The notes under the pieces: model-generated
Databases searched by the model: none
What the model was told of the DNA's origin: nothing
Seen by the model: the letters and a program-made list of their open reading frames with translations, nothing else
Program-made: the position numbers and the translations under genes
Origin: Escherichia coli
GTDB lineage: Bacteria; Pseudomonadota; Gammaproteobacteria; Enterobacterales; Enterobacteriaceae
Reading direction: 5' to 3' (one strand)
Assembly: GCF_003334405.1 (NCBI RefSeq)
Contig: NZ_QOWM01000017.1
Length of the DNA stretch: 64,000 bases
In this document: piece by piece, positions 1 through 64,000 of the stretch
Layout of the letters: each line of letters begins with the position of its first letter
Position numbering within the stretch: the first letter of the stretch is position 1

Positions 1-23444: not shown

Positions 23445-24703
23445 GATAAAAACTCTCTTTGGGCTCGTGAAAAAAAGGCGTCATCACCGAAGTTGCCAGA
23501 TTTAAGGGCGAGTGAGACAGGCTTATCCAGTGCGTTTACCCACGGCACGCCGGGGGAAATGGTTGGGCCAATATGAAACCCTTTTATTCCCAGGCTCTGT
23601 GTGACTACGCCGGAGGTCTCACCGCCTGCGACAATAAAGCGTGTCACGCCTTCCGCTGCTAACCGCGCCGCTAGTTGAGAAAACAGTGTTTCTACTGCCT
23701 GACTGGCTTTTTGTGCACCGTATTGCTGTTGAATTGCTGCCAATGCGTCAGTGCTGGCGGTGGCAAAAACCAGTGGAGCAAGTACACTTTCCTGGCCCAG
23801 AACCCACTCTGCCAGTTCGTGTGCATAAGCGGCCAGAGTTTCAATTGAGAGGCAGCGTGCCACATCAACTTCACGGGCTGGTGCAATTTGACGGTAATGT
23901 GCTACCTGGCGGTTGGTCATTTGAGAGCATGAACCGGAGAGCACTACGCCGCGCCCAGCGAGCGGACGCCCTGCTTTGCGAGCCTGGTTACCGTTTTCTT
24001 GCGCCCACTGCCGGGCCAGGCCAATCGCCAGACCAGAACCGCCCGTTACCAGTGGGGCATCGCGCAAGGCTTCTCCCTGAATTTCCAGATGGTGTTCGGT
24101 CAGCGCATCAAGCACCGCGTAGCGGTAGCCCTCTTGCTGTAAGCGAGCCAGCTCTTGACGAACGGCATCCACACCTTGTTCGAAAACATGTGCCGAAACG
24201 ACGCCGCAGCGCCCTGTGGATTGCGCTTCAACCAGACGGGGAAGATAGCTGTCGGTCATGGGATTTACCGGGTGATGGCGCATCCCGGATTCGGCCAGCA
24301 GTTGATTCATTACGAACAAATACCCCTGATAAACCGTACGTCCGTTGACCGGCAGGGCCGGAGAGAAGACCGTAAACGGCGTGTCGAGAGCATCCATTAA
24401 GGCATCGGTAACCGGGCCAATATTACCTTTCGCCGTACTGTCGAAAGTAGAGCAGTATTTGAAATAGATCTGTTTGCAACCTTGCTGTTGCAACCAGCTC
24501 AGAGCCGCCAGCGATTGCTGTGTGGCTTCAACCACTGGACAGGAGCGCGTTTTCAGGCTGATCACCAGTGCGTCGATTGCTTCCGGCATTTTACCTGTTG
24601 GAACACCGTTAATTTGTACCGTTGGTAGACCGTTTTCCACCAGAAAACTGGCGATATCCGTCGCGCCGGTAAAATCATCGGCGATAACGCCAATCTTGAT
24701 CAT
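23441..24703 (-). CDS. ygbK: DUF1537 four-carbon acid-sugar kinase (3-oxo-tetronate kinase, OtnK)
   Basis: 420-aa ORF, N-terminus MIKIGVIADDFTGATD; overlaps neighbours by 4 bp. Confidence 0.85.
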   Translation of the reverse strand: MIKIGVIADDFTGATDIASFLVENGLPTVQINGVPTGKMPEAIDALVISLKTRSCPVVEATQQSLAALSWLQQQGCKQIYFKYCSTFDSTAKGNIGPVTDALMDALDTPFTVFSPALPVNGRTVYQGYLFVMNQLLAESGMRHHPVNPMTDSYLPRLVEAQSTGRCGVVSAHVFEQGVDAVRQELARLQQEGYRYAVLDALTEHHLEIQGEALRDAPLVTGGSGLAIGLARQWAQENGNQARKAGRPLAGRGVVLSGSCSQMTNRQVAHYRQIAPAREVDVARCLSIETLAAYAHELAEWVLGQESVLAPLVFATASTDALAAIQQQYGAQKASQAVETLFSQLAARLAAEGVTRFIVAGGETSGVVTQSLGIKGFHIGPTISPGVPWVNALDKPVSLALKSGNFGDDAFFSRAQREFLS

Positions 24704-25608
24704 GATTTCGCTCCCGGTAGAGTGATGCCAGAGAAAATCTTGATAACTGCGCTATCGTCTTCTTTCCCGTAACCCGCGTTACTGGCGCTGGTGAACATAT
24801 TCAATGCTGTTGAGGCCAATGGCAGCGGGAAGTGCAGGGCTTTGGCTGTATCGGCAACCAGACCAAGATCCTTAACAAAAATATCGACGGCTGAATGCGG
24901 GGTGTAATCGCCATCCACCACATGACGCATCCGGTTTTCGAACATCCAGGAATTTCCGGCGGCATTGGTCACGACGTCATACATCACATCCAGCGGGATC
25001 CCCGCACGGGCTGCAAGTGCCATCGCTTCGGCTCCGGCAGCAATATGTACGCCCGCTAACAACTGGTGAATAATTTTTACGGTCGAACCTAGTCCCGGTT
25101 CTGCACCTATGCGATAAACTTTTCCGGCAACGGCTTCCAGCACGGGTGCCAGTCGTTCAAAGGCAATATCGCTACCGGAGGCCATGATAGTCATTTCACC
25201 GTTAGCGGCTTTTACTGCACCACCAGAAACTGGCGCATCCAGCATTTCCAGATCGAATCCAGCCAGAGCGGTAGCAATTTCTTGCGCATCAGCACTAGCG
25301 ATAGTGGAAGAAACCATTACTGCCGTACCGGGTTTCAGATGTTGTGCAACGCCTGTTTCACCAAACAGCACCTGTTTAACCTGGGCCGCATTGACCACCA
25401 GCACCAGCAGTGCGTCCAGTTTTTCGGCAAACGTCGCGGCGTTATCAGAAACCCCGCAAGCACCTGCCTCTTTCAACGTAGCGCAGGCATTGCTGTTCAG
25501 GTCTGCGCCCCAGGTAGAAAGACCTGCGCGGACACATGACAGTGCTGCTCCCATTCCCATTGACCCTAAGCCAACGATACCGACATGAAACTCAGATCCC
25601 GTTTTCAT
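24700..25608 (-). CDS. ygbJ: NAD-dependent 3-hydroxyisobutyrate-dehydrogenase-like enzyme (L-threonate dehydrogenase, LtnD)
   Basis: 302 aa; Rossmann motif GIVGLGSMGMGAA. Confidence 0.85.
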   Translation of the reverse strand: MKTGSEFHVGIVGLGSMGMGAALSCVRAGLSTWGADLNSNACATLKEAGACGVSDNAATFAEKLDALLVLVVNAAQVKQVLFGETGVAQHLKPGTAVMVSSTIASADAQEIATALAGFDLEMLDAPVSGGAVKAANGEMTIMASGSDIAFERLAPVLEAVAGKVYRIGAEPGLGSTVKIIHQLLAGVHIAAGAEAMALAARAGIPLDVMYDVVTNAAGNSWMFENRMRHVVDGDYTPHSAVDIFVKDLGLVADTAKALHFPLPLASTALNMFTSASNAGYGKEDDSAVIKIFSGITLPGAKS

Positions 25609-25803
25609 CTGCTCTCCTTGTTAATTTAAGTGATATTTTGTTTGATATTGTGAATATAAGCGCTGGAAGATAACGATATGGTGATCTGATTCACATAAAT
25701 TAACATTGTGTGTTATTTTATGTGAACTAAGCGTTAGTTGCGCCGCGCACGTTTCGCAGGCAAATAGCGTAGAATGTCAGCAGGACAAAGGAAGGAGCAA
25801 AAG

Positions 25804-26571
25804 TTGATACCCGTAGAGCGTCGCCAAATCATCCTTGAGATGGTAGCTGAAAAAGGCATTGTCAGTATTGCTGAACTAACGGACAGAATGAATGTGTCAC
25901 ATATGACCATTCGTCGGGATTTACAAAAACTGGAGCAGCAGGGAGCCGTTGTGCTGGTGTCCGGAGGCGTCCAGTCTCCGGGACGCGTGGCGCATGAACC
26001 TTCTCATCAGGTAAAAACTGCGCTGGCAATGACGCAAAAAGCGGCTATTGGCAAGCTGGCGGCAAGTCTTGTTCAGCCGGGAAGTTGTATCTATCTGGAT
26101 GCGGGAACGACCACGTTAGCGATAGCACAGCATCTGATTCACATGGAGTCACTGACTGTGGTCACAAACGATTTCGTTATTGCGGACTACTTGCTCGACA
26201 ACAGTAATTGCACAATTATTCACACTGGCGGTGCAGTGTGTCGGGAAAACCGTTCCTGTGTCGGGGAAGCCGCTGCGACCATGCTGCGCAGCCTGATGAT
26301 TGATCAGGCTTTTATTTCTGCATCGTCATGGAGTGTGCGGGGGATTTCTACGCCAGCGGAAGATAAAGTCACGGTGAAACGGGCGATTGCCAGTGCCAGC
26401 CGCCAGCGAGTTTTGGTCTGTGATGCGACGAAATATGGTCAGGTGGCGACATGGCTGGCGTTACCATTAAGCGAGTTTGATCAGATTATTACAGACGACG
26501 GTTTGCCGGAGAGTGCCAGTCGCGCGCTGGTGAAGCAGGATCTCTCTTTGCTGGTAGCGAAAAATGAATAA
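25804..26571 (+). CDS. ygbI: DeoR-family transcriptional regulator
   Basis: Probable TTG start at 25804 preceded by GGAAGGAG; helix-turn-helix SIAELTDRMNVSHMTIRRDL; 255 aa (ORF track extends to ATG 25774). Confidence 0.8.
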   Translation: MIPVERRQIILEMVAEKGIVSIAELTDRMNVSHMTIRRDLQKLEQQGAVVLVSGGVQSPGRVAHEPSHQVKTALAMTQKAAIGKLAASLVQPGSCIYLDAGTTTLAIAQHLIHMESLTVVTNDFVIADYLLDNSNCTIIHTGGAVCRENRSCVGEAAATMLRSLMIDQAFISASSWSVRGISTPAEDKVTVKRAIASASRQRVLVCDATKYGQVATWLALPLSEFDQIITDDGLPESASRALVKQDLSLLVAKNE

Positions 26572-26594
26572 TGGCCTGCAATAACACCGGGTTA

Positions 26595-26620
26595 CTCATG
26601 CTTCACAGAAGAAGCATGAG
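26595..26620. terminator. Bidirectional hairpin terminator between convergent ygbI and pphB
   Basis: ctcatgcttc-acagaa-gaagcatgag, 10-bp perfect stem, followed by T-rich sequence. Confidence 0.6.
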
Positions 26621-26621
26621 A

Positions 26622-27278
26622 CTACTTTATTTTATAAAATGACAGCCGCCCGCTGTTCGGCGATCCGGTATCAATATAAATCTGGTTAGCGAACGTCTGA
26701 ATGTTATCAAACATCATATGTCCAAATATAAAATAATCAGCGCCGTTTATTTGTTGTAACTCGCCATTAAGCGATTTCTGCACACGATCAACAGGCCAGA
26801 GTAATTCGCTCTCCGCTATTTCTTTACCAAAGAGATATTCACTCCCCGGATAATCTGCATGTGCGATGGCATATTTTATGTTGTCGTTAGTGATTTCAAT
26901 AATATGTGGAAGGTGATGGAATTTCAGCAACAGATCTATTGCCTCTTGTTGCTCTGAATCATTTAAATCGAAAAACCAGTCACCACCGCTGGCAAGCCAC
27001 ATATTGCCATCGCCAGTTTCGAATGCCTCAAGCGCCATCGCTTCGTGGTTGCCTTTAACCGACGTAAACCAGGGTTGGTTTAGCAGGCGCAGGACGTCAA
27101 GACTCTCCGGTCCACGATCAATATTATCGCCGACAGAAATAAGTAAGTCGATTTCGGGGAAAAAAGAGAGTTGATGTAAGCGGGATTGTAATAACTGATA
27201 TTCACCATGAATATCACCAACGACCCATATATGGCGATAGTGATGGGCATTGATTTTTTGATAGCGTGTAGATGGCAT
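26622..27278 (-). CDS. pphB: Serine/threonine protein phosphatase 2
   Basis: 218 aa; metallophosphatase motifs VVGDIHGE, GDNIDRGP, GNHE. Confidence 0.9.
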   Translation of the reverse strand: MPSTRYQKINAHHYRHIWVVGDIHGEYQLLQSRLHQLSFFPEIDLLISVGDNIDRGPESLDVLRLLNQPWFTSVKGNHEAMALEAFETGDGNMWLASGGDWFFDLNDSEQQEAIDLLLKFHHLPHIIEITNDNIKYAIAHADYPGSEYLFGKEIAESELLWPVDRVQKSLNGELQQINGADYFIFGHMMFDNIQTFANQIYIDTGSPNSGRLSFYKIK

Positions 27279-27383
27279 GGTTTTACCCTGTAAAATAAGC
27301 TTTCCTATTATACAGGGTGTTTTTATTTTATTCGTCAGTTGTCGTTAATATTCCCGATAGCAAAAGACTATCGGGAATTGTTA

Positions 27384-29945
27384 TTACACCAGGCTCTTCA
27401 AGCGATAAATCCACTCCAGCGCCTGACGCGGGGTGAGTGAATCCGGATCAAGATTTTCCAGAGCTTCGACCGCAGGCGAAGTTTCTTCTGGTACTGACAG
27501 CAAAGACATTTGCGTACCATCCACTTGCGTAGCGGCGGCGTTCGGCGAAATGCTTTCCAGCTCACGCAGCTTTTGCCGTGCGCGCTTAATAACCTCTTTT
27601 GGCACGCCTGCCAGAGCTGCAACCGCCAGGCCGTAGCTTTTGCTCGCCGCGCCATCCTGCACGCTGTGCATAAAGGCAATGGTGTCGCCGTGCTCCAGTG
27701 CATCGAGATGCACGTTAGCGACGCCTTCCATTTTCTCCGGTAACTGGGTCAGCTCGAAATAGTGGGTAGCAAATAACGTCAATGCCTTAATCTTATTCGC
27801 CAGATTTTCCGCGCACGCCCACGCCAGCGACAGACCATCGTAGGTGGACGTTCCACGCCCGATCTCATCCATTAACACCAGACTGTATTCGGTGGCGTTA
27901 TGTAAAATATTGGCGGTTTCAGTCATCTCCACCATAAAGGTTGAGCGCCCGGACGCCAGGTCATCTGCCGCGCCTACGCGGGTAAAGATGCGATCGATAG
28001 GTCCAATCTCGACTTTTTGTGCCGGTACATAGCTGCCGATGTAGGCCATCAGCGCAATCAGTGCGGTCTGGCGCATATAGGTACTTTTACCGCCCATGTT
28101 CGGACCGGTGATGATCAACATGCGGCGCTGCGGCGACAGATTCAGCGGGTTGGCGATAAATGGCTCATTCAGTACTTGTTCAACTACCGGATGGCGACCT
28201 TCGGTAATGCGAATGCCCGGTTTATCAATGAAGGTCGGGCAGGTGTAGTTCAGGGTATAGGCCCGTTCCGCCAGGTTAACCAGCACGTCGAGTTCCGCCA
28301 GCGCGCTCGCGCTCTGTTGCAACGCTTCCAGATGCGGCAACAGCAGGTCGAACAGCTCTTCATAAAGCTGTTTTTCCAGTGCCAGTGCTTTGCCTTTTGA
28401 GGTGAGAACTTTATCTTCGTACTCTTTTAGCTCTGGAATGATGTAGCGCTCGGCGTTTTTCAGCGTCTGGCGACGCATGTAGTTGATGGGTGCCAGATGG
28501 CTTTGCCCACGGCTGATTTGAATGTAGTAGCCGTGCACCGCATTAAAGCCAACTTTCAGCGTGTCCAGGCCGGTACGTTCACGCTCGCGGACTTCCAGAC
28601 GCTCCAGATAATCGGTCGCGCCGTCAGCCAGCGCGCGCCACTCATCCAGCTCTTCGTTATAGCCCGATGCGATAACACCACCGTCGCGTACCAGCACCGG
28701 CGGTGTGTCGATGATTGCTCGCTCCAGCAGATCGCGCAGCTCGGCAAACTCGCCCATCTTCTCACGTAGCGCCTGTACCGGTGCACTATCGACAGTTTCT
28801 AACTGCGCACGCAGCTCCGGCAGTTGCTGGAAAGCGTGGCGCATACGGGCCAGATCGCGTGGGCGAGCAGTTCGTAAAGCCAGACGTGCCAGAATACGTT
28901 CCAGGTCGCCGACCTGACGCAGTACCGGCTGTAGCCCGGCGGTGAAATCCTGCAATGCGCCAATAGTTTGCTGGCGCTCAAGCAACACGCGGGTATCGCG
29001 CACTGGCATATGCAGCCAGCGTTTCAGCATACGGCTGCCCATCGGCGTGACGGTGCAGTCGAGCACAGAAGCCAGCGTATTTTCCGCACCACCCGCCAGG
29101 TTCTGGGTGATTTCCAGATTACGACGCGTCGCGGCATCCATAATGATGCTGTCCTGCTCACGTTCCATGGTGATGGAACGAATATGCGGCAGAGTCGTAC
29201 GTTGGGTATCTTTCGCATACTGCAACAGACAACCGGCAGCACAAAGTCCGCGCGGCGCGTTCTCGACGCCAAAACCGACCAGATCGCGGGTCCCAAATTG
29301 CAGATTCAACTGCTGGCGCGCGGTGTCGATTTCAAACTCCCACAGCGGGCGACGGCGCAGGCCGCGACGGCCTTCAATTAACGACATTTCAGCAAAATCT
29401 TCTGCATACAGCAGTTCCGCAGGATTAGTGCGTTGCAGTTCTGCCGCCATCGTTTCGCGGTCAGCCGGTTCGCTCAGGCGAAAACGCCCGGAACTGATAT
29501 CCAGCGTCGCGTAGCCGAAACCTTTGCTGTCCTGCCAGATAGCCGCCAGCAGGTTGTCCTGACGCTCCTGCAACAGGGCTTCATCGCTGATGGTGCCTGG
29601 CGTAACGATACGCACAACTTTGCGCTCAACCGGACCTTTGCTGGTCGCCGGATCGCCAATTTGTTCGCAGATGGCAACGGACTCTCCCTGATTCACCAGT
29701 TTGGCGAGATAGTTTTCCACCGCATGGTAGGGAATCCCCGCCATCGGGATCGGCTCTCCCGCCGAAGCACCGCGTTTGGTCAGTGAAATATCCAGCAGTT
29801 GCGACGCGCGTTTTGCGTCGTCATAAAACAGTTCATAAAAATCACCCATCCGGTAAAACAGCAGGATCTCGGGATGCTGGGCTTTCAGCCTGAGATACTG
29901 CTGCATCATGGGCGTATGGGCGTCGAAATTTTCTATTGCACTCAT
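27384..29945 (-). CDS. mutS: DNA mismatch repair protein MutS
   Basis: 853 aa; Walker [11 protein letters not shown]-terminus [21 protein letters not shown]. Confidence 0.97.
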
Positions 29946-30191
29946 GGGGTTATGTCCGGTTCCCTGATATTAAATGGGGTGTGATGGTTTTTATTTTCGT
30001 TGTAATCACATAAGGCGCACATGATACCGGAGTTAATCATTTCAGGGGAAGAAGCGAACGGCGAGTTCTTGATGCTGGTTCCGGGAAAGATGCTGTTTTG
30101 CAGCTTTTGCGTGATGCTTATGAAGCAAGTACGCAAAATTGTATCGGTTGGCTAACCCTTCTTCTTTGGAGTCATAGTGCCCTTTAAGATT

Positions 30192-30214
30192 AAGATGTAA
30201 TATAAATACATCTT
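30192..30214 (+). promoter_or_regulatory. NsrR-type operator palindrome upstream of ygbA
   Basis: AAGATGtaatataaataCATCTT: perfect 6-bp inverted repeat with 11-bp AT-rich spacer, 18 bp upstream of the ygbA ATG. Confidence 0.6.
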
Positions 30215-30231
30215 AATGAGGTGGAGGCAGC

Positions 30232-30585
30232 ATGTCCGGCAAGCGTATCTCTCGTGAAAAACTGACGATTAAAAAAATGATCGATCTTTATCAAGCGAAA
30301 TGCCCGCAGGCGTCAGCGGAGCCGGAGCATTACGAGGCGTTGTTTGTTTACGCGCAAAAGCGGCTGGATAAATGTGTGTTCGGCGAAGAGAAACCAGCCT
30401 GTAAGCAGTGTCCGGTGCACTGTTACCAGCCTGCAAAGCGTGAAGAGATGAAACAGATTATGCGTTGGGCCGGGCCGAGAATGCTGTGGCGTCATCCGAT
30501 CTTAACCGTGCGTCATCTCATCGATGACAAGCGTCCGGTGCCAGAACTGCCGGAAAAATATCGTCCGAAAAAACCTCATGAATAG
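30232..30585 (+). CDS. ygbA: Nitrosative-stress-associated protein YgbA
   Basis: 117-aa Cys-rich ORF; synteny between mutS and fhlA. Confidence 0.85.
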   Translation: MSGKRISREKLTIKKMIDLYQAKCPQASAEPEHYEALFVYAQKRLDKCVFGEEKPACKQCPVHCYQPAKREEMKQIMRWAGPRMLWRHPILTVRHLIDDKRPVPELPEKYRPKKPHE

Positions 30586-30588
30586 TAT

Positions 30589-30612
30589 GCCGGACAGGCA
30601 GATCTGTCCGGC
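30589..30612. terminator. Hairpin between convergent ygbA and fhlA
   Basis: gccggacag-gcagat-ctgtccggc, 9-bp stem. Confidence 0.5.
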
Positions 30613-30621
30613 AATTTGCAG

Positions 30622-32700
30622 TTAAATCAATGCCGATTTATCAATTCCCAGCCGCTTCATCCGTGACAGCAGGGTCGTGCGTTTCAGCCCCAGACGTTGC
30701 GCAGCGCCTTTAGGCCCGGCAACCACGCCGTTGGTTTCTTTCAGCACGCGCACAATCAACTGATATTCATCTTCGCCCTCCAGGGCGACAACCGTTGCGG
30801 CAGGCGGCGTTTCAGGTTCCGGTAAAACAATATCTGGCAATGACAGCTGCAGCACGTTACCGCGTGTTAGCAATACCGCGCGCTCAATGACGTTTTCCAG
30901 TTCGCGTACGTTACCCGGCCACTCCATGTTGCTCAAGGTGCGCAGCGTCTCGGCAGGAATGCTGTCGATATTGCGCCCCAGACGACGGGCAATTTTGAAG
31001 GTAAAGGCTTTCGCCAGCAGCGGAATATCTTCCGGACGCTCGCGTAGTGGCGGCAGGTGAATCGGGAATACGTTCAGGCGGTAATAGAGATCGCTACGGA
31101 ACTCACGGTCGGCGACCATTTTTTTCAGATCGCGGTTAGTCGCGGCGATTAGACGCACGTCCGTCTGAATGATTTTGTTGCTGCCGAGACGTTCAAACTC
31201 CTGTTCCTGCAATACACGCAGCAACTTCGGCTGTAACTCCAGTGGCATATCGCCCACTTCGTCGAGGAACAGGGAGCTTTTATCCGCCAGTTCAAAACGA
31301 CCGATACGCTGGGCGCTGGCACCGGTAAAAGCCCCACGCTCATGACCAAACAGATCGCTTTCCAGCAATCCGGCAGGCATCGCCGCGCAGTTCATTTTGA
31401 CCATGCGGCGATTATTACGCCCACTGAGATTATGGATCGCACGGGCAATCAGCTCTTTACCCGTGCCAGTTTCACCGAGGATCAGCACGGTACTGTCACT
31501 TTGCGCCACCATTTCAACTTGTTTAAGCACGCTGTACATGGCTTCGCTGCGGCCAATAATCTCGCCAAATTCACTATCAACATTGTTGAGCTGCTCGGTC
31601 AGGGCGAGGTTTTCATCAACCAGCCGTTCTTTCAGACGATGGATTTCCTGATAGGCGAGGGCGTTATCGACAGCGATTGCCACACGTTCGGCAATCTGGC
31701 GCAGTAAATTCAGATTGGTAGTGGTAAACACTTTCTCTTCGCATTGCGCCAGTTTCAGCACGCCCAGCATGGTGTCGCCAGACATCAGCGGTAACAGGCA
31801 CAAGGTTTGAATCTGGTTGCCCCAGGTGTCGAACAACATGCGTTCATAGGGGGCTAAATCGTCCCGCTCGTGGAGATTGATCAGCAGCATCTCTTTACTT
31901 TTGAACACGCGTTCGGTGAGGGTTCCGGCTTCATCGACTTCGCTCTGTTCGTGGGCGGGATGCTGTTTATCAAGATAGTGAGTGGAGTAGATGTTGAGTT
32001 TGTTTTTACGGTGGCTGCGTAAGACGATACTGATATCGTCAATGTCGAAATAGTAATGGATTTCTTTGGCGACTTCGCTGACCAGTTCGTCCATATCCAG
32101 GCGGGAAAGCACCGCGTTGGTGATGGCGACCAGGATGCGGAAGTTATCGCGTTCCCGGCATAACAACTCATAGTCGACATTGTTAACGACGCGGCTCTGG
32201 ATTTGTTCGGTGACGACAGAAACGATCTGCGTAAATGTTTGCAGACGATTGAACTCTTTTTCGCTCCAGGGGCGATCGTCATAACGAATAAATTCACAGC
32301 CACCAAAAATATGCCCTTCCGCCGCCAGTGGCATCAGGCAATAGTGACCAAATTTTGGGTATAGCCCACCTGCGTCCAGCTGCGGCCAGGTTTCACAAAA
32401 TTCTTCGTAACTGCAATGCAGCGTATCAGGGCGCGACAAAATGCTGCGTACCGGACCGTGTGCCAGAACAGTTTCGTCTTCATATTTAATGGGGGTGTCT
32501 TTTTCACGCGACGCGTAATAAGACGCACGTTGAGTCTGCGCTTGCCACAACACAATAGCCGCGTTGTCGGCGAGCGCAGAACGCTTTACCAGTTGCGAAA
32601 GAGCCTCACACAGCGAGGCCAGATCGGGCTGCTGCAATAGTGTCCGAGTGATGTCGAACAACCCTTGTTGTCCGAGATCACTCATCGGTGTATATGACAT
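30622..32700 (-). CDS. fhlA: Formate hydrogenlyase transcriptional activator (sigma-54 enhancer-binding protein)
   Basis: 692 aa from MSYTPMSDLG; AAA+ sigma-54 activator motifs ([14 protein letters not shown]); C-terminal helix-turn-helix. Confidence 0.95.
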   Translation of the reverse strand: MSYTPMSDLGQQGLFDITRTLLQQPDLASLCEALSQLVKRSALADNAAIVLWQAQTQRASYYASREKDTPIKYEDETVLAHGPVRSILSRPDTLHCSYEEFCETWPQLDAGGLYPKFGHYCLMPLAAEGHIFGGCEFIRYDDRPWSEKEFNRLQTFTQIVSVVTEQIQSRVVNNVDYELLCRERDNFRILVAITNAVLSRLDMDELVSEVAKEIHYYFDIDDISIVLRSHRKNKLNIYSTHYLDKQHPAHEQSEVDEAGTLTERVFKSKEMLLINLHERDDLAPYERMLFDTWGNQIQTLCLLPLMSGDTMLGVLKLAQCEEKVFTTTNLNLLRQIAERVAIAVDNALAYQEIHRLKERLVDENLALTEQLNNVDSEFGEIIGRSEAMYSVLKQVEMVAQSDSTVLILGETGTGKELIARAIHNLSGRNNRRMVKMNCAAMPAGLLESDLFGHERGAFTGASAQRIGRFELADKSSLFLDEVGDMPLELQPKLLRVLQEQEFERLGSNKIIQTDVRLIAATNRDLKKMVADREFRSDLYYRLNVFPIHLPPLRERPEDIPLLAKAFTFKIARRLGRNIDSIPAETLRTLSNMEWPGNVRELENVIERAVLLTRGNVLQLSLPDIVLPEPETPPAATVVALEGEDEYQLIVRVLKETNGVVAGPKGAAQRLGLKRTTLLSRMKRLGIDKSALI

Positions 32701-32773
32701 TTTGTTCTTCCAGGAAAGCACCGCAAAGCGGTGCAAAAGGTCATTGACTAACTATAGGAGATTTAGAATTTTA

Positions 32774-33784
32774 TTAGCATATACGCGGAAGCGGTTCGGC
32801 GTGTGGTAAATCGAGGGTTCGTTTCACGCCATACAGACCGGCAAGACGAACACCTTTACGTTCCACCACTTCACCAATCAGCGCCGCGTCTTTCCCCAGT
32901 GGATGGGAATGTAACGCTGCCAGCACTTGCTCTGCCGCGTTGCGTTCAACAGCTATTACTAGTTTGCCTTCGTTGGCAAAGTTCAGGGCGTCCAGTCCCA
33001 GCAATTCGCAAACGCCACGCACGGCAGGTTTAACAGGCAGTGCCGCTTCTGAAAGTTCAATACCACAACCGCAGGCTGCCGCGAACTCATGAACCACCGC
33101 GTTTACACCACCACGGGTGGCATCACGCAGCGCTTTCACGCCGGGAATGTCACGCAGCGTCTGAATAAGCGGCGTCAGCACCGCGCAGTCGCTGACCAGT
33201 TCGCCATCCAGCCCCAGCTGCTCACGCAGGTTAAGGATAGTCGCCCCGTGGTCGCCGAGTGTACCGCTCACCAGCAATACATCGCCTGCGGTTAGCGTCT
33301 GTGCGCCCCAGTGAATATTCGCCGGAATTGCGCCCATGCCAGCGGTGTTGATAAACAGTTTATCTACCGCGCCGCGCTGCACCACTTTAGTATCGCCAGT
33401 AACGATGGCAATGCCTGCCGCGCGGGCGGTTTCTGCCATGCTGGTCACTACGGCTTTCAGTGTCTCCATCGGCAATCCTTCTTCGAGGATAAAGCCACAG
33501 GAGAGATAGCGCGGAATAGCGCCACTGACCGCAACGTCATTGGCTGTGCCGCAAATCGCCAGCTTGCCGATATTACCGCCAGGGAAGAACAGCGGGTCAA
33601 TAACGTAACTGTCGGTGGAGAACGCCAGACGGTCGCCTTCCGCTACCAGCTGCGCCAGATCAAGACGTGCCTGATCTTCCTGCTCTGCCAGCCACGGGTT
33701 GGCAAAGGCTTCCATAAACAGGCTGTTGATTAATTGCTGCATCGCCTGGCCGCCGCTACCGTGGGCGAGTTGGATATTATTCAC
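32774..33784 (-). CDS. hypE: Hydrogenase maturation protein HypE
   Basis: 336 aa; ends in the conserved C-terminal PRIC motif. Confidence 0.95.
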   Translation of the reverse strand: MNNIQLAHGSGGQAMQQLINSLFMEAFANPWLAEQEDQARLDLAQLVAEGDRLAFSTDSYVIDPLFFPGGNIGKLAICGTANDVAVSGAIPRYLSCGFILEEGLPMETLKAVVTSMAETARAAGIAIVTGDTKVVQRGAVDKLFINTAGMGAIPANIHWGAQTLTAGDVLLVSGTLGDHGATILNLREQLGLDGELVSDCAVLTPLIQTLRDIPGVKALRDATRGGVNAVVHEFAAACGCGIELSEAALPVKPAVRGVCELLGLDALNFANEGKLVIAVERNAAEQVLAALHSHPLGKDAALIGEVVERKGVRLAGLYGVKRTLDLPHAEPLPRIC

Positions 33785-34902
33785 GCTTCACTCTCCTGCT
33801 GACGATACTGATACCACGCGGCGCACGCTCCTTCGGAGGAAACCATCAGCGCACCAAACGCGGTTTGAGGATTACAGGTGTTACCAAACAGCGGGCATTG
33901 ATGCGGCTTACATTTGCCCGTTAATACCTCACCACAACGCGCGCGCGGGTCATCGCAGACCTGCTGCGGTGCCGGGCGGAAATGTGCTTCGGCATCGAAT
34001 CGTTGATAATCCGGCGTCAGGTGCACGCCAGAAGATTCAATCACGCCTAAGCCGCGCCATTCGCTGTCGCCGTTGACACAGAACACATCGGCAATCGCCT
34101 GTTGCGCCAGCAGGTTACCGGCATCCGGTACCACTCGACGATACTGATTCTCTACCTTGCTGTGGGCCGCTATTTTCTGCTGCACCAGCATGACCACGCC
34201 TTGTAGTAGATCAAGGGGTTCGAATCCAGCAACCACCAGCGGACGATGAAAATCGCTGGCGATAAAATTATAGGCGTCGGTGCCGATAACCATACTGACG
34301 TGACCCGGCGCGAGGAACGCATCGATACCGTTATCCGGCTGTTCCAGCAAACTGCGCAACGTCGGGATAAGCGTAATGTGCTGGCAGAAGAAGTAAAAAT
34401 TCTGCACATCACGCGCTTTCGCCTGTTGCAGAGTGATAGCGGTGGTCGGCATAGTGGTTTCAAAACCTAAGCCGAAGAACACCACTTTGCGGGTTGGATT
34501 CTCCTGCGCCAGTTTCAACGCATCCATCGGCGAGTAAACGATGCGCACATCGGCACCGCGTGCTTTTGCCTGCAACAGCGATCCCTGTTTCCCCGGCACG
34601 CGCATGGCGTCGCCAAAGGTACAGAAGATGACTTCCGGATGGCTGGCAATCTCCACGCAGGTGTCGATTCTACCCATCGGCAGTACGCACACCGGGCACC
34701 CCGGACCGTGGATAAACTCAACGTTTTCCGGCAGTAACTGGTCGAGGCCGAATTTAAAGATAGCGTGGGTATGACCGCCACACACTTCCATAATCCGCAG
34801 AGGGCGTTCGGCGGTGTAAGAGAGATGTGAAGCACGTTCGCGCAGATGCTCAATTAACTGCATCACCTGTTCCGGCGCGCGATATTCATCAACAAAACGC
34901 AT
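33781..34902 (-). CDS. hypD: Hydrogenase maturation protein HypD
   Basis: 373 aa; CGxH and CPVC motifs. Confidence 0.95.
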   Translation of the reverse strand: MRFVDEYRAPEQVMQLIEHLRERASHLSYTAERPLRIMEVCGGHTHAIFKFGLDQLLPENVEFIHGPGCPVCVLPMGRIDTCVEIASHPEVIFCTFGDAMRVPGKQGSLLQAKARGADVRIVYSPMDALKLAQENPTRKVVFFGLGFETTMPTTAITLQQAKARDVQNFYFFCQHITLIPTLRSLLEQPDNGIDAFLAPGHVSMVIGTDAYNFIASDFHRPLVVAGFEPLDLLQGVVMLVQQKIAAHSKVENQYRRVVPDAGNLLAQQAIADVFCVNGDSEWRGLGVIESSGVHLTPDYQRFDAEAHFRPAPQQVCDDPRARCGEVLTGKCKPHQCPLFGNTCNPQTAFGALMVSSEGACAAWYQYRQQESEA

Positions 34903-35174
34903 TATTTTTCCTCGCCATACAACAGCGCGCCGACATCCGGCTCAACGTCAAACATGTTTTGTAAGGCGTCGAGAGTGTCGCGTGCTTCGGCTTCATTAAT
35001 TACGCTCATGGCAAAGCCAACGTGTACCAGTACCCACTGGCCCACGCGCGGCTGACCGTTTTCATCGCAGCTGCCGACTAACGTTAAATCGACATCGCGC
35101 TGAATGCCGCAGACGTCGACTTTCGCCTGGTTGCCGTCAATGGTGCGGATCTGGCCGGGAACGCCTATGCACAT
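34902..35174 (-). CDS. hypC: Hydrogenase maturation chaperone HypC
   Basis: 90 aa starting MCIGVPGQ (the essential Cys2 sets the start). Confidence 0.9.
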
Positions 35175-36037
35175 CGCTGTGTCTCCAGCCAGTTCAGCCA
35201 CTGGTCCATCCCTTCGCCGCTGGTGGCGGAAATAAGGATGATTTCAATTTCTGGATTGACTTCGCGGGCGCAGGCGATGCACTTTTCAACGTCAAAGTTG
35301 AGATACGGCAACAGGTCAACTTTGTTGAGCAGCATCAGCGAGGCGGCGGCAAACATATGCGGATATTTCAGCGGTTTGTCTTCACCTTCGGTAACGGAAA
35401 GCACCGCCACTTTGTGTTTTTCACCGAGATCGAAGCTGGCCGGGCATACGAGGTTGCCAACGTTTTCGATAAACAGAATACCGTTATCGTCCAGTGGCAG
35501 ACGCGGTGCGGCGTCGGCAATCATCTGTGCGTCAAGATGGCAGCCTTTACCGGTGTTCACCTGAATCGCTGGTGTGCCGGTAGCGCGAATGCGTGCGGCA
35601 TCGTTCACGGTTTGCTGGTCGCCTTCAATAACTGCGCACGGAACGCTGTCTTTCAGGCGCATTAGGGTTTCCGTCAGCAGGGTGGTTTTACCGGAACCAG
35701 GGCTGGAAACCAGGTTGAGCACCAGTTGCTTGCGGGCAGCAAAGCGCGCGCGGTTGCGTTCAGCCAGACGGTTATTTTTGTCCAGCACGTCAATTTCGAC
35801 TTCCAGCATCCGACGCTGGCTCATGCCCGGTGCGTGAGTGCCCGCTTCGCCATGACCGTAATGCAGGTCGCCTTCTTCAGTCTGGCTGGGGGTAAATTCA
35901 GGCGCTTTAATGCCGGTGATTTTCATCTTCGGGCGTGCCGCCGGGGCAAATGGCGCGCTACGAAACGCGGAATGAGGGTTATGTTCATCACCCTCGATAT
36001 ACAGGTTGCCTTCACCGCAACCGCATGTTGTACACAT
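35165..36037 (-). CDS. hypB: Hydrogenase nickel-incorporation GTPase HypB
   Basis: 290 aa; N-terminal [10 protein letters not shown] metal-binding motif; GTPase P-loop GSPGSGKT. Confidence 0.95.
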
Positions 36038-36040
36038 CGC

Positions 36041-36391
36041 TCACTCCTGGTCTATTTCTATCCGCCGAATCTGTAAACCGTCGTCTGCCACAATCTGCAG
36101 CATGTCACCATGACACTGTGGACAGCGGCGGACGCGCTGGGTCAGTAGCGTCACATACTGTTGGCATGTTTCACACCAGCATTCGGCCTCTTGTTCTTCG
36201 AGGTGCAGTTTACAACCTTCCGCCACGCTGCCGCGGCAAACCAGATCAAAACAAAAGGCAAGAGAGCTGGTTTCGACACAAGAAAATGCGCCAATTTTGA
36301 GCCAGACCCCAGTTACGCGTTTTGCGCCGTGTTTTGCGGCCTGCTGTTCGATCAATTCCAGTGCCCGTTGGCAGAGGGTTATTTCGTGCAT
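36041..36391 (-). CDS. hypA: Hydrogenase nickel-insertion protein HypA
   Basis: 116 aa from MHEITLCQ; zinc-binding CxxC pairs. Confidence 0.9.
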   Translation of the reverse strand: MHEITLCQRALELIEQQAAKHGAKRVTGVWLKIGAFSCVETSSLAFCFDLVCRGSVAEGCKLHLEEQEAECWCETCQQYVTLLTQRVRRCPQCHGDMLQIVADDGLQIRRIEIDQE

Positions 36392-36422
36392 ATCGCCTCC
36401 CATTAACTATTGCCAGCTACAA

Positions 36423-36438
36423 GCAATAATTGTGCCAG
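36423..36438 (-). promoter_or_regulatory. Sigma-54 promoter of the hyp operon (-24/-12)
   Basis: Minus-strand TGGCAC-aatta-TTGC (plus strand gcaataattgtgccag), upstream of hypA. Confidence 0.7.
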
Positions 36439-36550
36439 TGTTGATTATCCCTGCGGTGAATAATGTCGATGATGTCGAAATGACACGTCGACACGGCGAC
36501 GAAATTCATCTTTAGCTTAAAAATCTCTTTAATAACAATAAATTAAAAGT

Positions 36551-36567
36551 TGGCACAAAAAATGCTT
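36551..36567 (+). promoter_or_regulatory. Sigma-54 promoter of the hyc operon (-24/-12)
   Basis: TGGCAC-aaaaaa-TGCTT upstream of hycA, with GG-N10-GC spacing. Confidence 0.7.
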
Positions 36568-36602
36568 AAAGCTGGCATCTCTGTTAAACGGGTAACCTGA
36601 CA

Positions 36603-37064
36603 ATGACTATTTGGGAAATAAGCGAGAAAGCCGATTACATCGCACAGCGGCATCGTCGCCTACAGGACCAGTGGCACATCTACTGCAATTCGCTGGTTCA
36701 GGGGATCACGTTATCGAAAGCGCGCCTGCATCACGCCATGAGCTGCGCGCCGGACAAAGAACTCTGTTTCGTCCTTTTTGAACATTTTCGCATTTACGTC
36801 ACCCTGGCGGATGGCTTTAACAGCCACACCATCGAGTATTACGTCGAAACAAAAGATGGCGAAGACAAACAGCGGATTGCGCAGGCGCAACTGAGCATTG
36901 ACGGCATGATTGATGGCAAGGTCAACATCCGCGATCGCGAACAGGTTCTGGAACACTATCTCGAAAAAATCGCTGGCGTTTACGACAGCTTATACACCGC
37001 TATTGAAAACAATGTGCCGGTGAATTTAAGCCAACTGGTAAAGGGACAAAGCCCGGCAGCATGA
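36603..37064 (+). CDS. hycA: Formate hydrogenlyase regulatory protein HycA
   Basis: 153 aa; synteny. Confidence 0.9.
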   Translation: MTIWEISEKADYIAQRHRRLQDQWHIYCNSLVQGITLSKARLHHAMSCAPDKELCFVLFEHFRIYVTLADGFNSHTIEYYVETKDGEDKQRIAQAQLSIDGMIDGKVNIRDREQVLEHYLEKIAGVYDSLYTAIENNVPVNLSQLVKGQSPAA

Positions 37065-37188
37065 GCTGAGGCTTTGCCCGTTTTGCAGGCGTTACGCCTG
37101 TTTGGGGATGGGCGTGTCGATGAGTGTCGAAAATGACATTTCATCGGCATGTTTTCGTCAAAAATGACAATCACCTGAGGAATGCCTG

Positions 37189-37800
37189 GTGAATCGTTTT
37201 GTAATTGCTGACTCCACGCTCTGTATCGGCTGCCACACTTGTGAGGCCGCCTGTTCAGAGACGCATCGCCAGCACGGCCTGCAATCAATGCCGCGCCTGA
37301 GAGTGATGCTGAATGAAAAAGAATCTGCGCCGCAGCTCTGTCACCACTGTGAAGATGCACCCTGCGCGGTGGTCTGCCCGGTTAACGCCATCACCCGCGT
37401 CGATGGGGCCGTGCAGTTGAATGAAAGCCTGTGCGTAAGCTGCAAGCTGTGCGGCATCGCCTGCCCGTTTGGCGCAATTGAATTTTCCGGCAGCCGTCCG
37501 CTGGATATTCCGGCAAACGCCAATACCCCGAAAGCGCCACCGGCACCGCCTGCTCCGGCGCGTGTCAGCACATTGCTTGACTGGGTGCCAGGTATTCGCG
37601 CGATCGCCGTCAAATGTGACCTTTGTAGCTTTGATGAACAAGGTCCGGCCTGCGTGCGGATGTGCCCGACTAAAGCCCTGCATCTGGTGGATAACACCGA
37701 TATCGCCCGCGTCAGCAAACGTAAGCGTGAGCTGACCTTTAACACGGACTTTGGCGATCTCACCTTGTTTCAGCAGGCTCAAAGTGGAGAGGCTAAATGA
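37189..37800 (+). CDS. hycB: Formate hydrogenlyase 4Fe-4S ferredoxin subunit HycB
   Basis: 203 aa; multiple CxxCxxCxxxCP motifs. Confidence 0.95.
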   Translation: MNRFVIADSTLCIGCHTCEAACSETHRQHGLQSMPRLRVMLNEKESAPQLCHHCEDAPCAVVCPVNAITRVDGAVQLNESLCVSCKLCGIACPFGAIEFSGSRPLDIPANANTPKAPPAPPAPARVSTLLDWVPGIRAIAVKCDLCSFDEQGPACVRMCPTKALHLVDNTDIARVSKRKRELTFNTDFGDLTLFQQAQSGEAK

Positions 37801-39623
37801 GCGCAATTTCCCTGATCAATAGCGGCGTGGCGTGGTTTGTCGCCGCCGCTGTTCTGGCATTTCTCTTTTCTTTTCAAAAAGCGTTAAGTGGCTGGATAGC
37901 TGGAATTGGCGGCGCGGTTGGTAGTCTGTATACGGCAGCCGCGGGCTTCACTGTACTGACTGGCGCGGTTGGCGTGAGCGGTGCGCTGTCGCTGGTAAGC
38001 TACGATGTGCAAATCTCTCCGCTTAACGCGATTTGGCTGATTACGCTCGGTCTGTGCGGTCTGTTTGTCAGCCTCTACAACATTGACTGGCATCGCCACG
38101 CGCAGGTGAAGTGCAACGGCTTGCAGATCAATATGTTGATGGCTGCCGCCGTCTGCGCCGTCATTGCCAGCAACCTCGGCATGTTCGTGGTAATGGCCGA
38201 AATCATGGCCCTGTGCGCGGTGTTCCTCACCAGCAACAGCAAAGAGGGCAAACTGTGGTTTGCGCTGGGGCGTCTTGGCACTCTGCTGCTGGCGATTGCT
38301 TGCTGGCTGCTGTGGCAGCGTTACGGCACGCTGGATCTGCGCCTGCTGGATATGCGTATGCAACAGCTGCCGCTCGGTTCCGATATCTGGCTGCTCGGAG
38401 TGATTGGCTTTGGCCTGCTGGCCGGGATTATTCCGCTGCACGGCTGGGTGCCGCAGGCACATGCGAACGCCTCTGCGCCAGCTGCCGCGTTGTTTTCTAC
38501 GGTAGTCATGAAAATTGGCCTGCTGGGCATTTTAACCCTGTCACTGCTGGGCGGTAATGCACCGCTGTGGTGGGGGATCGCGCTGCTGGTGCTCGGCATG
38601 ATCACCGCGTTTGTCGGTGGTCTGTATGCGCTGGTGGAGCACAACATCCAGCGCCTGCTGGCTTACCACACCCTGGAAAATATCGGCATCATCCTGCTGG
38701 GGCTGGGCGCTGGCGTAACGGGTATCGCGCTCGAACAACCGGCGCTGATTGCTCTTGGCCTGGTCGGTGGTCTGTACCATCTGCTTAACCATAGCCTGTT
38801 CAAAAGCGTACTGTTCCTCGGGGCGGGGAGCGTCTGGTTCCGTACCGGTCATCGCGATATCGAAAAACTCGGTGGTATTGGCAAGAAAATGCCGGTTATC
38901 TCCATCGCCATGTTAGTCGGGCTGATGGCAATGGCTGCGCTGCCGCCGCTGAATGGTTTTGCCGGGGAATGGGTTATCTATCAATCATTTTTCAAACTGA
39001 GCAATAGTGGCGCGTTTGTTGCCCGTCTGCTGGGGCCGCTGCTCGCTGTGGGGCTGGCAATTACCGGTGCGCTGGCGGTGATGTGTATGGCGAAAGTCTA
39101 TGGCGTCACGTTCCTCGGCGCGCCGCGCACCAAAGAAGCCGAAAACGCCACCTGTGCGCCGCTCCTGATGAGCGTAAGCGTAGTGGCACTGGCGATTTGC
39201 TGCGTAATTGGCGGTGTTGCTGCGCCGTGGCTACTGCCGATGCTCTCTGCTGCTGTACCTCTGCCGCTGGAGCCTGCTAACACCACCGTTTCTCAACCGA
39301 TGATCACGTTGCTGCTGATTGCCTGCCCGCTGCTGCCATTCATCATTATGGCGATTTGCAAAGGCGATCGTTTGCCATCGCGTTCCCGCGGTGCGGCCTG
39401 GGTGTGCGGTTACGACCACGAAAAATCAATGGTGATTACCGCTCACGGTTTTGCCATGCCGGTGAAACAGGCGTTTGCGCCGGTGCTGAAACTACGCAAA
39501 TGGCTGAATCCGGTGTCTCTGGTGCCGGGCTGGCAGTGCGAGGGGAGTGCGTTGCTGTTCCGCCGGATGGCGCTGGTTGAACTGGCGGTACTGGTGGTGA
39601 TTATTGTTTCACGAGGAGCCTGA
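37797..39623 (+). CDS. hycC: Formate hydrogenlyase membrane subunit HycC (NuoL-like)
   Basis: 608-aa polytopic membrane protein. Confidence 0.95.
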   Translation: MSAISLINSGVAWFVAAAVLAFLFSFQKALSGWIAGIGGAVGSLYTAAAGFTVLTGAVGVSGALSLVSYDVQISPLNAIWLITLGLCGLFVSLYNIDWHRHAQVKCNGLQINMLMAAAVCAVIASNLGMFVVMAEIMALCAVFLTSNSKEGKLWFALGRLGTLLLAIACWLLWQRYGTLDLRLLDMRMQQLPLGSDIWLLGVIGFGLLAGIIPLHGWVPQAHANASAPAAALFSTVVMKIGLLGILTLSLLGGNAPLWWGIALLVLGMITAFVGGLYALVEHNIQRLLAYHTLENIGIILLGLGAGVTGIALEQPALIALGLVGGLYHLLNHSLFKSVLFLGAGSVWFRTGHRDIEKLGGIGKKMPVISIAMLVGLMAMAALPPLNGFAGEWVIYQSFFKLSNSGAFVARLLGPLLAVGLAITGALAVMCMAKVYGVTFLGAPRTKEAENATCAPLLMSVSVVALAICCVIGGVAAPWLLPMLSAAVPLPLEPANTTVSQPMITLLLIACPLLPFIIMAICKGDRLPSRSRGAAWVCGYDHEKSMVITAHGFAMPVKQAFAPVLKLRKWLNPVSLVPGWQCEGSALLFRRMALVELAVLVVIIVSRGA

Positions 39624-39625
39624 GA

Positions 39626-40549
39626 ATGAGTGTTTTATATCCGTTAATTCAGGCGCTGGTGTTATTTGCCGTTGCGCCGCTGCTCTCCGGTATAACCCGC
39701 GTGGCGCGCGCCCGCTTGCATAACCGTCGCGGGCCGGGCGTGTTGCAGGAGTATCGCGACATTATCAAACTGCTGGGGCGTCAGAGCGTCGGCCCGGATG
39801 CCTCCGGCTGGGTGTTCCGCCTGACGCCGTATGTGATGGTGGGCGTCATGCTGACTATCGCTACTGCGCTGCCGGTGGTGACCGTCGGTTCTCCGCTGCC
39901 GCAACTGGGTGATTTGATCACCTTACTGTATCTCTTTGCCATCGCGCGTTTCTTCTTTGCCATTTCTGGTCTGGATACCGGTAGCCCGTTTACCGCTATC
40001 GGCGCGAGCCGTGAAGCGATGCTTGGCGTGCTGGTCGAACCGATGCTGCTGCTTGGTCTGTGGGTTGCCGCACAGGTTGCCGGTTCCACCAACATCAGCA
40101 ACATCACCGACACCGTTTATCACTGGCCGCTGAGCCAGAGCATCCCGCTGGTACTGGCGCTTTGTGCCTGTGCGTTCGCCACCTTTATCGAAATGGGCAA
40201 ACTGCCGTTCGACCTGGCGGAAGCCGAGCAGGAGCTGCAGGAAGGCCCGCTCTCTGAATACAGCGGCAGCGGCTTTGGCGTCATGAAATGGGGTATCAGC
40301 CTGAAACAGCTGGTGGTGTTGCAGATGTTCGTCGGGGTGTTTATTCCGTGGGGACAAATGGAAACCTTCACCGCCGGTGGACTGCTGCTGGCGCTGGTGA
40401 TTGCCATCGTAAAACTGGTGGTCGGCGTCCTGGTTATCGCGCTGTTCGAAAACAGCATGGCCCGTCTGCGTCTTGATATTACTCCGCGCATTACCTGGGC
40501 TGGGTTTGGCTTTGCATTTTTAGCGTTCGTCTCCTTGCTGGCGGCGTGA
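39626..40549 (+). CDS. hycD: Formate hydrogenlyase membrane subunit HycD (NuoH-like)
   Basis: 307-aa membrane protein. Confidence 0.95.
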   Translation: MSVLYPLIQALVLFAVAPLLSGITRVARARLHNRRGPGVLQEYRDIIKLLGRQSVGPDASGWVFRLTPYVMVGVMLTIATALPVVTVGSPLPQLGDLITLLYLFAIARFFFAISGLDTGSPFTAIGASREAMLGVLVEPMLLLGLWVAAQVAGSTNISNITDTVYHWPLSQSIPLVLALCACAFATFIEMGKLPFDLAEAEQELQEGPLSEYSGSGFGVMKWGISLKQLVVLQMFVGVFIPWGQMETFTAGGLLLALVIAIVKLVVGVLVIALFENSMARLRLDITPRITWAGFGFAFLAFVSLLAA

Positions 40550-40566
40550 TTAAAGAGAGTTTGAGC

Positions 40567-42276
40567 ATGTCTGAAGAAAAATTAGGTCAACATTATCTCG
40601 CCGCGCTGAATGAGGCATTTCCGGGCGTCGTGCTGGACCACGCCTGGCAGACCAAAGATCAGCTGACTGTCACCGTAAAGGTGAACTACCTGCCGGAAGT
40701 GGTGGAGTTTCTTTACTACAAACAGGGTGGCTGGCTGTCGGTGCTGTTTGGTAACGACGAACGCAAACTGAATGGTCATTACGCCGTTTACTACGTGCTG
40801 TCGATGGAGAAGGGCACTAAGTGTTGGATTACGGTTCGCGTCGAAGTTGACGCCAACAAACCGGAATATCCGTCCGTGACGCCGCGCGTTCCGGCGGCGG
40901 TGTGGGGCGAGCGTGAAGTGCGCGATATGTACGGTTTGATTCCGGTTGGTCTGCCGGATGAACGTCGTCTGGTGCTGCCGGATGACTGGCCGGATGAACT
41001 TTATCCGCTGCGTAAAGACAGCATGGATTATCGTCAGCGTCCGGCACCGACCACCGATGCTGAAACCTACGAGTTCATCAACGAACTGGGCGACAAGAAA
41101 AACAACGTCGTGCCGATTGGTCCGCTGCACGTCACTTCTGATGAACCGGGCCACTTCCGTCTGTTCGTCGATGGCGAAAACATTATCGACGCCGACTACC
41201 GTCTGTTCTACGTCCATCGCGGCATGGAAAAACTGGCGGAAACCCGTATGGGTTATAACGAAGTGACCTTCCTCTCTGACCGTGTGTGCGGGATCTGCGG
41301 CTTTGCCCACAGCACCGCCTACACCACGTCGGTGGAAAACGCGATGGGTATTCAGGTGCCAGAACGTGCGCAGATGATCCGCGCCATTCTGCTGGAGGTA
41401 GAACGCTTGCACTCGCATCTGCTCAACCTTGGCCTGGCCTGTCACTTTACCGGCTTCGACTCCGGCTTTATGCAGTTCTTCCGCGTGCGTGAAACCTCCA
41501 TGAAAATGGCAGAGATCCTTACCGGTGCGCGTAAAACCTACGGCCTGAACTTGATCGGCGGGATTCGTCGCGATCTGCTGAAAGACGACATGATCCAGAC
41601 CCGCCAGCTGGCACAACAGATGCGTCGTGAAGTGCAGGAGCTGGTGGATGTGCTGCTGAGCACTCCGAACATGGAACAGCGCACTGTCGGCATTGGTCGT
41701 CTGGACCCGGAAATCGCTCGCGACTTCAGTAACGTCGGCCCGATGGTCCGTGCCAGCGGTCACGCCCGTGATACCCGCGCCGATCACCCGTTTGTCGGCT
41801 ATGGCCTGCTGCCAATGGAAGTCCACAGCGAGCAGGGCTGCGACGTTATTTCCCGTCTGAAAGTGCGTATCAACGAAGTCTATACCGCGCTGAACATGAT
41901 CGACTACGGTCTGGATAACCTGCCGGGTGGCCCACTGATGGTGGAAGGCTTTACCTACATTCCGCACCGCTTTGCGCTGGGCTTTGCCGAAGCGCCGCGC
42001 GGCGATGATATCCACTGGAGCATGACCGGCGACAACCAGAAGCTGTACCGCTGGCGCTGCCGTGCCGCGACCTACGCGAACTGGCCGACCCTGCGCTACA
42101 TGCTGCGCGGCAACACCGTTTCCGATGCGCCGCTGATTATCGGTAGCCTCGACCCTTGCTACTCCTGTACCGACCGCATGACCGTGGTCGATGTGCGTAA
42201 GAAGAAGAGCAAAGTGGTGCCGTACAAAGAACTCGAGCGTTACAGCATTGAGCGTAAAAACTCGCCGCTGAAATAA
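40567..42276 (+). CDS. hycE: Hydrogenase 3 large subunit HycE
   Basis: 569 aa from MSEEKLGQHY; NiFe-binding Cys motifs (RVCGICGFAH; C-terminal DPCYSCTDR). Confidence 0.95.
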   Translation: MSEEKLGQHYLAALNEAFPGVVLDHAWQTKDQLTVTVKVNYLPEVVEFLYYKQGGWLSVLFGNDERKLNGHYAVYYVLSMEKGTKCWITVRVEVDANKPEYPSVTPRVPAAVWGEREVRDMYGLIPVGLPDERRLVLPDDWPDELYPLRKDSMDYRQRPAPTTDAETYEFINELGDKKNNVVPIGPLHVTSDEPGHFRLFVDGENIIDADYRLFYVHRGMEKLAETRMGYNEVTFLSDRVCGICGFAHSTAYTTSVENAMGIQVPERAQMIRAILLEVERLHSHLLNLGLACHFTGFDSGFMQFFRVRETSMKMAEILTGARKTYGLNLIGGIRRDLLKDDMIQTRQLAQQMRREVQELVDVLLSTPNMEQRTVGIGRLDPEIARDFSNVGPMVRASGHARDTRADHPFVGYGLLPMEVHSEQGCDVISRLKVRINEVYTALNMIDYGLDNLPGGPLMVEGFTYIPHRFALGFAEAPRGDDIHWSMTGDNQKLYRWRCRAATYANWPTLRYMLRGNTVSDAPLIIGSLDPCYSCTDRMTVVDVRKKKSKVVPYKELERYSIERKNSPLK

Positions 42277-42285
42277 GGAATCGCC

Positions 42286-42828
42286 ATGTTTACCTTTATC
42301 AAAAAAGTCATCAAAACCGGCACGGCGACCTCGTCTTATCCGCTGGAGCCGATTGCGGTTGATAAAAACTTCCGTGGTAAGCCAGAGCAGAACCCGCAGC
42401 AGTGCATCGGCTGCGCGGCCTGCGTCAATGCCTGCCCGTCAAACGCCTTAACGGTTGAAACTGACCTCGCCACAGGAGAGCTTGCCTGGGAGTTTAATCT
42501 TGGGCACTGCATCTTCTGTGGACGCTGCGAAGAAGTCTGCCCGACGGCGGCGATCAAACTGTCGCAAGAGTACGAACTGGCGGTGTGGAAGAAAGAAGAC
42601 TTCCTGCAACAGTCCCGCTTCGCGCTGTGCAACTGCCGCGTCTGCAATCGTCCTTTCGCCGTCCAGAAAGAGATCGACTACGCCATTGCGCTGCTTAAGC
42701 ACAACGGCGACAGCCGCGCGGAAAACCACCGCGAAAGCTTTGAGACTTGCCCGGAATGTAAGCGCCAGAAATGCCTGGTGCCGTCCGACCGTATTGAACT
42801 GACTCGCCATATGAAAGAGGCCATCTGA
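42286..42828 (+). CDS. hycF: Formate hydrogenlyase Fe-S subunit HycF
   Basis: 180 aa; two 4Fe-4S motifs. Confidence 0.95.
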
Positions 42829-43595
42829 TGAGCAATTTATTAGGCCCCCGTGACGCCAACGGCATTCCGGTCCCCATGACGGTGGATGAATCCATCGCCA
42901 GCATGAAGGCGTCGTTACTGAAAAAAATCAAACGTTCTGCCTATGTTTACCGCGTGGACTGCGGCGGCTGCAACGGTTGCGAAATCGAAATTTTCGCCAC
43001 GCTTTCGCCGCTGTTTGATGCAGAACGCTTCGGCATTAAAGTCGTTCCTTCACCGCGTCATGCGGATATTTTACTGTTTACCGGCGCGGTCACCCGTGCA
43101 ATGCGATCCCCTGCGCTGCGTGCGTGGCAGTCCGCGCCGGACCCGAAAATTTGTATCTCCTACGGTGCCTGCGGTAACAGTGGCGGGATCTTCCACGATC
43201 TCTACTGCGTGTGGGGCGGTACGGATAAAATTGTCCCTGTGGATGTTTATATCCCTGGCTGCCCGCCAACGCCTGCCGCCACGCTGTACGGCTTTGCAAT
43301 GGCGCTCGGCCTGCTGGAGCAGAAAATTCACGCCCGTGGGCCGGGTGAACTGGATGAACAACCGGCGGAGATCCTGCATGGTGATATGGTGCAGCCGCTG
43401 CGCGTGAAAGTGGATCGCGAAGCACGTCGCCTGGCGGGTTATCGTTACGGTCGTCAGATTGCCGATGATTACCTTACACAGTTAGGGCAGGGCGAAGAAC
43501 AGGTTGCACGCTGGCTGGAAGCGGAAAACGATCCGCGTCTGAACGAGATTGTCAGCCATCTGAATCATGTTGTTGAAGAGGCGCGTATCCGATGA
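42828..43595 (+). CDS. hycG: Hydrogenase 3 small subunit HycG
   Basis: 255 aa; NuoB-like CGGCNGC and GCPP motifs. Confidence 0.95.
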
Positions 43596-44002
43596 GTGAA
43601 AAGGTGGTGTTCAGTCAACTGAGCCGTAAATTTATTGATGAGAACGATGCCACGCCCGCCGAGGCGCAGCAGGTGGTCTATTACAGCCTGGCGATTGGTC
43701 ACCACCTTGGGGTTATCGATTGCCTGGAAGCGGCGCTCACCTGCCCGTGGGATGAATATCTGGCATGGATTGCCACTCTGGAGGCAGGCAGTGAAGCCCG
43801 CCGCAAAATGGAAGGCGTGCCGAAATATGGTGAGATCGTCATCGACATTAACCATGTGCCGATGCTGGCCAACGCATTCGATAAAGCCCGGGCAGCGCAA
43901 ACTTCGCAGCAGCAGGAATGGAGTACAATGCTGTTAAGTATGCTGCATGATATTCATCAGGAAAACGCCATCTATTTGATGGTGAGGAGACTGCGTGACT
44001 GA
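43592..44002 (+). CDS. hycH: Formate hydrogenlyase maturation protein HycH
   Basis: 136 aa; synteny. Confidence 0.9.
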
Positions 44003-44465
44003 CGTTTTACTCTGTGTTGGCAATAGCATGATGGGCGATGATGGCGCAGGTCCGCTGCTGGCGGAAAAGTGCGCCGCCGCGCCGAAAGGTAACTGGGTGG
44101 TGATTGACGGCGGTAGCGCACCGGAAAACGACATCGTCGCTATCCGTGAACTGCGCCCGACACGACTGCTGATTGTCGACGCCACGGATATGGGGCTAAA
44201 CCCCGGCGAGATCCGCATCATCGACCCGGATGATATCGCCGAGATGTTTATGATGACTACCCATAACATGCCGTTGAATTACCTTATCGACCAGTTGAAA
44301 GAAGATATTGGCGAAGTGATTTTCCTCGGCATTCAGCCGGATATCGTCGGCTTTTACTACCCGATGACCCAGCCGATTAAAGATGCGGTAGAAACCGTTT
44401 ATCAACGACTGGAAGGCTGGGAAGGAAATGGCGGCTTCGCGCAGTTAGCGGTGGAAGAAGAGTAG
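43995..44465 (+). CDS. hycI: Hydrogenase 3 maturation endopeptidase HycI
   Basis: 156 aa; N-terminus [20 protein letters not shown]. Confidence 0.95.
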   Translation: MTDVLLCVGNSMMGDDGAGPLLAEKCAAAPKGNWVVIDGGSAPENDIVAIRELRPTRLLIVDATDMGLNPGEIRIIDPDDIAEMFMMTTHNMPLNYLIDQLKEDIGEVIFLGIQPDIVGFYYPMTQPIKDAVETVYQRLEGWEGNGGFAQLAVEEE

Positions 44466-44535
44466 TTTTTCATTAAGGAATCAGGACAGGGATGTTCTTG
44501 ATGGGGTGAACCAGCTCTGATGCCAAATGCTAAAT

Positions 44536-44616
44536 TGCCCGATGCGCTGCGCTTATCGGGCCTTCATGGTTCGTGCGACATGTAGGCCGGATAAGGCGTT
44601 CACGCCGCATCCGGCA
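44536..44616. repeat. REP elements (BIME) in the hycI-ascB intergenic region
   Basis: Two palindromic units, gcccgatgcgctgcgcttatcgggcc and ggccggataaggcgttcacgccgcatccggc. Confidence 0.8.
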
Positions 44617-44623
44617 CTGTTAC

Positions 44624-47514
<2,891 letters not shown>

Positions 47515-47773
47515 CGGATTTTATCCTGTTATCAGTAGGGTAGATGTAGTTGTTATCAGTCGACGTGACGGAAAAATGCCGATGCTGAAACGGAATTAAG
47601 AAACCGGTTTCACAAAATCATGAATAGTTGTCACTAAATAAGCAAGAGAGTGAATTGTTCATTTTTTATATTTGTGAAACCGGTCACCTGAATATTTTTC
47701 CCGCCGATTGTGCAAGGACAATCGGCAAACGGTGCAGTACACTGCGTTGATTGCGTGTAAAGGGATGAAAATG

Positions 47774-48784
47774 ATGACGACGATGCTGGAAGTGGCGAAG
47801 CGCGCCGGGGTTTCAAAAGCGACCGTTTCCCGCGTGCTTTCAGGTAATGGCTACGTCAGCCAGGAGACTAAAGATCGCGTGTTTCAGGCGGTAGAAGAGA
47901 GCGGTTACCGTCCAAACTTGCTGGCGCGCAATCTGTCGGCGAAGAGTACTCAGACGCTGGGGCTGGTAGTGACCAACACGCTTTACCACGGCATTTATTT
48001 TAGTGAATTACTCTTTCATGCCGCGCGAATGGCGGAAGAGAAAGGGCGGCAGTTGCTATTGGCAGATGGTAAACACAGCGCAGAAGAAGAGCGCCAGGCG
48101 ATTCAGTATCTGCTGGATCTGCGCTGCGACGCGATCATGATTTACCCGCGTTTTTTAAGCGTGGATGAGATCGATGACATCATTGACGCGCACAGTCAGC
48201 CGATAATGGTGCTTAATCGCCGCCTGCGCAAAAACAGCAGCCATAGCGTCTGGTGCGATCATAAACAGACCAGTTTTAACGCCGTGGCAGAGTTGATAAA
48301 CGCCGGGCATCAGGAGATTGCTTTCCTTACCGGCTCGATGGATTCCCCCACCAGCATTGAACGTCTTGCCGGGTATAAAGACGCGCTGGCGCAGCATGGT
48401 ATTGCGCTCAATGAAAAACTTATCGCTAACGGTAAATGGACGCCTGCCAGCGGGGCCGAAGGGGTAGAAATGTTGCTCGAACGTGGGGCTAAATTTAGCG
48501 CGTTAGTTGCCAGTAACGACGATATGGCGATAGGTGCGATGAAAGCGTTACACGAGCGCGGCGTAGCGGTGCCAGAGCAGGTGTCAGTTATCGGATTCGA
48601 TGATATCGCTATTGCCCCCTACACCGTTCCGGCGCTCTCCAGCGTAAAAATTCCGGTGACTGAGATGATTCAGGAAATTATTGGACGGCTGATTTTTATG
48701 CTCGATGGCGGGGATTTCTCACCGCCGAAAACCTTCAGCGGAAAACTGATCCGCCGCGACTCACTCATTGCTCCTTCGCGATAA
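47774..48784 (+). CDS. ascG: LacI/GalR-family repressor of the asc operon
   Basis: 336 aa from MTTMLEVAKRAGVSKATVSRVL (helix-turn-helix); divergent from ascF. Confidence 0.9.
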   Translation: MTTMLEVAKRAGVSKATVSRVLSGNGYVSQETKDRVFQAVEESGYRPNLLARNLSAKSTQTLGLVVTNTLYHGIYFSELLFHAARMAEEKGRQLLLADGKHSAEEERQAIQYLLDLRCDAIMIYPRFLSVDEIDDIIDAHSQPIMVLNRRLRKNSSHSVWCDHKQTSFNAVAELINAGHQEIAFLTGSMDSPTSIERLAGYKDALAQHGIALNEKLIANGKWTPASGAEGVEMLLERGAKFSALVASNDDMAIGAMKALHERGVAVPEQVSVIGFDDIAIAPYTVPALSSVKIPVTEMIQEIIGRLIFMLDGGDFSPPKTFSGKLIRRDSLIAPSR

Positions 48785-48797
48785 ACATTGTCATCAC

Positions 48798-48832
48798 ATG
48801 TCATCGTCACTAGTGTCGATGACATCGTTTTT
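48798..48832 (+). terminator. ascG rho-independent terminator
   Basis: atgtcatcg ... cgatgacat hairpin followed by cgttttt. Confidence 0.6.
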
Positions 48833-48932
48833 CCTGCATTACAGAAATTAATTTCCTTAAATAACAGTAAATTAAAAACTGGCATGATTTGTGAATGTAT
48901 CGGCGCATTAACTGTCATTGCTGGAGAATTTG

Positions 48933-49460
48933 ATGAACCGTTTCATCATTGCTGACGCGAGTAAATGTATTGGTTGCCGTACCTGTGAAGTAGCGTGCGT
49001 GGTTTCTCATCAGGAAAATCAGGACTGTGCATCGCTGACCCCGGAAACTTTTTTACCGCGTATCCATGTCATTAAAGGTGTGAACATTTCCACGGCGACA
49101 GTTTGCCGTCAGTGTGAAGATGCACCGTGCGCTAACGTCTGCCCGAATGGTGCTATCAGCCGTGATAAAGGGTTTGTTCATGTGATGCAGGAACGTTGCA
49201 TTGGTTGCAAAACCTGCGTTGTGGCTTGCCCGTATGGTGCGATGGAAGTGGTGGTACGTCCGGTGATCCGCAACAGCGGCGCGGGTCTGAATGTACGGGC
49301 TGACAAAGCCGAAGCCAATAAATGCGACCTGTGCAACCATCGTGAAGACGGCCCGGCGTGTATGGCGGCTTGCCCGACTCATGCGCTGATTTGTGTCGAT
49401 CGTAATAAACTTGAACAACTGAGCGCAGAAAAACGCCGCCGTACGGCGCTGATGTTCTAA
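48933..49460 (+). CDS. hydN: Electron-transfer 4Fe-4S ferredoxin HydN
   Basis: 175 aa from [22 protein letters not shown]; multiple ferredoxin Cys motifs. Confidence 0.95.
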
Positions 49461-49612
49461 AAATCTTACAGAACTGTTCTGGCATCAAAGGAATTCCCGG
49501 AAATATTCGTAGAATACGGAGCGGGCGGTATCGCCGACCTGTGACTGCCGGATGCGACGCTGTCGTGTCCGGCAGGGCGGGTTACGCAATTCATGATGGC
49601 GGGAATAACTCA

Positions 49613-51865
49613 ATGGCAAAAAACACATCTTGCGGTGTCCAACTGCGTATTCGTGGCAAAGTGCAGGGCGTCGGTTTTCGTCCGTTTGTCTGGCAGCTGG
49701 CACAGCAATTAAATCTTCACGGCGATGTCTGTAATGACGGCGATGGCGTAGAAGTCCGGCTGCGGGAAGACCCGGAAACGTTTCTTGTTCAATTGTATCA
49801 GCACTGCCCGCCGCTGGCGCGTATTGATAGCGTCGAGCGTGAGCCGTTTATCTGGTCACAACTGCCCACCGAGTTCACTATACGCCAGAGCACAGGCGGC
49901 ACCATGAATACGCAAATTGTTCCCGATGCCGCTACTTGCCCTGCTTGCCTTGCCGAAATGAATACCCCAGGCGAACGGCGTTATCGTTATCCGTTTATCA
50001 ACTGTACCCACTGCGGCCCGCGTTTCACCATTATTCGCGCCATGCCTTACGACCGCCCGTTTACCGTGATGGCGGCGTTTCCGCTATGTCCGGCCTGTGA
50101 CAAAGAGTACCGTGACCCGCTCGATCGTCGCTTCCACGCCCAGCCGGTGGCCTGCCCGGAGTGTGGCCCGCATCTTGAATGGGTAAGTCATGGTGAACAT
50201 GCGGAACAAGAGGCGGCATTACAGGCAGCTATCGCACAGTTAAAAATGGGCAAAATTGTCGCCATCAAAGGGATTGGCGGATTTCATCTTGCCTGCGATG
50301 CACGTAACAGTAACGCGGTGGCGACACTTCGGGCGCGCAAACATCGCCCGGCGAAACCGCTGGCGGTCATGTTGCCAGTGGCTGACGGTTTACCAGACGC
50401 TGCGCGCCAGTTGCTTACCACGCCCGCCGCGCCGATTGTGCTGGTGGATAAAAAATACGTTCCTGAGCTTTGTGATGATATCGCCCCTGACCTTAACGAA
50501 GTCGGGGTAATGTTGCCTGCGAACCCGCTCCAGCATTTGCTGTTACAGGAACTGCAATGCCCGCTGGTGATGACCTCCGGCAACCTGAGCGGTAAACCAC
50601 CAGCTATCAGCAACGAACAGGCGCTGGCGGATTTGCAGGGCATTGCCGACGGATTCTTGATACATAACCGCGACATCGTGCAGCGGATGGATGATTCGGT
50701 GGTGCGCGAAAGCGGCGAAATGCTGCGCCGTTCGCGGGGGTATGTGCCGGATGCGCTGGCTTTGCCTCCGGGCTTTAAAAATGTTCCGCCTGTGCTGTGT
50801 CTCGGCGCGGATCTGAAAAATACCTTCTGCCTGGTGCGCGGTGAACAAGCGGTGTTGAGTCAGCATCTGGGCGATTTAAGTGACGATGGCATCCAGATGC
50901 AGTGGCGCGAAGCGTTACGCCTGATGCAAAACATCTACGATTTTACCCCGCAATACGTTGTGCATGACGCGCATCCGGGCTATGTCTCCAGCCAGTGGGC
51001 GCGTGAAATGAATCTGCCGACGCAAACGGTACTGCATCATCATGCCCATGCAGCGGCGTGTCTGGCAGAGCATCAGTGGCCGCTGGATGGCGGTGATGTC
51101 ATTGCTTTGACGCTCGACGGTATCGGTATGGGGGAGAACGGCGCTTTGTGGGGCGGCGAGTGCCTGCGGGTGAACTATCGCGAATGTGAGCACCTGGGCG
51201 GCTTGCCTGCAGTGGCGCTTCCGGGTGGCGATTTGGCAGCGAAGCAGCCGTGGCGAAACCTGCTGGCGCAGTGCCTGCGCTTTGTGCCGGAGTGGCAGAA
51301 TTACTCTGAAACAGCAAGTGTGCAACAGCAAAACTGGAGCGTGCTGGCGCGGGCCATTGAGCGTGGAATTAACGCGCCGCTGGCGTCATCGTGTGGGCGT
51401 TTTTTCGATGCAGTGGCGGCGGCACTGGGCTGTGCGCCAGCCACGTTAAGTTATGAAGGTGAAGCGGCTTGTGCTCTGGAGGCGCTCGCAGCCTCATGCC
51501 ACGGAGTGACGCATCCGGTGACAATGCCGCGGGTGGACAATCAACTGGATCTCGCCACTTTCTGGCAGCAGTGGCTGAACTGGCAGGCACCGGTTAATCA
51601 ACGCGCGTGGGCGTTTCATGATGCGCTGGCGCAGGGTTTTGCCGCGTTGATGCGTGAGCAGGCCACGATGCGTGGTATCACTACGCTGGTATTTAGCGGC
51701 GGGGTTATTCATAACCGTTTGCTGCGTGCACGTCTGGCGCATTATCTCGCTGATTTCACATTGCTCTTTCCACAGAGTTTACCGGCGGGTGATGGCGGTT
51801 TGTCTCTGGGGCAGGGGGTTATTGCTGCGGCGCGTTGGTTAGCGGGTGAAGTCCAGAACGGATAA
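49613..51865 (+). CDS. hypF: Carbamoyltransferase HypF (hydrogenase maturation)
   Basis: 750 aa from [28 protein letters not shown] (acylphosphatase domain); two Zn-finger CxxC pairs; YrdC and Kae1-like domains. Confidence 0.95.
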
Positions 51866-51889
51866 AACGTGTTGCATTTGGACACCATT

Positions 51890-51970
<81 letters not shown>

Positions 51971-51992
51971 CATTTTAGGCACAGTAGCCCAC

Positions 51993-53126
51993 CTACATCG
52001 GCAATGTTTTCAACAATCCAAATGCCTCTTTCATCCGATCCTCACTGACCACAAAGGCGCGAAGCTGGTCAGCATCGTCAACGCCGCGCGCCACCATTCC
52101 CTGGCGTTCGGTATTAATTTGCCAGCGTAAATCCTGACGCTGGGTTTCGCCTGCCAGATGCAGCGGTAATTCCGGCGTTTTGATTTTCACCAGCATCGCC
52201 GGGAGTTTCAGCGGCGTGTTATTGCCGAGAAGATTTTTTGCCAGCACCATCGCGCTAAGTTGAATCGGCTGGAGGAACGGCAATACCTGACCGTTAATTT
52301 CCGCGCAATCGCCCAGCGCGTAAATATCGGTATTACTGGTTTGCAGATAACTATCGACGCAAACGCCGCGATTAATCGTCAGCCCGGCGCGTCGTGCCAG
52401 GGCGGTTTCCGGGCGCAGTCCGGTGGCGGCAATTACCGCATCCACTTCGATGCTACGCTGGCGGTCCAGCGTTGCCAGAATGCCAGAATCCGTTTTTTCC
52501 AGCCCCTGCAACTGAGATTTCAACAGCAGATGAACACCCATCTCCGTCAACCGATGCTGCAAGCGGCTGCTTACTTCCGGTGGCATTAACGACGCCAGAA
52601 TACTGGCAGCGTTGTCGATTAGCGTGACCGCTTTGCCTGCACGACAAAAATCCATCGCCAGTTCGCTACCAATCAAACCACCGCCAACAATCAACACGCG
52701 TCGGGCATCCCGCAGTTGCGTTTCACAGGCGCGATACTCTTGCTGACTATTTAACGTCAGCATTAACTCACGCCCAGGCACAGGCGGGACAAAGGCGCTG
52801 GCACCGGTTGCCAGCACTAACTTGTCGTATTGCCACTGATTATTCTGGCTTTTCACCACATGGGCTTCGGCATCGATATCCGTCACCCAGGTGTGCGGAA
52901 ACAGGCGCAGATTAAACTGCTCGGCAAATTCACCCGCCGTCTGGCGGGTAAGGTCGTCGGCACGTTGCCCCTGACTGATAACATGGCTGAGGTCAGGTTT
53001 GTTGTACTCATCTATGCTGTCGGCGGCAATCAAGGTTAATGGAATAGTGGCGTCCTGTTTGCGAATATTTTTCACCAGTTGTCGGGCGGCGAAGCCCGAA
53101 CCAATGATCACAATGCCGTTGCTCAT
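51993..53126 (-). CDS. norW: NADH:flavorubredoxin oxidoreductase
   Basis: 377 aa; FAD/NAD Rossmann motifs ([21 protein letters not shown]). Confidence 0.95.
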
Positions 53127-54562
53127 TTTGCCTCCGATGCCAGTTCGTCAAAGACGTCTTTGCCGAGGGAGCATTCCGGGCACAGGAAGTTATCCGGGAC
53201 TTCACTCCACGGCGTTCCTGGTGCAACGTCCTGCATTGGCTCGCCTTTTGCCGGATCGTAAATCCACCGGCAGACGCTGCACTGCATCCGTGGGCCGAGG
53301 TCAGCCGTCGTGGCGGCAGAGGTTTCTTCTTTAACTACCGTATTCACCGTGCTCTGCGGCAGCGGCGCGAGCGCCCACTGACGGGCGATTTCGCGACCGT
53401 GTTCACGGCATAACTCCAGAGCGTCCTGGTCTGGTCGCCATTTGGCTTTCAGGCTGAGCGACATTTCGAAACCCGCATCCTGCAGGCGCGTGGAAAGACG
53501 ATCCACCGCACCGCCGCTCCAGCCGTGAGAGCCGAAAGCACTGGCGCGTTTGTTACGGAAGCGTAAACCAGTCATCTCCTCCACCAGCCCGGCGATTTTC
53601 GGCATCATCACGTTATTCATCGTCGAAGTGCCGACCAGCACGCCTTTTGAGCGGAAGACATTGGTCAGGATTTCGTTTTTATCGCTTCGGGCGACGTTGA
53701 AAATTTTCACCGCCACGCGTGGGTCGGTTTCCGCAATCCCCTGGGCGATAGCGTCAGCCATCATGCGGGTGTTATTCGACATGGTGTCGTAGAAAATGGT
53801 GATTCTGTCTTCCTGATAATCAGCCGCCCATTTCAGGTACAGCTCGACAATTTGCGTCGGGTTATCGCGCCAGACCACGCCGTGGGAGGTCGCTATCATA
53901 TCGACTGGTAAGTTAAAGCCCAGGATCTCGGTAATTTTCGGCGTTACCAGGCGGCTGAACGGCGTCAGGATATTGGCGTAGTAACGCTGGCACTGCTCGA
54001 AAAGCTCCGTCTGATCCACTTCATCGTTGAACAGATGCTCGTCACAGTAGTGCTGACCGAAAGCATCGTTACTGAACAGCACCGCGTCGCCTGTCAGGTA
54101 AGTCATCATGCTGTCCGGCCAGTGCAGCATTGGTGTTTCGACAAAAATGAGCTGTTTGCCGTTGCCGATATCCAGCGTGTCGCCAGTTTTCACCACATTA
54201 AAATTCCACTCCGGATGATGGTGATGACCATTTATCGAGTCGATAGCGTTGGCAGTACAGTAGATCGGCGTATCGGGAATTTGTGCCATCAGTTCGGTCA
54301 GCGCCCCAGCGTGGTCCTCTTCTGCATGGTTAATCACGATGTAATCGATATCCGCCAGATCGATTTCATTACGCAGGTTCTGCACAAATTCGCGGCTGAA
54401 TTTATGGTCGACGGTGTCGATCAGCACGTTTTTTTCTTCGCGGATGAGGTAGCTATTGTAGCTGCTGCCGCGCAGCGTTTTATATTCCGTGCCGTGAAAA
54501 TCACGCACTTCCCAGTCACGTTGACCAACCCAATGAATGTTATTTTTCACCACAATAGACAT
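53123..54562 (-). CDS. norV: Anaerobic nitric oxide reductase flavorubredoxin
   Basis: 479 aa; metallo-beta-lactamase-like and flavodoxin domains; C-terminal rubredoxin CxxC...CPxC. Confidence 0.95.
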
Positions 54563-54609
54563 AGCAACCTCAATTTATTCAGCGTGTTCTAAAAAGATGT
54601 CTTGCTAAT

Positions 54610-54625
54610 TGCAGATTGCGTGCCA
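54610..54625 (-). promoter_or_regulatory. Sigma-54 promoter of norVW (-24/-12)
   Basis: Minus-strand TGGCACG-caat-CTGCA (plus strand tgcagattgcgtgcca), about 50 bp upstream of the norV start. Confidence 0.7.
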
Positions 54626-54680
54626 GTTTTTTATCTGATTGTTTTTACTCTATAAATAAAATTATGCCCATTAATGAGTA

Positions 54681-54736
54681 GTCAAAATGACTATCAATCA
54701 AATGGTCGATATGACAATATCTATAGTCAAATTGAC
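54681..54736. promoter_or_regulatory. Three NorR enhancer-binding sites (GT-N7-AC palindromes)
   Basis: GTCAaaaTGAC (54681-54691), GTCGataTGAC (54705-54715), GTCAaatTGAC (54726-54736) in the norR-norV intergenic region. Confidence 0.8.
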
Positions 54737-54748
54737 AGTGAGGCAAAG

Positions 54749-56263
54749 ATGAGTTTTTCCGTTGATGTGCTGGCGAATATCGCCATCGAATTGCAGCGTG
54801 GGATTGGTCACCAGGATCGTTTTCAGCGCCTGATCACCACGCTACGTCAGGTGCTGGAGTGCGATGCGTCTGCGTTGCTACGTTACGATTCGCGGCAGTT
54901 TATTCCGCTTGCCATCGACGGTCTGGCAAAGGATGTACTCGGTAGACGCTTTGCGCTGGAAGGGCATCCACGGCTGGAAGCGATTGCCCGCGCCGGGGAT
55001 GTGGTGCGCTTTCCCGCAGACAGCGAATTGCCCGATCCCTATGACGGTTTGATTCCTGGGCAGGAGAGTCTGAAGGTTCACGCCTGCGTTGGTCTGCCAT
55101 TGTTTGCCGGGCAAAACCTGATCGGCGCACTGACGCTCGACGGGATGCAGCCCGATCAGTTCGATGTTTTCAGCGACGAAGAGCTACGGCTGATTGCTGC
55201 GCTGGCGGCGGGAGCGTTAAGCAATGCGTTGCTGATTGAACAACTGGAAAGCCAGAATATGCTGCCAGGCGATGCCACGCCGTTTGAAGCGGTGAAACAG
55301 ACGCAGATGATTGGCTTGTCCCCTGGCATGACGCAACTGAAAAAAGAGATTGAGATTGTGGCGGCGTCCGATCTCAACGTCCTGATCAGCGGTGAGACTG
55401 GAACCGGTAAGGAGCTGGTGGCGAAAGCGATTCATGAAGCCTCGCCACGGGCGGTGAATCCGCTGGTCTATCTCAACTGTGCTGCACTGCCGGAAAGTGT
55501 GGCGGAAAGTGAGTTGTTCGGGCATGTGAAAGGAGCGTTTACTGGCGCTATCAGTAATCGCAGCGGGAAGTTTGAAATGGCGGATAACGGCACGCTGTTT
55601 CTGGATGAGATCGGCGAGTTGTCGTTGGCATTGCAGGCCAAGCTGCTGAGGGTGTTGCAGTATGGCGATATTCAGCGCGTTGGCGATGACCGTTGTTTGC
55701 GGGTCGATGTGCGCGTGCTGGCGGCGACTAACCGCGATTTACGCGAAGAGGTGCTGGCAGGGCGATTCCGCGCCGATTTGTTTCATCGCCTGAGCGTGTT
55801 TCCACTTTCGGTGCCGCCGCTGCGTGAGCGGGGCGATGATGTCATTCTGCTGGCGGGGTATTTCTGCGAGCAGTGTCGTTTGCGGCAGGGGCTCTCCCGC
55901 GTGGTATTAAGTGCCGGAGCGCGAAATTTACTGCAACACTACAGTTTTCCGGGAAACGTGCGCGAACTGGAACATGCTATTCATCGGGCGGTAGTTCTGG
56001 CGAGAGCCACCCGCAGCGGCGATGAAGTGATTCTTGAGGCGCAACATTTTGCTTTTCCTGAGGTGACGTTGCCGACGCCAGAAGTGGCGGCGGTGCCCGT
56101 TGTTAAGCAAAACCTGCGTGAAGCGACAGAAGCGTTCCAGCGTGAAACTATTCGTCAGGCACTGGCACAAAATCATCACAACTGGGCTGCCTGCGCGCGG
56201 ATGCTGGAAACCGACGTCGCCAACCTGCATCGGCTGGCGAAACGTCTGGGATTGAAGGATTAA
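54749..56263 (+). CDS. norR: NO-responsive sigma-54-dependent activator NorR
   Basis: 504 aa from [15 protein letters not shown] domain, AAA+ ([14 protein letters not shown]), C-terminal helix-turn-helix. The ORF-track start at 54674 would overlap the NorR sites. Confidence 0.95.
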
Positions 56264-57225
56264 ATAATCCCGGCCTGATAGAAATCCTGCAGGTTTATTG
56301 CGCCGGTGAGTTTGCCGTTTTCATCCACCACCGGTGCGGCAGTGATTTTGCGCTTCATCAGGATCTCTTTGGCGTCGATGGCGCGACTTTGCGATTGCAA
56401 CGTGGTGCCGCCGACCGTCATCGCTTCATTGACTGGCGTGGTGAGTGCGCCGCCGCCAACCAGCCAGCGACGTAAATCGCCGTCGGTAAAGACGCCTTGT
56501 ACCTGTTGTTGAGCGTCACATACCGCCACCAGCCCCAGACCGGTGCGGCTGAGTTCCAGCATCGCATCCATCACGCTGGCGGTTAACGCCACCTGTGGGA
56601 TGGCATCGTCACGGCGCATCAGATGATGCACTTTATTCAGCAAGCGAGCGCCCAGTGCCCCGGCTGGGTGGGAGCGGGCAAAATCTTCTTCATTAAATCC
56701 GCGCGCCTGCATGACCGCCATCGCCAGCGCGTCACCCATCATCAGGGTATTGACGGTGCTGGAGGTCGGCGCAAGGTGCATCGGGCAGGCTTCGCGTTCT
56801 ACGGAGATATCCAGCACCGCTTTTGCCGCCAGGCCCAGCGGTGACGTCGGTTTGCCGGTCATCGCCAGCAGCGCGATAGATTTATCTTCCAGACGCGGAA
56901 TAATCAGATCCAGTTCCTTCGCGCCACCGGAGTAAGAGATAAACAGCATCACATCGCGGCTTTCGATCATCCCCAGATCGCCGTGCAGCGCTTCTGCCGG
57001 ATGGACAAAAAAAGCCGGAGTGCCGGTACTGGCAAGCGTTGCGGCGATTTTCTTACCAATGTGGCCCGATTTGCCAATTCCCGAAACCACCACTTTGCCT
57101 TCACAGTGCAGGATGATATTGGCGGCGCGAACAAAATCATCGCCCAGACGTTCCGGTAAACGGCTTGCTTCCTGCAACTCCAGCATTAACGTCTGACGTC
57201 CCGCGTTCAGTAGTGCTTCACTCAT
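56260..57225 (-). CDS. gutQ: D-arabinose 5-phosphate isomerase (SIS plus CBS domains)
   Basis: 321-aa ORF; synteny. Confidence 0.9.
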
Positions 57226-57991
57226 TGCTCTCTCCGGTTATGATCACATCGATCCCTTTCTCTTCCAGCGCCTGACGAAACGCCGGATCGATACCTGCGT
57301 CGGTAATCAGCTTATCGACGCTTTCAAGACTGCAAACTACGTTGGGGCTTTTACGGCCAAACTTTGATGAGTCCGCCATCAAAATCACTTCGCGCGCGGC
57401 ATTGCACATTGCCTTACTGACGGTATAAACCTCGTTAAAGGTGGTTACGCCCGCATTGAGATCGATGCCGTCGGTGCCCATAAACAATTTATCGAAGGTG
57501 AAATGCTCGAAGGCATTCTCTGCCAGTTGCCCGTGAAATGAGGCCGATTTTTTGCGAAACGTTCCGCCTGGCATCAGGATAGTTTGTTCGTTATCCAGTT
57601 CGGATAGCGCATTGACGATATGCAGGCTGTTGGTCATCACCGTGATGTTATTAAAGCGCGAGAGCAGGGGAACCATCTGCAAAACGGTACTGCCAGCATC
57701 AAGAATGATCGAATCGCCATCATGGATAAAACTAACGGCAGCTTCTGCAATCAGCTCTTTCTTGTGGGTGTTGATGAGTGTTTTATGATCGATAGGCGGA
57801 TCGGATTCCTCTTTATTCAACACCACTCCGCCATAAGTACGAATGACGGTTCCGGCATGTTCCAGAATGACCAGATCTTTGCGAATGGTTGTGCCTGTGG
57901 TGTCAAAGTATTGCGCCAATTCTTCAACCGAGCATTTACCCTGCTTTTGCAGATACTCCAGAATGGCGGCCTGACGCTGACGAGGTTTCAT
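57218..57991 (-). CDS. srlR: DeoR-family glucitol operon repressor
   Basis: 257 aa; N-terminal helix-turn-helix. Confidence 0.95.
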
Positions 57992-58057
57992 GGGCGTGAT
58001 TACCTGATTTAGGTTTCAAAATGATAACTTCGCAAGCAAGTAACATTCACAACGAAA

Positions 58058-58417
58058 TTATCCACGTTTCAGTTTAAGCGCCAATGATAGAGCATTCTGT
58101 GATAGTGGATCATGGGGAAAGATCACATCGGGCTGTAAATCACCCGCATGCATACCGGTAATTGCGGGAATTTTTTGCGGTCGGGCGAAGACGGTCAGTC
58201 CTTTCATAAACAAGGTGTCGACGATGCGCTGCTGATCGTCCAGCGCGATGGCGACCACGACCCGCGGTTTAAAGCGCCCGCTGGAACGGCCCACGCCAAC
58301 CCGCCCTTGCTGGCATAGTGTGTCGAAGGCACGGTTAAAACGAGAAATTTGCCAGCCGCCTAAGGCCAGTTGCGCACACCAGGCGATAACGGCGACGGTG
58401 ATGAGTGCGGATACCAT
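58058..58417 (-). CDS. gutM: Glucitol operon activator GutM
   Basis: 119-aa ORF; synteny. Confidence 0.9.
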   Translation of the reverse strand: MVSALITVAVIAWCAQLALGGWQISRFNRAFDTLCQQGRVGVGRSSGRFKPRVVVAIALDDQQRIVDTLFMKGLTVFARPQKIPAITGMHAGDLQPDVIFPHDPLSQNALSLALKLKRG

Positions 58418-58450
58418 AACTTTTCCTTAATGTAGTGGCGGAAGTCCTGT

Positions 58451-58479
58451 ATGCCTGATGAGCGTAGCGCATCAGGCAT
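58451..58479. repeat. REP-like palindrome in the gutM-srlD intergenic region
   Basis: atgcctgatgagcgtagcgcatcaggcat. Confidence 0.6.
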
Positions 58480-58521
58480 TCTATAGTCTCACGGAGATCC
58501 TTAATGGATCTCCGCTGTTGA

Positions 58522-59676
<1,155 letters not shown>

Positions 59677-59686
59677 GTTTCAGCCT

Positions 59687-61224
<1,538 letters not shown>

Positions 61225-61461
61225 TTATTGTTTTATTACCAAACGGCAACCTAATCTAATCAGATTGAAAGATTTAAAAGTGTTATTTTGATCGCAAAAT
61301 GAAAGATAAATATTTTAATTTGAAAGTTTGAATAAAAGGATAGCGAGGGGAATGAGTTGAGTTATGTAAAGTCCGTATCGGGCAGTGACTACCGCTTCCT
61401 TGTGCGGGGCGTGATGCTTTACCATACTTGCCCCTGGTTGAATCTGTTAAATGGACCCCTC

Positions 61462-62547
61462 ATGTTCAAGCGTCGTTATGTAACATTGCTTCCCCTTTTT
61501 GTGTTGCTTGCCGCCTGTAGCAGCAAGCCAAAACCTACTGAGACTGATACGACCACCGGAACGCCGTCTGGCGGCTTCCTGCTTGAGCCGCAGCACAATG
61601 TGATGCAGATGGGCGGCGATTTCGCTAATAACCCGAATGCCCAGCAGTTCATCGACAAAATGGTGAACAAACACGGTTTCGATCGTCAGCAGTTGCAGGA
61701 AATTCTCTCCCAGGCGAAGCGTCTGGATTCGGTACTGCGGCTGATGGATAACCAGGCACCAACCACATCGGTGAAACCGCCATCAGGTCCGAACGGCGCA
61801 TGGCTCCGTTATCGCAAAAAATTTATTACGCCGGACAACGTGCAGAACGGTGTGGTTTTCTGGAATCAGTATGAAGATGCGTTGAATCGCGCGTGGCAGG
61901 TGTATGGAGTACCGCCGGAAATTATCGTCGGGATTATCGGCGTTGAAACCCGCTGGGGGCGCGTGATGGGGAAAACTCGCATCCTCGATGCGCTGGCAAC
62001 GCTGTCATTTAACTACCCACGCCGCGCGGAGTATTTCTCTGGCGAGCTGGAAACCTTCCTGTTGATGGCGCGCGACGAGCAGGACGATCCGCTCAATCTG
62101 AAAGGTTCCTTTGCCGGGGCGATGGGCTACGGACAGTTTATGCCGTCGTCTTACAAACAATATGCGGTAGATTTCAGCGGCGACGGGCATATCAACCTGT
62201 GGGATCCGGTTGATGCGATCGGTAGCGTGGCGAACTATTTCAAAGCGCACGGCTGGGTGAAAGGCGATCAGGTCGCGGTAATGGCAAACGGTCAGGCTCC
62301 AGGCTTGCCAAATGGCTTCAAAACTAAGTACAGCATTTCGCAGCTTGCCGCCGCAGGTTTAACGCCACAGCAGCCGCTGGGCAACCATCAACAAGCCAGC
62401 CTGCTGCGTCTGGATGTTGGCACCGGCTACCAGTACTGGTACGGTCTGCCGAACTTCTACACCATCACCCGTTACAACCACAGCACCCATTACGCAATGG
62501 CGGTCTGGCAGTTAGGACAAGCCGTGGCGCTGGCGCGAGTACAGTAG
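61462..62547 (+). CDS. mltB: Membrane-bound lytic murein transglycosylase B (lipoprotein)
   Basis: 361 aa from MFKRRYVTLLPLFVLLAACSS (lipobox LAAC). Confidence 0.95.
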   Translation: MFKRRYVTLLPLFVLLAACSSKPKPTETDTTTGTPSGGFLLEPQHNVMQMGGDFANNPNAQQFIDKMVNKHGFDRQQLQEILSQAKRLDSVLRLMDNQAPTTSVKPPSGPNGAWLRYRKKFITPDNVQNGVVFWNQYEDALNRAWQVYGVPPEIIVGIIGVETRWGRVMGKTRILDALATLSFNYPRRAEYFSGELETFLLMARDEQDDPLNLKGSFAGAMGYGQFMPSSYKQYAVDFSGDGHINLWDPVDAIGSVANYFKAHGWVKGDQVAVMANGQAPGLPNGFKTKYSISQLAAAGLTPQQPLGNHQQASLLRLDVGTGYQYWYGLPNFYTITRYNHSTHYAMAVWQLGQAVALARVQ

Positions 62548-62691
62548 CTATTTACAAGAGGGGGGCGTGAGCTTCCCTCTGGCTAATCAGCTTTTTTCTG
62601 AATCCTCCTCGTAAAATTGCAACGCCAACACCATCTTCCTGACGAAAGTGCTATCTTGTCCGGCATAAATTTTTGACTGACAGAGGTTGTG

Positions 62692-64000: not shown

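Follow-up and report, generated by a model that had tools for sequence, protein, structure and literature searches.

The ygbA gene of Escherichia coli lies between mutS and fhlA. In the window, that is, the whole stretch of 64,000 nucleotides (64 kb) that was analyzed, mutS occupies positions 27384-29945 on the minus strand and is separated by an intergenic region of 286 nt from ygbA, the gene that would be under the control of the operator described below. The ygbA coding sequence (30232-30585, plus strand) specifies 117 amino acids and is given by both the open reading frame list and the RefSeq annotation. The fhlA gene (30622-32736, minus strand) is convergent with ygbA. The surrounding region is 100% identical to that of E. 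coli K-12 MG1655 and many other strains, and a 24-kb stretch around the site is 100% identical to K-12-type (phylogroup A-like) genomes. The identity of the ygbA product is established by matches to the Pfam family YgbA_NO (PF11756, E = 1.4e-40) and to the NCBIfam equivalog NF007713, for which the score of 274 bits compares with a cut-off of 234. A search for a solved structure of any YgbA relative found none. The 117-residue protein carries a cysteine cluster of the form C-x9-C-x2-C-x3-C (KCVFGEEKPACKQCPVHC), a spacing that suggests metal or Fe-S binding. One group reported failing to construct a ygbA mutant of Salmonella (PMC2884951). Ahead of the gene, a Shine-Dalgarno region, GGTGGAGG, can be read at 30220-30227 on the plus strand, with its GGAGG core at 30223-30227, 4 nt before the ATG; TGGAGGCA is invariant among Escherichia alleles. 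Behind it, where the convergent genes ygbA and fhlA have their stop codons, a G+C-rich hairpin with a 10-nt stem, TGCCGGACAG-GCAGAT-CTGTCCGGCA (30588-30613), lies between the two and probably ends the transcription unit of ygbA. This hairpin was missed by a terminator scan because it has no T run.

The intergenic region between mutS and ygbA also contains an annotated open reading frame. RefSeq (PGAP) places a 44-amino-acid hypothetical protein, WP_000611932.1, at 30021-30155 on the plus strand, and in some strains the frame is annotated as longer, reaching into the ygbA -35 region. No NCBIfam family matched its product, and it is doubtful that the frame is a real gene. In or near it are found an 8-nt inverted repeat, formed by TTTTGCGT (30105-30112) and ACGCAAAA (30131-30138), and a terminator-like hairpin (30092-30104).

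Upstream of ygbA, the 23-mer AAGATGTAATATAAATACATCTT occupies exactly positions 30192-30214. Its last base stands 18 nt upstream of the first base of the ygbA ATG (30232), with 17 nt between the site and the start codon, in agreement with the distance of 18 bp given in a preliminary description of this DNA. That description also called the element a perfect 23-bp palindrome, which is ruled out by comparison of the 23-mer with its reverse complement: 18 of the 23 positions agree, that is, 9 of the 11 symmetric pairs. The pairs that fail, both of them A/A, lie 1 and 3 nt from the center (30203). A perfect inverted repeat is nonetheless present in a different frame. A repeat search followed by a pair-by-pair check places it at 30189-30217, with 11-nt arms ATTAAGATGTA (30189-30199) and TACATCTTAAT (30207-30217) that flank a 7-nt asymmetric center, ATATAAA (30200-30206), and that reach 3 nt past the coordinates first given on either side. 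Inverted repeats of this quality (perfect arms no shorter than 11 nt, gap no longer than 10 nt) are found three times in the window, as against 0.24 expected from 100 dinucleotide shuffles of the same DNA. The other two resemble the rpoS and mutS terminators. The first of these is a hairpin with 13-nt arms, AAAAGGTCCGATG-CC-CATCGGACCTTTT (20536-20563), which is probably the rpoS terminator, and the second, ATTCCCGATAG...CTATCGGGAAT (27350-27378), lies just past the mutS stop codon.

In an 11-1-11 frame the same 23 nucleotides read as an operator for NsrR, AAGATGTAATA-T-AAATACATCTT (30192-30214, unstranded), an assignment drawn from weight matrix, half-site matches, and conservation. E. coli K-12 has nsrR; the gene is outside this window. 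NsrR is a nitric oxide (NO)-sensitive [Fe-S] repressor (PMC5320621). A symmetrised position weight matrix (PWM) was built from the 25 remaining NsrR sites of 11-1-11 form in Table 4 of the same source (PMC5320621), with ygbA left out. Under this matrix the ygbA site scores 23.0 bits and is the top-scoring position of the 64-kb window. From the exact tail probability, such a match has p = 1.2e-8 per position, so that 7e-4 such matches would be expected in 64 kb and 0.05 in a 4.6-Mb genome. The runner-up, a site between hycA and hycB (37131-37153), reaches 16.9 bits and is itself in the training set, and all remaining positions of the window score at most 14.2 bits. Against the consensus AAGATGYATTT-N-AAATRCATCTT the ygbA site has 2 mismatches in 22 specified positions. 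Its right half, read on the bottom strand (AAGATGTATTT), matches the enterobacterial half-site, the consensus for which is quoted in PMC10783083, at 11 of 11 positions; the left half matches at 9 of 11, departing from the consensus at positions 9 and 11, where A stands instead of T. The earlier suggestion that the palindrome matches the NsrR operator pattern, with an NsrR weight matrix named as the means of checking it, is borne out by these figures.

The ygbA site shares most of its features with NsrR operators characterized at other genes. The operators at ytfE, hmp, hcp-hcr, and yeaR of E. coli and Salmonella are 23-bp inverted repeats of 11-1-11 form, and the half-site AAGATGYATTT is common to them and to the ygbA site. 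They also have the same outer bases (AA, G, and A on one side, with T, C, and TT on the other) and the same proximity to an NO-induced gene's start codon. With a PWM score of 21.6-23.0 bits, the ygbA site falls within the range of published NsrR sites (12.6-32.2 bits). The ytfE site is a true perfect palindrome, with all 11 pairs symmetric, whereas the ygbA site falls two pairs short of this and has an asymmetric center that contains a putative -10 hexamer. As catalogued in Table 4 of PMC5320621, the ygbA operator of strain CFT073 is found at the same locus, in the same register, and at the same distance from the ATG, with 20 of 23 bases identical.

The involvement of NsrR in control of ygbA is documented. 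Control through this inverted-repeat motif was noted already in 2005 (PMC1274295). In PMC5320621, ygbA is given as NsrR-regulated in E. coli on the authority of Bodenmiller and Spiro (2006) and Partridge (2009), and the ygbA promoter as bound by NsrR in the K-12 ChIP-chip experiment of Partridge (2009). In a Salmonella nsrR mutant, ygbA mRNA rises 31.8-fold (PMC2884951). The placing of ygbA in the NsrR regulon by the preliminary description accords with these sources. ChIP-seq of NsrR in CFT073 gave no peak at ygbA, which the authors consider a false negative, and the NsrR proteins of K-12 and CFT073 are identical (PMC5320621). In CFT073, ygbA is among the most nitrate-induced genes, and it responds to anaerobic nitrate (PMC5320621). 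The NsrR site at ygbA is one already documented, having been in the literature since 2005-2009.

Anaerobic nitrate is a condition that also engages FNR and NarL/NarP, and the palindrome might accordingly be read as the operator of another dimeric regulator, such as IscR, FNR, or NarL/NarP of the nitrate/nitrite response, with the effect of NsrR on ygbA being indirect. The NarL heptamer is TACYYMT, and each arm of the palindrome contains TACATCT, which agrees with it at 6 of 7 positions. These heptamer-like arms, however, point apart with a 7-nt gap and do not form the 7-2-7 arrangement; the best match to the NarL/P 7-2-7 motif in 30150-30245 has 3 mismatches in 14 positions and lies at a different register. 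E. coli has IscR as its other Rrf2 paralogue, and IscR operators are also palindromic, serving a dimeric Fe-S protein of that family. The best matches in the same interval have 9 mismatches to either IscR consensus (of 25 positions for type 1 and 24 for type 2), compared with 2 of 22 for NsrR, while FNR has 4 mismatches in 10 and CRP 5 in 10. None of the consensus sequences tried, namely those of IscR types 1 and 2, FNR, NarL/P, CRP, Fur, and LexA and an OxyR-like sequence, fits the element. Against these motif comparisons and the published binding of NsrR at the ygbA promoter in vivo (PMC5320621), control by a different regulator through this site is very unlikely.

Conservation across species gives a further view of the NsrR operator. 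With one genome taken per species, 80 loci with ygbA were obtained; they represent Escherichia, Citrobacter, Salmonella, Klebsiella, Enterobacter, Kluyvera, and Raoultella and reach as far as Rahnella and Hafnia. Over the 80 species, the top PWM score within 300 nt upstream of ygbA is 19.9 bits at the median; it is at least 15 bits in 70 of them and at least 10 bits in 79. Control blocks of 300 nt from the same loci never reach 15 bits (0 of 778; maximum, 13.8). With the site as anchor of the alignment, the columns flanking it carry 0-0.4 bits. Within the site, conservation is symmetric, with 1.8-2.0 bits for AA at positions 1-2 and TT at positions 22-23, 1.9 bits each for G6 and C18, and 2.0 and 1.7 bits for A8 and T16, respectively. 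Such a pattern is the signature expected of a dimeric protein that reads two equivalent half-sites. The site thus combines the half-site architecture, the regulatory location, and the conservation with its target gene that belong to an enterobacterial 11-1-11 NsrR operator. At many loci of the Citrobacter group a conserved inverted repeat, GTCACCTTCGGGTGAT, is also present across the putative -35 element, about 25-45 nt from the NsrR site on its upstream side, and farther upstream AATTCTTATTTG is conserved. Both are absent from the K-12 sequence.

NsrR and IscR operators both often overlap core promoter elements, and the preliminary description had the ygbA palindrome overlapping the likely -10 region. 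The cross-species comparison supports this. Among 81 orthologous sites there is no variation at positions 7, 8, and 12 and at least 90% conservation at position 11, and TAnnAT is found at site positions 7-12 in essentially all 81 sequences. Counted by species, the hexamers at these positions are TATTAT (52), TAAAAT (8), TAATAT (7), and TAGAAT (7), plus others. This constraint goes beyond that imposed by NsrR, because the NsrR consensus at the same positions is YATTTN. TAnnAT resembles the -10 hexamer of sigma-70 promoters, and the corresponding TAATAT at 30198-30203 (plus strand), in the left half-site, is a candidate -10 element that matches the consensus at 5 of 6 positions. A weak putative -35 hexamer, TAGTGC (30175-30180, plus strand), lies 17 nt upstream of it and matches TTGACA at 2 of 6 positions. 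The sole conserved signal upstream of the site is the G at 30177 (1.5 bits), which follows T-rich columns; together these may represent the TTG part of a -35 element with a 17-nt spacer. In 56 of the 80 species the spacer of the best -35 match is 17 nt, with 2-4 of 6 positions matching. A generic sigma-70 consensus scan of 29900-30700 called no promoter because the K-12 -35 hexamer is such a poor match, so that the case for a promoter depends on footprinting across species.

Judged by where the -10 hexamer lies, and by that alone, transcription is predicted to start on the plus strand at 30210, an A preceded by C, 7 nt after the hexamer. With this start the operator would span about -18 to +5 and the leader, which would include the GGAGG core, would be about 22 nt long. 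The distance between the site and the gene fits a short leader, since the site ends 12-22 nt before the ygbA start codon in 79 of 80 species; in Hafnia it ends 41 nt before. A full-text literature search found no mapped ygbA transcription start, and the supplements of Kim (2012) do not mention ygbA; the -10 hexamer, the start point, and the geometry of occlusion are therefore inferred.

An alternative to a protein-binding site is that the palindrome forms an RNA stem-loop in a longer ygbA leader, with a role in stability or translation, or a DNA cruciform. The 11-nt arms can fold, with a centroid hairpin of -10.4 kcal/mol, and in the minimum-energy structure (-15.8 kcal/mol; z = -2.7) an outer helix pairs 30181-30186 with the Shine-Dalgarno region. 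The orthologous sequences do not preserve such a structure. In 73 distinct sequences, 76.7% of cells are paired, as against 74.5% with shuffled partners, and the symmetry therefore arises from each half fitting one consensus and not from compensatory change. At 5 of the 11 pairs (all three of those in the flanks and two within the 23-bp frame), 29-37 of the 73 sequences are unpaired, and site positions 7 and 17 are, in DNA terms, T and G in 54 of 67 distinct sites. No Rfam family reaches its gathering score anywhere in the window, and there is no T run after 30217 of the kind that a terminator would have. Moreover, if TAnnAT is the -10 hexamer, the start of transcription would lie inside the right arm and the hairpin would therefore never be made. 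A structured leader was rejected for the missing covariation and the position of the -10 hexamer, and the non-protein reading as a whole is highly improbable. As for a chance palindrome without operator function, for which it can be said that promoter regions are A+T-rich and hence have more short palindromes and that the clean symmetry is a property of one E. coli allele only, its probability is vanishingly small against the rarity of equally good PWM matches and of such long perfect arms in a window of this size and the presence of the site at the same place in 79 of 80 species between unconserved flanks.

The element at 30192-30214 is very probably an NsrR operator superimposed on the core promoter of ygbA. 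In such an arrangement NsrR, a repressor of the Rrf2 family that carries an iron-sulfur cluster and serves as a sensor of NO, would bind in its holo form as a dimer to the 11-bp half-sites 30192-30202 and 30204-30214. Its footprint would cover the putative -10 hexamer and the predicted start, keeping RNA polymerase off the promoter. Nitrosylation and degradation of the cluster by NO would then take NsrR off the DNA and allow ygbA to be transcribed with its predicted short leader. Thus the overlap of operator and promoter points to repression by occlusion that is relieved by NO.

Structural work on a homologous NsrR offers a model for how the two functions may be accommodated in one sequence. 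In the crystal structure of Streptomyces coelicolor [4Fe-4S]-NsrR on the hmpA1 operator, an Rrf2 dimer binds a 23-bp pseudo-palindrome; its base-specific contacts are limited to the outer parts, leaving the central 7 bp free of them, and loss of the cluster, driven by NO, releases the DNA (PMC9338935). This pattern of contacts matches the conserved arms and free center of the ygbA site, although the organism and the operator sequence differ. According to PMC10783083, no structure of an enterobacterial NsrR-DNA complex exists, and it is by analogy that the Streptomyces contact map may be applied to the ygbA site. On this map, the outer 8 bp of each arm would carry the bases specific for NsrR and the central 7 bp would hold the 3' part of the -10 hexamer. 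The asymmetric center ATATAAA, and with it A9 and A11 of the left half, would be accounted for because the 3' part of the -10 hexamer sits in a stretch that NsrR does not read. Operator and -10 hexamer may thus be regarded as one composite element, the repressor-constrained and polymerase-constrained parts of which can be distinguished by comparison of species. By this site ygbA is identified as belonging directly to the nitrosative-stress regulon, and beyond this annotation the site has little significance.

The operator is not uniform within Escherichia. The exact 56-bp promoter segment of K-12 (30176-30231) is found in 2106 of 5372 complete E. coli genomes (39%), and other genomes have it at 95-99% identity (437), at 90-95% (398), or at about 86% (2432). 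The O121-type segment has exact copies in 1297 genomes, and 1146 have a version that is one or two changes away. The whole mutS-ygbA intergenic region falls into two main haplotype groups, with about 86% identity over the 56-bp promoter segment. When representatives are aligned together with E. albertii, E. whittamii, and CFT073, the only operator positions that differ are 4 (A/T), 17 (A/G), and 20 (T/C) of the site, which are low-information positions of the NsrR motif. A4 is found in the K-12 allele alone, where it pairs with T20. The allele shared by CFT073 and E. albertii, AAGTTGTAATATAAATGCACCTT, differs from that of K-12 at all three positions and has 7 of 11 symmetric pairs; it is the allele of the strain that gave no ChIP-seq peak. 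Of the five alleles seen, namely those of K-12, O55:H7, RMDEC465, O121, and CFT073, that of K-12 is the most symmetric (9 of 11 pairs, as against 7-8 in the other four), and the unusually clean look remarked upon in the preliminary description is therefore a peculiarity of the K-12 allele. In a relative sense the remark holds, as only ytfE (11 of 11) is more symmetric among the 25 published 11-1-11 NsrR sites; as a statement about the element in general it does not, the striking symmetry belonging to the K-12 allele.

Polymorphism in the operator may conceivably tune the affinity of NsrR, and with it the NO threshold or the basal level of ygbA, according to E. coli lineage. In the K-12 allele two symmetric pairs are restored, together with the consensus bases A4 and T20, all of which the CFT073-type allele lacks, and this difference could be a real reason for the positive ChIP-chip result in K-12 and the negative ChIP-seq result in CFT073. 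The PWM scores of the five alleles do not favor such tuning, lying between 20.0 and 22.4 bits with a spread of about 2 bits, nor does the strong induction of ygbA that is still observed in CFT073. Tuning by lineage is, on balance, a tentative and rather unlikely proposal.

Two further palindromic sites were observed elsewhere in the window. A second NsrR-type site of 11-1-11 form, AAATGACATTTCATCGGCATGTT, lies at 37131-37153 between the open reading frames 36603-37064 and 37189-37800 (hycA-hycB), and its sequence is the same as that given for CFT073 in Table 4 of PMC5320621. In CFT073 the hycA-hycB site is under one of the strongest NsrR ChIP-seq peaks, with 16-fold enrichment, and hycB is down-regulated with nitrate (PMC5320621). 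The other, ATACTGTATGAGCATACAGTAT at 63189-63210, is a perfect palindrome with 10-nt arms and contains CTGT-N8-ACAG. We take this to be a LexA (SOS) box, which by its position should be the recA operator.

Follow-up and report, generated by a model that had tools for sequence, protein, structure and literature searches.

The two promoters that face away from each other between hypA and hycA of Escherichia coli were reportedly first described by Lutz et al. in 1990, under the name of 'divergent NtrA-dependent promoters', with a transcription start that is said to lie some 12 nt beyond the GC and to be lost in an rpoN mutant. Later, both sites were recovered by sigma-54 ChIP-seq in E. coli K-12, where CTGGCACAATTATTGCT is tabulated as OS28 (hypA, distance 20, FAT 201), with the top PSSM score among the tabulated intergenic sites, and TTGGCACAAAAAATGCT as OS27 (hycA, distance 26, FAT 91). 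Both rank among the strongest sigma-54 sites tabulated, both carry the flag 'C' for EcoCyc promoters with experimental confirmation, and FhlA is stated in the same study to activate hypA transcription (Bonocora et al. 2015, PMC4591121). Purified RpoN holoenzyme also gives a peak within the hycA/hypA spacer in genomic SELEX (PMC8743547), and an FNR ChIP-seq study lists hyc as a sigma-N site with no sigma-70 ChIP peak (PMC3688515). In Salmonella Typhimurium, the hycA/hypA sites TGGCATGGAAAATGCTTA and TGGCATAAATATTGCTTT are bound by sigma-54 in ChIP-chip experiments and are sigma-54-dependent (Samuels et al. 2013, PMC3844500). The promoter pair is already known in full. Its architecture combines two sigma-54 promoters with an FhlA enhancer that is shared or duplicated, an IHF bend, and genes for an activator and an anti-activator placed in the two operons; the literature has contained it since 1990, and genome-wide studies have confirmed it again.

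The locus and its host

The locus analysed here lies within a 64-kb stretch of E. coli DNA, referred to as the window. A divergent spacer of 211 bp (36392-36602) separates hypA (36041-36391, minus strand, 116 aa), the first gene of hypABCDE-fhlA, from hycA (36603-37064, plus strand, 153 aa), the first gene of hycABCDEFGHI, which encodes an antagonist of FhlA. PGAP annotates two coding genes only in the hypA-hycA region, and an Rfam search of the whole window for structured RNA gave 0 hits. Every base of the spacer is the same in MG1655, and the surrounding DNA (25038-49038) aligns to that genome free of gaps at 99.98% identity, with 5 mismatches in these 24 kb; positions convert as MG1655 position = 2,887,038 - window position. 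Since the spacer is identical to that of MG1655, the published sigma-54 binding in vivo and in vitro, as well as the FhlA dependence, are taken over from the literature for the sequence in hand. The first-pass annotation of this DNA, which had proposed FhlA-activated divergent transcription from two sigma-54 promoters, matches the published binding and FhlA activation on the identical MG1655 sequence.

The hypA-hycA region occurs in each of the 5426 complete E. coli genomes that were searched. One of them, E. coli FDAARGOS_1288, carries an IS5 element in the hyp leader with the break at about 36396, placing the insertion between the predicted hyp start (36411) and the hypA ATG. Elsewhere in the window the relationship to K-12 is more distant. 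For the segment from cas3 to cas2 (1-8577), blastn at E<=1e-30 finds no match in the type I-E cas operon of K-12, and the adjoining segment (8578-25138) reaches only 98% identity to K-12, with many gaps. The lack of a K-12 match for the cas genes, together with the divergence of the adjoining DNA, indicates that the host is a non-K-12 strain carrying the other cas/CRISPR variant of E. coli.

A further claim, that the whole regulon is intact in the window, stands in part. The 17 genes named in it (fhlA, hypA-E, hycA-I, hydN, and hypF) all have full-length translations with no internal stops. The expression 'whole regulon' goes too far, as two further FhlA/sigma-54 targets, fdhF and the hyf operon, sit elsewhere on the chromosome.

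Two -24/-12 elements back to back

The hypA-facing element, CTGGCACAATTATTGCT, occupies 36438..36422 on the minus strand, with GG at 36436/36435 and GC at 36424/36423 in the canonical GG-N10-GC spacing. The minus-strand TGGCAC-N5-TTGC that had been noted as facing hypA is indeed present as an exact TGGCAC-AATTA-TTGC at 36437..36423, within 1 nt of where it had been placed. Its predicted +1 (36411) leaves a 20-nt leader before the hypA ATG, which equals the distance tabulated for OS28. The hycA-facing element, TTGGCACAAAAAATGCT, occupies 36550-36566 on the plus strand, again with canonical spacing between GG (36552/36553) and GC (36564/36565). Here, a plus-strand TGGCAC-N6-TGCTT had been reported, and it reads TGGCAC-AAAAAA-TGCTT at 36551-36567, its coordinates being right within 1 nt; rewritten as TGGCAC-N5-ATGC, the motif differs by one mismatch from the TTGC form. 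The predicted +1 at 36577 gives a 26-nt leader before the hycA ATG, equal to the distance tabulated for OS27. Both sites thereby display what the sigma-54 class requires, i.e., GG and GC exactly 10 nt apart within a match to YTGGCACGrNNNTTGCW, and the proper orientation at a short distance from the downstream gene.

A bare pattern count is uninformative in this setting: the window holds 10 copies of TGGCAC-N5-TTGC at <=1 mismatch where 8.3 are expected, which is no enrichment. A PSSM and simulated windows were therefore used in its place, the matrix being derived from 38 published E. coli intergenic sites with hyc, hyp, and two other sites located in the window left out. The hyp promoter scores 21.15 bits and ranks first in the 64-kb window, a score reached in 0 of 100 simulated windows. 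The hyc promoter ranks third with 17.19 bits, a score at which 0.21 chance sites are expected per window and 3.5e-4 per 211-bp strand. Rank 2 is held by the norV sigma-54 promoter CTGGCACGCAATCTGCA (54610-54626, minus strand, 18.07 bits) in the divergent norR-norV spacer, which corresponds to the published site OS25.

Conservation was followed in species-representative genomes, in which a HycA scan retrieved 80 loci from Escherichia, Citrobacter, Salmonella, Enterobacter, Klebsiella, Raoultella, Kluyvera, Kosakonia, Lelliottia, and other genera; the footprint alignment comprises 36 of these loci, equivalent to 36 species in about 15 genera. Throughout this alignment, every locus has TGGCA and TTGC in the hyp promoter and TGGCA and TGCT in the hyc promoter, while the bases between the -24 and -12 elements are 33-58% conserved, compared with about 51-55% for the neighbouring spacer DNA. 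Invariant cores combined with drifting spacers constitute the footprint expected of a -24/-12 promoter. By PSSM, both promoters are kept in all 80 loci: the best hyp-facing site never falls below 16.8 bits, and the best hyc-facing site has a minimum of 11.3 and a median of 15.6 bits. Geometry is maintained as well, the centre of the hyc motif lying 43-46 nt from the hycA ATG in 80/80 loci and the centres of the two motifs being 106-130 bp apart.

Two side observations concern the DNA next to the core elements. The hycA 5' leader (36567-36602, TCTCTGTTAAACGGGTAACCTGACA) is unusually conserved for untranslated DNA, with many columns more than 90% identical across about 15 genera. The two promoters also resemble each other beyond their -24/-12 elements, forming a 27-nt inverted repeat (36411-36437 and 36551-36577) of 81% complementarity that ends in AGCTGGCA at both promoters, with the final A on each predicted +1. 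A shared extra operator was considered for this extended similarity and rejected, the extension being confined to Escherichia and not conserved beyond it.

The least tenable explanation for the two motifs, namely that A/T-rich intergenic DNA yielded them by chance and that sigma-70 drives the operons, can draw on the unenriched pattern count and on a hyc 15-mer that is unremarkable when taken alone, but it is refuted by conservation and binding data and has virtually no chance of being right, given PSSM scores far above expectation, core bases that stay invariant across 80 species representatives while spacers drift, published sigma-54 ChIP-seq and gSELEX signals on the identical sequence, the absence of a sigma-70 ChIP peak at hyc, and a search of the spacer for sigma-70-like promoters that returned a single 9/12 hexamer pair (plus strand, 36403-36430), the number expected by chance.

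More weight attaches to the possibility that sigma-54 binding is real but that one of the sites is unproductive, holding a poised or occluding complex, so that the operon, most plausibly hyp, is transcribed mainly from another promoter. Expression of hyp depends on FNR too (PMC3149613), and an FNR summit has been located by ChIP-seq just inside hypA, at about 36372 (PMC3688515). This summit, published at 2,848,688 (old MG1655 coordinates) and assigned to hyc, maps about 19 bp inside hypA; it is a better fit to an FNR-dependent internal hypBCDE promoter than to regulation of hyc. An internal promoter of this kind has reportedly been described. Several observations speak against an unproductive site. 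Both sites bear the flag for experimentally confirmed promoters, and the activation of hypA by FhlA is stated in the same source (PMC4591121); published arrays show an increase in hypA transcript from the hyp site; and in Salmonella, an active enhancer-binding protein raises hypABCDE 5.6-fold and hyc 26-fold in an rpoN+ and not in an rpoN- background (PMC3844500). Furthermore, an internal promoter would add to PhypA rather than replace it, being unable to express hypA. We consider an unproductive site at either position exceedingly unlikely.

The window contains additional sigma-54-like sites within hyc genes. One of them, located in hycC (GTGGCGCGTTTGTTGCC, 39007-39023, plus strand), corresponds to the published site IS31, and another in hycE (CTGGCACAACAGATGCG, 41608-41624, plus strand, 14.0 bits) is absent from the published table. 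The highest-scoring internal site lies in hycA (GTGGCACATCTACTGCA, 36671-36687, plus strand, 16.1 bits, rank 4) and is absent from the published sigma-54 ChIP-seq tables and supplements. Its motif is carried by an invariant peptide, W-x-x-Y-C-N. The Cys codon at the -12 position is TGC in 61/80 loci versus 119/168 at the other hycA Cys codons, and for the preceding Tyr codon TAC is favoured, which is the poorer match to the consensus; across the synonymous positions of the site there is no bias toward the sigma-54 consensus. Being unpublished, peptide-borne, and unbiased at synonymous positions, the site was rejected as a conserved promoter and is read as a coding coincidence. ChIP-seq might miss it, as it is situated about 120 bp from two of the genome's strongest peaks, and we regard it as very unlikely that the site has genuine, if weak, sigma-54 binding or promoter activity. 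If it had, its transcripts would provide HycB-I without full-length HycA, the FhlA antagonist, and the output of the structural genes would no longer be tied to negative feedback.

Enhancer-like repeats and a putative bend site

Between the two promoters, repeated TGTCG/TGACA/CGACA pentamers form a cluster (TGTCGATGATGTCGAAATGACACGTCGACA, 36464-36493) that resembles an FhlA upstream activating sequence (UAS) and represents a putative enhancer. Its centre precedes the hyc +1 by about 99 bp and, in the opposite direction, the hyp +1 by about 67 bp; relative to the hyc +1, the cluster falls within the range of about 70-130 bp upstream in which FhlA promoters require a UAS of the shared type. Across genera, 11 of 29 columns are invariant in the cluster (36463-36491) compared with 0/24 in the adjacent spacer. 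A unit of 22-24 nt, TGTCGATGA(N)TGTCGAAA(N)TGACA, has only two occurrences in the 64-kb window. The first-pass annotation had suggested looking for FhlA upstream activating sequences in the DNA between the promoters, and this conserved TGTCG/TGACA cluster is what the search brought to light; from its sequence we infer that FhlA binds there.

A 16-mer consensus for FhlA, CATTTCGTACGAAATG (Leonhartsberger 2000), is quoted in a review (PMC4987338). Scanned as a contiguous word, CATTTCGTACGAAATG has no match at <=6 mismatches in the spacer, and the published 16-mer was dropped as a detector for that reason. Only a half-site of the consensus, CGAAATG, is found in the spacer at 36477-36483, and the best nearby match to the complete word, GTTTTCGTCAAAAATG (37151-37166), has 5 mismatches. 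The assignment of a candidate enhancer is founded on the repeats, the paralogous comparison, and the conservation rather than on the CATTTCGTACGAAATG consensus.

A second enhancer-like element is located in the hycA-hycB spacer (37115-37168), where it is composed of TGTCGATGAGTGTCGAAAATGACA (37115-37138) and TTTCGTCAAAAATGAC (37153-37168) and precedes the hyp +1 by about 700-760 bp. Its TGTCGA and TTTCGTCAAAAATGAC are invariant in 30 enterobacterial species. The element is probably a remote FhlA site for hyp. A role of this distal element as the hyp enhancer was reportedly described by Schlensog et al. in 1994. In the open-access literature searched, no statement came up as to which enhancer acts on hyp.

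The segment between the enhancer-like cluster and the hyc promoter includes a conserved A/T-rich block (36527-36549), and within it an IHF-like site, TAACAATAAATTA (36533-36545, plus strand), which agrees with WATCAANNNNTTR at 1 mismatch. The exact IHF site at hyc was reportedly published by Hopper et al. in 1994. The site TAACAATAAATTA is the sole match in the spacer at <=1 mismatch, and most other genera have a perfect AATCAATnnnTTA / AATCAAnnnnTTA at this position. A role for IHF at hyc is documented (PMC2636881).

Regulatory logic and related promoter pairs

Taken together, the two motifs almost certainly represent a back-to-back pair of sigma-54 (RpoN) promoters that are opened by FhlA and belong to the formate hydrogenlyase cluster of E. 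coli, and evidence contradicting the sigma-54 promoter explanation was not found in this analysis. PhypA would transcribe leftward into hypABCDE-fhlA and PhycA rightward into hycABCDEFGHI. On each -24/-12 element, RNA polymerase-sigma-54 is expected to form a closed complex that would be unable to start alone. As formate builds up, FhlA, an enhancer-binding ATPase, would occupy TGTCG/TGACA-type upstream sites, reach the polymerase by DNA looping, and spend ATP in opening the promoter. For hyc, the spacer cluster would serve as enhancer from about 100 bp upstream, the intervening IHF bend site presumably aiding the looping; for hyp, it may be the same spacer cluster or the second copy beyond hycA. 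The start sites, 36411 and 36577, are predicted, as is the pairing of enhancers with promoters. The hyp operon ends with fhlA, and the hyc operon begins with hycA. Since fhlA and hycA are products of the two operons, the unit would comprise a positive loop through FhlA and a negative one through HycA. Fermentative hydrogen production in E. coli is under the control of this promoter pair. The value of its recovery here is that of a positive control only, a classic enhancer-dependent promoter pair having been recognised from raw sequence, and nothing new follows from it.

Promoters of the same regulon share the layout to a large extent. At the hydN-hypF, fdhF, and hyfA promoters, too, a -24/-12 element precedes the gene by 25-45 nt, and TGTCG/TGACA/CGTCA pentamers are clustered about 60-130 bp upstream; a similar pentamer cluster is present upstream of fdhF in MG1655, and the TGTCA/TGTCG cluster upstream of hydN spans 48788-48825 of the window. 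All three are single promoters, in contrast to the back-to-back pair of hyc and hyp. The hydN-hypF promoter CTGGCATGATTTGTGAA (48879-48895), the published site OS26, also lies in the window. Its -12 element is degenerate (TGTGAA), its PSSM score is low and outside the top 15 of the window, and its ChIP signal (FAT 11, versus 91 for hyc and 201 for hyp) is about 10-20 times weaker.

With respect to the back-to-back arrangement, zraP/zraSR (OS38/OS39) is comparable, having two sigma-54 promoters in a short spacer (Bonocora et al. 2015, PMC4591121). The motif centres are about 155 bp apart in zraP/zraSR versus 128 bp in hyc/hyp, and in both systems one operon encodes the cognate enhancer-binding protein. 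The zraP/zraSR pair differs in its activator, ZraR, in its signal, which is zinc or envelope stress, and in having no known anti-activator gene. To our knowledge, it has no second remote enhancer. Closer still are the Salmonella Typhimurium hycA/hypA promoters, which are orthologous to those of the window in position, orientation, and core bases; they deviate in carrying TGGCAT instead of TGGCAC at -24 and in the bases of the spacer. The E. coli K-12 promoters hycAp and hypAp (OS27/OS28), finally, are the same in every respect tested, with an identical 211-bp spacer and identical 17-mers, and K-12 is distinguished from the host of the window outside the hypA-hycA region, by the few mismatches in the flanking 24 kb and by the other cas region at 1-8577.

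Follow-up and report, generated by a model that had tools for sequence, protein, structure and literature searches.

Positions 54563 to 54748 of the window (the whole 64-kb stretch of DNA that we analyzed) are almost certainly the divergent norR-norVW control region of Escherichia coli, with the NorR enhancer sites, the sigma-54 promoter and a norR start codon at 54749 (Table 1). The control region found here is already known, and nothing about it is new. Every defining norR-norVW feature testable in silico was found, the IHF site aside. norR is on the plus strand and norV-norW on the minus strand, which places norR divergently and directly beside the NO-detoxification operon, and RefSeq gives the gene names norV, norW, and norR at the homologous locus. 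The 186-bp norR-norVW intergenic region matches that of E. coli K-12 MG1655 base for base, and a 451-bp query from the locus had matches in all 5426 complete E. coli genomes searched (96.7 to 100% identity). We computed the motif positions, the identity to characterized DNA, the conservation and geometry across species, and the point where coding begins. The span proposed for the control region in the initial annotation (54610 to 54736) is exact. Calling the region complete was an overstatement, as the published IHF site (or sites) in the spacer and the norR promoter were missing from that description.

Table 1. Features of the norR-norVW locus (window coordinates)
Feature	Position	Strand	Basis
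norW CDS (NADH:flavorubredoxin reductase, 377 aa), second gene of the norVW operon	51993..53126	-	ORF list, RefSeq annotation
norV CDS (anaerobic NO reductase flavorubredoxin, 479 aa, intact)	53123..54562	-	ORF list, RefSeq annotation
norV Shine-Dalgarno motif (GAGG), 5 nt before ATG	54568..54571	-	read from sequence
Predicted norV transcription start (+1), 37-nt leader	54599	-	placed 12 nt downstream of the -12 C
Sigma-54 promoter of norVW, TGGCAC-G-CAAT-CTGCA (-24 GG, -12 GC), TGGCACGCAATCTGCA	54625-54610	-	consensus scan, ChIP-seq motif OS25
Candidate IHF-type element WATCAANNNNTTR (E. coli, 2 mismatches)	54632..54644	-	cross-species scan; conserved T-rich block; predicted placement
Noncoding in-frame extension, 25 codons, source of the spurious 529-aa ORF	54674..54748	+	no Shine-Dalgarno motif, no codon periodicity
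NorR enhancer site 1, GTCAAAATGAC, center about -87	54681..54691	palindrome	motif scan; published Site1 primer and 21-mer, exact mapping
NorR enhancer site 2, GTCGATATGAC, center about -111	54705..54715	palindrome	motif scan; published Site2 primer, exact mapping
NorR enhancer site 3, GTCAAATTGAC, center about -132, 18 nt before norR ATG	54726..54736	palindrome	motif scan; published Site3 primer, exact mapping
norR Shine-Dalgarno motif (GAGG), 5 nt before ATG	54740..54743	+	read from sequence
norR CDS (504 aa; GAF, AAA+ sigma-54 activator, and HTH domains)	54749..56263	+	RefSeq start, K-12 identity, NF003451, conserved ATG

The motif scan recovered all three of the GT-N7-AC palindromes that had been described upstream of norV, each at the coordinates originally given. 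The pattern GTCRNNNTGAC had 15 strand-matches in the 64-kb window, compared with 3.7 ± 2.2 expected (0 of 100 shuffles reached 15), and 3 of its 10 distinct sites fall inside 56 bp. Tucker et al. (2010) mutated each NorR site from GT-N7-AC to GG-N7-CC (PMC2831303). When reverted to the wild type, their primers map exactly to 54672-99 (site 1), 54697-722 (site 2), and 54719-48 (site 3), so site 1 is the NorR site nearest the promoter. The mutant versions do not map to the window; the site 1 21-mer and both external primers of the same study do. On identical DNA, experiments have demonstrated NorR binding, site mutagenesis effects, ATPase stimulation, and open-complex formation, and all three sites were required for activation (PMC2831303). 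The published footprint agrees with these positions: DMS methylation protection extends from -137 to -84, and the sites lie at -82 to -137 when the predicted +1 is 54599. In genomic SELEX, the norR-norVW spacer was the sole NorR-bound spot in the K-12 genome. Taken with the ChIP-seq motif described below, the primer mapping and the footprint identify the palindromes as the experimentally defined NorR enhancer sites 1 to 3, upstream of the sigma-54 norV promoter.

The sigma-54 element reported on the minus strand upstream of norV is also present and is oriented toward norV. Its -12 element has the canonical GC in E. coli. Sigma-54 ChIP-seq (Bonocora 2015) gave a peak (OS25) whose motif, CTGGCACGCAATCTGCA, is identical to the norV promoter and lies 37 nt from norV; this motif-to-gene distance equals the leader length that follows from the +1 that we infer at 54599. 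With one mismatch allowed, the sigma-54 consensus had 2 matches in the window (1.3 expected), which is not above chance. The second match, TGGCACAATTATTGCT, is at 36422-36437 on the minus strand and is the published ChIP-seq motif OS28, assigned to hypA (hyp/hyc region, FhlA dependent). It follows that the divergent hyc-hyp promoters fall within the window as well.

To study conservation, we scanned one genome per species with NorR residues 1 to 200. The scan returned 80 Enterobacteriaceae loci, and the alignment comprised 79 sequences (78 species plus the window). Among the 79, GTC and GAC were 90 to 100% conserved as half-sites in each of the three palindromes, TGGCA in the -24 element was invariant, and the spacer that contains the 54674 ATG was only about 50% conserved. 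The Shine-Dalgarno region of norV was 70 to 100% conserved across species. The geometry was similarly constant. Sites 1 and 2 are 24 bp apart and sites 2 and 3 are 21 bp apart in 78/78 species, and 73/78 have 18 nt between the center of site 3 and the norR ATG. In the 40 species matching a strict promoter pattern, the center of site 1 is 86 to 88 nt upstream of the predicted norV +1.

The strict -12 pattern failed in half of the species. We rejected promoter loss as the reason, as inspection showed a real variant: about half of the enterobacterial genera (Enterobacter, Klebsiella, Kosakonia, Leclercia, Lelliottia, Raoultella, and others) have TTGAT(A) in place of CTGCA at the equivalent of 54610-54614, which changes the canonical -12 C to A. 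Neither the -24 TGGCAC nor any of the three NorR sites is lost in these genera.

Could the palindromes have arisen by chance or belong to another regulator, with a fortuitous -24/-12 match? The lack of enrichment of the sigma-54 consensus in the window would fit such a reading, and we did find a fourth GTC-N5-GAC palindrome (GTCACGTTGAC) inside norV, at 54515-54525, about 40 nt past the start codon, evidence that chance can produce palindromes of this kind. We rejected this palindrome as a NorR site. It requires a particular base at the synonymous third position of a Gly codon, a position only 30% conserved, it is present in only about 25 of 79 species, and it is most likely a chance occurrence rather than a fourth site. 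For sites 1 to 3, a chance origin or a different regulator is vanishingly improbable: the sequence is identical to the DNA used in the binding, mutagenesis, ATPase, and open-complex experiments, sigma-54 ChIP-seq has a peak at norV, NorR has a single SELEX target, and the half-sites and their spacing are near invariant in 78 species.

Next, we focused on where norR begins. The mechanical ORF list contains a plus-strand ORF of 529 aa at 54674-56263 with an internal in-frame ATG at 54749. The initial annotation had preferred the internal start on the grounds that the longer ORF would overlap the NorR sites. The conclusion holds, but the overlap argument alone is weak because operators can overlap coding sequence, and independent evidence decides the matter. 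The start at 54749 is right because of in-frame stops in other genomes, the position of the Shine-Dalgarno motif, codon periodicity, the boundary of the family profile, and published residue numbering. Both the RefSeq PGAP annotation and the curated K-12 record use 54749. In the N-terminal comparison of NorR orthologs, the codon aligned to 54749 is ATG in 78/78 species, with a Shine-Dalgarno-like 4-mer ahead of it in 77/78 (GAGG is about 90% conserved). Over the first 50 codons after 54749, conservation averages 0.93/0.96/0.70 at codon positions 1/2/3; in the 25-codon extension the figures are 0.74/0.77/0.77, and the extension thus has no codon periodicity in the 78-species comparison. Amino acid identity to the window is 88% downstream of 54749 and 44% in the extension.

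The NorR encoded in the window is identical to that of K-12 MG1655 at 504/504 residues. It scored 822.5 bits against NF003451, the NCBIfam NorR equivalog (curated cutoff, 476), and profile positions 2 to 511 of 512 align to residues 26 to 528 of the long ORF. Pfam recovered GAF, Sigma54_activat, and AAA_lid_14 domains and, weakly, HTH_8 (E = 0.16). GAFTGA occupies residues 262 to 267 of the 504-aa form, and the published residue numbers (G266, the second Gly of GAFTGA; F264; R81; R75; D99; and C113) fit only that form.

Translation from the 54674 ATG would yield the 529-aa protein and put the NorR sites inside the norR coding sequence. The whole extension is indeed open in the window and in K-12, an ATG occurs at codon -25 in 12/78 species, and public databases list the 529-aa sequence under the name "ORF529 [Escherichia coli K-12]", which goes back to the original K-12 deposit, with a few GenBank records still carrying it. 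Still, this start is highly unlikely to be the one used. Reading the sequence upstream of the 54674 ATG revealed no Shine-Dalgarno motif, an in-frame stop falls within 24 codons upstream of the norR ATG in 34/78 species, and 14/78 lack any in-frame start codon upstream. Residues 1 to 25 of the long form lie outside the family model, and the published functional work is all in the 504-aa numbering. The frame is also interrupted within E. coli. In the GTDB representative of the species, a C-to-A change at 54699 creates an in-frame TAA (54698-700; codon -17, TCA to TAA), and GTG replaces the 54674 ATG. Of the 5426 complete E. coli genomes, at least 616, type strain ATCC 11775 among them, contain a 30-mer with the TAA allele; the allele without TAA shared by the window and K-12 occurs in 3759, and other variants account for about 1050. 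The 529-aa sequence is found on 48 contigs, compared with at least 1000 for the 504-aa form, which marks the long start as an artifact of history or of gene calling. We consider it very improbable that strains with an open frame make a minor, N-terminally extended 529-aa isoform from 54674 on a transcript starting upstream of the enhancer; if they did, translation through the NorR sites would be coupled to enhancer occupancy.

In most non-Escherichia species, the equivalent of 54719-54721, 10 codons ahead of the conserved norR start, holds another in-frame ATG. It sits between NorR sites 2 and 3, where E. coli has ATC, and is likely a trap for gene callers in non-Escherichia genomes.

The sequence around the control region was also close to that of K-12. 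An exact match of a 4-kb K-12 stretch to the window failed, and an anchored comparison of 4 kb with MG1655 revealed 8 single-nucleotide polymorphisms (SNPs), all in norV and all synonymous (0 amino acid changes over 341 codons). The SNPs are confined to a 600-bp stretch at 53663-54254, possibly the mark of a small recombination event, and the window does not differ from K-12 in norR, gutQ, or the intergenic region. norR (plus strand) and gutQ (minus strand) are convergent, and their 3' ends overlap by 4 bp at 56260-56263, as in K-12. The GutQ protein in the window is the same as K-12 GutQ. In strain 720632, gutQ is flagged as a pseudogene by RefSeq (missing C terminus); this strain has 100% identity to the 451-bp query, yet it is divergent elsewhere in the locus. 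An Rfam scan of 52000-57500 returned no RNA family.

The published IHF binding falls in the interval from the norV start to the NorR sites (PMC2831303), and a secondary source mentions a second IHF site. Scanning with the IHF consensus WATCARNNNNTTR (at most 1 mismatch) gave 117 matches window-wide and none in the E. coli promoter-enhancer spacer; this consensus is too degenerate to locate the E. coli IHF site. The T-rich block found in the cross-species scan is a candidate for the exact position. At the offset corresponding to 54632-54644, WATCAANNNNTTR with at most 1 mismatch was found in 53/78 species, and the best E. coli match has 2 mismatches. A perfect match to WATCAANNNNTTR occurs somewhere in the spacer in 26 species. 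The abstract of a study by Tucker from 2004 is said to report two IHF sites.

The region may also control norR itself. A sigma-70 consensus scan for a norR promoter found none on the plus strand. The lone minus-strand match, TTGTCA-16-GATAGT, was rejected: it is built from NorR half-sites, and such matches were no more frequent than expected from shuffling. Our literature search for a mapped norR transcription start or autoregulation data returned secondary statements only. Hutchings reportedly found, in 2002, roughly 3-fold negative autoregulation of norR. As a complement to their role at norVW, we think it somewhat probable that the three NorR sites also form the operator for negative autoregulation, with the norR promoter and ribosome-binding site in or beside the enhancer. 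Twelve nucleotides separate the end of site 3 from the norR ATG, and the fixed distance from the center of site 3 to the ATG in 73/78 species is consistent with this idea, although the needs of hexamer assembly could by themselves account for such a geometry and the plus-strand scan found no promoter. NorR is annotated as a "dual regulator" in K-12, secondary sources have it regulating both norVW and its own divergent gene, and autoregulation has been proposed for the paralogue NorR2 (Rodionov 2005).

A mechanism can be proposed by combining these positions with the literature on NorR binding, the need for all three sites, the hexamer, NO sensing, ATP hydrolysis, and IHF (including PMC2831303). 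Three dimers of the 504-aa NorR, translated from the 54749 ATG, would bind the GT-N7-AC inverted repeats at 54681-54736, and DNA binding would promote assembly of a hexameric AAA+ ring that resists heparin and stands ready at the promoter. Binding of NO to the non-heme iron of the GAF domain would then lift the repression of the AAA+ ATPase, with the involvement of R81 and the GAFTGA loop. IHF, presumed to bend the spacer of roughly 55 bp, would help the hexamer contact sigma-54 RNA polymerase at the -24/-12 element (54625-54610). ATP hydrolysis would remodel the sigma-54 closed complex into an open complex, and norVW would be transcribed leftward from about 54599. The 54674 ATG is almost certainly an accidental in-frame codon in noncoding DNA.

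The window and the E. coli K-12 norR-norVW system (Tucker et al. 2004, 2010) share the same 186 bp, the 504-aa NorR, the site sequences, the promoter motif, and the site order (site 1 nearest the promoter) and positions (-82 to -137). The control regions do not differ, and over the 4 kb compared, the 8 synonymous norV SNPs are what separates the window from MG1655. Other Enterobacteriaceae norV loci have three sites at the same 24/21-bp spacing, with TTGAT at -12 in about half of the genera. NorR promoters in other proteobacteria (Salmonella norV, Ralstonia eutropha norA/norB, and Pseudomonas and Vibrio hmp) also have tandem GT-N7-AC inverted repeats upstream of a sigma-54 promoter, usually with norR adjacent, but outside the enterics the target gene is different (hmp or norB). 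Other bacterial enhancer-binding protein (bEBP) enhancers, such as NtrC at glnAp2 and the TyrR boxes, share the upstream tethering of an AAA+ activator that loops to sigma-54 polymerase, often with IHF. Unlike NorR, NtrC needs two sites and is regulated through oligomerization.

The norR-norVW control region is a textbook sigma-54 enhancer that is widely reused as a nitric oxide biosensor part. The identification made here has no research significance, and its value is in annotation quality control only: the ORF track was shown to overextend norR by 25 codons, into norR's own enhancer. Correct boundaries are of practical value for cloning PnorV-norR.

Follow-up and report, generated by a model that had tools for sequence, protein, structure and literature searches.

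CTTTCA words upstream of Escherichia coli srlA are probable left halves of three SrlR operators arrayed over a class II CRP-dependent promoter

We propose that the three TGAAAG words between the divergent genes srlA and mltB of Escherichia coli, which read CTTTCA on the sense strand of srlA, are probably the left halves of three operators for the repressor SrlR, arrayed over a class II CRP-dependent promoter. The proposal draws on features that we observe directly: the sequence, its conservation, its palindromic form, the co-occurrence of the motif with srlR and gutM, and its placement relative to conserved promoter elements. The comparative evidence yields a 15-bp operator model, CTTTCA-N3-TGAAAG, and places three such sites with respect to the CRP-like site and the −10 element; it further yields a possible autoregulatory site 5′ of srlR and grounds to doubt that GutM binds DNA.

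The window (the whole stretch of DNA analysed, 64 kb) carries at its end a minus-strand sorbitol/glucitol locus that begins with srlA and continues with srlE, srlB, srlD, gutM, srlR and gutQ (Table 1). The gene names srlA and mltB, given in the initial annotation from the sequence alone, are correct according to the RefSeq annotation and NCBIfam. The ATG of srlA lies at 61206 on the minus strand, and the 255-bp spacer between srlA and mltB (61207-61461) is identical at 255 of 255 positions to K-12 MG1655 2825577-2825831. The three TGAAAG words reported upstream of srlA are indeed present on the plus strand, with quoted contexts that agree with the sequence, and the first of them is likewise a complete TGAAAG (gatTGAAAGattt); on the srlA sense strand they are three direct copies of CTTTCA, all in one orientation, located 65, 99 and 120 nt 5′ of the ATG with start-to-start spacings of 34 and 21 bp. 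A search of 61000-61700 against Rfam at E<=1 returned no matching RNA family. Elsewhere in the operon, a peak of RpoN-holoenzyme SELEX has been reported between srlB and srlD (PMC8743547), and recurrent adaptive mutation in the mouse gut hits the srl repressor gene (PMC5094792).

On its own, the TGAAAG triple of the E. coli sequence is weak evidence for a non-chance origin. In first-order Markov simulations of the 255-bp spacer, three copies of TGAAAG arise with a probability of about 0.001; the probability that any non-trivial hexamer occurs three times on one strand is 0.28 for the simulated spacer and 0.08 for a simulated 106-bp AT-rich core. As single-sequence statistics are weak once the post-hoc choice of the word is allowed for, the claim that the triple is more than chance rests on its conservation. 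Outside the spacer, the 64-kb window nowhere has three TGAAAG words on one strand within 100 bp. Over the window as a whole the word is over-represented on both strands (58 copies vs. 33±6.6 expected from dinucleotide shuffles); most of these copies lie in coding sequence, and the raw counts therefore overstate the specificity of the word.

A scan of species-representative genomes for SrlA gave 80 loci, from Escherichia, Salmonella, Citrobacter, Enterobacter, Klebsiella, Raoultella, Kosakonia, Phytobacter, Trabulsiella, Buttiauxella, Cedecea and others, and also from Yersinia and Serratia. CTTTCA stands at the identical three offsets in most of the 80 loci, and the opposite orientation never occurs inside the conserved block. 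Anchoring on the CRP-like core produced an ungapped alignment of 125 columns for 77 Enterobacteriaceae srlA promoters, across which the spacings of 21 and 34 bp are invariant. The initial annotation had named a lack of conservation in orthologous srl promoters as the result that would count against the motifs; what we find is TTTC at all three positions in 73 of the 77 promoters and the exact triple of CTTTCA in 48. Site 3 is the distal copy, with CTTTCA in 75 promoters and TTTCA in all 77; site 2 reads CTTTCA in 68; and site 1 reads CTTTC in 69 (CTTTCA in 53 and CTTTCG, its main variant, in 16).

The mean information of the three hexamers in this 77-promoter block is 1.87 bits, compared with 1.86 bits for the CRP half-sites, 1.50 bits for the −10 hexamer, 1.29 bits for the remaining block columns and 0.50 bits for the flanks. 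The hexamers, the CRP-like site and the −10 element are thus the most conserved columns of a block of ~80 bp with unconserved flanks. Two further stretches, TTT (61310-61308) and TGATTA (61262-61257), are invariant in 77/77 promoters, which exceeds the needs of the hexamers plus the −10 element; the regulator or RNA polymerase may make additional contacts there.

Conservation collapses directly 5′ of site 3, and beyond 61331 the promoters are unalignable even within Escherichia. In a comparison of the window with L001-L004, within the genus Escherichia, the 20-30 bp 5′ of the distal hexamer (61331-61360) diverge strongly between strains and the operator/promoter block is identical. Constraint ends abruptly just 5′ of the distal hexamer.

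Six loci without an mltB match in their upstream flank, scored as presence or absence only (L066, L070, L071 and L074-L076; Buttiauxella, Cedecea and three isolates labelled Enterobacter or Enterobacteriaceae), retain the motif block, as do distant taxa that have different upstream neighbours. An element of the mltB promoter was ruled out, as the block travels with srlA when the neighbour changes. In Kluyvera sichuanensis (L063), an ERIC/IRU-like sequence of ~126 bp (…GTGAATCCCCAGGAGCTTACTCTAGTAAGTGACTGGGGTGAGCG…) is inserted at about −190 to −60, between the promoter block and the ribosome-binding site of srlA; the conserved block is intact and displaced to −213, and the leader is lengthened. 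In the two Serratia loci (L079 and L080), sites 2 and 3 and the CRP site are kept and site 1 is absent; Serratia silvae (L080, −148..−109) has an extra CTTTCA 13 bp 5′ of the distal copy.

A CRP-dependent promoter architecture was among the readings offered in the initial annotation, and it stands: a CRP-like site lies between motifs 1 and 2, both of its halves are near-invariant in the 77 promoters (TGnGATC and TAACA), and srlA has been called a class II CRP-activated gene (PMC8916003). We rejected the idea that the hexamers themselves are additional CRP sites, as TTTCA does not constitute half of such a site and the CRP-like sequence sits between two of the words. TAGATT is likely the only plausible −10 element of the srlA promoter, to judge from its columns, of which T, A, A/T and T are conserved in 72-77 of the 77 promoters. 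A simple sigma-70 scan left the srlA promoter uncalled and gave a single match, at 61450-61421, which is at shuffle chance level; the scan misses the srlA −10 element because the promoter has no −35 element, as expected for a class II CRP promoter. With the centre of the CRP-like site placed at −41.5, transcription would begin at 61247, a position that the −10 element allows; as the start is predicted, the positions assigned from it may be off by a few bases.

Table 1. Coordinates of the features discussed. Positions refer to the window unless a locus is named; positions relative to the transcription start are predicted.
Feature	Position	Strand	Remarks
mltB	61462..62547	+	divergent neighbour of srlA
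srlA, PTS glucitol/sorbitol EIIC	60643..61206	-	first gene of regulated operon; RefSeq annotation and NCBIfam
gutM, candidate alternative binder	58058..58417	-	NCBIfam NF007592
srlR (gutR), DeoR-family repressor	57218..57991	-	NCBIfam equivalog NF007753, 454 bits
Site 3 hexamer CTTTCA, distal	61321..61326	-	predicted −79..−74
Site 3 imperfect palindrome CTTTCAaatTAAAAT	61326..61312	-	2 mismatches to CTTTCAnnnTGAAAG; predicted about −79..−65
Site 2 hexamer CTTTCA, middle	61300..61305	-	predicted −58..−53
Site 2 imperfect palindrome CTTTCAtttTGCGAT	61305..61291	-	3 mismatches; predicted about −58..−44
CRP-like site TGCGAtcaaaaTAACA	61281..61296	-	8/10 to TGTGA-N6-TCACA; centre 61288.5
Site 1 hexamer CTTTCA, proximal	61266..61271	-	predicted −24..−19
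Site 1 imperfect 15-bp palindrome CTTTCAatcTGATTA	61271..61257	-	3 mismatches; predicted about −24..−10
Likely −10 TAGATT	61253..61258	-	TAnnAT in 77/77; preceded by invariant TGAT
Predicted start of srlAEBD-gutM-srlR-gutQ transcript	61246..61247	-	from the −10 element and the class II statement
Invariant/near-invariant A.CTTTCA	61328..61321	-	77-promoter block
Invariant/near-invariant CTTTCA	61305..61300	-	77-promoter block
Invariant/near-invariant TGnGATC and TAACA	61296..61290 and 61285..61281	-	77-promoter block
Invariant/near-invariant CTTTC(A/G)	61271..61266	-	77-promoter block
Invariant/near-invariant AT	61254..61253	-	77-promoter block
Weak operator-like TTATCATTTTGAAAC	58013..58027	-	3 mismatches; 22-36 nt 5′ of srlR ATG
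Perfect dyad CTTTCAatgTGAAAG	Vibrio metschnikovii L085 8234-8248		gutM-srlR spacer, −58 of srlR
Perfect dyad CTTTCAttcTGAAAG	Salinivibrio L090 8193-8207		gutM-srlR spacer, −59 of srlR
1-mismatch dyad TTTTCAcaaTGAAAG	Yersinia L086 8592-8606		gutM-srlR spacer, −82 of srlR
Dyad CTTTCAtttTGAAAG	Rahnella		−133 of srlA
Dyad CTTTCAaagTGAAAA	Salinivibrio		−59 of srlA
Dyad GTTTCAtttTGAAAT	Xenorhabdus		
Perfect dyad CTTTCAaagTGAAAG/CTTTCAAAGTGAAAG, then TTTTCAgtTGAAAA	Aeromonas sobria L087 626-660		~400 nt 5′ of annotated srlA

By their predicted positions, the sites would interlock with these promoter elements in two places: site 1, between the CRP-like site and the conserved −10 element, would overlap the extended −10 region and the first −10 bases; and the right half of site 2 would overlap the left half-site of the CRP-like site. 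The latter junction, TTTCA-N3-TG(T/A/C)GATC, is kept in E. coli, Serratia, Yersinia, Rahnella, Xenorhabdus and Pasteurella. The 34-bp distance puts site 1 about a quarter of a helical turn out of phase with sites 2 and 3.

The form of the complete recognition unit emerges from more distant relatives. We examined eight distant gammaproteobacterial loci, 80 kb in total, from Pantoea, Pasteurella, Vibrio, Yersinia, Aeromonas, Xenorhabdus, Rahnella and Salinivibrio, all of which carry srlAEBD-gutM-srlR. In these loci the CTTTCA word occurs in both orientations and as dyads. The perfect palindrome CTTTCAnnnTGAAAG (CTTTCA-N3-TGAAAG, 12/12) is found four times in the 80 kb vs. 0.005 times expected, in Rahnella, Vibrio, Salinivibrio and Aeromonas; all four copies are intergenic, and three of them lie 58-133 nt 5′ of srlA or srlR. 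Palindromes with one mismatch are similarly located: three of four are upstream of srlA or srlR, and the fourth is inside gutM, 234 nt 5′ of srlR. The distance of the Aeromonas dyad from srlA points to a long leader of srlA, to a small upstream ORF or to an annotated start that is wrong. In a set of 10 diverse srlA upstream regions, CTTTCA is the commonest strand-collapsed hexamer (24 copies), ahead of pure A/T words.

The suggestion that the words are half-sites is thereby borne out, CTTTCA being half of a perfect CTTTCA-N3-TGAAAG in four genera; and as perfect dyads exist in distant taxa, the E. coli words can be read as the left halves of imperfect 15-bp operators. The E. coli right halves are poor, matching TGAAAG at 3-4 of 6 positions; three bases after each hexamer, T-R-A or TG-N follows in all 77 species. 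The right half begins with TGA at site 1 in 77/77 species, with TGA (43) or TGC (28) at site 2, and with TAA (54) or TGA (20) at site 3. From sequence comparison, the TGAAAG words are deeply conserved, putative half-sites of a DNA-binding protein, and they flank both the CRP site and the core promoter.

The same unit recurs in front of the repressor gene. Two perfect dyads and one with a single mismatch lie in the gutM-srlR spacers of Vibrio metschnikovii, Salinivibrio and Yersinia (Table 1), and their location just 5′ of srlR suggests an internal, autoregulated srlR promoter. The operator-like sequence at 58013-58027 of E. coli, which taken alone lacks significance, may be an autoregulatory site.

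These properties favour SrlR over GutM as the protein that binds the array. The dyad symmetry of the 15-bp unit fits a dimer of a helix-turn-helix (HTH) protein such as SrlR; site 1, at its predicted place inside the core promoter, has a repressor-type position; and a palindrome directly 5′ of srlR fits autoregulation by a repressor. Genes with HTH_DeoR and DeoRC domains follow gutM in 8/8 distant loci. Loss of srlR derepresses srlA 8-12 fold (PMC5094792), and repressors of the DeoR family are oligomers that act on several sites (PMC10991401). The second-best NCBIfam family of SrlR is AgaR (243 bits), and K-12 promoters bound by AgaR, as taken from PMC4694137, are significantly enriched in CTTTC/GAAAG (6 vs. 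1.1 expected, and 7 vs. 1.8 expected); TTTCA words are present in the gatY promoter as well. A comparison of HTH recognition helices was uninformative in this respect, the helix being too conserved across the DeoR family to tie SrlR to CTTTCA. Points that run counter to SrlR are that two of the three E. coli sites lie 5′ of the CRP site, the usual location of an activator, that Serratia is without site 1, and that the right halves of the E. coli sites are poor. In the searchable full-text literature we found no footprint or binding experiment for SrlR or GutM.

From the arrangement of the sites we infer how repression and its relief might proceed. Without inducer, an SrlR oligomer would bind the three-site array cooperatively. 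At site 1, in the promoter spacer and at the upstream edge of the −10 element, SrlR would exclude RNA polymerase; at site 2, it would compete with cAMP-CRP for the overlapping left half-site; and site 3, two helical turns 5′ of site 2, would form part of the cooperative array. A sorbitol-derived inducer would cause SrlR to leave, whereupon CRP at −41.5 could drive transcription.

The model also bears on the role of GutM, for which two readings have to be weighed. It is possible, although we hold it to be the less probable case, that GutM is no DNA-binding activator at all and is a membrane-anchored anti-repressor or signal transducer, and that all promoter-specific control passes through the three-operator array of SrlR; since some bases belong both to the middle operator and to the CRP site, SrlR would in that case act partly as an anti-activator of CRP. 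If true, the activator/repressor model proposed for the gut operon in 1988 would need revision, as would the database label of GutM.

The other reading, which we consider improbable, is that the hexamers, or at least the two 5′ of the CRP site, are bound by GutM as an activator that helps CRP and RNA polymerase, with SrlR working elsewhere or through GutM. By the account of it in PMC5723342, the genetic work of Yamada & Saier (1988) makes GutM an activator, and the K-12 RefSeq label for the protein is “DNA-binding transcriptional activator”. Sites 2 and 3, at about −55 and −76, have activator-type positions and are the only sites that Serratia retains, and gutM co-occurs with the motif in every taxon examined. 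However, both gutM and srlR are present in every examined taxon, and co-occurrence therefore cannot separate the two proteins. The structure predicted for GutM does not resemble that of a DNA-binding protein of the HTH type: in an AlphaFold model (nine homologues in the alignment, pLDDT 89), a hydrophobic N-terminal helix (residues 2-37) is followed by a three-stranded sheet and a C-terminal helix that make up a small alpha/beta domain, and the best matches of the model in the PDB are IscU-like and weak (TM ~0.5), with no HTH protein among them. A hydrophobic stretch of 20-35 residues forms its N-terminus, and for the corresponding segment of the Firmicutes proteins a transmembrane location is predicted (PMC5723342). 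The gut operons of Firmicutes have GutM and no DeoR-type SrlR; GutM works there alongside a different DNA-binding regulator, to go by the title of a study that PMC5723342 cites (Alcantara et al. 2008). Moreover, the 15-bp palindrome suits a dimeric HTH protein; the CTTTCA word is found at the repressor-type positions in the core promoter and 5′ of srlR; and the AgaR paralogue uses a similar word and has no GutM partner.

Much less probable still are two explanations that involve neither protein. The first holds that the words are half-sites for a regulator of the IclR family, PlaR (YiaJ) or KdgR, or for Cra. The boxes of all three contain TGAAAC/GTTTCA, the PlaR/KdgR box shares the pentamer TGAAA/TTTCA with the srl word, and PlaR (box ATnTGAAACnnnGTTCAnTT) bound a mltB-srlA probe in genomic SELEX and gel shift, a binding that was nevertheless classed as low affinity (PMC6958661). 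The order of the half-sites and their spacing are opposite, however, the conserved palindrome being TTTCA-N3-TGAAA and not TGAAAC-N3-GTTTCA; and the motif tracks srlR and gutM into Vibrio, Pasteurella and Aeromonas and recurs 5′ of srlR. The PlaR/KdgR box was ruled out, as the spacer (61207-61461) contains no match to TGAAAC-N3-GTTTCA at <=3 mismatches. The Cra box, whose consensus we take to require a central C·G, was ruled out by inspection, the central C·G being absent. Weak cross-binding of PlaR to the TGAAA words, as a secondary matter, is plausible.

The second explanation, to which we give as little credence, does without a dedicated factor: the repeats would arise incidentally from an AT-rich, curved promoter of the UP-element type, or from extended CRP flanks, and would be conserved as general promoter sequence. 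A hexamer repeated three times is common (8-28%) in simulated AT-rich spacers, TGAAAG is abundant window-wide, and conservation spans the whole ~80-bp block and extends beyond the hexamers; yet the hexamer columns match the CRP half-sites in conservation and exceed the remaining block. The presence of C/G in the hexamers also sets them apart from UP elements; distant taxa have perfect 15-bp palindromes at other positions and 5′ of srlR, away from any CRP site or srlA promoter; and CTTTCA is the top word shared by 10 divergent promoters.

The reading in which SrlR occupies three operators has to be placed in a well-studied setting. The srl/gut operon, its repressor, its activator and its dependence on CRP have been known since 1987-88. 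As the operon and its regulators are long known, the words are not a new kind of element, and the TGAAAG triple is the ordinary promoter architecture of a classical operon. We found no base-level definition of the srl operator in the accessible literature; RegPrecise or RegulonDB may already record the motif.

The closest parallel is the aga regulon, in which several CTTTC(G/A) words, some in each orientation, stand beside a CRP-like site in the agaR-kbaZ and agaS promoters. The AgaR consensus reportedly given by Ray & Larson in 2004, WRMMTTTCRTTTYRTTTYNYTTKK, contains TTTCR. The aga words are mostly CTTTCG within T-rich runs, as opposed to the CTTTCA-N3-TGAAAG palindrome of srl; no GutM-like partner exists in the aga system, whereas srl has gutM; and the AgaR sites have been footprinted, whereas the srl sites are known here from sequence comparison. 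AgaR itself is a tetramer that represses a PTS sugar operon and regulates its own gene (PMC10991401, PMC4694137).

The proposed srl array also resembles the DeoR and GlpR systems, in which an oligomeric repressor acts on several operators over a promoter, one of them on the core promoter. The deo operators are separated by hundreds of bp and work through DNA looping; in contrast, the srl sites are spaced by 21 and 34 bp within one stretch of ~70 bp, and the recognition sequences differ. The oligomeric states of repressors of the DeoR family are described in PMC10991401. Finally, class II promoters controlled by CytR and CRP share with the predicted layout of the srl promoter a CRP site near −41.5, the lack of a −35 element and a site for the specific regulator that abuts the CRP site; but CytR needs CRP as a partner (anti-activation), whereas for srl a simple competition between SrlR and CRP is the more economical reading. 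Set beside these systems, the srl operator model is a refinement of a known one.
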